From Microthyrium microscopicum (lineage: Eukaryota), in the NCBI GenBank assembly GCA_010405405.1, contig MU004235.1, positions 262,538 through 326,537 on the forward strand: a stretch of DNA of 64,000 bases. The letters run 5' to 3'. This document shows, one piece after another, positions 1 to 64,000 of the stretch; position 1 is the stretch's first letter, and every line of letters begins with the position of its first letter. The notes below the pieces were generated by a model that was not told the origin of the DNA, ran no database searches, and saw nothing but the letters and a program-made list of their open reading frames with translations. The position numbers and the translations under genes are program-made.

Positions 1-1635
1 ACTTTCCTAGCTAAAGTACTTCATTTTTGGGCCGCGCGCTTAAACTAAAGATTGGATTAAGTAAGGTCCGTAACTCTAATGATAGGCCCGCCTTCTATAA
101 TTCTGGTAGTTGGGTTAATACCTACTGGGGTCAACTTATATGCGTCTGCTTAGTTTTGGTAGTAGGAAGTTCTACTCATCATTCTAATCACAGAGAAGAG
201 GTTTTTAGACTAGTTACCTAGCAGACTATAATAGGGACAAAGGGGTGTCGACGAGAAGCTACTAGATGCTTTATGCCAATGAGAGTCGCGATAAAATCAA
301 GAAAAGCATTAAGCCTTAAAAACTTAGCTAGGTTAGTTCTATAGCCCTTATGATCCTTATTAGTCAATCTAAAATTCTAAAGACCTACCGTTAGCGAGAT
401 AATGGCATTGACGATCTAGAGTCGTTGAGCTATCTAAAGAGCTTAGTTCGGTATGCGTGTCTCTTAACTAGCAACGGGGAGGATGAAAATAGTACCTAGA
501 TCATAGTTAATAAGATAGGACGTGAGGAGGCTTACCGTCGTTGAGATATAGTAGTTATTGGCTAGCATAGATAGGCGGCATCGTATGAAATACTTCAGGT
601 ATCGACATGTATTATGTAAAACACTACACGGTAGCTCCGAACAGTAAACTAGTATATATTAGTAAGATTCAGGTGTAAGGGACTTAGCTTAGTGATAATA
701 TAGTAATAAACTAATGTATTAATTCGCGAAGGAGGTGTTTCGAGACTTAGGAGGTAACCTTGATGGCTAGTATGTCTGCTAGAGGAACTCTATAATACTA
801 CAGCATAGATTAGCAGCTATAGTAGGAAGTATACTCATTACAGTATTGGAAATAGGACTACCTATCTAGATCTAGTTACTCCTAAGTAGTTATTCTATGT
901 CTACGGCTAGTAGAGGTCTCTCCTAATCCCTAGAAACCAGAGGAAGAATACTAGCTAGACTAGGGAGCTACTATTGTATACTAGGTCTATAGTCACTATA
1001 TCGTAGATCTAAAAGCCTTAGTTGGAAGCACCTATGAGGCTATTAACTTTACAAAACTGCTCTATAGGGGCTATAAGATGATTCAAAGAGGGATAGCAAG
1101 ATACAAACTAATATACGACTAAAATTATGACCAATATAGCGAAAAATAATTATAATTTAAGGTCGAGATGGTAATGAAGGACGTAAAGGAGATGAGAGGC
1201 CGTTTATTAATGCACTAGATAGCATCAGCGGGTTAGCAACAGTATTAAATTAGACTTAGAATGGTGAGTAGGCAAAAGCTTTTAGGAGGGCATTTAGAGA
1301 ATAGGGATTAAGGGATATTAGTATGGACTTTAGTAACGCTTTATACTATGTCTGCAACTAAGTATATATACCCGTAAGGCAGCTATAGATCTAATTAGCG
1401 CTGTGGTAGTCATAGCTCGACTCGATTATTTTCTAGAGCAGTTAGTATCTAATAGGTTGATTGATAGGTTATAAAGTAGGACAGAATGTATATTCAGTAG
1501 TCAAGGGGGTCACTGTCATGGATAGAGCTTATTAGATGTCACGTTAAAGTATATTACCGCTAAAAATAATGTAATAGTAATGAATATAATGTTTTGTAAT
1601 TAATATAGGTTGTACGTTGGTATAATACCTCATAA

Positions 1636-1728
1636 CTAGTGTCTAGTATCTAGTGTCTAGAGCTAGTGTCTAGAGCTAGTGTCTATTATCTAGTATCTAT
1701 AACTAGTATTTAGAGCTAGTGTTTAGAG
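1636..1728. repeat. Minisatellite, ~7 copies of a 13-14 bp unit (CTAGTGTCTAGAG), inside the RIP block
   Basis: Units begin at 1636, 1650, 1663, 1676, 1690, 1703 and 1716; many differences are G/A transitions. Confidence 0.85.
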
Positions 1729-2319
1729 TCTAGGGTTAGATCCATGGCTACAAAGCTAGAGCTAGTGTTCAGAGTTACTATGGGCTAGCGCTAGTAACAT
1801 GGCAGTTAAATGGAATAGGGTTTAGAAGCATAACTAGGAAAACAAATAGGGAGGACGAAAAGGGGTAATGCTTAGCGTTAGGTTAGATTACTGTTATCTT
1901 CGCCTGATAATAGCTAACAAACTAGATTTCGTTAGCGTAATTAATGAGGCGAATGAAACTTATATCTATAACGTCCTATATGCGAAGACAATAGAGTAAA
2001 ATAAGGCTAGAGAACAAGGCGGAGGTTAGATAACTAATTTTTATGTTAGCAGTCAGAGTATAACAAAGGTAGGTAGCATTTAATGTCCTTAAAAGTTATT
2101 ATTCTTTAACGACTTCTAGAGTGTCATAACAAACGTAATTTTTGATAGCCTAGTAACTAGTCTAGTATCTAGTAGTAATCAATCTAAGGTAAGACAATCT
2201 TAAGCCGTGAGGTATAAGACCTAAGAACTAGAAGCAATCCTAAAGACAGTCCTGAAGCTAGTAACTACAGACAGTGGGCGACATTAGAGGGTATTAGTAT
2301 TAGAACATTTCGCGCTTGA

Positions 2320-5300
2320 CCTAGATAAAATTACGAGCCACGCTAGCATCCACGAGCTTGAGTAGCGCTTAAGCATATATATTATTAGCTAGCGGCTCAT
2401 CTACTTTATATGGAACTGTGAAGAGGTTGTCTAACATAATTGAGGGCAGGCTAATGATAATAGGATTCGTTGAAGTAGACCTATCTAATACCTAGCTAAG
2501 AAGAATAGAGATATAGCGATACTCGTCGCTAAGCACCTTATTATAAGGCTAAGGATCTGTCAACCTAAGGTCTATATTACTTGCAATAATGAAGAGACGC
2601 TTAGTATTATCCTACTTATAGACGAAGATATAGTCAATACGAACGATAGGAGTGGACCTATCTAGGCATAAGACGTATACAAACTAACTAGACTTGAAGG
2701 TGACCTGAGCTTCTAGTTAAGGGCAAGTAAATAACATCTTCTTGACATAATTGAATCTAGAACTAGGCTATATATACAAGTGTGGTATACTATAATTGTG
2801 CTTATATGCATACTAAAGAGCATTCTTAAAGGGCTGCTGTAGTTTACTAGTACGAGTTGGCATGTAGTTAACGTTTCTAGAGTGCGACTCCTTAATCTTG
2901 CTTAACACTAATGGATTAACATAGTCTAGGTCGCCCTTAATCTTAGTGCTGACTTCTTCATCCTTAAGATTACCTTCGTCTTCAAGCACCATACTCTTAG
3001 CTCGTGGAAGAATAGTGTAAAAGAGCGCTAAGTTAGTCTTAAACAAGTTAGCTATAATTTTGGTTAAGACGGGTTCTTCCGTCTTATAAGCATTAGCTAA
3101 GAGTAATTAATAGGTTTGACGCATATTCTGAGCATGGAGTAGATCTTAGCAAGCATTACAGTAGTTAGTATAGTAGATAATTATCTTCTATAGACGATGC
3201 AACATCTTTCTAATTAAGATATTTATGTTTATAGGGTTTGTATACTCTTATACTATGTAACGGTAATAAAGAGCAGTATGAATGTTCGGCAAGGCTAGGT
3301 CCTTTAAGAGTTCTAAGGCTTTGTAACCACGAGGAATACCTTTAGCGTTTAGAGACTAGGGAGTGCTTGCGCGAGAACTACTAGCAATCTTACTTACTTA
3401 GCTCCCTTCCTATGAACCTTCATTAAGCTGTTAATTGAGGAGAGTATTGCTACGGCTACGACTACGACTACGACTATGAGCTTTACCTCTACTACGAGCT
3501 CTACTTTAGCCATGGCTACTAAGATTGAGAGATCGAGCTAGATTGTCAATAAGACCTTAGGCTATTAAGAAGAGAAGCTTCTATAGCTTAGCTTGATGAG
3601 CTTGAATGAGATCATCTAAGTTGTTACAATTATTAAGACTTAAAGGTTCTATTAAGATACTGTTGCTACGAGTTAAGGACGCGTAGTAATTAATAATGAT
3701 GCTAACTAGATCGCGATTAAATGGTATATCTTGTCGTCGCTTAAATATAGCTTAAATATACTTCTCAATATAGCTTTCTCGTAGGGTTACCTAGAGAAAA
3801 GGGGTAATTATATAGGACTAACGAGCATGCTTAGTGATAGTATAGTTTTTAAAGTGGTGGAGTAGACCTTGTGGTGGTAGATAACTAGCTAGGTACGGAA
3901 ATAATTGAAGGGTAGCAGTATAAATCTTAACGCCTTGGCTCGTAAGAAGTTCGGAGAGTAGTAGTTTGTGTATTATTTAAGATAGTCCTTAATATTTAGA
4001 GTAGGCGGAATTAGGAGGGCGTGATATAAGGAGGTCTAAAGTAGGAGAGATGCTAATAAGTGGTGGGTCTTCTATACTAAGTCTATGTTTCGTAGCAAAT
4101 TTGTTTTTTTAGCCTACTGTGTTAAGGTTGTTAAGCTGTTTTCGCAAGACGATAACTTAATAGTAGTAGCGGCCTTCTAAGATAATATTTATGTGGATAT
4201 CAGAGCGAGCGGTAGAGTTAACCCAATAGAAACGACATCCTAGGTTAGCCTTTTAATTCTTCATCCTAGAATTCTCTTGTTGCTAAGGTATATCCTCCGT
4301 GTAAGCGATAGTAGGTACGCTAAACTAGATATTCTGACCGTTAAATCGAACGATTAAGCCTTTATCGACAACTGCTATTCGACGCAACGAGGCAACGACA
4401 TTAGGAAAGTTGCTCCCATGTAGGCTGATCGTTAGAGGGAAGACATTATTTCGTCAATGACGTTATTAGAAGTCTAAGGCTGCTATAATATAATAGACAC
4501 TTATAAGAGATTAGTAAGCGTTTTAGTATAGACTAAAGCCGTCAATGAAAACAAGCACGGGTAGAGATATGCTTTAGATGTTAGTAGTTTGACGATCGAA
4601 ATTCTCTATGTAATTACGTCTCTACGTTCTAAGCTTAAGCTCTCCTTAAGGTAGATGAGTTTGTTTAAGAGGAAAGACCTCTAAATTACTAGAATTAAGC
4701 TTATGTAACACATGACGAACAAGAGTCTTGTTAGTTAGAGTAGTAGTATTAATAGATCGCGTACTAATCTAATTATTACCCTATTTGTAGTCTAACAATA
4801 CGTCAGGGTATTGCCCCTTAATGTTTTCTTTAAGAAGGAAGTAATTGCGATTCTACGATAGCATAGCCTCATTGCGGTAAAGAGGCACTAGGACAGGATC
4901 TAACATCTTACTAGTATTAAGGTCTTATTGCTAACGTACTAGTAGCTTAGATAGGACGTTGATGCCGAAGAGCTTAAAATCATTTAGCCATTGACGTAGA
5001 ACAAGCTAGATTTCTAATAGAACTTGTTTACGGTTTAGGTCTCCTTCTAGGACGCTGCTTATGTAATTTTTGGCCACTTAGAAAACACGACCAAGATAAG
5101 GTGCGTTAGAACGACGACACTAATAATTATGATTATCGCAATAAAAGTACATGAAGTTAGACGGAAAGATTAGTCGCTACCTACTCATAGTATCATCTAT
5201 TAGGTCTAAAGGATAATGTGCGAAATCACTAGATGTAGTTTAGATAGAGGTAGCCTAAGCTTAAGAGTACTAAAGCTCTATAAGATTGTCAACGTAATAT

Positions 5301-6411
5301 GCTATGCTAAAGTACATCTTCTCTATGATATCTAACGCAAGGATGCGAACAAACAAGTTAATTAGATTAAAGAAATATGCCTTCTCCGTTTTTGAGACTA
5401 ATAACTAATCTAGATTAAGTATGATATCTTAAGTGCGTGTTTTGATTAATAGTAACTACTCAATAGTCTAACGCTTTAGTATAGTAATATTAGTTGGAAG
5501 ACCGTGGACTTCTATAGCAAGTTCTAGTATTTTTATAATGCCTAGAAGTGAAGTGAACAATGCTCAAGAAATTCTGGCTTCTTTGCACTAGAGGCCTAGA
5601 GCTATGCGGAAGCGTGTCGGAGGTATAGAAGAGCGCTTATAAGCCACTAGCTCTAAGGGATCCTCTAGGTCGTAATTAATTCTACTAAAAGCAGACTCTT
5701 CGTTAGACTCGTTAAGCTTATCGTTGACTAGCTCTTCTTCGCTCTCTAATGGTATTAGATCTTTATCCTAATTAAATGGCTTAGTTGGTACTATCTCTTT
5801 AGCGGATGGCTCGTCGAAAGGCTGCTTAAATTGTTAATTTGTAGTAAACTCTGCCAAGTCTATGTTTAGTAGAAACTCTGTTGAGGGAAGAATGATATCT
5901 CCGTTGAATTCGTCTAAATCTTAGTATATGTTAACCAAAAAATGTTAGTATAATTCTAGATGTAACCTACTTCATCTTATCCTTTAATGTCGATTTAACG
6001 AAGAATACGTATAAGTGGATCATCCTATAAGGGTTAGATTTAGGACTATTATAATTGCATAGCACGGCTTACAATATCCTAAATAGATGGGTTGAGCCCT
6101 ATTAGATTCGGATTAATAGCGTCGTCCTCTACGGTAGGCAGTTAGTAACCTAGACCAACCTAAGTGTCTGTTTCGTTGGCTTTAGGGTTATTAAACGTAT
6201 CAGCATAGCGGCTATTAAAGTCTTGTTGATTATCACCTAGTTCTTATTAATACTCATTGTCATTATTACCTACATCGAACATAAGCATATCATTATCCTG
6301 AGCAGATAGGCTAGGAGCTTAATCATCTTGAGCAGACGGGCTAGGAGCTTAATTATATACTGCGCAGCGATAAGGGTCCTTAAGACGGGATATTCTTCGA
6401 AAACTAGACAT
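2320..6411 (-). pseudogene. RIP-inactivated DDE transposase of Plavaka/CMC (Transposase_21-related) type
   Basis: Hand translation through stops, in order: ALGL*CKEARIS (~5570-5605); EL*YS*A*ATSI*TTSSDFAHY (~5215-5280); LPVLVFIDGFSLY*NAY*SL (~4510-4565); FPLTISLHGSNF; YTEDIP*QQENS then LGCRF (~4230-4305); SRPPNSAYSKY (~3995-4025); PNIHTALYY...EY (~3240-3290). ATG at 6411 and a likely intron near 5915-5965. The 3' end is approximate. Confidence 0.75.
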
Positions 6412-6837
6412 TGCTACAACTAGAATAAGCGTAGGTGGTAGAAAGTAAGCCGGTAGGATCAGACTTAGTGGATGGATGGAATGCTAAGGGATAATAAAGG
6501 AAGTAGTAGATGGATGAAGTAGTGGATGGATAAAGTGGTAAATAGATGAAGTGGTAGATAGTAAAGTGTTAAGAGACAAACGTTTATAGCCTTAGGTTAT
6601 ATGAGCAGCTACCTGCAATGTACCTGCCTTAGGCGTAGAGATGTGGTAAGTTATTACTATAGAAAGAAGGCATAATGCTAGTAAAAGGAAGGAGCACTAT
6701 ACTAGGGAGGCAGTCGCGTAGACTTAAAAGAATTATAAAGTACCACCTCGTAAGTCTTTTTTGGCATGTTAATCTATATTATAATCACGATCACGATTAT
6801 CATTAAGTAAATAATAAAACTTATATACGCAAACACA

Positions 6838-7283
6838 ATGTCCTCTTAAGCACTATTTCCTCTAACCTCTTCTCCTCCCGCGTCTTCTTCTCTAGGGTCC
6901 TCCTCGCCCCTACTAAGCGCTTAATTAGGTACTACTCTGGGTCATGGTGATTCAGATTATATTAATCTAGTAGCTTTGTTTAATAATGCTCCTCTTTCTG
7001 CTCTTCCTACTCCGTCTCATAAGCTATACTATTCCCCTTTTATAGATTCTGTAATAGCTAATTATTGTTGCAGTGCAAGAGGCTATTAGTCGCCTAGAAG
7101 AGGCGATGAGTTTAGTTCTAGAGATAGAATAATTGGGTGAGACTAAAAATCTGCTATGGTTAAGAGCCTATATATTTAAAATGCAAGTCAAAGCAAAGCC
7201 GTTTGTAAGGGTAGAAGGTGAAGGAGAGGAGGATGCTGCGATAGAGATAGATAGTAAGACGAAGGTTGAGAACTTAAGTTAAT
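6838..7283 (+). pseudogene. RIP relic of a small Ser/Pro-rich gene, divergent from the transposase
   Basis: ATG at 6838 in acaATG context; reads MSS*ALFPLTSSPPASSSLGSSSP...WLRAYIFKMQVKAKPFVRVEGEGEEDAA with only RIP-type stops. Confidence 0.45.
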
Positions 7284-7999
7284 AGGATATATTAATATAC
7301 TAACATCAATAACCCTATGCTTCGTCCTATCGTAACCTTTAAAATACTACACTATGAGAGTTAGAGACAATGTAGGCCAAAAGGATTAACAATATAAGAC
7401 GGCTATTGCAGCAACTAAGGAACATTATATGATATTAGAGAAGGGCCATAAATTAGTGACAAATAATTTATTATCCTAATGCAATAGATAACAAACGAAC
7501 AAACAAACACTTTTGGTGGTAAGACCCTAAACCTGAATATCTATGAAGTTCAAAACCCCGAGTCGAACCCTTTTTTGTTACGGCTAAGTAGGTTAAATCG
7601 ACCGTTGAAGAGGAGGATTAAGTTCACCTAATCGAGATACTTGACCGAAATAATGCAATAGGAAACTAATACAATAAGAACTAGTAAGCAGCTCGATAAC
7701 AATACGAGTTGTTGAAATTATATAGCATATGCTAGCATAAAAGAGCTGCCAGAAATAAAGGGTATTAAACGCCGTTGAATACGGTTAAAAGCAAAAACTT
7801 TTTTACCATCCCGCTGTGAGAAGCAATCTATAAACTAATGCTGAGATAGCAAGCTGAAGAAGTGCCAAAATAAGAGAGTAATCGTAAAGAAAGAACATAA
7901 AGCTAACAGAAGTCGAGAGAATTAAAAGCTAAAGGTAACAAAGAGCAACAACAAGCAGCTAAAATATCAAAAAAGAAATAGTCAACAGTTAGTTGGACG

Positions 8000-10368
8000 A
8001 GCTAGTTCAAGAGTCCTATATAAACGTTTATTAGCGATACTCTAGTAAGAGTTAGTATGTAGTTCTCCATTTTCGTCACCTACATACTAAATTTCTCCTC
8101 TATATCCTATCTCCTCCTCTACTAGATCTAATGCACGAGCGCGCGGATTAAGACGTTCGTAGTATGGTTGAGTATGACTAGCATTAATGTCAGGATAGAT
8201 ATTTGGGTTCCTAAATAGTAGGTCTTAGAATTGCGGATTAATAGCAGAGCTGGATACTTTAGAACCGCGTGTAGCTAAAGGAGAACTATCTTCTTAACTA
8301 AGAAATAGATCCTCTTAATTGGCAGTAGCACCTTGCTCTTAAAGATTGCGATTAAGATCCTTAGAATACTCCTTAATTGGAGGCAAAGTGGCCTACTTAT
8401 TAAGACGAAGTATAGAGAGGGTAATATAACCCTTTCTCGCTTGCTTAACTTCGGCCTTGCGCTTTGATTGACTAGCCTAGAAACCTTAGCCAATAATCTA
8501 AAAGTCGGTAAGATTAATATTATTCTAGTTTTCGTGAAGAGTAGCAACATTAAGACGAATGCTGATAGCCTTATCGCGTTTGTCTTTAAGAGCCTAGTTA
8601 TTAATAGCGGTGCTAATAGGGAAGGAGGTAAGTAACTTAGCGGCTGCTATATAGACGTTGACCCACATAGCTTTAAGATGTTAGTATAAATCAAGATGAG
8701 AAGTAAAGAGGATATACTTTTCATAAAATGCTTTCTAAGACTTAGGCTCTAGGTATAGGTGACTACATCCTTAATATGCGAGAAGACCTAATAATAGCTT
8801 AGAATACTAAAACGATTCTTAAACTACTGAGCGTAATAATCCTAATTAAAAGGCTCTCTACGCAAATTAGGCTTAGTAGTAAGGACCTTATAGACCTGCT
8901 TCACAATACGCTTATAAATATACTTCTTATGAGAACAATAAGCCTCTTGCGTGAGGCCTCATGTACATATAAAGACATTATTAAAAGAGCCAAATTTACC
9001 GTCGATAAAGATGGCATTCATGATATTAGGCAAGTTTTTGTTGTTCTAAATTAGCAACATGTTGAGCTTAATATATTGTATTATGCGCTTATAATAGTAC
9101 ACGTCCTTCGCCTTAGTGGCTTATGTAACTGCTTTGTGCTATGGATCTTAAAGTTCACGCACGAGCATAGAATTATCCTCGACGGCTTTATGGATCTCAG
9201 TACGAGACTTTGCGTTGATAATAGAGAGCTATAGTTCTTGCAACTCTAAAACTGCAGCAGAAGTTGAGGATAGACCTCTAGGAGAATATGATGGAGTAAT
9301 AGGAGAGGCTCTAAGACGACTAACTAATGCTAAGCCTAAAGGCAAAGGGTAGGTCTACTAATGAGCGCGAGGACTAGCAAGCTAACGTGGTGTCTGTAGT
9401 AGAGCACTTAAGGGAGTAAAACCTTGAGACGTAGAAGCTAATAATCTAGCCTAAGATGCTAAGCGCAAAGTAAGCTAACGTTAAGCAGAGGGTTAAGCTT
9501 AAGAAAGATCGATACGTGGAATAGTAGCACGTATAGAGCCATATAGAATAGGGGTCGAAGCGTGACGACGCTACAACTCTTCATAAACCTAACGTAATTG
9601 CTTTTCTTCTTCGTTTAGATCTTGCATATATGTAGCGTCTAAATTAATCTCCTACTAGCAAATTATCTTATTTTCTACAATAGTGTATAATAGGTTATTC
9701 ATAAGAGGGTGAAATACAGCTAGCGAAATACCAAGCTTAGCATCGCGTACAGTGTTAGGATAGTCAATAGAAGCTAGTAGCAGAGGTATAGCAGGTAAGT
9801 TAGTGTTACTACCAGACTATGGGGCCCTACTAGGACCTCTAGGTCAGAGAGTAGCCAGCACGGGACGCAAGTTTCGCTAATTATACACAGAGGTGTAGTT
9901 AGCGTTATATTATAGCGTCCAAAAGTTTTGCGCAAAGCTCTATCTGATGTTAGCAAACTATTTACGAGAGTCAAAAGGGAAACCTAGACTTACCTCTCGC
10001 AATGGAGTAAAAGGACGGTTATCTTAGAGAGTTTAAGTGCTAGTGCTACAACGAAGTTGTTGTTAAATGTCAATCTCAATTGGACGCAGATTCTAATAGC
10101 TGCTAAAACCGCGCAGAGGCTGCTAAGCAGAAGTGCTACGCGTAGGCACAAAAAGACGTTTGCTAGGCGCATTAGAGGCACTCAACTCTGGCTGAACGGT
10201 CGCACTAGGATCGCGCGCAGGAGTTAGAGTGCCCTCGTTGCTACCATGGCCACTACTACTACCACGGCCACGGCCGCGACGTGCTGCTGTATCTGATCAA
10301 TGTACTCCAGTACCACGACCACCGCCACGCGGACTACCCGTACTAGGGCTAGTGCTAGGCGAAGACAT
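8000..10368 (-). pseudogene. RIP relic of a second large element-borne gene (RG-rich N-terminus; possible TnpA-like accessory protein)
   Basis: ATG at 10368; MSSPSTSPSTGSPRGGGRGTG...ARRGRGRGSSSG; GTAAGT donor near 9990; coding-like relic continues to ~8,000 (end approximate). Confidence 0.5.
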
Positions 10369-10818
10369 GACGATTAAAAGACAGAAGATACAAAGAGCAA
10401 AAAAGGAAAATTAACAATTAAGGAAAAAGGGCTATACGAACTGTGAAGACTAATATGAATGTTAGAGATAAATATCAGAGATGGATGTTATAGAAGAGTG
10501 TAGGAAAGGGAAGATCTAGAATAGGGTCCACGGTTTAAAAAGATACGCCGTAGGGTATTTAAGTGTTAGCGTGGTAGAAGCTTAGCATAGAAAAACTATT
10601 TGCCCAGTATAGAGACGCAAGTGCGGCGGCAAACTAACCTCTTTGTGCCTAAAAGCCTATAATTGGTAAATGCTACCTTGATAAATAACTGTGTTTGCCT
10701 AATTAAGCCTAGTGCACGGATGCTTGGCAACACGAGAATAACGGATTTAACAAACTTAGGCTCAGAAATTAGTTTGGGGTGGCCCAAGCTTGCGTTGACC
10801 AATCAGAGCTTGGCTTGG

Positions 10819-10876
10819 CAGGGCACCCCCAGGGCATCGCCAGGGCAGATGAAATCCACCAGGGCATCGCCAGGGC
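10819..10876. repeat. Subterminal direct repeats: CCAGGGCATCGCCAGGGC x2 (30-bp period), five CAGGGC cores
   Basis: Exact copies at 10829-10846 and 10859-10876; CAGGGC at 10819, 10830, 10841, 10860 and 10871. Confidence 0.85.
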
Positions 10877-12210
10877 TGCTACCTACCTAGGCGCAGCTAT
10901 GTACGATTAGGTTAGATGAATATCGCTCGCCTCGGTACAGCGATGTTCCTGGTGTATCGTATCCTCAACTTGCAAGTTGTTCGTTACGGCAACCACCAAC
11001 TCACACAGGGTCTGGCTTGTATTTGTTTTGAAACTCATGCCAATTGATCCTGAAGGAGCAATCTGTTCTGTTTATCTGCCAAAACTTTGGGATTGATGTC
11101 ACCATGGACGTCAGAAGGCCAAAGCCAGCGATAAAACATCCACGGCGCATACCGGTACCGTGGGCGCTCTGTATGAATGCGTGAACCTGCACGTGGTATG
11201 TGAGTTGATTTCAATCCGTAATCCGTATACTTAATGCTACAAGTGAAGTAAGAACATGATATTGTCAAGACATGCCAGTCTGATGGCAGTGCACTTCACG
11301 CATTCCTTGTCTGTCAACAATACAACGTTAATAAGAGTCACAATACCTTCTTATCGCTTCCTAGCTGATATGAGCCTCTGTAAGGGCCATAGCACGCGGT
11401 ATGGAGCTTGATGTATGTCCATTTCTCAAAGAACATGAGGATCTTCTCTACCCTTCCTAGGCAGTGATGAATATCATCAGTGACGGCCTGTTGAAGGTCA
11501 ACCACCTTTTCGTCAGTGCCTGTTAGGAGGAGCGGACTGGTAGACCGCTTGTTGAGGATATAGATGAGGTCAAGGTGAAGATAGAAATCTGAAGCGAGGC
11601 CAGAGAAGCTCGCGTGGCGTTATCGTGAAAAGCAACTTCGTGGCGTCAAGCGGTGACCAGCTTGAGGCTAAGGCGACGAATAAGATGGGTTTCCAAAAAG
11701 ACATCAAAGTGCAATTGAAAAATTGCGGATGAGCTTCTTTGGAGGACTTGAACTGTAATGGGATGAGGCTGCATTTCTCATGTACAGTGAAGACAGTAAT
11801 ATTGAATTGTACGCGCATGTTGGCTAGAAATTTAGATCTGCGCAACTGTTTTGCTCCTTTCCTTAGCGGACGTTTATCTCAGGAGATGGTTGGACAACCA
11901 CAGAAAACAGAGGGAGGAAAATGGCCATGTACGCTTTGCATTCTCACCGCCCTGCGGCCGTTTCGGGCATCCCTGTGAGGCTGAGAGACCCTGCTTCTGT
12001 TCGGTGGATTCTTCGTCATTCTAGACAATCTTGTGGAAAGCAAGATAGCGATTGCTCATTGCACAAGCACATTCAGACCGCCCAGTCAACGGCCCGACTT
12101 CCGATCTTTCTTCCAACCTCATCCCACTCTTTGTTCCCCATTCAACTCGTCTAAAACCTTGTCTATCCAGCTCACCCACAGCCAGACAGTAGTTAAGCGA
12201 TCCTTATCTC

Positions 12211-14241
12211 ATGGTGCAGCATTCATACATTGGTTCTTGCGCGACTGAGCCCGTAGCGGCCAGGCAGATGCCTGATCTAAAGAGCATCAAAGACCCTGAA
12301 GTACTGGAAACAATCTACCAAACATCCAGAAACAAAAAGTTTCACCCATCACCGGAAGCCTGGGAAGACCAGCTGTTGTACTTCTTCCTGCCCGATCGGT
12401 TTTCTGATGGCAACGAGGATGGCTACCTGGACTCGGACGGCAACAAAGTATCAGGTCCAACAGAAAGATACTACGAACTACGAGACCGTAATAATGCATT
12501 ATTCAATGACAAAAGCCGCAAGGAATGGCTCGAGTCTGGAAAGAAGTTTGTTGGTGGTACCATCAAAGGCGCCATGACGAAACTAGGGTATCTTAAACGC
12601 ATGGGTGTCTCAACAATCTGGATAGGTCCAATATTTAAACAGATCGCAGCACAAGAAACTTATCATGGATATGCGATTCAGGACTTTCTGAATGTGGACC
12701 CCAGATTCGGGACAAAACAAGACCTCAAGGACTTTGTTCATGAGGCGCACCGTCAAGGCATCTACGTGCTTCTGGATATCGTCCTCAACCATAGTGGAGA
12801 TGTCTTTACTTACGACAAAAAGCCTTGGTGGTATACGGGAGAAGTACATGATGTCAAAGGTTATTGGGGTGCAGATCGAAATCCTGATGGTCTGTTGCCA
12901 TTTGAAACTGTTGACGAGACAAGAACACCAAAAGCCTACCCAGACGGTGCAATCTGGCCCAAAGAGCTCCAGGAGAAGGAGAATTTCCTACGAATGGGCT
13001 CTATGCTTCACTGGGATGCTGTGCCTGAGGTCTTCCAAGCCGACTTCTTCGATTTAAAATGCTTCAATCTTGGAAATTATGATCCCAAGGACTTCACTCC
13101 TGGACCAGCACTGACGACACTCTGCGAGGCGTTCAAATACTGGATAGCGTTCACCGACGCAGATGGCTTTCGAATCGATACTGTCTACTACCTTGGAGAT
13201 GGTCCAACCAAATATTTCGCAGACGAAATCCGCACTTATGCTGAAAGTATAGGAAAGGACAACTTCTTTCTTGTCGGAGAAATCTCAGGTGACCACGCAT
13301 TGCGAACCGTACAAAAAACGAAGCTAAATGCAGCGCTTGGCATTGGTGACATGCAGTATGACCTCTGGCACCTTCCGCTAGGCCAAGCGGATCCCGTCGA
13401 GTATTTCAACAACTTTCGAAACGACAACGAGACAGATAGCGAGTCGAATGAGCGAGCTTGGCGTCGCGATCAAATTGTCACCATGTTCGACGACCATGAT
13501 CAGACTTGGCGATTCGATTTCAAAGGCCGCTTCTGCTCGCAACCCAATTCTGATGCGTTCCTTGGTGTGGCCCTCGGCTTGAATATGTGCATGATGGGCA
13601 TACCGTGCATTTACTATGGCAGTGAACAGAACTTTGATGGTAGCTCTATTCGCTTCATTGGAGGTGAGGATAGTTATGCTGATCGATTCATTCGCGAGGC
13701 CATGTTCGGTGGTGCATTTGGCGCATTTGGCTCGACTGATCACCATTGCTTCAACGAGGACTCGCCTACATATAATATAGTGAAAGACCTTGCGTGTCTT
13801 CGGAGAAAAGAAGTTGCTTTACGTCGAGGCAACCAGTTTCTACGACAAGTTTCGTACGATGGAATAAAATTTGGTGTGCAACGACTTGACAAGAGCAGCG
13901 ATCAACGACTAGACACAGTCATTGCGTGGTCTCGCATGGCAGAAGGAGAGGAGATTTTGTGCGTCGCCAGTACGTTTTCGATGGACTTTGCAGAGGTGTG
14001 GATCGAAGTTGGGGTACCTCTTCCAAGCCCAGATAGGCCGAACGACTGGAACTACATGGCTTGCTTGTATCCGACGAAGAAGAGGGAGAGTCCGATGGTT
14101 GTGCCGTCTAAGAACGCTGATAGGATGGTAATCAAGACCCTGGTTGCTCCGCATTCCTTCACTGTTTACAAGTGGAGAAGAGAAGCTGAGGATGGCAGAC
14201 TGGGTGATCGAGTTTCTTTGCCTTTAAGGACCGGAAGTTAG
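12211..14241 (+). CDS. GH13 alpha-amylase family glycoside hydrolase, intronless, no signal peptide
   Basis: 676-aa ORF with FLPDRFSDG, YHGY, LDIVLNH, DGFRIDT (nucleophile Asp), VGEI (acid/base Glu), FDDHD and GIPCIYYGSEQ. Confidence 0.92.
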   Translation: MVQHSYIGSCATEPVAARQMPDLKSIKDPEVLETIYQTSRNKKFHPSPEAWEDQLLYFFLPDRFSDGNEDGYLDSDGNKVSGPTERYYELRDRNNALFNDKSRKEWLESGKKFVGGTIKGAMTKLGYLKRMGVSTIWIGPIFKQIAAQETYHGYAIQDFLNVDPRFGTKQDLKDFVHEAHRQGIYVLLDIVLNHSGDVFTYDKKPWWYTGEVHDVKGYWGADRNPDGLLPFETVDETRTPKAYPDGAIWPKELQEKENFLRMGSMLHWDAVPEVFQADFFDLKCFNLGNYDPKDFTPGPALTTLCEAFKYWIAFTDADGFRIDTVYYLGDGPTKYFADEIRTYAESIGKDNFFLVGEISGDHALRTVQKTKLNAALGIGDMQYDLWHLPLGQADPVEYFNNFRNDNETDSESNERAWRRDQIVTMFDDHDQTWRFDFKGRFCSQPNSDAFLGVALGLNMCMMGIPCIYYGSEQNFDGSSIRFIGGEDSYADRFIREAMFGGAFGAFGSTDHHCFNEDSPTYNIVKDLACLRRKEVALRRGNQFLRQVSYDGIKFGVQRLDKSSDQRLDTVIAWSRMAEGEEILCVASTFSMDFAEVWIEVGVPLPSPDRPNDWNYMACLYPTKKRESPMVVPSKNADRMVIKTLVAPHSFTVYKWRREAEDGRLGDRVSLPLRTGS

Positions 14242-15283
14242 ATCTAAGCGTTGGCGTTGGATTTAGTTGGTTTGGCTAGTACTTTGGCGATACTAAAGAT
14301 ACGAATGTTGTTTTGCTAGTTAAGTGAATGTTAATTTCCTGTTTTCCTCTCCAGCTACCGGCGGTGGCTTGCTTTTATCCCAAACCAGAAAATCATTACC
14401 TTTTCGTCGTAATCCCCAGAACTCCCGAAAGGTTGGTGTTGTATCTTTGCGCTCAGCTGCGACCGTCAGTAAACATGCGTTGGGTTCCAATCCAGATAAT
14501 ATTGGCCTTTCCGTAGATGTAAACTTCGTTGAGTATGGATAGTGACTGGTCATCCACCGTCCTCATGGCAGACGCGAATCCAACAAGGTCAAGAAAGCAG
14601 TTTTTATACCCATCTCGCAGAGACAGTTCATCGCCATCGCTCTCGCTACAATTTCCAAGAAAGAACTTGGCCCTCAATTTTCAAGCCTGGTTGCGGAGCA
14701 CACAGCTTCAATGGTCAACAAAGCCCCTGAGAGTTGACAGGGCTGGCATGCACTCATCCTGGCTTAAATCACCAACATTCTTGGTGATGGCGACTCCCTG
14801 TGTTCATTGGTCATGTCAATATTTCTGTGCACTTTACGAATTGAATTGCGCCCACAGCTTTCTGACTGCTGTCGTGAAGAAGTGAGGTTGGAAGAAATCG
14901 TCCTCTACTTCGCAAAATACTGGATGACTAAGCCTTCCCCTGCAAGCCTCATCTTGGCGAGAGTGATCTTGATGTTGTCCTACACCTTCCTGTAGTTCGC
15001 GTGACTTCAGGTCTCAGATCATCTGGACACAAGAGTCGGCCATGTGGTGTTGAAGACCTTACAAAGACGGTGCTTGCTGTTGAGATCGATATGGCAGTGA
15101 AATATTCGCATGGCGAGCTCCAACAGCCCCATCGTCATCCATAATCTGCTTCACTCAGCATATTCGCCACGGACAGTCCAACACCTTTGGACAACCGGAG
15201 CGCAGAATAAAAGATACACCAAATCAGAATAGATCGGGCGCTTCGAGACTGCCAGGCCAAATCCATGCAAATTTCAATTCACT

Positions 15284-16914
15284 ATGGATGCCAACACAGA
15301 AAGAGCATCGTCCCACAAGGAGAGAGTGCATCAACTCTGGGCTACTTATGATTCCTTGATCAAGAACGGACACTATGCGCCTTTCGGATACCCTTTTGGA
15401 GCATTGCCATTCTTGATGGTTATCGTCTACTTCATCGTTCCAGCGAAATACACTCCTCGGCCGGTTCGTATTATTTGGGCCCTTTCAGCTCAAGCGCTAT
15501 GCCTGCACTTCATTCTGTTTACGCGCGCTCGATCAGCTGCTACATCAGGATTACTTGGCATTGGATTCATGTATTTTATCCAATGGATAACAGCCAATAT
15601 GATAGTGTTTGATGCTAAAACTTCTTATGAGCGTATTGTTCGAGTGGAGCACGACAAGCAGCCTGGCTCAAGTTCGGAGAGCAAAGGTTTGGTCTCCTAC
15701 GCGTGGCAACCTATACCAAATATTTTCAAGGCCCGGCTGGACTGGATCATGGATCTGTTGAGTAAGTCTGCAGTTTTGCCTAGTTCATTGCCAACTCGTA
15801 GCCTCCTGACCTCCTTGTCTTTGCGCTCGATAGAATCGAAGATCTGATATGGCAATCATAAGCTAACGTACGCGTAGCCAATCTGGATGGAATGGGATGG
15901 AACTGGGCAATATCAGCGTTGCCCGCGCCTCCAAAAAGAATCCGAGAACAACTTAAAACCCCGGGACGACTGGCGTATAGCAGAGACATCCTTGAAGCAT
16001 GGAAAGGACTTCCACCAGATCAACCGGAGCAGCATAGCAAAGCTGTATACAGAGATATTCGTTGGCGGCTGGCAATTGGATACATGGCTTTAGACGCCGC
16101 GAAGACTATGGGCAGTATGGACCCCTTCTTCTGGGGCTACACTGATCATGTCCATCCTCCTTATCTGCCTTCCTGGCTCCAGTATCGTTTCGTGGTCAAA
16201 ATTGTGAGGCTTTGCATTGCACAAGCTAGTATGCATATCGCCATCCGGACTTTACTGACTCTTCGGCCCTTGCATTTTCTCTCGAAGCATGGTCAGCCGT
16301 TGGTGGGTATTCGGGGAGAAGGATGGCTGTTTCCAGATCCTTTCGGTAGCTTCCAGGCCGTGCTCGATTATGGTCTTCCGGGCTTTTGGTCGAGTTACTG
16401 GCATCAGTCTTTTCGTCATGTATTCACTGCCCCTTCGAGGCCTCTCATTGCATATCTTGGACTGGACCCTAGGAGTGTTGTTTCTAAATTCATTCGGATG
16501 TCGATCGCCTTTCTTTGCTCCGGTTTACTTCATGCTTCGCTCAGCGTGGGTGCAATTGGCCAAACACGCCCTCTCCGTGGACCACTTCTTTTCTTCGTGC
16601 TCCAGCCAATCGGTGTCGCTCTTCAAATAATGTTTGTTACCGTCTTGCAACGCGCTTCTCTGGGTTCTTGGGTTTCGCCGCGGGTTGGAGGTTTTGTGAA
16701 TCTAGCTTGGTGCCTTGTGTGGGGCTACCTCACTGCTCCGCTGTTGATCGAGGACTTGGCCAAGGGCGGGCAGTTTCTTTTTGAGCCGGTTCCCTTCAGT
16801 ATATTTCGTGGACTCGGTTTGGGGAACTCGGACGATGGTTTCTGGTGCTGGAGCGGTAGATGGCTATCGTTTCGATCGGATATCGAATGGTGGAAATACC
16901 GTATTGTGTCATAG
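15284..16914 (+). CDS. Membrane-bound O-acyltransferase (MBOAT_2; wax synthase/TRI7-like), 2 exons
   Basis: Exons 15284-15761 and 15878-16914 joined by GTAAGT...GCTAAC...TAG give an in-frame NLDGMGWNW; motifs FWSSYWHQSFR and AFLCSGLLH; many hydrophobic segments. Confidence 0.88.
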
Positions 16915-17891
16915 CTGGCGAGGACACCATCTTGAGTTCGACATCAATCTCATCCACCAATTTTGCACAGCAGGCGTCCTGTTGTCAGGCATCCAGATAA
17001 CAGGTACTCAGGATGGCTGAAGAAAACCGACATCCCCAGCTGAACAGCAAGCAATTTTGGAATTCGTGTTGAGAGCCACTGGCTGACACTGGTAACACTA
17101 TGATATATGGTGAACTGCCTCCCCGGTCCTGTGAAGTATCTGCCTGCGGCCATACTGATCATTTCTAAACCATTCAGGCTTCGTGAATACCAAAATAACT
17201 GATCACCTGGTACTTCCACGACCGTGTCATATGCGGCATATCTACTTATGAATTTGCTCCCGCGAGCTTCTCACACTACCTCCGCGTCTCCTACTTCTAC
17301 CCGCCTGGTCGGGGTCATCATGGCCTGTCCTTGCGAGAGCCATCTGATCAAGCTCGTGTTGCCTCACCCTACCGCTGGTCCACCTCTGTCTTCCAAAAAA
17401 GCCTGAGGACGAATCATGGCCGCAGCTCAAGGCTTCGAGGCTCCAGCAGCATGCCATGTTCCTTCCATATTTCAATCAATTCCTTAGGAAAAGCCATTTC
17501 TCATTGGTCACTTGAGCTTCAGTCTTCAGGCACTCAGCTGATGGCTTCCTTCCTTTAAAAGCCAGTAGCACGCCCACGGCCAATTTCCCTTCCTTCTTGG
17601 TCGCTGAGTTCACTTCATTGATTCGGAAATTGTCAATGTAGGAAATATTACGAGGCCATTTCACTCTCTTGTGTTAGCTTGCTCAACTAACGAATAATAC
17701 GCGGCAGTGCTAGTGGTTGCTTCCTATTGAAGAAAAGGCTTTCCACCATCAACAAACTCTGTCATTATAAAATCCCTCCAAATTTTTCTCCGTCATCCTT
17801 TCCTCTCACTACCTCTAAACTCCTCCAAACTTTGTCGGAATTAACAGTTCTCTTCAAGCACTATCCCACATTATCAAGACCTGCCATCGCA

Positions 17892-18755
17892 ATGGATCCT
17901 CTCTCTGCCAACATCAACTCTGCCGACGAAGGCAATGATCGTGTCGTGAAGACAGAGCCAATTGCTGAGGCTGACGCCTTCAGCACACCCGCAAAAGCCC
18001 CGCGCAAGAAGAAGGTGAGTTTTTCTCTTTTCGAATAGGCTGTCATTCAAGCTATCGCACTTTGTGGCTCGTGTAGAAATATATGGCTGCCACCAAATGC
18101 GATGGGATTCTGCCCTGAAGATACCATTTGACCTCGTCAATGCATTTTGGCTGTATTTCCTCTTCCTGTCATAGTATAGTACTAACAAAACTCAGGCTGC
18201 TCAGGCGACTCCAAATGGCTCGCCCGCTCAACCCGCCGCCATGAAGACCACCGATGCTTGCCTCGAAGGCTTCACTCCTACCGAAACCAAGATGGTACGA
18301 AATCCTCCTCTATGAAGTTATATATTGTTTGTATACTGACGCAACCAGATGGCTGCCGCGTTCTTTCATTCAGTTCAATCCGAAACCGCTCCTCTCGAGC
18401 TTGTGCGTGCCCACGTCGGTAGCAAGTCTACCGCTTCCGTCCGCGTGACTCTAAACGGAGCGCGACGCAAGTCTATCATGGTAAGACATCCCTCGCTCAA
18501 AAACAATTTCCCATGACACTAAAATCCTTTGATGGCTCCCATCACATCCGTTGAAATAATCTGTACTGACGGAATTTCCAGGTCGATGGCAAACCAACCA
18601 ACGCCGGAGGCCGACCAAATGGCCAAACTCCCGTCAAGCGCTCCAAGCCCGACGAGGACGAAGGAGACCAGGTCAAGGCTTCTCCAAAGCCAAAGAAGGC
18701 TCGTTCTGCCCCGGCCGCTAAGGTATCCGACGACGACGAGGGAAATGAAGTCTAG
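17892..18755 (+). CDS. Small basic nuclear protein (~175 aa) with a Myb-like helical core; 4 exons
   Basis: Exons 17892-18014, 18196-18294, 18349-18480 and 18582-18755 are joined by three canonical phase-0 introns with CTAAC/CTGAC branch sites and splice to one ORF; contains PRKKK and SPKPKKAR. Confidence 0.75.
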
Positions 18756-20167
18756 GTCCATGTTCTTTAACGACGTTCATGGCATGCACATTGGTTCTTG
18801 AGAAGGTTGTTGGGTAGTGGGGGGGAGGAGATTATGTCGAATGTGCAATGCCGGATGTCTGCGTTTGCGAGCTCGCTCTAGTTATTTGTGGTTGTAGGAG
18901 TGGGCCGCTTTCAGCTGCTGAATACCTGCTTCTCAGCCGGGTAACCTTGAATGATAATGATCAACATGAACCTATTTTCTGTCTTGATACCACCCATGTG
19001 ATTTGCTCTGGTTCAACTTGCGACCTTGATAGCCGGCTAAGCTAAAGTCGATCTATTTCGCTGGCGTATCATTAGAACCAGCCAGCGATAGAAGTTTAAA
19101 GCTCGGCATTATTGATGTCGGGTCAAAGGACTTAGATGCTCAGTGGGACACACTACCGGGAATGAAGTCTTATCGTTGCCTCAATGAAGCGAGTGGTGAT
19201 GTTCATAGAATAATCCTCCTCTGCGATATTGTTTGATAGCTGCGAACCTTCCCTCTCCCAGTGCTGATGCTACGTAAAAAGACTTAGCAAAAGAATTCTA
19301 CTCGATGACAACCGCATCATGTTCAATTGAACAATGTGTGCTCCGAAATAGTTTCAGGTTCTGCGATGATGCTTTAGGAGACATAAAGAGCACATTGATC
19401 TGGGACTGCGTCAACGTGTTGAAGTTTCTTCCAATCTCATATCTTCATTCCTGGCAAGCTCGAGATTAGAAGGAAAAGGGTCGTTTATTCTAAGACGCTC
19501 CCAAGATTTCCAACATCACCCACCTCTAAACTCTAGGAAAGGACAACAGGACAATAAACTCGAGTCCATTCATTCTGTAAAAGCACCTACAAACAGAAAG
19601 ACCATTGGCATTAACACTGCGATTCAGCAGATCTCAGTAACACAAATAACAACACTCTAGCTTATGATTTACCGCAAATGGTCCTCTCAATGCGAATCAA
19701 GTCATGATACTACCAGATCAGATCTGGATCAGTATCCGCATGTAGTAATATCAATTCTTGTACTTCCAGATTCTCTCGCTTTCCAGACCTCAAATACATT
19801 GTTCTTATTCTGATACCCTTCAATTGTTCTCAGAATCATATCAAGTTACTGCCAACACGTTGGTCGAGTTTACCTTTTAGGATCTTGGTTTTAGATCTTC
19901 GAGTTTCTCGACCCTTAAAATCTCCTGTTCACGATCTCTCAATCTTCTTCCTCATTCAATTTGTTCCAATTTGACGATCAGATTTTCTTGCGCTGACAAT
20001 CATTCACGATACTTTTGACATCAAAGATCTCTCACCAAAAAAGCCTGGATTCATTGGTAATTACGATCTGATCTTCTATACTTCAATTGATTTCTTCCCA
20101 TCTTGACTTACACGTCTGTAGATCTCTTCCTTTGGTTATCTGGTTGCTACCGCTAGAATCATCCATC

Positions 20168-23100
20168 ATGGATTTCCATACTTCTGCATCTGGTGCTCAG
20201 TCGAATGCAGGAGCACCTTCCTTCCGACTACCAATGCGTCCTGCAAGCAATCTCAATTTGGGAGCCGGACAGTTAGCCAATGGCTCCTGGCCATTGCATT
20301 CCGTTACGGGCCAATATGGTGATAGCAATGGCGGAGGATCCACGATGTCAACACCGCAATCACATTCACAGCCACAGCCTGCCCAGACTGGCCAGCACTT
20401 CAATCAGCAAGTGCCTTCTGGTACTAATGGCTTCGGCAATCATATCCAGCACCAAGACAACCACAACTCCAATACCTCGCTCCAGCAATTACCTCTTAGC
20501 TCACAAGGCAATGGTGGTGTCAATAGCCAGCACCAATTTGGTACAGTAGGACACGCCATGGATCAGTCGCATGCCCACGCCGGTCACCTACACAATCCTA
20601 CTCCATATGCAAACGGTGCTGGCCTTGGAGCGCCAGGCCTATCCTTCACTCAAGGCAACTACCAGGCGCCAGTTGATGGCGCGCAATCTGGACAGCAACA
20701 ATTCTTTACGCCGTCGAACTTCCAACAACTTCCTAACCACTCCAACCACTCCAATCAACACAATGTCAATCAAAGCTTCCATCATAACGCATTATCGCAG
20801 CAACCTACTGCGCAGACCGGCAATAGCAATACGAATCAGAGCTACCATAACCATGCACAGCATGAGCATCCAGATGCCCATCGAACTCGCCTTTACCGTT
20901 TCGTCCAGTTTTCCAACCAGTGGAAGGAAGATGCGAGACTTGACTTAATTCGGACACTTTGTAAGACTGACCAGGACGCACTGGTCAACTTTGGACTTCT
21001 CAGCAAATGTAAGTTTTGGCTCCCCTATTTTTTGATTCCCGCTCCCACCATCACCACCACCACCATTCCCACAACTCCCAACTCCCACCACCAGAAGCTC
21101 CCATCCAACTTCCCAAAGAAGTAATCGTTATGCTTCTTTTCACAATAATGGCATGGTCTTATTGTCCCGCCCAGCCACCCGAATAGAAAATTTTGCAACA
21201 CCCTCTTCCTCCCACATCCTCCCTCTCTCTCAGACAATCCTCAGAACACTCTCAAACTTCACTCTATTCACATCTTCACCGCGACACTTCTTACTACTTT
21301 CGGTTTCCATCCAAACTTCACTATCAAGCTCCTAGCGTCTTCTGGTCTTCGACGGTTCTTTTAAAGCCGTTGTTCCTCGACGTCAAGGACTCAACCTCTT
21401 CACCACCTCATCCGCTACTCAACTCGCTTCAGTATATTTTATATCCATTATCTTACTCAATTCCTTCTAGCTCTCGCTCATCAGCTTCTACATCCCGAAA
21501 TGGCTCAATCCAAGGTCGCTATGGCTTCAAAGGCCTCAAAGCTCAAGCCTGGTCGCTATCGTGAAAAGCGCAAGTTGACTCGATGGACTCGTAAGTTGCC
21601 CGCATTAACTTTGCTTCTTGATACTAATGCGCACGCAGCGGAGAAGCTCATGGAGACTCTGTCGGCCATATGGCATGCTTACCGCTGCAAGATGATCGAA
21701 CTTCCGATGGACTGGCTTGCTCAGGAAATTGACTCCAGCCCAACTGCGATCGCGCAGATGTTCGACCGTCGTCATCGTGAGTTTTACGAAGGTGGAGCCA
21801 TTCGAGGACCTTATCGCTTGAAGCCGGAGCAGGAACTCAGTATTTATCCCTTGGACCTCATTTCTGGATTCTTCTAACTATCTGGCAGAACGCAAGCAGT
21901 CTCGCGCAAAGTCAATCAAACAATTGGAGAATGGTGGCTGGGAAGAAATCGAATTCATCGTCGAGGAAATGGACGGTCCCTCCGACTCTGGCTCTGAGGA
22001 TGATCCTGCTGAAGAGCCAGCCAAGTCCGTGAAGAAAGAGCTAGCTTCTGCTCATGAGTCTTCCTCTGCTACTACGGATGGACTTCCACCACTCAAGAAG
22101 AGCAAGCATACCAAGTGTATCGTCACCAACCGTCGCCCGGCTAAGTCTACACCTTCTCGCACCCCTATTGTCAAGCGTAGTGCTGCTCGCAAGCCCGCTG
22201 GTCTTCGCGTCTCTACGGATACCAAAGCTGCCACTGTCAATGGCCAGCAGGAAACTTCTCGTGCCGCTCAGGGTGTCTCCAACTCTACGCAGTTCCAGAA
22301 CAACTTCAATGGCGGAAGCACAACTCCTGGTTTTGCTCCGCTCTCCGCAACTGCACCTCCACAGGGTCTTTTAAGCTATTCCAACACCTATGCCTTGCCT
22401 GGTCAATATTTTAACCAGCCTGGCACTCCGATCCCTTCTCAGAACAACGGCACGGTCAACTACAACCAGTCCTTCCCTCCAGGCAGCCCCGCCATGAGCT
22501 ATGTATCTGCCCATGGCTCTACTGCTAGCATGGCGAACCAATCCTTTCCACCAAATCCATGGTCTACTTACTCCATGAATGATTTCGGAGCTGCAAATGC
22601 TGCCAATGCTGCTTATCAGAGCAACGAGCACATGGGAAATGTCATGAACTCTTCGTATGGACATCCTTCCCAGCAAGACTCACGTCACGCCACCCCTCTT
22701 GAGGGTCTCCGCTACAGCAATGCTTACGCCGATGCCACTGCTTCTCCTTTCGTTAGCAACGCCGCTCCTCATCATCGTCGCCATGATTCAGTCACGAGCC
22801 AAACCTTCAAGGGCAAGGCCCCTGTCAAAAAGTCATCTTCTCCTCCTGTCTGCGATCAGAAGCCTGTTGCACGTCCATCAAACATGGCCACTCATCTCAA
22901 CGTACCTCTTGGAGCCATTCGCCACAATGGACAATTCGATCCAAATTTCCCAACTGTCTCTTTGCCAATGGGTTATGGTACTCATATGCAATCTGCCAAT
23001 GCAGACATGAACTCTCAAGCTGGTGCTCAGTTCTTTGCTGCCTCTCCTCCTCAGGATGATGAGTTAACGTTCATTTCCGCCAATGCTGTACAGCAACCTC

Positions 23101-23843
23101 CTCCTTCAGCGGGACTCCAGTGGGAAGCCAATGCTGCTGCTCAGTTATCTGCTTTCAACGCTGGCCATAATGTTGACTCTCATTGGGCTTCTGCAAATGG
23201 CGCTCAGAACACTGACATTGAGATGGCTTCACAAGCTTTTGTTTCTCCTGCTCATACTGTCACCAATTCTCCTGTCGACATGAATGATCAGAATGGCCAG
23301 CAGTTTCATCACAATGGCTTCACCAATGCTAATGTGAATCACCATTCCGTGCCTACAATTGAGGCGACAGAGCAAGGTCATGGCAATGCTGCCTTTGTCG
23401 AGCAAGCAAACCATTCGTCTTCTCCTCGCGAAGTCGCCGATACTCATGAGGAGTCTCTCTTCCAGGCAGCCAATGGTCCTACCAATGCTGCTGAACAAGA
23501 CAGCTCCGCAGGCTTCGATGAGTACTTCAACATGGACGGCGGCGCTACCGACTCTCAAGTTCCCTCCGACGACCCCAATGCACTCAGCATGTTTCCTTCC
23601 AGCAACACCGAGGATGCGGGCCAGAATTGGTCTTCCGACGCTGCTCATTATGGCAACGAGTATTCAGACAATTGGCTTGCGGATCACGGTGATCATGATA
23701 TGGGAGCTTCATCCTCTGGTTTCTTCCAAGAATCAGCAGGCAACGGAATGCTCTCCAACGACATGGGTGCCGCAATGTTCCAGGACTCTTACTCCAACTT
23801 CACTCACGAAGAGTTGAACCAAGAACCCTCCTATTCCTACTAA
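20168..23843 (+). CDS. Large Q/N/H/S-rich low-complexity protein with a central Myb/SANT-like domain (putative transcription factor)
   Basis: Introns 21009-21470, 21591-21638 and 21840-21888 join three listed ORFs in frame; the spliced core reads RKLTRWTPEKLMETLSAIW...IELPMDWLAQEIDSSPTAIAQMF. Joining the first exon depends on the 462-nt intron being real. Confidence 0.7.
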
Positions 23844-26396
23844 GCTTTCGACCAAGGAATTTGACAGGTCATCTCTTCGATCTTTCAACGAGCATTTACA
23901 GCGAGCCTGCGTGTTTTTCCCAGCAAAAACCGATTGAAGGTTCCTATCGGCGATATCGTCGCTCTCACGCTCTTACTTTGGATCGATGCCCTTGTCCTTT
24001 CACATTCCTACCGACTTTCCATTTCTACCACACACAACGTTAAAAAGCACAACATAACATCAAACATACTCCCTTCCACCTGCACAAAACTGGCTTTTGT
24101 GCATCGATGGCTCGGGTTTTAATCATGCATATTTTTCCTTTCTGCATAAATATCCACGGGTTATTCGGAATGGCGAAACTGGTTTTGGTCTTTTCTCTCT
24201 AACGACCTCAGCATTATACCCTTTTCCAAATGTCAACCTTGCATCACTGGCGTTATACTCACCTCAAGTCGATCTTTACATCTTGGTTCTTCACATGTGG
24301 AACAAACCGGTTATTCTCTGCACTTGTGCAGACTTTGGCTGAAAAGTATTTATTATTCTGGTGCGGGTTTGAATGGTGTTTGAAAATTGGGTTTCTGGAT
24401 GGTTCTTGTTAGCCTTTTTAGTTACCACCAAAAATAGTTAGTTGTTGTTTCAATTGAAATGATTACATGTAAATCTTGTTGTTGTGCTTCTCATCCTTGG
24501 TGTTATGCTTCTCGTCCTTGATGTTTAATGCTCCACTCACCGCTTCGCAGATGTACTGAAACAAAAGGGCAAAATCATTTTCATATAATGTAGCCTGGCT
24601 GACATTGTGCCATAGCAGTTGACATTGATCCACTAGAGATTTGCTCAGGTAGTCTAACAAAACTTACTCGCAGCATTGACTCTTGGTGGTGGTCTGCTAT
24701 GAGATGAAGTTGAGATAGCCTCCGTGCCCTCAGCCTCGTGCCGACCACGAGTTTAGCCCTGGGGACCCACGTTTTGACGATACCCGAAGATAATATCCCG
24801 ATGACACCTGCCGAGTTCGGAAGATCCATAGTAACATCGCATCTAACAACACACAAAGCCAAGATCATAGCAGCTTCCATTGCGGATATCTGCCCTCATT
24901 GCGGATCCGGTTATCGCGTAATCTGAGCAACATCGACAGCGCAAAGTACTTGCTCCTGCAATATCATCGCCGCAATAAGCATTCGACCAGTAAGGATTCA
25001 CGCCATGCGGCTTCAGATGGCACTTGAGTCTGGCCAGCGCCACAGATAGATCAAGTTATGTTTGATAAGTGGTTTCTTGATGTCGGGGCCGATGAGGCTC
25101 ATGGCTTAACTACGGGACGCACACTAGATGCACCGTTACATTGGGCTATCGGAAGCAAGGGGAATTATACCAGAAAGTGCCGAACCGCCGAGATGGGCTT
25201 TTGCACACACCACACATAAGTTCGCGGGAAAGGGCTAGGCCAGGGTCGTCCATGGTATTTTGAAGCTGACGCAAAGTCGTGAGATGTCGTCGGATGTTGC
25301 TTCCATCGGCTAATTAACATCGGAAGCTGGATCCGACGACTGAAACAACGCTCCATAGCGGCGGAACGTTCCGCATCATCGAATCCTAGGTACGACACCA
25401 AATCCAAGAAGATGAAGTCTGGGGAAGGCTAGCGTATCCTTTCTAGGTGCTTTGCATCAGGTCAATGGTCTATCCACTACATCTCTTGCGAGAACTTCAG
25501 CACCCATTATTGCGGACCGCTCATCTTGCCCTGACAGAACATTCGGAACTGTTAACTACCCACACGAGTGCTGATGGTGGATTTGATACCTGCTGGTGCT
25601 GATAGCGTTACAATTCGATATTGGAAGCCTCCGGATCAGTCACTCGGATATGAACCAGGGAGCTTTAGCAAGGATTCAACGTCTTGCATCATGATAGTTG
25701 CACCTATTCCATGGTCATGGTGCGAATACCCTGTCAGGATAACTCATCTTCAACTCAGAGCACCATCTCAAAGTACGATTGAGGGACATCGCTTGTGGCT
25801 GTCGTAAACAGGCAGCTTATGCCGCCAAAGGGCAGTAATCAGCAAACTGAAGTGCGCGTGAGCGAAAGAATATAAGTGTTTTGACGTCATGACTTTTTGG
25901 CGATGCATTGGTCGCGAAGTGGTCCAATGACGGGCATTATGGCATAAGTTCATTGTTCCGGGGTAGCTTTTTGCTTTTTCGAGTTTTCAACGCCTTCGTG
26001 AGTTTGATGGCTACGAGGTATACTTTCAAGAACCGGGTTGAGCCAGATTTGCTACCGCACTCGCGTAAATTGCGCTTGTGTGACAGATGGGGCGTTCTGG
26101 GATATCGAGTCCGCTTTCTGTATCGTAAGTTGCAAATTAAACCAGTAGGATGTTGAATTTGAGAGTGGAAGCTAGCCAGCTCACAAGCTCAAAGGTGCAG
26201 CGAGCACCGCGTCTTCGCCCAGGAATCGATCCACCACGAACCGCCATGTCGGATTATACGACTTCCATCACAGTGTTCCAAGTATTTCGGACACTATCCG
26301 ATAATGTGAACTTTGATACTCAGAAGTCAGACCGCCTTCCAGGACTAACCATTTCAGTGGTCAAAGCTTGACTCGATGTTTTGGATGAGTAAACGC

Positions 26397-26545
26397 TGAC
26401 GGAGCAGGAACGCCCCTAGGGGCGTTTCACCCCTCTAGGGAGGGTATTTTAGGGGCCCGCAGTAGCTGTTCTTCATGTCTTTAGCAACATCTTTTATAAC
26501 AGCAATAAACCATCTAATCCTCTGCCACTACGAACACGAAGAACA
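26397..26545 (+). repeat. 5' LTR
   Basis: TGACGGAGCAGG...CACGAAGAACA; no mismatch seen against 27226-27374. Confidence 0.95.
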
Positions 26546-27225
26546 ATCTGGGGGCTGAACCACGGAGTGGTACGATTCGAAGATGCTTATCTTAACATCC
26601 TTATGTTTCTCAAAGCTCCTCACCGTCTTGTCGATGACGACGACCAATCCTCTCCTTTGAACGTTACCTTTCATCAACAACAATCATCAGAAACATATCG
26701 TTGACCATCGAAAGCCATGTCGTTGAAGCCACGGCCAACAGATCTCGCTGTTTGACGACCAAATCGATCCTTCTTTCGTCCTTTTTGAGCCATTTTACCA
26801 TTTTTGAGAACGGCTAGACAATCATTGCCCCGAGCCAACCTTCCCAACGAGTCCCGGCCCCACCACCGAAATCACATACAAAGAGCGGAACGAACCGGGC
26901 ATCAGGCCCATAACCAGCGGTTTTTTGATGAGAAGAATTGAGATGTTATTGAACTGACGGGTGACCCTGAGTTGTGGCACGCCGGGTAGTCAATTGAACA
27001 AGATATGAAGTGAATTGGAACTAGCTGGGAATCCCCGGGAAGAACGATCTAGTCCTCGGCATTGATATAGAAAGGGGTATGTGAGAGAACCGGCAGATTC
27101 AGTGGATTTGGTCAACGAAGAAAGAAGCAAAATGAATGCGTTTGAAGGCACGGTGAACAAGAGATCTCAACACCAAAATTGAAGCTTGAGATACCTATCT
27201 CAAGCTTGCTCGTTGTTAGGATGGT

Positions 27226-27374
27226 TGACGGAGCAGGAACGCCCCTAGGGGCGTTTCACCCCTCTAGGGAGGGTATTTTAGGGGCCCGCAGTAGCTGTTC
27301 TTCATGTCTTTAGCAACATCTTTTATAACAGCAATAAACCATCTAATCCTCTGCCACTACGAACACGAAGAACA
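27226..27374 (+). repeat. 3' LTR
   Basis: Copy of 26397-26545, preceded by a short purine-rich AGGATGG. Confidence 0.95.
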
Positions 27375-27758
27375 ACGCCACGGAAGGCAGTACCTTGTAG
27401 ATCGTACTGCTTGGGGCTCCCTGAATCCACAGTCCCCGCAAACCCCAACATCTTACCTCTTAGCGGCGCATGTTCTGGCAGACTTGACCCCAATCTCCTC
27501 TTTCATCCTTGATCGTGTGCACGTGTGGTGCATATTTCATTCGCCTCTTACTGGACCTTGTATTCAATTGGCCAGAGGCATGTCGTGGCGCCGCTCGAGG
27601 GTTATGCTGCGTTGCAGAGCACTACTGATGTCACCGCAAGAATAAATACTGGGGTGAGCCTCCAATTACTCGGAATTCACATCTGAAAGCTGGCATTTCT
27701 CACCTTCTATTGACTTTGACTATCATACATATACATTGAATAGTCGAATACAACAGCT

Positions 27759-29600
27759 ATGCCACTTGCGTTGAAAAAGCCCGAGGGCGAGCCAGGAGCA
27801 GCATGGCCTGCTATTATGGTCGGAGTGTTTGTTGCATTCGGTGGTGTTCTTTATGGGTTAGCAACATGAACAACTCTTGAACAGAAATTGAAGCTGACAA
27901 TGAGACAGATACGACACAGGAACCATTAGCGGAATATCCGCAATGGACTTTTGGCTCCACAGCTTCGCCGACAAATCCAACAACTATATGCTCACATCTT
28001 CGCAAAACTCCCTGATTGTCTCCATTCTCTCGGCTGGTACTTTCTTCGGTGCCTTGTCTGCTGCGCCATTGGCAGATCGCGTAGGTCGTCGCATTGGTCT
28101 TATGTTATCCACTGGCATCGTTTTCAACTTTGGCGTTATTCTTCAAGTCGCTTCGACTAGCCGACCATTGTTTATTGCTGGACGATTCTTTGCAGGTCTT
28201 GGTGTAGGTTTGGTTTCTGCACAAAGTAAGTTCTCCCAGGGAAGTATATATGGATTCGAGTACTAACAACTCGTAGTCCCCATGTACCAATCAGAGACTT
28301 CTCCAAAATGGATTCGCGGAACAGTTGTAGGATGCTACCAGCTAGCAATCACCATCGGTCTCTTCCTCGCAGCCATTGTCAACAATTCCACCAAGGACCG
28401 ACAAGATAGTGGCTCGTACAGAATTCCAGTTGCCATTCAATTCCTCTGGTCCATCATTCTGGTCACAGGTCTAATCTTCTTGCCTGAGACGCCTCGATTC
28501 CTCATCAAGAAAGACAAGCGACAAAAGGCCGTTCATTCTCTCAGTAGACTCCGTCGTCTTCCTGAAGATCATCCTGCTCTTGAAACCGAAATTGCCGAGA
28601 TCGAGGCAAATCACAGATATGAGATGTCTTTGGCTTCAAGTGCCTCATACGCCGACTGCTTCCGTGGGACTATTGGAAAGCGAACACTTACTGGATGTGC
28701 TCTCCAGGCTCTCCAGCAACTTACAGGGTATGTCTAGAGAATTAACTGTCAATTTTGCTCAGAATGCTAATGAGGAATATAGTGTCAACTTCATCTTCTA
28801 CTATGGAACACAATATTTCAAGAACGCAGGCTTCCAAGATCCATTCATCATCCAAGTGATCACCAATTGCGTCAACGTCGCCTCCACATTCCCTGGTCTC
28901 TACGCAGTCGAAAAGGCTGGCCGTCGTAATCTTCTCCTCTTCGGTGCAATTGGCATGGTAAGTCATACAACTTGCTCCTACGAATATTGTTATAGAAAAC
29001 ATATGCTAACATACCTCACAGTGCGTCTGCCAATTTATCGTAGCCTCCGTCGGCGTCTCCACCCCCGAAACTTCTCTTCCCGCCCAACGCACCGCCATCG
29101 CCTTCGTCTGCATCTACATCTTCTTCTTCGCCTGCTCCTGGGGTCCCGTCGCCTGGGTCGTCACCGGCGAACTCTACCCCCTCAAAGTCCGCGCCAAGTG
29201 TCTCTCCATGACCACCGCATCCAACTGGCTACTCAACTGGGCCATCGCCTACGCCACACCCTACATGGTCGATCCCGACCACGCAAATCTGAAGAGTAAA
29301 GTATTCTTCGTATGGGGCAGTTTCTGCTTCGTCTGCATCGCCTTTGTCTACTTCATGATCTACGAGACCAAAGGTCTATCGCTCGAAGAAGTCGATGAGT
29401 TGTACGGTATGGTGTCACAAGCTCGCAACTCCAAGAAATTTATCCCCGCTGTGCGCTTCTCGGAGGTGGAGAAGGATGGGTATGATGGGCGGAAAATGTC
29501 GTTGGCGGAGATTGCGCAGGGACAGACGAGGAGACGGAGTAGTGTGGCGCCTGGTGGTTTGGCGCATGCCGAGAAGGGTCAGGCGGAGAAGCTTGGTTGA
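27759..29600 (+). CDS. MFS sugar porter, high-affinity hexose transporter (RCO-3/MstA-like), multi-exon
   Basis: MPLALKKPEG...FVAFGGVLYG|YDTGTISG; DRVGRR; PETPR; QQLTG|VNFIFYYG; VEKAGRR; YETKG; four canonical introns. Confidence 0.93.
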
Positions 29601-31102
29601 AGACGCTACGCTGCGTTGTAGATGTTGGATGGGTGGAGTTCGATTTATGCAAAGTTGCCGTTTAGACTTTGTTGCTTGTTAGAGTACCATTTTAGTTGTT
29701 GCGGTTTCGATATCCCCGTGTGTATCACTGTCTTTGATGTGTTAATGTCCTATATATGGAAAATGTAATGAATCATGATTGAGAAATGCATTGTGGGTGA
29801 TGATGATACTATTTTGTTCCTCCTGAATGATTCAATGTATGTTATCATTCGGTAGACGACCTGTACGAGTACAATACTCATATCCGATATCTAAGAGTAC
29901 ATATTTAGTGGTCAACAGATGCAGCAGCGCTTCAGAGACCGGCATCAAGCCAATTGTCCAACGCGCCACCATCCCACCACTAACAACAACCCGCCAGCTT
30001 CTAACCTAAACATCACCTACCCACGTACGACCAGGACTGCCTTCCAGGCAAAAATGCATGGGGACGGATGCCCGTCAGATCCCGAGACGCATTATGGTGT
30101 GGAGGAAGATTGGTATGTGGATGGATTGCATTAGACTTTATAGCATACACACCTGATTGAAGTGAAAGTCGTGGTGAAAGCAACATACACTTGTTACTGT
30201 ACGCCAGTGACTGTATGCTGAAGTACTGAAGGCAACTGCTGTGCCTTTGACTCAACTTGACTTATCTCTGAGGCTCCAAGCTCAGCGCACTGGCTCACAA
30301 TGGTCAAAGTTTTATGTTCACTGCCACTTGTCTCTTTTGCCTGCCGCACAGAATTGAAGCTCACGCTGAGCATCTGAGCAGCCAGTGATGGCTGAATGCA
30401 ACAGTATCGTTGAAGTCAGCCTACAATCACTGCACCACCTTCACTCCAAGACGTTTCGCGTTGGTATAAAGCCTATTGGATCCTATCCCAAACCTCTTCT
30501 TCTTCATCCATCCTAATATTACACTGGTGTAGTCATGGTACGATGGGTGGATTAGGGCAGCGAAATGCCGCAGTTTGCCAAGAAGGCGACGTGGGATGCC
30601 ACATCCCCACCCAAAGAACACGGTGGAGAGAATTGGCAACGTCGACAGTCAGTTGGGTTGGTTGCCAGTGGAAGGGGGTGAGGGCGGATTGGAGCATTGG
30701 CTTGATGCCGATGTCTGAGCCGCTTGAACTTCTTCCTGTCTGATTGTTCTATTATTTGATGTTGTAGACATGGAGTGCGATATGACGCGCGACTTGCTGC
30801 TTGGAATGCTTCTGACTGGTCAAATTGTCCTACCGAGTTATCAATTGTGCTATATTTCAGTTGTTACGGTTTCTACATCGACGTGTGTACCACTCACTGT
30901 CCTTGATGTATCGATGTTCTATAGGGGAAAGCATACTGATCACATTCCCAAATGAGAAATGCACATTGGATTATTGTGATGAATTAGGTACATGAACCTA
31001 CAGTAACTTCTTCGCTGACTCTGACAAATTGTCTCAACACAGGTGTAGTATTGATACATGCATAGATCTGGTGTGCTTTTGACTGTTAACTCTGGCGAAA
31101 CA

Positions 31103-32374
31103 CTATCCCCTCCGAGTTCGATGCTGTCTGATATGATCCACATAATCAGCTTTGTAGTTAACAAATCGTTGGAACTCCTCCCTGGTAATCGCGGGCTCTG
31201 AGTAGCTCAGCTCAAACCGTCCGATCTCGTCGCAGCGAGACTTGAGGCGTTCAAGTCGAGCCCACGGGTATTCGAACGAGCGATATTTTCCTATATAGCG
31301 GAAACCGTCCCAATCATTGACCTTCTCTTCCCGCGCGAGCCAATGACCTTTGCACAGACATACTTTGATATGCTTCAGATTCATGCCTGGAGACTCACTT
31401 TGCGTCAATCTGTATGTCCAATCTTCAAAATCCTGGTCTACTGCGAACAAGGCGCAAACAAAGCTGATAACTAACGTATGTACTGTAGGCACTAGTAGCG
31501 GTACCTCAACTGGTTCAGCTCTGAGGAAATCCTCCAGCCATGCCCCGTGAAGATGTAACTCCTGGAGTTGCGGAAGGATTGGACTCATTCTGGAGTCACC
31601 TCTGACATAATTCGCAAACAGTCCTCCCCAAGAATGGAGTGAGAGTATTCGCAGGCTTGAAGGTATTGATGAGGATAGTTCGATGACCTCACTCAAATTT
31701 CTGACGGCGTGATCGGAGATGTATAAGACCTCCAGTCTTTCCGGAGTTTCGACCAGTGTTTTCATAACGTTCAGAGGAAGAGCTGACACGGGATGATTAT
31801 TCTCTGTCGCGAAGATTACTTCTTGGCAGATAGCAAGGTGACAAAGCTTGGGAAGAAATGACACCAGAGAAAGGAGCAGCTTCGCAATGCTATGTTCTGG
31901 GGTGGGTCGGATTAAGATGTCAAGTTTTAGATGGCGCACTTGACTCAGACAAGTTCTAAAATAGTCTTCAACGAACTTCATACAACCAGGACTGCCTTCA
32001 ACTTCTCGGTAGCAGTGAATTGGTAGAGTAAGAGTCTTGCAGTATTTCCATGCATCATCTGGCGAGAGTCTGAGCCAGTAAGCTAGAGCATGAGGTTGTT
32101 GTTTGATGTGCAGATGTCGAAATAAGAAGCGTCTTGACACCTGCCAAACACGATAGCAGACCTTTGAGAGTACTTGGGCTCGGATGGGTCTGTATTGGAA
32201 AGGGCGCAGATCGTCCATAAAGTCATCCTCATGATACTTCGCGAAATGGGAATATTCGTCGCCAGCACAGGTGAACCAGCAGATTCGCTCCAGGGTCTCA
32301 TTCGGAAGTCTCAGTAGATCCGAATTTTGTTGCTTGCGTGCTGGAGGAGAGCTTATCGGCTGAAAAGAGCGCAT
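31103..32374 (-). CDS. F-box-like protein with leucine-rich C-terminal region
   Basis: 423-aa ORF; N-terminal LLRLPNETLERIC...LSKVCYRVWQVSRRFLFRHL resembles an F-box; LxxLxL repeats downstream. Confidence 0.65.
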   Translation of the reverse strand: MRSFQPISSPPARKQQNSDLLRLPNETLERICWFTCAGDEYSHFAKYHEDDFMDDLRPFQYRPIRAQVLSKVCYRVWQVSRRFLFRHLHIKQQPHALAYWLRLSPDDAWKYCKTLTLPIHCYREVEGSPGCMKFVEDYFRTCLSQVRHLKLDILIRPTPEHSIAKLLLSLVSFLPKLCHLAICQEVIFATENNHPVSALPLNVMKTLVETPERLEVLYISDHAVRNLSEVIELSSSIPSSLRILSLHSWGGLFANYVRGDSRMSPILPQLQELHLHGAWLEDFLRAEPVEVPLLVPTVHTLVISFVCALFAVDQDFEDWTYRLTQSESPGMNLKHIKVCLCKGHWLAREEKVNDWDGFRYIGKYRSFEYPWARLERLKSRCDEIGRFELSYSEPAITREEFQRFVNYKADYVDHIRQHRTRRG

Positions 32375-32881
32375 GGTGGTGGTGGTGTAAAAATGACTCG
32401 TCGATTGCTTGAGAGATTGAAGAGTGCTCGTGAGTGTGAGGAGTAGAAGGATTTGATGTCAGTCTGGTATTCGTTATGTGTACTGGCTTCAGGAGGAGAC
32501 AGCATGAAGGAAGGTACGATTCAGCTGTGGTACGAATCAGCTGTGGTACGTAAGACATAGTGGTCACCAACCGATGGACAAAATAACTAGCGTTCTCCCA
32601 TCAGCGTCGATGGCTTCATGGCAAATAAAGCACTCGATAGCGGATCGTCTTGTATGGCAGCCATCGCACTCGTTGGGAGCGCGCCGTTTATTTTGTCAAC
32701 CCCTTGACCAATCAAGCCACTACCATCGCTCCTTCTGTGTTGTGTAATTACGCCTTCCAATTATGAGTACGCCAGAATTTCCAAGTTCATTCTATACGTG
32801 CTGGAGGGAATATGGTCCTAACAGTATGTCCTGGAGGTTGAGTAGTATAAAACGAAAGAGAATATTTATCATTACGCCGAT

Positions 32882-34924
32882 TTACTCCTCCGCCTGAGTC
32901 TTGCTCTTCATCCTCGCCTTCGCCTTGCTAGCATTAAAATCAACAAGTCTTGGATCCTTACCTTTTCGTCTTGCTGCCTTCTTCTTCGCCAACAGAATCA
33001 ACTTCTCGTCCTCGCTGTCATCCCACCCACCAAACTCGTCATCCGACTTCTCATCATCCGCAATAGGCGTGCGATCCACAACCTCTTCCTCTACTGTTGT
33101 CCCATTCTCCATCTTTGCCTTGTCACCGTTGACAATAGGCCCAGCCTTCGTGGGTCCAATCTTCTTGAACTTGGCGACAAAGAAACCATCCATGTTGTAA
33201 GCATGCGGGTAGTATCTTCGGGTCTCCTTCATGCTGGGGTGGAATATCTTGCCCATGTGGCGCGTGAAACCCTCTTTGCCAAAAACCAGGCCGGTCGACA
33301 CTAGTTTGACGTTGGGTCGTTTAGTGAGTGCGTATTCGACGACCATTTCGTTCTCTTCGACCGTGACACTACATGTTGAGTATACAATGTATCCGCCCGT
33401 CTTGCTCGCGTGGTCGACAGAGTCAATAGCAGCGAGGAGCAACTTCTTCTGCGTGAATGGCATCTTCATGAAATCCTTTTCCGTCTTGTTCGTCTTGACA
33501 CTAGGATCCTTAGAGATAACACCAGTGCCGGAGCAAGGCGCATCAATGAGCACGCGGTCAAAGCCACCCATCACGCGGGGAAATTCAGTGGCATCGTAAT
33601 TGCAGACGATGGTGTTTTTGACGCCTAGGCGATGAATGTTGCCGATAAGACCTTTGGAACGAGTTTTGCTGGCATCATTGGCGAAGATGACGCCAGTGTT
33701 GCGCATTAAAGCGGCGATGTGTGTTGTTTTACCACCAGGAGCGGCGGCCATATCGAGAACGCGTTCATTTTCCTGCGGTGCGAGGGCCATGACGGGGAGG
33801 AAGGAAGAGGCCGCTTGTAGAATGTATTGACCAGCAAGGTATTCGGGTGTTGCACCAAGCGGTACTGTGGTTTCGAAGATCTGAAGGCCAACTTTGGACC
33901 ACTTTCCAACTGGCTCGAGGTTCACGCCTCGATTGATGAGCGATTGGGCAAGTTCGCGGCGATGGGTGCGGAGGGTGTTTGTTCTGAGGACGATGGGGCG
34001 AGGAGTTTCGTTGGCTTCGAAAAATGAAAAGGCCTCTCGTGGTGGGAATAGACTGTAGAGTTTTTCGGCTAAGAACTCAGAGTATCCGTAATAAGAACAT
34101 ATGTCCTTGATCAGCTGCTGGGTGTATTCAGATCTCGATCTGCCCTTTTCGCCCAACTGTGAAAAACTTTCGAGGACACGAATAGTCTCGTTGATTCGTT
34201 CGCGTAAGAGTCGGAGATCCGGCGCGAGATGTTGTGGAGCTGGCTCATCGTCGTCAATAATCTTCTCAGGATCACCAAGAATGTTGGTTTGCATGTTTGT
34301 CTCTTGCAGTTCAGCATCGCCTGCCTCTTCGTCTTCGGCAATCTGCTTATCTAGTCGCTTCGACAATCCCTCGATATTGGCCGCTGTAAGTTTATCAAGT
34401 GCTTCGTCATCGTCTTCATCTTCAGACCACATCCCTTGCTGTTTGACCTCCTCATCAGAGTCAAAGTTTGACCCAGATTCTGCAAGCTCATCATCAAGCA
34501 ATTCGTCCTCGCTAGCACTACCAAGCGCATCGAGTCCAGAGACTTGTACGCCATCCAATTCATCTTCCATGATATCTGGATCATCGATACCGTCCCCAGA
34601 CAGATCTCCATCGCTATCAGCATCCTCCCACTCGTCTTCCTTCGGGACAGGGACCTTCTTCGACTTGGGTTTGGGTTTCGAGGCAATCGGTTGCGCCTTT
34701 GCTTTCTTCAGGATGCCTTTTGCTTTTCCGTTTGGTGCGCTGCCATTGACAGGCTTCTTCCCATTGCTCTTGGCTGCGAAACTTTGCTTGTCGACCTTGC
34801 GCCTCTTGTCAAATTCGTCGGAATCCGGTGCGGCCTTGCGTTTTCTAGTAACGAGAGATTCATTAAGCGGTTCAGGAACGCCCTGCTTCTGCAGACGACG
34901 ACTAAGTGGTTTCTTTTTTGCCAT
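32882..34924 (-). CDS. NOP2: 25S rRNA cytosine-C5 methyltransferase Nop2
   Basis: Acidic/basic N-terminus; LDMAAAPGGKT, DRVLIDAPCSG, YSTCSV and MDGFFVAK. Confidence 0.97.
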   Translation of the reverse strand: MAKKKPLSRRLQKQGVPEPLNESLVTRKRKAAPDSDEFDKRRKVDKQSFAAKSNGKKPVNGSAPNGKAKGILKKAKAQPIASKPKPKSKKVPVPKEDEWEDADSDGDLSGDGIDDPDIMEDELDGVQVSGLDALGSASEDELLDDELAESGSNFDSDEEVKQQGMWSEDEDDDEALDKLTAANIEGLSKRLDKQIAEDEEAGDAELQETNMQTNILGDPEKIIDDDEPAPQHLAPDLRLLRERINETIRVLESFSQLGEKGRSRSEYTQQLIKDICSYYGYSEFLAEKLYSLFPPREAFSFFEANETPRPIVLRTNTLRTHRRELAQSLINRGVNLEPVGKWSKVGLQIFETTVPLGATPEYLAGQYILQAASSFLPVMALAPQENERVLDMAAAPGGKTTHIAALMRNTGVIFANDASKTRSKGLIGNIHRLGVKNTIVCNYDATEFPRVMGGFDRVLIDAPCSGTGVISKDPSVKTNKTEKDFMKMPFTQKKLLLAAIDSVDHASKTGGYIVYSTCSVTVEENEMVVEYALTKRPNVKLVSTGLVFGKEGFTRHMGKIFHPSMKETRRYYPHAYNMDGFFVAKFKKIGPTKAGPIVNGDKAKMENGTTVEEEVVDRTPIADDEKSDDEFGGWDDSEDEKLILLAKKKAARRKGKDPRLVDFNASKAKARMKSKTQAEE

Positions 34925-35180
34925 GATGTTGGATTGCAAAAATATTATCGGATGTTAGAAAGGCAATAAATTTCCCAGCCAGCTCCAATATTTTTTATCT
35001 CGAAAATTTCCCCGCTACCAAAAACGCTGCAGCCAATCACAGACTTCACACAATCACTAGCCCCGAAACTCAACCGGCCTACATGACGATGTCTTGGCAT
35101 CAACTCGAGCTTCCTCCGCTTCAATCGTTCGGAACCCAACCCCATTTCATACACCAAACAACTTCATAAACACCGCAATC

Positions 35181-35899
35181 ATGACAGAAATCTCCTTCGC
35201 CCGCTCCTTTCTCTCCGCCCTCGACGGCCGCCCCATAAAAGTCACCAGCGACCACATCAGCGATCCACGCCAACTCCCCGCCCAAGTCAGCGTATGCCTC
35301 ACCATCCATTGCCTGCTCATACATCCAACTAACTCTACTAATAATAGTATACACTCCCAAAATACCCACATTCACCACCAAAACGCAAGCGCTCCGACTC
35401 AACCTCCACACCAACCAACACCTCCTCCGCCTCGTTAAGCGTCAACCTATCAACCATGAAATTCCCCACACACACGCTGAAATTGGACGGGCAAAGCGGG
35501 AGTACGAGCGTCTTTGATTTGAAGAACGCATATGTCAAGCGCTTCAGTGTGCCGGTGGACAAGATCAAGTTGTTATATGCGAAGAAACCTGTGGCGGACT
35601 CAAAGACGCTGGGTGAAGTAATTGGGAGCGCGACGGGAGATGTGGAGTTTTCGGTTATGTTGATGGGTGGTGTGGTGCCGAGTGATAGTGCGCCTGAAGA
35701 AAATGTGCCGGCAGCTAAGGAGGCGCCGGTGGAGAAGCAAAGTAAGAAAGAGGACAAGCACGTTTCGGCAGGACCGTCAGGGAAGGAGTTGGAGACGGAT
35801 GCGTTTTGGGAGGATCTTAAAGGCTTTTTGGTGCAGAGGTTGAAGGATGAGGGTGAGGGAGAGAGGTTGGCGAAGGTGTTTAGGAAGGCAGCGAGTTGA
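35181..35899 (+). CDS. GET5: Ubiquitin-like GET-pathway protein Get5/Mdy2, 2 exons
   Basis: MTEISFARSFLSALDGRPIK N-domain; intron GTATGC...TAG gives PAQVS|YTLPK; UBL domain (DKIKLLYAKKPVADSK); C-terminal FWEDLKGFL dimerisation helix. Confidence 0.85.
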
Positions 35900-36298
35900 A
35901 GCGTCGCATTGTGGAATTCATTGAATAGCAAGCGAGTATAAGTTTCAGCAAATATCATGTCCATGTCATTTTCTATTCTTTTCGTGAATAACGAAATAAG
36001 TGTGTACACAAAGGGCTGATGGCAACTCATTCATCATTCAGCCAGATCCTGGATGAGTACAAAAAAAGAACATAACAACAGCATCATCCGCATGTCATAA
36101 TCTACACTGCTTGTCGCCCGCCTCCAGCACTCGCAGCAACCAGGGCCAAAGCAGGGGATACAGAAATTTCATCTCGCTTTAAACCCAATGCTGCAGTGTT
36201 TTTTGATAGAGAGAAAAAAGTGCGTTTATTTCACGCCAGTCGAGTAGTTTGGGGTATCGTAGAGCCCGCCGCATTCAGGTCGTCGTCTTGCATGTAAG

Positions 36299-36927
36299 TT
36301 AACGGCCCTTGTGGACTCTGCTCTTGATTTCGTCATACTCGATATCGTCGGCATCGTTGGCTTGGATATCGGCAGCGAGACCGTTGAGAGAGCGCTTAAG
36401 TGCTTCTTTGGACGACGAGTACATCATGCGAGGCTATTGTCCATTGTATTAGCCTCCAATCTTTAGTAGTCATAGCTCCCAAGGCAGACTTACATATTGT
36501 GGCGCATCATCTGGGCACCAAGTGATAAAGGTAATCTTGTTGCGTAGACCCTCGCCATTCTCGAGTTCGTACTCAAAGTCGTAAACAGCATAGCGTCCGC
36601 CAATGCCCTCTTTGCCTTTTCGGTCCTTGGATTTTGCGTTGAGGAGTTTTTCGCGGAAGATGGCGTAGTCGGCGTTGTCGCTCTTTTCTTCAACGACAAT
36701 CTCTTTCCAGTCGTCGCTGATGGTGTAGATTATCCACTTGAGGGATTTTCCTAGCTTGAGCTCGTTGAAGGCGGTGATGCACTCGGGGGCAACGGATACA
36801 CCAGAGGAAGCCTGTGTATTGTTAGCTTGGGATCTTTTGCTGCTCGAGGCCGGTGGTTGTGGTGGATTGGATGCCTGAGAGTGGGCTGCGCGGAGCTGGT
36901 GATAAGGATGGTGGGAAGGCATACCAT
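36299..36927 (-). CDS. COF1: Cofilin / actin-depolymerising factor, 3 exons
   Basis: ATG-only first coding exon (36927-36925); exon 36811-36494 ([12 protein letters not shown]...RYAVYDFEY...WCPDDAP); exon 36433-36299 ([16 protein letters not shown]). Confidence 0.95.
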
Positions 36928-37913
36928 GATGAGAGTGCTTGCGGATGAATTCGTAGTATGTGGAGATGCGTGTTTGGAGCGTGAAGAGAGAAAAGGAATA
37001 GAGATTTGATATGAGGACGGAAAGTGAGAAAGAGGGGAGGAGTAGAGAGTATTTGGGCAGTGGGAGAGGAAGGAGAGTTGTTTAGTGGGGCAAGCTTTCG
37101 TTGCACGAGAAACCGCTGCCCATCAATCAATTAAGCCTGGCCAGTTCTTGTCAGCCTGCTCTCCGTCAACATCGAAATCCTACTCCAGTATCAACTTCTG
37201 TGAATTCGTTGAAGCTTATCATATACCTTGCGGCAATTATCTCATCTGCTCCATCCCGCGACATCAGCCTTGTACTAGAGTAGTAGTTGATGTAAACACG
37301 AAACACGTCACTTCTTTCGCCAGCCATTGTCCCTTGCGGTACTCCCAGATCAGATCAAATATGTTGCCTAGTACTCTATACTATGTACCTACTTAGGTAT
37401 CGCTCATAACATCAGAAGCCATAAATAGCATCGTCTAGTCATCAGCCAGCCGTGGTCAGCTGCTGTGAACGCAGTTGTATAATGCCATAGGAGCTCACAA
37501 GCTCGTCCATGGTTGCGAGAACAAGATCACAGGCTACCAGCATAGGACTATCATTCAGAGAGTACATAGTATATTCAGAAAATACCATCAGAGTTGAAAA
37601 CTTTACCATTGATCTACTTTTAACACTACAATCCCCTTCTGGAGGTTTTTTTTATAAATACAAGAAACAGATCAAAAACTCCTCCACAATGCCCCCTGCT
37701 CCAATGCAAATATCAAACAGGAGAGTGGAGAAGTATTCCAGGCGCCACTACTCTAACAATCAATACAATCAAGAATAGGTTTACCAGTATTTTTATAACA
37801 AGGTGTGGGGGTATGTGAGTACCGAGATCAAAAACCACCACGCGTTCCATTCTCGGATTTTCTTCTTCATCTTCTTTCTTTTCAGGCAGACGTGATTTAG
37901 AGCTGCAGTTTTT

Positions 37914-39798
<1,885 letters not shown>

Positions 39799-39976
39799 TG
39801 TGAAAGAGAGAATGGGGTGTGTGTGATTAAGATGGAAATACCCTGTACCAGAACTCCAGGATGAAAGGACAGCGATATAGGGATGGAAGAATTGGTAGAA
39901 GCGGAGTATGAAGAGATGATGATGTTCAAAAGCAGCGGAAGATGAAAAAAAATCGAGACAGTAAAGTCAAAGGCGT

Positions 39977-40007
39977 TGATTGGCTACAGCACAGAATCTT
40001 CGAGATG
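39977..40007. promoter_or_regulatory. CCAAT box and heat-shock-element-like motif upstream of HSP60
   Basis: GATTGG (CCAAT on the minus strand) at ~39978 and aGAAtcTTCgaGATg (two perfect plus one imperfect nGAAn units) at 39993-40007, ~200 bp upstream of the ATG. Confidence 0.5.
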
Positions 40008-40466
40008 GAAGCTGGTGGCCAAAGCGCCCCCTAAGCAACCATCGTCAATGAGATGACAGTGATCACAACCTTGATATTACTCCTTTTTATTCTCTGAAGT
40101 CTAATCTACATATCATGGGCTATATGACAGCTCGAGTCTCTTTGGATAAGTTCTGTAAGGTGCCTTTGGGAGATGTTGCTGTTGAACCCACCCATTACCG
40201 CCAATAGATACTGTATGACAACTCGGTCCACGACGCAATCGAATATCTAGTTATTGAGATAATCTCTTAACATAACAAGTGCTACGAAAGGAACTGCACT
40301 CCATTGGAGGCATTGTGTCATTTGGTGCTCAAGTAAGTGAGCGTGGTAACATATTGGTACACGCAACAGCCCATTAGGAGTCATTCTATAAACATACATC
40401 TCCTTTTCCCTTTGCTCGTTCTAATCAGATTTCCTTGTAATCATGAATCATATCACCCCTCTCAGT

Positions 40467-41108
40467 TTAGGACAATGGTGGAAACGATCGAACAAAGTGA
40501 CTGGGGCACTCATATCCGCCTGGGTTGACGTCCAAGTACTACCAAAATGTTAACATCGTATTCGCATCTCGAAATATCATTGATCATACCTTCTGATGAT
40601 ATGCCTCAGCATCATACCACTCGCCCGCTGGTATAATCTCCGTCACAACCTTGCCCTTTGTCCACCACTCCTTCGCCACCTTATCCTTGACCTCCTGTGC
40701 AATCTTCTTCTGCTCCTCACTATGCGTAAACACCGCACTGCGATACTGGCTGCCCGTATCCGGGCCCTGTCGATCCGGAGTGGTGGGATCGTGCATCTTG
40801 AAGAAGAACTCGAGAAGTTCCCGGTAGCTCACTTTGTCCGCGTCATAGTGTACCTGAAGAGCTTCCGCATGTCCGGTTCTACCGGAGCAGACGGCGCGGT
40901 AAGATGGGTTGGATGTGTCGCCGCCGATGTAGCCGACGCGTGCATCAATTAGACCTTTGTTGGCGTAGTGCTTGCGGAAGAGGTGCTCGACGCCCCAGAA
41001 GCAGCCGGCGGCGAAGGTGGCGAGGGGCGCGTTGGGTGGGAGGGACATTTTGTCGGCGGGAGCAGAGGTAAACAGAGTGCGGATGGAACGGGGGAGGAGA
41101 GACAGCAT
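40467..41108 (-). CDS. MXR1: Peptide methionine sulfoxide reductase MsrA, 2 exons
   Basis: FAAGCFWGVE, GHAE, RQGPDTGSQYRS, AEAYHQK|YLDVNPGGYECPSH. Confidence 0.96.
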
Positions 41109-41839
41109 TAATGGAAAAAGGAGAAGCAAGAAGAGATGCTGAAGTCGAGGAATATTGAAGTCTTGGTTGGGGACTGGGTTGGGTGGTTTCTTCCTGGATG
41201 ACGTGAATTGGAGGGGTTGTGCGGTGAAGCGATATAATTGTTAGGTAGTTGTGAATTTCAGATTGTTTGGTAAAGAGGACAAAAAACTGAAAGCTGTTCT
41301 GGAGGAGAAGTACTAGTTTATATCCTTCGCAGAGGTTGTCACGGCAAAGTCGATGATGAAGATATTAGGAATCACGCAAGGCTGTGTAGCAATTTGGAAT
41401 AGCTCCCGGAAGATCGATTTCAATTGGTGCGTCTGTTATGCAGGTATTATTAGAGTAGAGCTCGAATATGTTTTCATATTCTCTGATAACATAATATCAA
41501 ATATGTCTTTGATTGAATACACGTTTTCGACTTACTCTAGTAAGCAACAGCTCTTTACTGGAGTATTCATTTCTCTGGAATTGCCTAGAACTGCTACTCT
41601 ACCTACCATTTCGAAGTCATATTCTACGGTCGTCTAAGACAAATGTTGTTCCATAGTTTTCATCCAGAAATTCCTATTTACTAAAGGTAGTACATAACAG
41701 TCCTGATCTGGAATGTTCAAGTTTCAGCGTCCTTTTTCAAATCTAGAGTAGGTTGTTCAATGAGCTTTCAGTACTACTACAAGTAGACATCAAAATATAA
41801 TTGATTTTGGGAATGTAAATCCCGTAACGCACATGATCA

Positions 41840-43307
41840 TTACTGCTGTTTCGTGCTTAATCTTGCAAACTGCCAGTTAAGTACGCCCATCTCTTCCGCG
41901 TCTCCTCCCATCATACTAGCATGGGCATGTTTTCGTCTATTGTGAAGTTAGCGATTTAGGCTATCCGAGTCGAGTACACAAAACTTACGCTGGATGCTTG
42001 TTCAAGTCATACTTCGCCTCAATCACAACCTTGTCGTCCTTGTGAACCAATAATGGATCCAAACACTCAGTCATGTCATTAAGAGCCAGCCACACATCGC
42101 CATTGGCAGCGGTGTTCTTCTTCTCATAGATAGCCTTTGAATTGCAGACTTCTTTTCCATTGAGATTCATCGAAATGCTCTCGCCACCGTCATGCAAATG
42201 TCCACGGATCTGAAGAATGTAGCCGTCCTCGGTGACGAGCATCTCTTTGCTCTTGTAGGAATATACTTTCTGTCCCTCTGGCGGCCGTAGGGCAGTAAGT
42301 CCATCGTCACATTCTTTGACATTCAAGACAGCGACTCCGCTCTCCATGTAGTCTTTGGGTTTGCCCTCGATGTAGCTGAGTTTGGCGACGGCGTATATCT
42401 TCTTGGTGGCGTTGCCGTAGTTGACGACTTCGCTGGAGAACAGGATCTTTTGATCTTTGCCGAGGTAGTTTCCTGATTTGAAGGTGCCGTTTTGGCCGGC
42501 ATATGGAGAGGATCCACCTTCTTCAGCGACGGCCGTGAGAATAGGCGCGGATAGGGGTTGATTGTTGTTGTTGGCACACTTAAATGGTAGGTGAAGTGGT
42601 TTTCGAACGTTGGCTAGAACGGTATGGTGATTGTAGACATTGTTCGCAACGTCGGCTGGTGATCCATCTTCAAATCTCAAGCTTAGTGCTGCTAGAAGAA
42701 CTGTGATATCTTTTGGGAACCCATCAACAACGCCGGTAATTGAAACACTGCCTTTGTCCATCTTCATGAGAGAGTCCAAACCAGTCTGTTTGGCCGCCTG
42801 AAAAGGAGTTAGTAATGACGGAAAGAGACGGAGAGAGACAGTCGGGGATCCATATTCTGATATAGAACTTACCTCTACAGCTGTAATAAGATCGATCGGA
42901 CCATTCCATACCTCGATGGTTTTTGCGCCAGCGAGTTTGACTTGAGGATCTAAAGGAAGGTTTACGGTCTTGACCACTTTGTATTGAGGTAAGCCGCTCA
43001 TGATAGGGTCCAGAAGCTGGTATTGTTGTGCCTTATCAAGGACCTGAAACATGACTTTGTTGACGTCAATGCCCTTCATATAATTCTTGACAGCTTCGTT
43101 GTTCATTAACCAACTCGTTGCTTGAGATATCAAGTCGGGCATGGAGCCGGTCGATGTCTTAGGAGTGGCGGATTGTCTGCGTTCTGGCATCAAATTAGTG
43201 TCAATTGAACGATAGCTAAGTGATGTGAACTGCTTACCCAGTCTGTTATGATCGATTGCGGCGCCTGAGGCCACAGCCGCAAAACTGACTATGTTGACTG
43301 GCTTCAT
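41840..43307 (-). CDS. Secreted protein with copper type-II monooxygenase-like (PHM/DBH, SURNod19-like) ligand motifs
   Basis: Signal peptide MKPVNIVSFAAVASG; two in-frame introns inside the listed ORF and a terminal exon (RKHAHASMMGGDAEEMGVLNWQF); motifs YNHH, GHLHDGG and EEMG. Confidence 0.7.
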
Positions 43308-44560
43308 GATAACGAAGGAAAGCAAAACCTGTCAGTGTGAAGTCGGAGTGCTCTGGCTTATGTCAAAGCGGTGGTTGTCACAGTATCTTTATATCTCCCC
43401 AAGCTAATATGAGACTTGTATAGGAAGCCATATTAGTTTGTACTGTGTACCTAGATACAGTTTAGCCCTGCGCAAGAGGCAAACTACATTTGTGAATATT
43501 GTTGACCATGGCCTTCATAATGATGGTTGAGAGGTAGCTGAACAGAATCTAAATTGAAAGTAGTGGTTTCAAGTCAGTAATTGGATACATTGCTGTACCG
43601 CAAGGGAAGCGTAGTATAAACAACGGTTATGGTGACGGACAATATGGCATTTCCTTGGTCACATCCCATGGGATGCATATATCGACCGTCTGATAATTGT
43701 GAATTACTCGTAAGAAGCATGAAACTGGAGTATGGATACTATAGAAAGGAAAGGCCATATGATATGCGAGAGTTAGCCAGATCCGCGGGAGGGATTACTG
43801 TTAAGGGTTCTGGCCAGTGTTAGTTCTGTCTTCTAGAATGAGTACACCAATACGAAGAACGCTGTGAAAGTCTATCGATATTAAATCTGTGGAGTGCGTC
43901 GTGAAGGCCATGGTTCCTCGTTAGAGGACACTACCAATCTCGTTAGGTTTACGAGCTCGGTCCAAAGCTCACGCTCACCCCCGCACTCTGGCACTCTGGG
44001 ACGGTGAAGACTGGTAATATTGATAGGCTTGCTGGTTGAACGTAGTAGGTCTTTGAAGGTCTTCAGTGTGTAGACCCATGCAGTGTAGCAAACCCACCCA
44101 GGGATCGTAAAATTATTGGAAAACGGATTCAGAAACCCTGCGAGGATTACATTTTAATCAAATGGCACGCTTGTCCACAAAGACGGTAGACGCCAGATCG
44201 GGTAGTTGTCACAACTTCCACGTCTTTAACAAAACAACTCGAAAATGAAGCGATAAAATGCGACTTTCGAATTGAACTGTAACGCGCGAGCTATGTTGAG
44301 AAGCTCGAGAGATACTTATGGATTCAGAATCTCGCGCGAGAATTCTCCGAGTGCAAATTCTAACAGGTAGTTGCGGCATCTCGCGGCATCTTGAACGACG
44401 GCATAGAATGATCTGTCAGAAATGTCATCTCATTCGTGTTATACATAAAAGAAGAAATTGCACCAGCAATCAAGGTCGTTGTGTTCCCAGAAACATAAAG
44501 CTCGTGGTCGTTTACTCATAGCTACGACGCCAGGTATTTCCTCTCAGCATAACCGGTATC

Positions 44561-45068
44561 ATGGCCACACCACCCTTCAACGCTGAAACGGCTCAGCAGA
44601 AAGTCAAAAAGGCACAGGACTTGTGGAATACCAGGTACGTTTGTTGATCTGCATACGGCCCAGGTGTCCATCCTGACCAAGTCGCCTAGAAACCCTGAGG
44701 CAGTGGCCAAAGCTTATACTCCTGATTGTGTATGGAGGAACCGAGACTTCTTCATCAAGGGAACCAGGGAGATTGTCGACCTACTCACTAAGAAATGGAG
44801 CCGCGAGGTAGACTATCGTCTACGCAAAGAGCTGTTTGCATTTAGTGACAACAAGATTGCTGTACAGTTCTGGTATGAGTATCGTGATGTCGATGATGGC
44901 CTTAAGTGGAAACGATGTTATGGATTGGAGGATTGGACCTTCAATGACCAGGGAGTGATGCGCAAGCGCATGATGAGTGGCAATGATATTACAATCTCTG
45001 ATGATGAGCGTTGGTTCAGGAATGGAGTTGATGTCAACACGGTCGCAATATCCGAGAAACATTGGTAG
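44561..45068 (+). CDS. DUF1348 / SnoaL-NTF2-like protein, 2 exons
   Basis: PPFNAETAQQKVKKAQDLWNTR|NPEAVAKAYTPDCVWRNR...YRLRKELFAF...IAVQFWYEY...RCYGLEDW. Confidence 0.9.
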
Positions 45069-45138
45069 CTGATGGCATTGGTGAATAGTCCGTCAAGGTA
45101 GCCCATCGGGAGGAAATTTGATGAACTTCTTGCCAACT

Positions 45139-45667
45139 TCAAGCTGGGGGTGTGTCATGCACTACTACGAGTAGGAACTTAGAGTCTTTGGAGCTATTAG
45201 CAATTTCTACTAGAACACAATCTCAATCCGTTATACGTACGCGGCACCACCACAAGCTCGCTCTTCTTAGTTCGAACTCTGAGTAAACGGACTTCATCTT
45301 CAACATCCAAGTCTTCAACCAGGCCTTCGGTGGCCTTGACATATTTCCATACTGCTTTGGCAACATCTTCGCCAGTCTGTTGTCCCTCCGCTTCACCATC
45401 TTCAGTCGCGAAGGCTCCGGAATTTCGCAGGCTATCGGAGCCGTTGGTAGCTGTAGATTTTGCAGGAGAGGTGAAAGTTCGCACGGGCGATGTTGAGATT
45501 GTTGCAGCATCAGCAGCAGTGGAAGAAGCTCTTTTGCGTCGTAAGGCAAGGAGGCCATCAGCTCGAAGAATAGCGCCGTCGGTTCGTGAGAGGACGAGGG
45601 TGGATTGAACGCCTGGTTTGGCACTCATTCGGGCCAGCAGGCCAAGACTTTCATCGGAAGGCTCCAT
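45139..45667 (-). CDS. Roadblock/LC7-type dynein light chain
   Basis: LARMSAKPGVQSTLVLSRTDGAILR...VRLLRVRTKKSELVVVP|DSKFLLVVVHDTPPA; start codon uncertain. Confidence 0.85.
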
Positions 45668-46569
45668 TAGAGTGATCAACTTGTAAATGAATTGAGTGAC
45701 GGTCGCGATATACATGATGGTGTTGGCACAAAACACGCGAGAAATCACTAGCGTCGAAACTGTCCAAAGCTTTCGGCCAATCAGCTTCAACTTCAGCCTT
45801 GTCCACTCAACTCCATCTCACAAATTATGAGTCTCGAAAATTGGATCAGGCGTCGAGACTAGTCATGGAGAATCAAGTCCTGGTCCCAATTCTACAGACT
45901 GCCAGGTCTGCTTCATCAAAATGGTATTGCTGTGCCGCGACTGCAAGTGGTTGCAATTGTAAAGTCGAGTACTCAAAGCGTTGGTGATGTAAAATTGTAA
46001 TGCCTGTGCACTCTGGAAGGTCGCATCTGTTTAAGCTTCTTAGTACTAGTACAAATCAAAGCTGAAGTGGATTACTGACATCAAGAAAATATCTGTCACT
46101 TAAGGACAAGAATATGCTCCATTCTATCAGGTAAGTACTTGCTGCCCTATATCCGTACATGGTAGCGGGTTCGCTCGGGCCTGCTGATTGGCGACGAGAG
46201 TACAGGGAACAAGTTCGTTTATCAATCCAAATATTAGATGATCGACCAGAAAATTCAAATCGTTCTTTCCATTGACTTTGCGACAGCATCATTTCTCATA
46301 CACACCTGCGATCTGACAACCCACCATGCAAGTGTAAAGAGCAAGAGTAATGATTATTGAGTGTTTTGTTCTGAGACACCGGTCAATCAAGGAACAAATA
46401 CGTCAGATCCCGAGCCGGTAGTACCAGGGAGTCAGTGTAAAAATGAGCTTTGTGATCTCGGCCTTGTTGAACGCCGGCGCGACCGAATCATGGCCGATGT
46501 CTTCCAAAAAGTTGGTCGTCTTAAGCTTTCCATTCTTCTTGGCTTTTTGGTAGTCCAAAAATTCTAGCT

Positions 46570-48406
46570 ATGATGATGCTCTTATCGATTTCTGCAGTAC
46601 TTGTGGCCGGCGTGTCTGCAAGTGCCACTCTTGCAAATGTTTGTACAACCTCATTTATACAGAAAGTGCTCCCAGCCGACAACATAATCAATTGAGTTTC
46701 GATTTCACCAACTTCTCTTACAGTCAATCCAGTGACAAACTACACGATAGCTCCTTCGCCACTTTATGCTGGTAAAAGTGGACTCGATTTCTGTAACGTC
46801 ACATTTGCCTACAGTCACGCCGGTTTAAATGATACTGTTAGTCTTGCGTAAAATTCTAGACGATATTCTAATACTGGAGTAGAATAATCTTTGGTTCTGG
46901 CTACCAAGCCCAGCTCAGTTCCAGAACCGGTGGCTTACTACAGGTGGCGGCGGGCTGAGCATCACTTCAGGAGAGCGAGGTCTTTCAACAGGCCTCGTAT
47001 ATGGAGCTGCTGCGGGTACCACGGATGGAGGTTTCGGTGGATTCTCCAACGATTTGAGCAGTGTCTTGCTCCTGGCCAATGGGACCCTCAACTACGAGAT
47101 GCTCTTCTCCTTCGGATACAGAGCGATCCACGAACTGACAGTTTTGGGTAAAGAGTTCACCAAATCCTACTACAGTACTTCCAAGTTCTACTCTTATTAT
47201 CAAGGTTGTTCTGAAGGTGGTCGGGAAGGATTCAGTCAAGTTCAAAGATATGGCTCGCAATTTGATGGTGCTGCAATTGGCGCTCCAGCATTTAGACAAG
47301 CTTTCCAGCAGGTACTGCACCTGTTCAGCAACGTTGTGGAAGTAACCAAGAACTACTACCCGTCTCCGTGTGAACTGGAAAAAATCAACAACGATACCCT
47401 TGCCGCATGCGATGGCTTAGATGGTCGACTGGATGGAGTGGTTAGTCGAACTGATTTGTGCAAGTTACAACACAACGCCAATGCGAGCATTGGAAAAAAA
47501 TACAGTTGCGATGCTACAAGTTCGCCATCATTTCCGGGTGGTCCGAGTCGCCCCAAATCGCCCGGTCCTCCAGGACGTGGAGCGAGGCCAGGTCGCCCGT
47601 CTAAAAGACTTCCGGCGGCAAACGGAACTGTCACAGCAGAAGGTGCAGCTGTTGCTCAGCAAATCTGGGATGGGCTCTTTGACTCCAAGGGCCGACAGGC
47701 ATATGTCTCTTTTCAGCCTACAGCAACCTTTGACGATGCCGCCACAACATTCGACAATAACACGGGCAAATACACAGCCACTGCGAGCGGAATTGGATTA
47801 CAATACGTAAACCTCTTTCTCAAGGAAATCAACTCCAACAGCCTCCCGCTAGCGAACATCACCTACGACACACTGCGAAATTGGATGCTAGAAGGTATGC
47901 AAAAATTCGCTGATACCCTTCAAACGACCTGGCCAGACTTGGAGGATTTTCATAGTCATGGCGCAAAATTGATTCATATTCACGGAGAATCCGACCCCAG
48001 CATCCCATCAGCCTCTTCAGCAATGTATTACAACTCTGTGCGTAAGATCATGTACCCAAACCAGAATTTCAACCAAAGCTATGCCAGCCTCCAGGAATGG
48101 TATAAATTCTTCTTAGTACCTGGCGCAGCGCACTGTTCTCCTAGTCCAGGACAACCCAATGGCCCGTTCCCTCAAAATGTGCTTGCAAGCGTTATCGACT
48201 GGGTTGAAAACGGTGTAGACCCAAAAGAGCTCAATGCTACTGTCTTAGACAGTTCATATGTCTCCACCGGTATCGATCAGAAGCTGTGTGCATTTCCTTT
48301 GCGACCGTTGTGGACCAACAATACAACGATGGGCTGCGTATATGATCAGGCTTCCCTTGATACCTGGACTCCAAGGTTGGACTCGATACCTCTGCCCGTT
48401 TATTGA
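46570..48406 (+). CDS. Secreted tannase / feruloyl esterase, 2 exons
   Basis: Signal peptide; GCSEGGREG (Ser), HGESD (Asp), PGAAHC (His); internal KR site. Confidence 0.93.
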
Positions 48407-48915
48407 CCGGTGGATTCAAGAAGCCTCCTGTTAGACTAATGACAAGAACGAAACACAGTGTGTTGCTTGTGCGGATTTACTTTGGGAGCAAATCACACTT
48501 TAGGTACGATAACTTCACCTGTCAAGATTTGATACTTGCTTTCTTTCTATCGTTCTCAAAGTTCAGACAGAAAGCAGTTTTGATCATATAAAGAAGAGTC
48601 GACCACAGAGACCAAAATTTATCCCTTGAAAAGGCACAAAAAGAAACTCAATCAAGCCGAAACTTTAACGAAATGTATTACCCGCTTTTGTCTAGGTAGT
48701 ATTTGTGAATGCTTCGCAGGTGAAGGTGTAGAGAATTGGCGTTTGCATTATTATACCAAGAAGTCAAGTGAGAGCGAACTCACTAGCTCATCAAATCAAC
48801 GATCATCTTATCAAAAAGTTCACCACATCCACGTCACTGATTTGCAAATGTACTATCGATTTATTTCATAGCCTTGAACTCGTATGTAGCATTTTATTGA
48901 ATTCCAGCTTTCAAC

Positions 48916-51012
48916 ATGGCAAGGAAGGCTATGCGAACACGACGTCACTCGCCTCATAAAACCACACAATCACTGGCTTCGCGACACAAAGTCAGGAACT
49001 TTCTTGTCCTCGGAATCAAAATTTGCACTCACGGCCTCATCCTCTGCGTACCCACGGTTCTTGCTGGAATCACACTATATCTTATTTTCCGAGATGCGGT
49101 TGTGCCTGAGGTTTCTGTTGAACTTGCTGAGGACACATGGTATTTTCTTCAAGGGCGGTATCGTCGGGTGCCGATGTACCTCTCTCTGATATCGTTCATA
49201 TGGGCTCTGTGTGCTTTGAGGTCGGCGCTTTACCTCTTATCGTTCCACAGAGCATATCGAATCTATTGCTCTTCGACGAAGAAGGACAACAAACCACTGC
49301 CTAGCTCATATGATTTTGCCATTATGCTGAATGCTTTGAGTGGTAGTCCATGTGGCCTGGTCAAAGCACTGAGACGATATTGCAAGGTCAAAGCATCGAG
49401 GCGATACTTGAGCTTGATCTGGGTATTTTTCGTGTTTTTGCTCTTTGTGTAAGGACTTCGAAAAACATGGAGTGACTTGGCTAATTCGTGGTATAGCTTA
49501 GTGATGGGAATCAGTGCCGCTTGTATGCTTGTCTTTTCGCTGAACATTCAAGTCCCCATTGAGACCACATCGGTTGCTGATTCATGCTCTTTTGGTCGCC
49601 AAGTATCGCCAGTATGTTTCCAGCTTGAACCAATGGACAATATAGTTTTCGAACAAGGCCTCAATCCTTTACATTGCAGAGACCGACCCGACCTTCAATA
49701 TGAAGATAATTCGTTCTCATCGCAGAGGACGAACTCCACGGTCGCGAGTATCGAATCTGCAATGTTGTTAGCCAACTCGTCTATCACAACGTCTCTGTCA
49801 AATAACAGCCGATTTGCGATCTTAGTACCGTCCGATCTGCCATCTGAAAGCTACTACTCCGCCTCAACGATAGGGGTATTCGCAGATTTCAGCCTCGTCA
49901 GCGACCCATGCCAACAAAGCAGCCCATCATCACAGTGGCTCTGCCAAAACCTCGATTCCATTCAACAATCCTCCCACTCACTGATCTATCCACCACCAAC
50001 CACAGTACACTTTACCGAAAACGAAGTCTCCTTCAGCATCGCTATCAAACTCTCCTTACCCACCAGCTTCAACTTTCCCTCCATATCCTCTAGCATCCAC
50101 CTTCTCAACAACAACAACACCACACTCTTCGCCATCCTTCGCAGCACCCTCGCCGCCTACCACACAACCTACACCCACACAACCACCTTCAACGCAACAT
50201 CCTTCAGACCCACCAACACCTCCCTTACCCAACTCATCTTCACCCCCCTAATCCCAAACCTCATCCCCGCCTACCACGGCACTCTCCCCACCCTCCCAAC
50301 CACACTCCTCACCAACATCACAACCACCACCGCCCTCCTCACAACCCTCTCCTCCCTCTTCGCCTCAACCACCCTAAACACCACAATCCCCCTCCTATCA
50401 CCTACACCCTGCCTAACCCAATCTCCCCTGCAATCCGTCTACGCAGTCCCCAAAGCTCTCCTCCTCTCCTCCATCCTATCGTCAATTCTCTACAGCGTAG
50501 CCAGCCTAATGCTTTTATTCGCAGCAGGTGGCTGTGTGTTAGCCGAACCAGATATGCGCGAAATTCAAATGCGTATGGGCGTATATGGACTCGTTGCGGC
50601 TGCGCTGGAGCCGTTGGGACAGGGGGGTCGGGTTGGTGGTGTGGAGGAGTTGTTTGAGGAGGGGAGGAGGGTTGGGTTGAGGCAGGGGGGTGATGGGGGG
50701 TGGGGATGGGTTGGGTTGCTTGATCGGAGAGTGGGAGATGAGGATGGGGATGGGGATGGGAATGGAGAGGTTGTTGAGGGGGATGATGTGCGGAGACAAA
50801 TAGACGAAGCGCCGAGAATTGATGTTGATATTGGGGAGTCTACGGCTACGGCGGATATGGCGGTGGATGGTAGAGAAAATGGTGAGGTTAGAGATCTAAT
50901 GCCGGCAAGTGGAATTGGCGGGAGTGAGATTGCTGGTCAGCGGGTTACAGGTGTGGAGCGAGACGAAGGCTTGGAGGAAATGCGGGCATTGTGGCATAGT
51001 TGGTATGGCTGA
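48916..51012 (+). CDS. Uncharacterised multi-pass membrane glycoprotein, probably 2 exons
   Basis: ORFs of 178 and 511 aa separated by GTAAGG...CTAAT...TAG; N-terminal hydrophobic helices, Thr-rich middle, C-terminal TM followed by EIQMRMGVYGLVA. Confidence 0.6.
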
Positions 51013-51169
51013 TGGTAACTTTGGGCCGAAGGGATGTAAGTAGAGTTCCAATTGTGCGCGATATCAAGAATAGACGAGCGATTTCGTTGAATGAGTCTAT
51101 ATACATTAGTACGATGTTGGCTTTGTCGTTGCAAAGCCATCTCTTGCTACCTGTTAGCTATCTGGAAGC

Positions 51170-52704
51170 TCACGGCATCCAAACTGCTTCCATAATACCC
51201 ATACGACTGCCCTCCGGCTGCGTATGGCCGAGATATTTGAACCGTGGATCCGCATCAGCAAACAATTGCGTCCAATCAGCATCATCGCGCTCTTTCGCAT
51301 TCAATAACGCCAACATTGTCAAATCCATGGACCTATAATTCATCAGTAGCTGCTCAATATCTTAGTTATATGCACTTACCTAGTGATCTTCTCATCCCAC
51401 AGATCTGGATAGCCATCCTCGCCAACAACCGGCAAACAGTTATCATGAATAACAATCTTCGCCCCTGGTTTCAGCGCCGGAATAAGCTGCCTCATCATTT
51501 TAACGCCATACTTATCCGACTGATTATGGCAAATCCAGCGAAAAAAGTAAATATCTGCGTCCTTGACCGGCTGCTCCGTATAGAAATCATGAGCCTGGAA
51601 TTCGATCCTCTCCTTGAGTTCCGGTGGACACTGCGCAATACCCATATCGATCGTCTTCTGCATATCCTGCACCACGAAGCGAATATTGGGAAACTTCTTC
51701 GCCAATTCAGCACAAACGAAGCCTGTGGATCCACCAATCTGATACAAAAAGTTAGTTTACGAGTTTTGCAAATGGTATTAGAGGACTCACATCAACGACC
51801 AAGCCGCCCTTCTTATTCACGGCCTCCCAGTCATACCCATCAACAACCCAACTAACCTCATACCCCTCCCCACCCGTCAGACTCCCCATCGCAGCGCCAA
51901 ATCTCTTCGCCAGCACCGGATCTTTGCCAATACTCTGAAACATTGGTACACCCGGACAATGAGCCAATGCATAGCCCGCCTCACTTGGCTCCTCGCTGCT
52001 CGGCGTCGCCACCATACTATCGATCGCACGAGCGGCGGCGCCAAAGAATTGGCCAGAGCAGACAGATGCCCAAGCAGCCATTTGTGGATCGCGAGCGAGC
52101 ACAGAGGAAGCGGCGGAGTGTGCGACGAGGCCGGGGGACGGCTCGCGGAAAAGACGAGCTGTTATGGCGTGCCGGATGAGACGTTTGATGTTTGTGGTGG
52201 ATTGGGATGTTGCGGTTGCGAGGGCGGTGTAGGTTGTTGTGCCGGATAGTGGCACGAGGTTTGCGAGATTGAATGTTGTTATGGCTTGGATGGAGAGGTT
52301 GTCCCAGTACTAGCGGATGTTAGGTATTTCATCGGCATTGCCGTATTGGAAAGCACGATTAATTTGCATTCAAAATGATTGTATGTGTATTGATTCACAC
52401 AGAGAAAGAATATCACAGGAGAAATGTGGTGAAGACTTACACTCCATGAAAGCCAGCGAACATGCTCTCGTGGTCCCACCAGAAGGTCATGAAGCTCCTG
52501 AGTGGCAAGGACAACTGCTCGCCGCGCCGTTTGAATTTCTACATTGGTGATTGGCACAGGAAAGTCGAGAGGACTATCTACATCAAAAGATGGAGTAGGA
52601 AGGTCATTAGCTTTGAAATGAGCATCGATCTTATTGGTATTCTCAGATATAATGTTGGAAAGCTCCACTATTCTCGAAGAGGTAGTTGTGCCGTTAGTCG
52701 CCAT
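51170..52704 (-). CDS. SAM-dependent O-methyltransferase (fungal secondary-metabolite type), 4 exons
   Basis: VVD|IGGSTG, VVQD, AHDF, FRWICHN, ALKPGAK, DLTMLALLNAKER. Confidence 0.9.
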
Positions 52705-53752
52705 CGTCTCCACGACTTCCGGAGTAAAAGGGCTTGGCAAATGGATGCCATGATGTGTATTGTTGGGCATGAGCTCTTATATACTACAATGTTCCTTTGG
52801 CGGGGACCGGCTGTAGACCAAGATGGCAGAAGCGGCACATCGGGCAGTTGTTTGGGCCATTCGTACAAAATGATTCGTACAATCTAGTAGATGCAAGAGG
52901 AAGTAGCTGCAGCAGCGCTACTGGTAAAGTCTTGGTGGTTGCATGGCTTTTAGCCGTGTCTCCCCACGGTTCCAGGTAGACGGATCATATTCTTTATTCC
53001 CAAGCTCTTTCGTTTAAATTGGAGTTTGTCAAAACATTGGAGGTTGAGTGAAGTGCTGGTGCCTGAAAAAGCAGAAGCCTCAAGCTTATAGAGGTTTCGT
53101 GCTCAATGGGATTACGCGTCTATTGCGACCACTCTCAATGAGCATGGCAAATTGGGACGAGGCGAGCCTCTAGCACTTATACCTGATTATAACAATGGTG
53201 ATAAACAGGCCGAATGGAAATTGACGATTATTCCAAACCTTGTTTGTCGGAAGGCAGGACCTCGAGAAGATCATTTGGATGAGCTGACTTATCCACGCTA
53301 CAAGTGTATGAGGGCTAGTGGGTATATTATATTCGTAACTATAGGGTATCGGCTGGGATTAGTCTTGGCATTAGACAAGCTTGGACGAATACGGAGTACG
53401 GAGATTATGTAGGCGGTTGGGTCCAGGTTCAAGGCAGTCGCGCTTCGCCGCTTGTTGGTCGCGGTTGCCGATGCTCCGCCCCCCTGCCGCCAGCCAAACT
53501 CCATCTGATTCCAACCATGCCATGCAACTGCACAGGCAAGCAACTATCCAACCCAATCCATTTCAACTTCACCATATCACCAATCTGTCACTCCTCTCGC
53601 TTTGAGCAGCTTCACTCACAATCCGGCCCTTCTTGTCGTCCTCCCCTTTCGACTGCCGTAATAATCATCACGACCTAGCAAGCTCATGCTGCCAATCCTC
53701 GCATCCCCCTCCAGCCTCTGTCTAACCTCGAATCCGGATACCTGTTCTCGCC

Positions 53753-55839
53753 ATGCCTTCCATACTCTCCGTCGATGACAAGGAGCTTGTCAGAAGGATT
53801 GTTCCTAAGCCCGCCAACAAGATCTTTGCCGTTGCTGTTGCAAGGTTATACATAGCTTATCCCAATCGGCTGAAATGGACATACACTGGGCTTCAAGGCG
53901 CCGCTGTCTTAGCACTGGATAAAGTTGGAAGCACTTTTTGGATCAAATTGGTTGACATAAGTGTATGAACTCACTGCTTCAACATATGGGACAGCTTGCT
54001 AATGTTTCTAGCCTGCCAATCGAGGCGTCATTTGGGACCAAGAGATCTTCGATACTTTTAGCTATAATCAAGATCGTACCTTTTTTCATACATTCGAAAC
54101 CGAAGAATGCCTCGTCGGGCTCTCCTTTGCTGATGAGAAGGAAGCAAAGACTTTTCGAAAGAAAGTTGATGAGAGAGAAAAGAATGCCGACAAGGCTACT
54201 AAAGCGCGCCCGTTTGCCCTTGCCGCTGGAATGGCCAATGGCGTCCACTACCCGAGCCCGGAGAAACAACATCATAGCTTGTTTGGAGGTTTATTCGGAG
54301 GACATAAACATGCGAATGCTGTCCAAGAGCCATACAATCCAGTCATGTCATCACCGTTTGCCTTGGCGCCACCACAACCGCAAGTCCAGGCTAAGCGCAG
54401 CTCTTTTGCAGACAACCTCGATCCGAAATTTAAAGATGAGTTGGCAGGAATGGGGGTAACAGAAGAAATGTTGGAGGATAACAAGGACTTTGTGCTGTCT
54501 TGGCTCAAGGAGAAGAATGAACAAGAAGAAAGAGCTGCGTTGCGATCAAGAGCACCACCACCTCCGCCACCATCCGGACCGCCTGGTGTGAAGCTATCTC
54601 CAAGCGCAAGTGCTGCATCGCGAAGAGGTGCTCCACCAGCTCCTCCGCCGCCAAGACGAGGTGCTCGCCCAGATCCTCCGTCGAATCTGTCATCACAACG
54701 GACACCATCACCTCCCCCTCCACCAGGGCCAAGATTTAGGGTACCACCACCACTTGCCAATGCTGGATCACTTGTGGGCCAGGTTCAGGAGAATGGCAAC
54801 CGATCGCGAGCTGGGTCTAATGCGACGCCTGGTCCACCACCACCGCCGAGACAAAAGGTGGAAGAACCAACTGTAATATCACCACCAAGATATCCTGTGC
54901 CCCCGCCATTTCCGCGAACAGTGGCCAGTCCACCACCACCTACGAGAAATGCGGCTCCACCACCTCCGCCAAGGGAAGCGTCTCCAGCAGCCCCTCCAAG
55001 GTTACCTCCTATCACGAATGGGCAAACCTCGCCAGCTGCACCACCTCCACCGCCTCCAAGTGCATCTCGACCAGTCCCAACTCCTCCGACTGCGGCTCCA
55101 GCTCCTCCACCACTACCATCCATGGGCGCACCACCACCACCGCCTATGCCAGCCAAAGTACCATCTCCTCCACCAGTGCGAGCTGTTCCTCCTCCCCCGG
55201 CTGCAAGCGCCCCTCTCCCTCCTCCACTACCTTCCTCGAATGCGCCACCTCCACCGCCTCTCCCAACGTCCCAGGCACCTCCTCCGCCTCCACTGCCTTC
55301 AAACAATGCGCCGCCTCCTCCACCACTCCCATCAAACAATGCTCCTCCTCCTCCACCGTTGCCGTCCTCCAACGCGCCTCCACCACCTCCTCTACCATCG
55401 AACAACGCGCCACCGCCTCCTCCTCTCCCATCATCAAGTGCTCCACCTCCACCACCCCTTCCCAATGGTACAGGCCACGGCGCTGGTCCCCCACCACCTC
55501 CCGGTCCACCCCCGGCTGCGTTACCTGCGGTTCCAGCCGGCCGAGGTGGTCTCCTCGCCGATATCCGCGGAGGCGCGAGGTTGCGCAAAGTGTCAGATCA
55601 AGAGAAGCGTGATCGCAGTGCCGCAGCCGTACCTGGTGGAGAAGCTGACTCGCCAGCCTCAGGAGCTGTTGCCGGAGCGGCGGCAGCAGGTGCAGGCGCG
55701 GGTATGGCGGGCGCGCTGGCTAGTGCGCTAGCGAAGAGGAAGGGCAAGGTTGCTGCTAGTGGTAAGTTTTCTGTCATTTTATGTATCAAATGGTTGCTAA
55801 TTATTGGTAGATGATGAGGACGATGAAGATGATTGGTGA
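53753..55839 (+). CDS. LAS17: WASP homolog Las17/Wsp1, 3 exons
   Basis: WH1 domain ([12 protein letters not shown]...WTYTG), polyproline region, WH2 ([15 protein letters not shown]), central helix and acidic DDEDDEDDW tail. Confidence 0.95.
55209..55472 (+). repeat. Coding minisatellite in LAS17: 8 x 33 bp encoding [11 protein letters not shown]
   Basis: Eight consecutive 11-aa units with diverged synonymous sites. Confidence 0.9.
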
Positions 55840-56238
55840 AAGACTATGGCTTGTTGTTACATAAAGGGATGACTGTTATATGGTTTCGCATTACAAAGTA
55901 TGCGGTTTGACCAGTTTTGTCATGGGCGCATAAAATTCAAAACTGGGCATGTGGATAGGTTAAAACTCGCTTTTGTTAATACCCCTTGCTGCCTTTGTTT
56001 GCGCTTCAAATGGAGAGATTTTGGATTGGTGGGTTGGTTGATAGAGATAGTCAATATGAATGCCGCTTGCTGTTGAAATGTAAGTTCATTTCCGAGGTTT
56101 CGTCTCAACCCATGAGGCTCAACGTGCTTGCATGCAGGATGCATGATCTCGCTTCTGCCTGGAATCCAGAATTCCTCATGGTACAATTATTATTTTCAGG
56201 TGGAAACATCTTCTATCCCGGCCATCATACTAAATACC

Positions 56239-57324
56239 ATGAATAAGGATAACTTCACTGATGAAGATGTCTTTGTCCATCTTTCCCATCGGCCGACCCG
56301 CATTCTCCAAGGTGTCATTTCCACAAACGACTCCACCAAACCATCGTTCAAAGCAATTGAACGCGAACACCACTCCTCTCTCGGCCGACTATCTCGCCTC
56401 CCTCTCGAAATTCTCCATGAAACTCTGGTCCATCTAGACATCCAATCTCTCCTTTGCCTCTCCCATGTGTGCGCACAATCCAAAGCCATCGTCGATTCCA
56501 TACCCATCTTCTCCAAGCTCGCTACACATGCTAGCCATATATTCACCATCTTCCACCAGGCCAAAATCCTCAATCTACACTCAATCAGCACACTGTATGA
56601 AGCCCTCCAATCTGATCGCTGCGTATCCTGTGGCGCGCATGGCCCATTTCTCCACGTCCTTTTGGCCAGTCGGTGCTGCGCTATATGTTCAATGGTAAAT
56701 CAGTCACTTTGGGTGACATCGCTGCCACTAGCTATGCAAGCGTTTGCACTTACGAAGGAGCAAGTGGGCTCGCTGCAGGTCATGTGGAGTATACCTGGCA
56801 AATACGGAATCGTTGGTAGAATATCGCGCCAACAATCTATTAGGCTCGTTAATGTGAGAGCTGCGAAAGTTTTGGCGTTGGGAGATATGTCAATGATGGA
56901 TTGGGATCTTTTGCATCCGTTGGATGAGAGAAATATACCGACAGCGGATAAGTTGGCTTTGCTGCAATGGTATCGAGCGGCGCCCTTGAGCGGGCTTAGG
57001 AGGGATCCGTGTACCATTAACGATGTGAATGTTGGGGGAACGGATAGGTTTTGCGAAATGGGCGTTGTGCCGTTTCCGACGCTTGTTGATGGTGCTGTTG
57101 AGAGTGGTCTTTGGTGTCGAGGTTGTAAGATGACATACGATAAGTATATTGCTGGTATGGATGCTGTTACTTTGTCACGGTTGATCCCAAAGGGGTGTGA
57201 TGATAGGCGCTTTCTGTTCAGAATGACATATAAGAGCTGGTCGAAGGCGGAGCTGGTTAAGCATGCGAAGATATGTTGCTCTGCAGCTGCGGTTATTTCT
57301 GAAGAACGGTCATCTGTAGGCTGA
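56239..57324 (+). CDS. F-box domain protein with Cys-rich motifs
   Basis: LGRLSRLPLEILHETLVHLDIQSLLCLSHV F-box; CVSCG, RCCAIC and WCRGC. Confidence 0.85.
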   Translation: MNKDNFTDEDVFVHLSHRPTRILQGVISTNDSTKPSFKAIEREHHSSLGRLSRLPLEILHETLVHLDIQSLLCLSHVCAQSKAIVDSIPIFSKLATHASHIFTIFHQAKILNLHSISTLYEALQSDRCVSCGAHGPFLHVLLASRCCAICSMVNQSLWVTSLPLAMQAFALTKEQVGSLQVMWSIPGKYGIVGRISRQQSIRLVNVRAAKVLALGDMSMMDWDLLHPLDERNIPTADKLALLQWYRAAPLSGLRRDPCTINDVNVGGTDRFCEMGVVPFPTLVDGAVESGLWCRGCKMTYDKYIAGMDAVTLSRLIPKGCDDRRFLFRMTYKSWSKAELVKHAKICCSAAAVISEERSSVG

Positions 57325-57469
57325 ATATAAGAAGAACTTTATCATAGAAATAAAGTATCTGATGAAATGTACTGATGTGAACCTTCGCGTAGGCATTACT
57401 CGGAGTTGACTTCATATACTCTACGTTGGGAGTTTTAGCCGCAAAAAGAGCGTACATGTATGGAGCTTG

Positions 57470-57670
57470 ATTGCAGAGACAGACTACGATAGACTGATGC
57501 ATGAAATCTATTTTGATACTGCTTGTCAGCTGTTGTCGAGTCCAGCCGAGTCTCATTTTGTGCGGGGGCGAGCTGATCATCATGAGGATGAATGTATCAA
57601 TGGAGTTGCTGAGAGATTCAGCAACTTCCCGTCGTGGATGCCTCGCTGGGACAAGAGGTACCGACTATAA
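57470..57670 (+). pseudogene. Possible fragment of a HET-6-like heterokaryon-incompatibility gene
   Basis: DYDRLMHEIYFDTACQLL...FPSWMPRWD resembles the DY...EVY..A..LL and PSW.PDW motifs C-terminal to HET domains; no full ORF. Confidence 0.4.
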
Positions 57671-58001
57671 TTGCTCTCTAGCATTCGGTACTGATGCCAA
57701 GCTGGAGGAAAAAGTGGGTTCAAAACGAGCGTTCAGGACGATAAGACATTGCTACTCTCCAGCAGCATGTTCGATCGGATTATTTGGGTATCCGATCAGA
57801 ATGTCGATGCAGATTGGGATCTAAACAACGAGACTTGGAGTAGGAACCTGCGCTACTGTGGCATACCTTCCATTGATTCTCTTCGGGTCAAAGTTTAGCA
57901 CGCATTTCAACTGCAGTGTTCTTGGCCTTCGCGGGTCAAGGCCTTGCATGGTACGTCAAGAGGTCCAGACATCCTTTGAAAGCGCCTTTTACACATCTTC
58001 T

Positions 58002-58964
58002 CTACATGTCTTCATCTGACACTTCTTCAATTTCCACGCGCTTCGTTCCTTGCTCGACTTGATCAGCAGCCATTTCTGTATCAGTAACACCATCCTGCTC
58101 CACAGCCCTGACTTCTTCTTCGAATCGCCTGGCCTCCTCGTCCAGATCAACCGCGGGCCCCTCTTTCATTTCTCTGGCCATCAAGCGCTGAACAGTCTCT
58201 TTCTCAGCCTCATCAGCCGCCTTCTCCGCCACCCTACTTGCTGGCACAGCACTGTAACCAGCCTGCTCCAGCCGATCCGCCTCCTCTGGCTCCAACAGCT
58301 TCCCTCCCTCTCCTCTTACCGCCGCCATCTTGCTTGCCACGACAGTCGGCACGAACCGTGACACTGCCTCTTTGTGCAAGTCTCGTATTTGCGGCGCCGA
58401 AGAATATGTCGTTTGCGCCGGCTGCACTGGCACCACCACCTTCCCCCTGCCCGGTATTGGTTCGAAATTCGGATTCCCAGGCCTCCTCTTTCTCGGGATC
58501 GGCGGCATATTCTCCACATCTCCCGGCATAGGAATATCTCTCACATCCTCATCCGTTTCCGACTCTGGAGTCCTAGACCTCTGCCGTCTCTCGCCACCCC
58601 TTCCACGCTTGCCTAGCACCCCACGATCCCTCCGATCATCGCCACCATACCGCCTATCCTCACGTTCTTCACGCTCGGGTTTGTCAGGTACGCCAGCGAC
58701 CTCACGCGCCTTCCGTATCCGTAGCACATCACGCTCAAGCTCTTCAAGCTGTCGCTTCTCGTGTGCCTTTAACGCGCCGCCGTTGGCATCGCGTTGTTCT
58801 ATGAGGGAGTCTATTTGGCGCTGGACGCGGTCTGGATTGCGACGAGCGAGTTTCTCGGCGCGTTGGGCGGCGAGTTGTGTTTTTTGCTTTTTGATGGATT
58901 TTTTCTTGTCGGCTTTTAGGGCGGCGGTTGCGGGGTTGACGGAGCGTTCTTTGCCTTTGGCCAT
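58002..58964 (-). CDS. WBP11: WW-domain-binding protein 11 (splicing factor) homolog
   Basis: MAKGKERSVNPATA...RAEKLARRNP Wbp11 N-domain; SSAPQIRDLHKEAVSRFVP. Confidence 0.85.
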   Translation of the reverse strand: MAKGKERSVNPATAALKADKKKSIKKQKTQLAAQRAEKLARRNPDRVQRQIDSLIEQRDANGGALKAHEKRQLEELERDVLRIRKAREVAGVPDKPEREEREDRRYGGDDRRDRGVLGKRGRGGERRQRSRTPESETDEDVRDIPMPGDVENMPPIPRKRRPGNPNFEPIPGRGKVVVPVQPAQTTYSSAPQIRDLHKEAVSRFVPTVVASKMAAVRGEGGKLLEPEEADRLEQAGYSAVPASRVAEKAADEAEKETVQRLMAREMKEGPAVDLDEEARRFEEEVRAVEQDGVTDTEMAADQVEQGTKRVEIEEVSDEDM

Positions 58965-59366
58965 GATGGCTGTGATAATGCGATAGTGGGATGAGTGGAG
59001 CTAGGATTGCTGAGGCGGTATATGGGGAGGTTGTTGCGTGGAGATTTTAATGCGATTAGAGATGAAGTTGAAGTTGGATTATTGGTGACGATTTTTGGTG
59101 GTCTGAGCGTCCACGAGGCTGAATGACAGCCTCGTGGTTCCCACGTTTTGGCAACTGCGACATGAATATCTTTACTGACACAGAAGTAGCCTTGTTAAAG
59201 GAAGAAAATTTATTGTTTACAAACCTGTAAGCGAACGGCCTTGAACCTACCATATTGTGCTCTTACGCGCCACTTCAGCATAAACGCCCTCAAAATATTT
59301 ATCCATGTTTACCCCATATAATGCATCTTTCCATCAAAGTCCTTAAGCCAGTCTGAGCATATCTTT

Positions 59367-61065
59367 TTATAAATCCCATCTCATAGCCTGTTCTTCTGGT
59401 GCCTCAATGATGTTCTCCGTCTTCACCAATGGTCCCAAACGCTCCTTCAGCTCGTCCACACTCATCTCACCCTCCTCCATCCAGTATCCGCGCTCCTCCT
59501 CAGTCTTTGCGCCAGGGGTCTTTGGTGGGATCAGAATAGAGTTGACGACTTGCACCACACCGTCCTTGGCGAGTCCATCTTGCACAGCAACAGTCACGAA
59601 AGCATTGACCTTCATGCTGACAAATGGTCCACGTCTGATCACGTCCACAGCAATTGGCTTCTCGAGTAATGTTGGCAGATCAACATGTACATATGCAGTC
59701 TTCACGCTCTTCACGTGGCCGACTTCCGTTTTGTGGCATCCATGATCACCCGCTTCGAAGAAGTCCCGGGTAGTCTTCTTCTTGCCGTCGTAGTATGCTG
59801 TGCTGTAGAGCGTGCGGTCTGGCACGACATGGTAAGACAGGAGGGCCTTGAGATATTTCTCGCCGTATTTGGAAAATAGGAAGGCGTTGGCACGCGGTCC
59901 GAGACGTTGAAAGGCACGGTTGGTAGGCGCAAAGAGTGTGCCGCCGACAGTGTCTTTACCGGTAGTGTTGAGGGTGTCGAATAGACCAGTTCTGACGAGA
60001 CCCAGTTCAAAGGTAGAGAATGTGTTGGGTAGGTGAGTAATGATGGCTAGGGCTGGTGGTGGAGGTAGGAGGATTGCGGATGTGCCGTGAATTATGCCGT
60101 TAACGGCGGGCTAATGATGGTTAGTTTCTAGGTTCGGGAGAGAACAGAAGGAGACTTACGATATTGGCAGCAATCACGCGATTGTAGTAGTTGACTCTTA
60201 GACCACGGATAAAGCCAAACCAACGGGTTAGAACTCGTTGGGGGTGGCCACCTAAAGAGTCTGGTTCGAGTAGGGTTGGCGATGTGTGAGCAAAGACGAG
60301 TTTCCAGGACGGGTAGACGCCTGGAAGGATGTGGTAGAGTATCACCTTCTTGATGACAGACTTTGGTACCTTAGGAAGATGCTTCGGCAATTTAGAAAAT
60401 GCGTAGTCCGTTGGGGCGAAGATGGTGTAGTTGGCCTTGGTACTGTTGAGTAGTTTAACTAGCTCTTTGTCTTCGTCAATGATCATGGTTAGATTCTTCG
60501 TGTAGTTTGACTTTGAGATCAACTCATAGATGGTTAGGTTGGGCTTTCCGTGATGATGACCGTGTGGAAAATGAGGCCAATGAAAGTGTGGCTTCTTGGG
60601 TTTCTTTCCATGCTTTCCATGCTTCCCATGTTTTCCATGCTTCTTTCCCTTCTTTCCCCACCATGGCGGTCTCTTGTGCTCCCCAGGTGATCCAGGAGGT
60701 CCATGGTGTGGTGGTTTATGTGGTGCATCAGTGGATGGCGAAAGAGGGTTTTCGAATTGCTCAAGCGCACTTTCAATCCAGGAAAAGTCAAATGGCGATT
60801 CTGATTTATCGTCATCTTTGTGGTGACACTTGTGCTTTGACTTTGAAATCGCATCGTCCAATGGATGTGGTAAAGATTCGGATACGTGCTTGAATGGCTT
60901 CTTCAGTCGGTGCGTCAGTTTGCCCCATGATGGAAGTCGATCCAAAAGTCCATGTCTGGGTTCAGAAGACGACTCAATCGGAATCTGAGCAAACACTTCT
61001 GCATCTGGAACTACGAAAGCCGTAGCTACAGCCGCAAGCGGCAATAAAGTCAAGGCAGTTCTCAT
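59367..61065 (-). CDS. Fasciclin (2x FAS1) domain protein with His/Lys-rich linker, 2 exons
   Basis: Signal peptide MRTALTLLPLAAVATA; YTIFAPTDYAF...YH and TLFAPTNRAF...YH; NGIIHG and DGVVQVVNSILIP. Confidence 0.92.
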
Positions 61066-62386
61066 GATTTCGATGTCTACCAGAACTGAGGTAGGAGGAG
61101 GATGGAACAAGAGACAATACCAAGATGGAGGGGCGCCAATACCTATGAAGTAAAACGATCTAGGTCACTTTGTACGCGTATGCTTGAACGATGCAGGGCG
61201 AGAGGACAAATCAGAATGCTCTCTGGAACGCCTAGTACATCACTCCAGCATCTGTATTTAGGCTAAACCGCTTGTAACAGAGGGAGCTAGAAAAGGAATA
61301 GATATGTCTAGGTAAAACATGTAAACAAAATCCTCCATAACTTTCAAAACTTATGATTGAAGACAGGGCATCAAGTAAAGTTGTTTGTTTGCTTAAAGAA
61401 CTCATTCAATGATCAGAATAACATAGCCTCCCTAGGTGAAACGACAGCGTTAAGGGCAAATGTTTATGACACTCGCTCAAGGGACTATTATGCGCCATCA
61501 TTGGCTGCATTTGCGGAGAGTTCTCGCATTTACTGATTCCAAGGAAAGGCATATCTGCTGAAAACTCCTGTAACTTATGATGATTATAAATGTAGGTCGA
61601 GATCAGAGAAATGGATGACGACAAGATGAGGCTTGATCTCGAATGTGTGTCAACCCCACAAAATCAACAGTTCTTGTCGCAGATTGGCTAGAATTGCAGC
61701 CACACCAGATCGGTGTTCGGAAAACCAGGGAGTCCGAGGCCGACGATAGCGAATAGCTTTTACTCTAGAGTCTCTGGGCCACTGGACTCGGGATTGAGAA
61801 GAAAGCCCATGATCTCTATAACCCGAATTGAGTGGGAGAAGACACAATTGTTCGGTCTGATTTTGCCCTGAATTCGATCATGAAAGTGAACGACTGATCT
61901 TCTCATGGAACATAGATGTCAGTGCTTCATCCCATGGTCAAAGCTCGCAACTGTTTCTATGATGGGAATCGATCGGGCGACTCGAGAACTTGCTTGCTTT
62001 AAAGCTCATGCGATATTGTTTGTCCTACCATATGATCTGTGATTGGGATGAGGAGGGTGGAAGAAACCAGAATCAAGCGCTAAAAGATTGGCAACTGCAC
62101 ACGGCGAATATACGGTATACGCTAAGCGCTCGGGGACTAGCGTATTTTGCTCTTTCTCTTCATGTCCTGAAGAAGAAGTTCAGCCAACTACACCTGATAC
62201 TCATTGACTTGAGTAGGCTCTACAATCAAGGTAAAGGACGTCTTCGACGGCTCCATCGACTAGAAATACAGTTAAGGATATGTAGGTTCTTAGGTACAAA
62301 GGTATTGATTGATTAACCGCCATCTCGCCACCATCCACACGAGCAACTGTTCAAGGCGCGTGTCCTCCAGTTACCAGAGAGCTGTT

Positions 62387-64000
62387 TCACGACATGCCCA
62401 CACTTTGATATGCATCAGGAAGCACAGAACGTATCGGGCTATCAGCAGGAAGTTTCCTGCGTTGCCAGACCTGATCCATTCTATGACCTGAATCTGCATT
62501 ATCGCCACCAGTAAAAACACCTTTTCCAAGTCCATCGAACCGCAAATTCCAGGTGACTGGACTGGGAAGGAGTTCACCCCACTGGACATCGGTATAGCGT
62601 ACTAGACCATCCGGCGTGTGCACACGTCGAAGTCGACCAAGCTTGTCGTGGGCCACGCGAAGGTTCTTCCACTGAGCCGTGCTTTTGAGAAGACAAGTGA
62701 GAGCAATGATGCTGAGTTCCTGTCCGATGATGCCTGGTCGTCGAGGACCGTCATATGAACCCAAGTTCAAGTAGTATCCTTGAGGGCGGCCGAGAATGAA
62801 ATCATTCTGTTCAGGATAAGATTGGGAAGACTGAGTTTGTATGAGTGAAATGTCTTTGACAAGGATTATCGACACTCACAATATCCAATACAATCGTGTC
62901 TCCAACGGAAACATCCACCATCTCTTCAATTACTTTACCATCCACGATTTTGGTGCTCTTCAGCTGAACAGCCTTTACCTTCTCATCTTTCGGGCTGAAT
63001 ATACGGAGTAATTGAACCTCATGGAAGCGCTGCGCCTCCAGCGCGTATCTTTCAACATCATCATAGACGTCATCTTTGACAATCACCCTTGTGCCAGCCT
63101 CGTTAAGCTTGGAATCAGCCCAGACAATGTCTTGAAGCTTTCGCCATTGCTCAGTTGGTCCATCTTGGTCCACACTCTTGTTCTTACGACTCTTTGGATC
63201 GATAAAGTAAGCAAGCGCTTCGGTAAACGTAGTGACAGTCGATACGCCAGTGCCAAGGACTTGTGCCAGGAGGATTGCAGCAATTTGTTGAGTTGAAAAG
63301 CCACCTTGACCACTGAGAGCATGGACGAGAGAGGCTCCAAGCCTTCTCACATTCTGAACATAGTCTGGGTCACCAGTCACAGCACGCTCGAGCTGCAAGA
63401 TATAGCTTCCGATGACACCTTTTCCAAGGATTGTGGTTTGGTATCTGGCGACGCCCTTCTTGGTGAGTTTTATTAAGAATTGCAAAGACTCTTTGAATGC
63501 ATGCCTCAATTTCCACAGCCGAGCCGGATCAGAATCTTGCGAGCTAAAGCGTTGACAATTGCTCAAGTGCAAATAGATGTCGTTCTCGTCGTATGGTCTT
63601 TCGAGGTGCTGTTCAGTCTTGATCGACTCCCAAAACCCCAAAAAGTCGGCAAAGAAACGGGTGATTAGCGGGATCGCAAAGTCCTTTACCACGTCAATTT
63701 GGTAAATCTGATCGCCATTTGCTTTCTTCTGAAACTTTCGTTGTTCGCGCAATCGTATGTTATTTGCGAGTCCGTCGAAGTATTGGGAGACGCTCTTTCC
63801 CCAGTCCGAAGGGAGAGATTTCCGAATAATGCCATCGGCGACCGACTGAGGAGCCCAATCGCCGGCAATAATGGCTCGAAGTGTTTCATGAGAGATGTCG
63901 CCTGGCTCGATTTCACTTAGTTTAGCCCAATCTGGTGCTGTGGTACCATCAAGTATTTCTTTGATGACATCGTAGTCCGCGATTGTGACAGGAGCTTTCG
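62387..64000 (-). CDS. 3' part (P450-like domain) of a Ppo / linoleate diol synthase-type fatty-acid oxygenase; 5' part outside the window
   Basis: Frame open to the window edge; YQIDVVKD, YALEAQR (ExxR), VGDTIVLD, intron 62831-62879, KNLRVAHDKLGRLRRV, WGELLPSPVTW. Confidence 0.75.

What the first reader, a model, noticed from the sequence alone, without database searches (positions are those of the whole stretch)
26393..27378. Intact, very young non-coding LTR mini-retrotransposon (TRIM-like) untouched by RIP
Seen: 978 bp, two identical 149-bp TG...CA LTRs, TSD ACGC, PBS-like and polyadenylation signals, no coding capacity, and CpA/TpG still abundant in the interior, in a genome whose larger repeat 15 kb away is heavily RIP-mutated. 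Known: TRIMs are best described in plants and animals, and RIP needs a minimum homology length (about 150 bp for closely linked repeats in Neurospora, more for unlinked ones). Inference: a recently mobile family that borrows Gag/Pol from a Ty3/Gypsy-type helper. Its LTR length may sit just below RIP detection, or it inserted after the last sexual cycle.
Basis: partly seen in the sequence, partly recalled or inferred. Interest (0 to 1): 0.75.

Follow-up and report, generated by a model that had tools for sequence, protein, structure and literature searches.

The report
Single-copy miniature LTR retrotransposon in a fungus
A 978-base, gene-less retrotransposon copy with two identical 149-base end repeats sits just upstream of a sugar-transporter gene in a Dothideomycete fungus; it is real and appears in RNA, but it is one lone copy of an already known kind of element.

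Summary
Window 26397-27374 is a 978-bp element with two 100% identical 149-bp TG...CA terminal repeats and a 4-bp ACGC duplication. It has no ORF over 83 codons, no Pfam or Rfam match, and background-like RIP indices. In three DNA runs of one sample the interior has the same depth as the flanks, so it is single-copy. The LTR is at about 2x. Only a few diverged LTR relics exist elsewhere. So this is one lone copy, not a demonstrably "recently mobile family", and a single-copy interior is not a RIP substrate, so no RIP evasion needs explaining. Zero differences in 149 bp bounds the age only to under about 1-10 My. No helper was found: the RIP-like AT-rich block at 1-10000 shows no pol domain and no similarity to the element. 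New here: an RNA run holds the interior at about 6-13 times the depth of its neighbours. The downstream sugar-transporter mRNA contig stops 15 nt inside the 3' LTR, about 32 nt after a TATAA box, which hints that the LTR supplies that gene's start site. TRIMs, and their escape from RIP through small size, are already published for Dothideomycetes. Verdict: a new member of a known kind, of modest interest.

The parts
26393..26396 (+). Target-site duplication ACGC, left copy
   Evidence: Read directly. The same four bases follow the 3' LTR. A chance match has odds of 1/256.
26397..26545 (+). 5' LTR, 149 bp, TG...CA. It carries an 18-nt palindrome at LTR 13-30, TATTTTA at 49, TATAA at 99 and AATAAA at 108.
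   Evidence: 100% identical to 27226-27374. The LTR contig is at about 2x flank depth in DNA runs.
26546..27225 (+). Non-coding interior, 680 bp. A candidate primer-binding stretch starts with TGG at 26549. A 12+12-nt hairpin palindrome lies about 30 nt before the 3' LTR. The purine tract AGGATGG at 27218-27224 is weak.
   Evidence: No frame over 83 codons. 0 of 18 frame pieces reach a Pfam curated cut-off. No Rfam family reaches its gathering score across 26200-27600. Single-copy depth in DNA, and depth 1927 in the RNA run against 148 and 336 for its neighbours. The fold is no better than shuffles, z -0.14.
27226..27374 (+). 3' LTR, identical to the 5' LTR. The downstream mRNA contig begins at 27360, which is LTR position 135.
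   Evidence: table 8, record 4: the contig ends at 27360, whereas DNA contigs reach the graph limit at 27346.
27375..27378 (+). Target-site duplication ACGC, right copy
   Evidence: Read directly.
27759..29299 (+). Neighbouring MFS sugar-transporter gene. The ATG is at about 27759, 381 bp after the element. Introns lie at 27856-27907, 28226-28276, 28727-28781 and 28957-29020. It is not part of the element but may be driven by its 3' LTR. The gene runs beyond 29299, and its 3' end was not mapped.
   Evidence: Pfam Sugar_tr E 1.4e-17 on 28475-29299. Four GT..AG joints appear in run X1 only (table 5). The start codon was read.

Best explanation
This is one complete insertion of a non-autonomous, non-coding LTR retrotransposon of TRIM size (978 bp, 149-bp LTRs) in a Dothideomycete genome. 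The closest named proteins are from Microthyrium microscopicum. It was made by reverse transcription and integration using proteins supplied in trans, which left the 4-bp ACGC duplication. That mechanism is inferred from the anatomy. Today it is a lone copy, and its LTR family survives elsewhere in the genome only as a few diverged LTR pieces. It carries no RIP footprint because nothing in it is a RIP substrate: the interior is single-copy and the LTR pair is only 149 bp. The copy is present in RNA well above its neighbours, most simply through transcription from its own LTR. TATAA is at LTR position 99 and AATAAA at 108, which would place the polyadenylation signal in U3 (inferred). The identical 3' LTR probably also provides the start site of the downstream sugar-transporter mRNA. 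This last step is a hint only.
For: Anatomy: identical 149-bp TG...CA repeats, the ACGC duplication, and TGG 4 nt after the 5' LTR. There is no coding capacity or known RNA family. The LTR is a discrete repeated unit: diverged relatives in the DNA contigs start or stop their likeness at the LTR ends, at 27224/27226 and 26545/26547 (tables 7 and 8). Copy number: X2 flanks 109.8/104.5, interior 96.9, LTR 218.1; X3 119.3/117.8, 119.3, 228.6; X4 1074.7/1023.2, 1084.5, 2059.9. RNA: X1 shows four GT..AG intron skips that no DNA run shows. The intron-holding bins fall exactly as expected if the introns have zero depth, so X1 is RNA with little DNA in it. In X1 the interior contig (26516-27255, 0 other letters) has depth 1927, against 148 for the upstream flank and 336 for the transporter mRNA. 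The transporter contig ends at 27360, 14 nt short of where a read-through contig would be cut (27346), and 32 nt after the last base of TATAA. RIP indices match the genome background.
Against: No tRNA was available to test the candidate PBS. The purine tract is weak, only 7 nt with one T. The loose ends of relatives show a non-purine GTTCCAC before the LTR. No second copy of the interior and no helper was seen, so mobility is inferred from structure alone. If the start site is at LTR position 135, R plus U5 would be only 15 nt, which is marginal for strand transfer. Contig depth is a poor measure of expression and gives no strand. The RNA could be antisense, or part of the transcript that also covers the ORF-less upstream flank (24588-26426, depth 148). 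All DNA runs come from one sample, which may be the assembled strain itself, so they are not independent proof of the insertion. 22 contig pieces and 2 loose ends were not shown.
Confidence: 0.75

Rival explanations
1. One reading: this is a currently active TRIM family that multiplies with a Ty3/Gypsy helper and escapes RIP because its LTRs are just under the length RIP can detect, or because it inserted after the last sexual cycle.
For: The LTRs are identical and RIP indices are clean. The RNA run holds the element. Published precedent exists for high-copy TRIMs with high G+C in P. nodorum (passages).
Against: The interior is at 0.9-1.0x flank depth in 3 of 3 DNA runs. No interior variants were reported at >=80% likeness, and only diverged LTR relics were seen. 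No pol domain or related sequence occurs in the window. Identical 149-bp LTRs allow an age of up to about 1-10 My.
Confidence: 0.1
2. This is an internally deleted remnant of one autonomous LTR retrotransposon copy that lost gag-pol in place. On this reading it never moved as a 978-bp unit.
For: It is single-copy. The PPT is weak and the PBS unverified. Relatives share a few bases with the interior's 3' end before the LTR (table 7). An RNA contig in X1 runs from the LTR's end into a different sequence, which could be another element's interior (loose end behind 26545).
Against: No gag or pol trace was found in 18 interior frame pieces. The identical LTRs and the intact 4-bp duplication show only that the two LTRs belong to one insertion, which fits both readings. 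No autonomous relative could be fetched for comparison, because no genome is held and two metagenome scans returned 0 hits each.
Confidence: 0.12
3. It is not a retroelement: a local 149-bp direct duplication or a recombination product that resembles LTRs by chance.
For: No PBS-tRNA match or clear PPT could be shown.
Against: The TG...CA ends and the matching 4-bp flanks each have chance odds of about 1/256. TATA and AATAAA are present in the repeat. The same 149-bp unit recurs elsewhere in the genome as diverged copies whose likeness stops at the same ends.
Confidence: 0.03

Closest known systems
TRIMs (terminal-repeat retrotransposons in miniature). The definition from Witte et al. 2001 is recalled; the paper was seen only as a reference entry.
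   Same: Under 1 kb overall, terminal direct repeats of 100-250 bp, TG...CA ends, no coding capacity, a target-site duplication, and a position next to a gene.
   Different: The duplication is 4 bp rather than the usual 5 bp. The PBS is unverified and the PPT weak. The interior is single-copy here, whereas TRIM families are defined by many copies.
Fungal TRIMs in Dothideomycetes: RLX_TRIM_Sinope of Parastagonospora nodorum (PMC8549362, passages read) and the TRIMs of Cochliobolus heterostrophus (PMC4112212, passages read).
   Same: Same fungal class, the same kind of short non-autonomous LTR element, and a G+C content not lowered by RIP.
   Different: Sinope has 793 copies across isolates and those elements average under 400 bp. 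This one is 978 bp and present once. No sequence comparison was possible with the tools.
Retrozymes: small non-autonomous plant LTR elements with hammerhead ribozymes, 4-bp duplications and abundant RNA (recalled; no paper read).
   Same: Small and non-coding, with a 4-bp duplication and RNA abundance out of proportion to copy number.
   Different: No hammerhead or any other Rfam family reaches its gathering score across 26200-27600, even with the listing opened to E<=5. The LTRs are 149 bp, not about 350 bp.
LTR-derived promoters of host genes, i.e. solo or 3' LTR exaptation (general knowledge, recalled).
   Same: The neighbouring gene's mRNA contig begins inside the 3' LTR, downstream of its TATA box.
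   Different: This rests on a single contig end in one RNA run. No strand, cap or empty-site comparison is available.

Membership tests
TRIM (non-autonomous LTR retrotransposon) | Two terminal direct repeats of about 100-250 bp with TG...CA ends | tested here: met
   149 bp, 100% identical, TG...CA.
TRIM (non-autonomous LTR retrotransposon) | Total length under about 1-1.5 kb with no gag or pol | tested here: met
   978 bp. The longest frame is 83 codons. 0 of 18 frame pieces reach a Pfam curated cut-off.
TRIM (non-autonomous LTR retrotransposon) | Target-site duplication | tested here: met
   ACGC on both sides. It is 4 bp where 5 bp is more usual (recalled).
TRIM (non-autonomous LTR retrotransposon) | Primer-binding site complementary to a host tRNA 3' end, next to the 5' LTR | tested here: inconclusive
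   TGG starts 4 nt after the LTR. There is no tRNA gene in the window and no genome is held. No self-priming complement of 7 nt or more was found.
TRIM (non-autonomous LTR retrotransposon) | Polypurine tract directly before the 3' LTR | tested here: inconclusive
   Only AGGATGG, followed by T. Relatives show GTTCCAC there.
TRIM (non-autonomous LTR retrotransposon) | A multi-copy family: other full copies, solo LTRs | tested here: not met
   The interior is at 0.9-1.0x flank depth in 3 of 3 DNA runs of one sample. Only diverged LTR pieces occur elsewhere. A whole-genome search was not possible.
TRIM (non-autonomous LTR retrotransposon) | An autonomous partner sharing LTR ends and PBS | not testable with these tools
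   No genome is held. There are no pol domains in the window's AT-rich block, and two metagenome scans gave 0 hits each.
Retrozyme | Hammerhead ribozyme in each LTR | tested here: not met
   No hammerhead match at E<=5 across 26200-27600 on either strand.
RIP-affected repeat | TpA/ApT above about 0.89, (CpA+TpG)/(ApC+GpT) below about 1.03, composite index above 0 (thresholds recalled) | tested here: not met
   The interior gives 0.43, 1.24 and -0.81. The AT-rich block at 1-10000 meets all three, with 1.54, 0.70 and +0.83.

The most novel reading that the evidence does not exclude
The lone copy is kept because it works as a two-promoter module. The 5' LTR drives an abundant 0.7-kb non-coding RNA. 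The identical 3' LTR supplies the transcription start (LTR position about 135, 32 nt after TATAA) and a 399-nt leader with four upstream ATGs for the adjacent MFS sugar-transporter gene. A miniature retrotransposon would then have rewired sugar-transporter expression in a saprotrophic Dothideomycete.
Probability: 0.25. Interest if true: 0.45.

Novelty: new member of a known kind. Interest (0 to 1): 0.27.

Why it matters
This is a clean, complete example of a miniature LTR element in a little-studied fungal order. It shows that a clean RIP profile needs no special evasion when the sequence is single-copy. If the LTR really provides the transporter's start site, it would be a small, testable case of a transposon rewiring a nutrient-uptake gene. 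Otherwise it is an ordinary annotation item for the repeat library of this genome.

Tried and rejected
- **Whole genome:** none is held for this window, so copy number, solo LTRs, a helper and tRNAs could not be searched directly.
- **Earlier findings:** nothing for this genome or for the LTR sequence. The one 'relative' returned shares 3 of 180 words and concerns an unrelated bacterial ATPase.
- **Metagenome scans:** the first 30 nt and the last 30 nt of the LTR each gave 0 matches.
- **Runs listed as RNA:** no RNA holder is listed as such. X1 is labelled 'RNA?' as a guess. I treat it as RNA only because of the intron joints seen.
- **AT-rich block at 1-10000 as a helper relic:** 66 stop-free pieces of 40 aa or more gave only two chance-level rows. 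Six frames read with X at stops gave 0 families at E<=0.01. Blastn with word size 7, and an ungapped purine/pyrimidine scan designed to see through RIP transitions, found nothing above background; the best LTR score was 102 of 149. Its identity stays open.
- **Known RNA families, including hammerheads:** three chance-level rows, none inside the element proper.
- **Global RNA structure of 26531-27374:** z -0.14, and 9 of 20 shuffles fold at least as well.
- **Tf1-type self-priming:** no complement of 7 nt or more between the first 45 interior bases and the element.
- **RIP in the one diverged LTR copy whose differences were listed:** 9 substitutions, 5 transitions and 4 transversions, none in CpA/TpG context, plus a 6-nt insertion. 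This is not RIP-like.
- **Literature on repeats or RIP in Microthyrium:** two searches returned only incidental mentions.
Full report
**Observation**

The sequence is as described. A perfect direct repeat lies at 26397-26546 and 27226-27375, and nothing else like it exists in the 64-kb window. 0 of 100 shuffles gave two matches to its first 48 nt. The 150th shared base is a coincidence of the flank. The natural parse is a 149-bp LTR beginning with TG and ending with CA, flanked by ACGC on both sides (26393-26396 and 27375-27378). The element is 978 bp and its interior 680 bp.

No stop-to-stop frame exceeds 83 codons. None of 18 interior frame pieces reaches a Pfam family's curated cut-off; the only row at E<=1 is a chance-level match. 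No Rfam family reaches its gathering score; three chance-level rows at E<=5 lie in or across the flanks. The LTR holds an 18-nt perfect palindrome at positions 13-30, TATTTTA at 49, TATAA at 99 and AATAAA at 108. TGG begins 4 nt after the 5' LTR. The purine tract before the 3' LTR is weak, AGGATGG only.

**Organism and setting**

The surrounding ORFs are fungal: an alpha-amylase-family enzyme, an RsmB/NOP2-type methyltransferase, a TCP-1 chaperonin subunit, a tannase and a WH1/WH2 protein. The tannase frame is 97% identical to a protein labelled Microthyrium microscopicum, and the next hits are at 69% or lower. This points to a Dothideomycete of that genus.

The element lies at the end of a 2.5-kb stretch without long frames. 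It sits 381 bp upstream of the start codon of an MFS sugar-transporter gene on the same strand.

**RIP**

The first 10 kb of the window is 37% GC with TpA/ApT 1.54, (CpA+TpG)/(ApC+GpT) 0.70 and a composite index of +0.83, which is RIP-like. The element's interior gives 0.43, 1.24 and -0.81, close to the rest of the window at 0.64, 1.32 and -0.68. So "untouched by RIP" is correct.

**Copy number**

No whole genome is held, so I used public runs. Five runs hold 96-97% of the element's sampled words, and four of them were laid on 25400-29400 at 80% or more likeness.

In the three DNA runs, all from one sample, the depths were:

| Run | Upstream flank | Downstream flank | Interior (26517-27255) | LTR |
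|---|---|---|---|---|
| X2 | 109.8 | 104.5 | 96.9 | 218.1 |
| X3 | 119.3 | 117.8 | 119.3 | 228.6 |
| X4 | 1074.7 | 1023.2 | 1084.5 | 2059.9 |

The interior is therefore single-copy, and the LTR is present twice at full identity. No variant letters were listed inside the interior.

Elsewhere in that genome there are a few diverged LTR relatives:
- One contig of about 1 kb matches 27224-27344/56 with 11 other letters and a 6-nt insertion.
- A 29.8-kb contig holds a more diverged LTR whose likeness ends at 26547.
- Another contig shares the first 33 LTR bases and then drifts.
- The last 48 LTR bases have 2.4-2.8x depth in X3 and X4, which suggests a third exact copy of that end.

Their likeness begins or ends at the LTR boundaries, so the LTR is a genuine repeat unit. 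The nine substitutions listed for one relative are 5 transitions and 4 transversions, none in a RIP context. Limits apply here. 22 contig pieces and 2 loose ends were not shown. The DNA runs may come from the very strain that was assembled.

A single-copy interior is not a RIP substrate. The LTR pair at 149 bp is under the shortest duplication reported to be RIPed, 155 bp against a usual ~400 bp (passage read). The clean RIP profile therefore needs no evasion mechanism and does not require a post-meiotic insertion.

Zero differences in 149 bp bounds the age loosely. The 95% upper limits are about 1, 2 and 10 My for assumed rates of 1e-8, 5e-9 and 1e-9 per site per year.

No helper was found. 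The AT-rich block shows no Pfam domain in 66 stop-free pieces or in six frames read through with X at stops. It has no likeness to the element, even in purine/pyrimidine coding that is blind to RIP transitions. Two metagenome scans for the LTR ends found nothing.

**RNA**

Run X1 is RNA. It alone shows four GT..AG joints in the transporter gene, and the depth of the intron-holding bins falls exactly as if the introns had zero cover. In X1 the interior contig (26516-27255, no other letters) has depth 1927 and the 149-nt LTR contig 682. The upstream ORF-less flank (a contig of 1839 nt reaching to 26426) has 148, and the transporter mRNA 336. So the lone copy is represented in RNA about 6-13 times more than its neighbours.

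Contig depth is crude, and contigs give no strand. The lower LTR value fits loss of cover at transcript ends, but it also fits an interior-only RNA.

The transporter contig ends at 27360, which is LTR position 135. That is 14 nt inside the point (27346) where a contig running on into the LTR would be cut, and where the DNA contigs are indeed cut. This looks like a true 5' end lying 32 nt after the TATAA box of the 3' LTR. It would give a 399-nt leader with four upstream ATGs.

By symmetry the element's own RNA would start near 26531. AATAAA would then lie in U3, so it would be used only in the 3' LTR. R plus U5 would be at most 15 nt, which is marginal for a replication-competent element. These last steps are inference from one contig end.

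**What it is**

The best-supported reading (0.75) is one complete insertion of a non-autonomous LTR retrotransposon of TRIM size, now a lone copy of an old, low-copy LTR family. It is transcribed, and possibly lends its 3' LTR promoter to the neighbouring transporter.

The rivals are:
- An active RIP-evading family (0.10).
- An in-place deletion remnant of an autonomous copy (0.12). It cannot be excluded because no full-length relative could be fetched. An X1 contig that leaves the LTR end into a different sequence may be such a relative.
- A non-retroelement duplication (0.03).

It is not a retrozyme, because no hammerhead was found. The RNA shows no unusual global folding (z -0.14) and no Tf1-like self-priming complement.

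**Comparison with what is known**

TRIMs are already reported in Dothideomycetes. In P. nodorum they number 1229 insertions, with RLX_TRIM_Sinope at 793 copies. [quoted passage not shown] Nine TRIMs are annotated in C. heterostrophus (PMC4112212, passages). Further fungal surveys mentioning TRIMs appeared in the search listing only. Two searches for repeats or RIP in Microthyrium found only incidental mentions.

The element meets the structural TRIM criteria: size, terminal repeats, TG...CA ends, a target duplication and no coding capacity. It fails the multi-copy criterion. The PBS and PPT remain inconclusive.

**Verdict**

It is a new member of a known kind, and interest is modest (0.27). 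The one lead worth following is the possible LTR-driven start of the sugar-transporter mRNA, together with the abundant non-coding RNA.

Noticed in passing
window 1-10000: An AT-rich block (37% GC) with a strong RIP-like dinucleotide skew: TpA/ApT 1.54, composite index +0.83. It has no recognisable protein domain in any frame, even when read through stops with X, and a short CTAGTGTCTAG-type tandem at 1636-1728. Its origin is unknown.
   Followed up: partly
window 24588-26426: A 2.5-kb stretch with no long frame between the 673-aa ORF (21822-23843) and the element is covered by an 1839-nt RNA contig at depth 148, which runs at least 30 nt into the 5' LTR. It could be a non-coding transcript, a long UTR, or an antisense transcript leaving the LTR.
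   Followed up: no
window 29097-29161 and 29349-29387: In the DNA runs a second contig matches these transporter-gene segments with 10 and 7 other letters, and has 236 different letters in place of the 187 between them. This is probably a paralogous sugar-transporter gene elsewhere in the genome.
   Followed up: no
window 26409-26426 (and 27238-27255): An 18-nt perfect palindrome (LTR positions 13-30) is followed by a second short hairpin at LTR positions about 33-48. In one diverged LTR relative, 4 of the 9 substitutions fall in that second hairpin. These may be protein-binding or RNA-structure sites in U3.
   Followed up: no
window 21822-23843: A 673-codon open frame, rich in Q, N, S and A, has no Pfam match. 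It is probably a low-complexity fungal protein.
   Followed up: no
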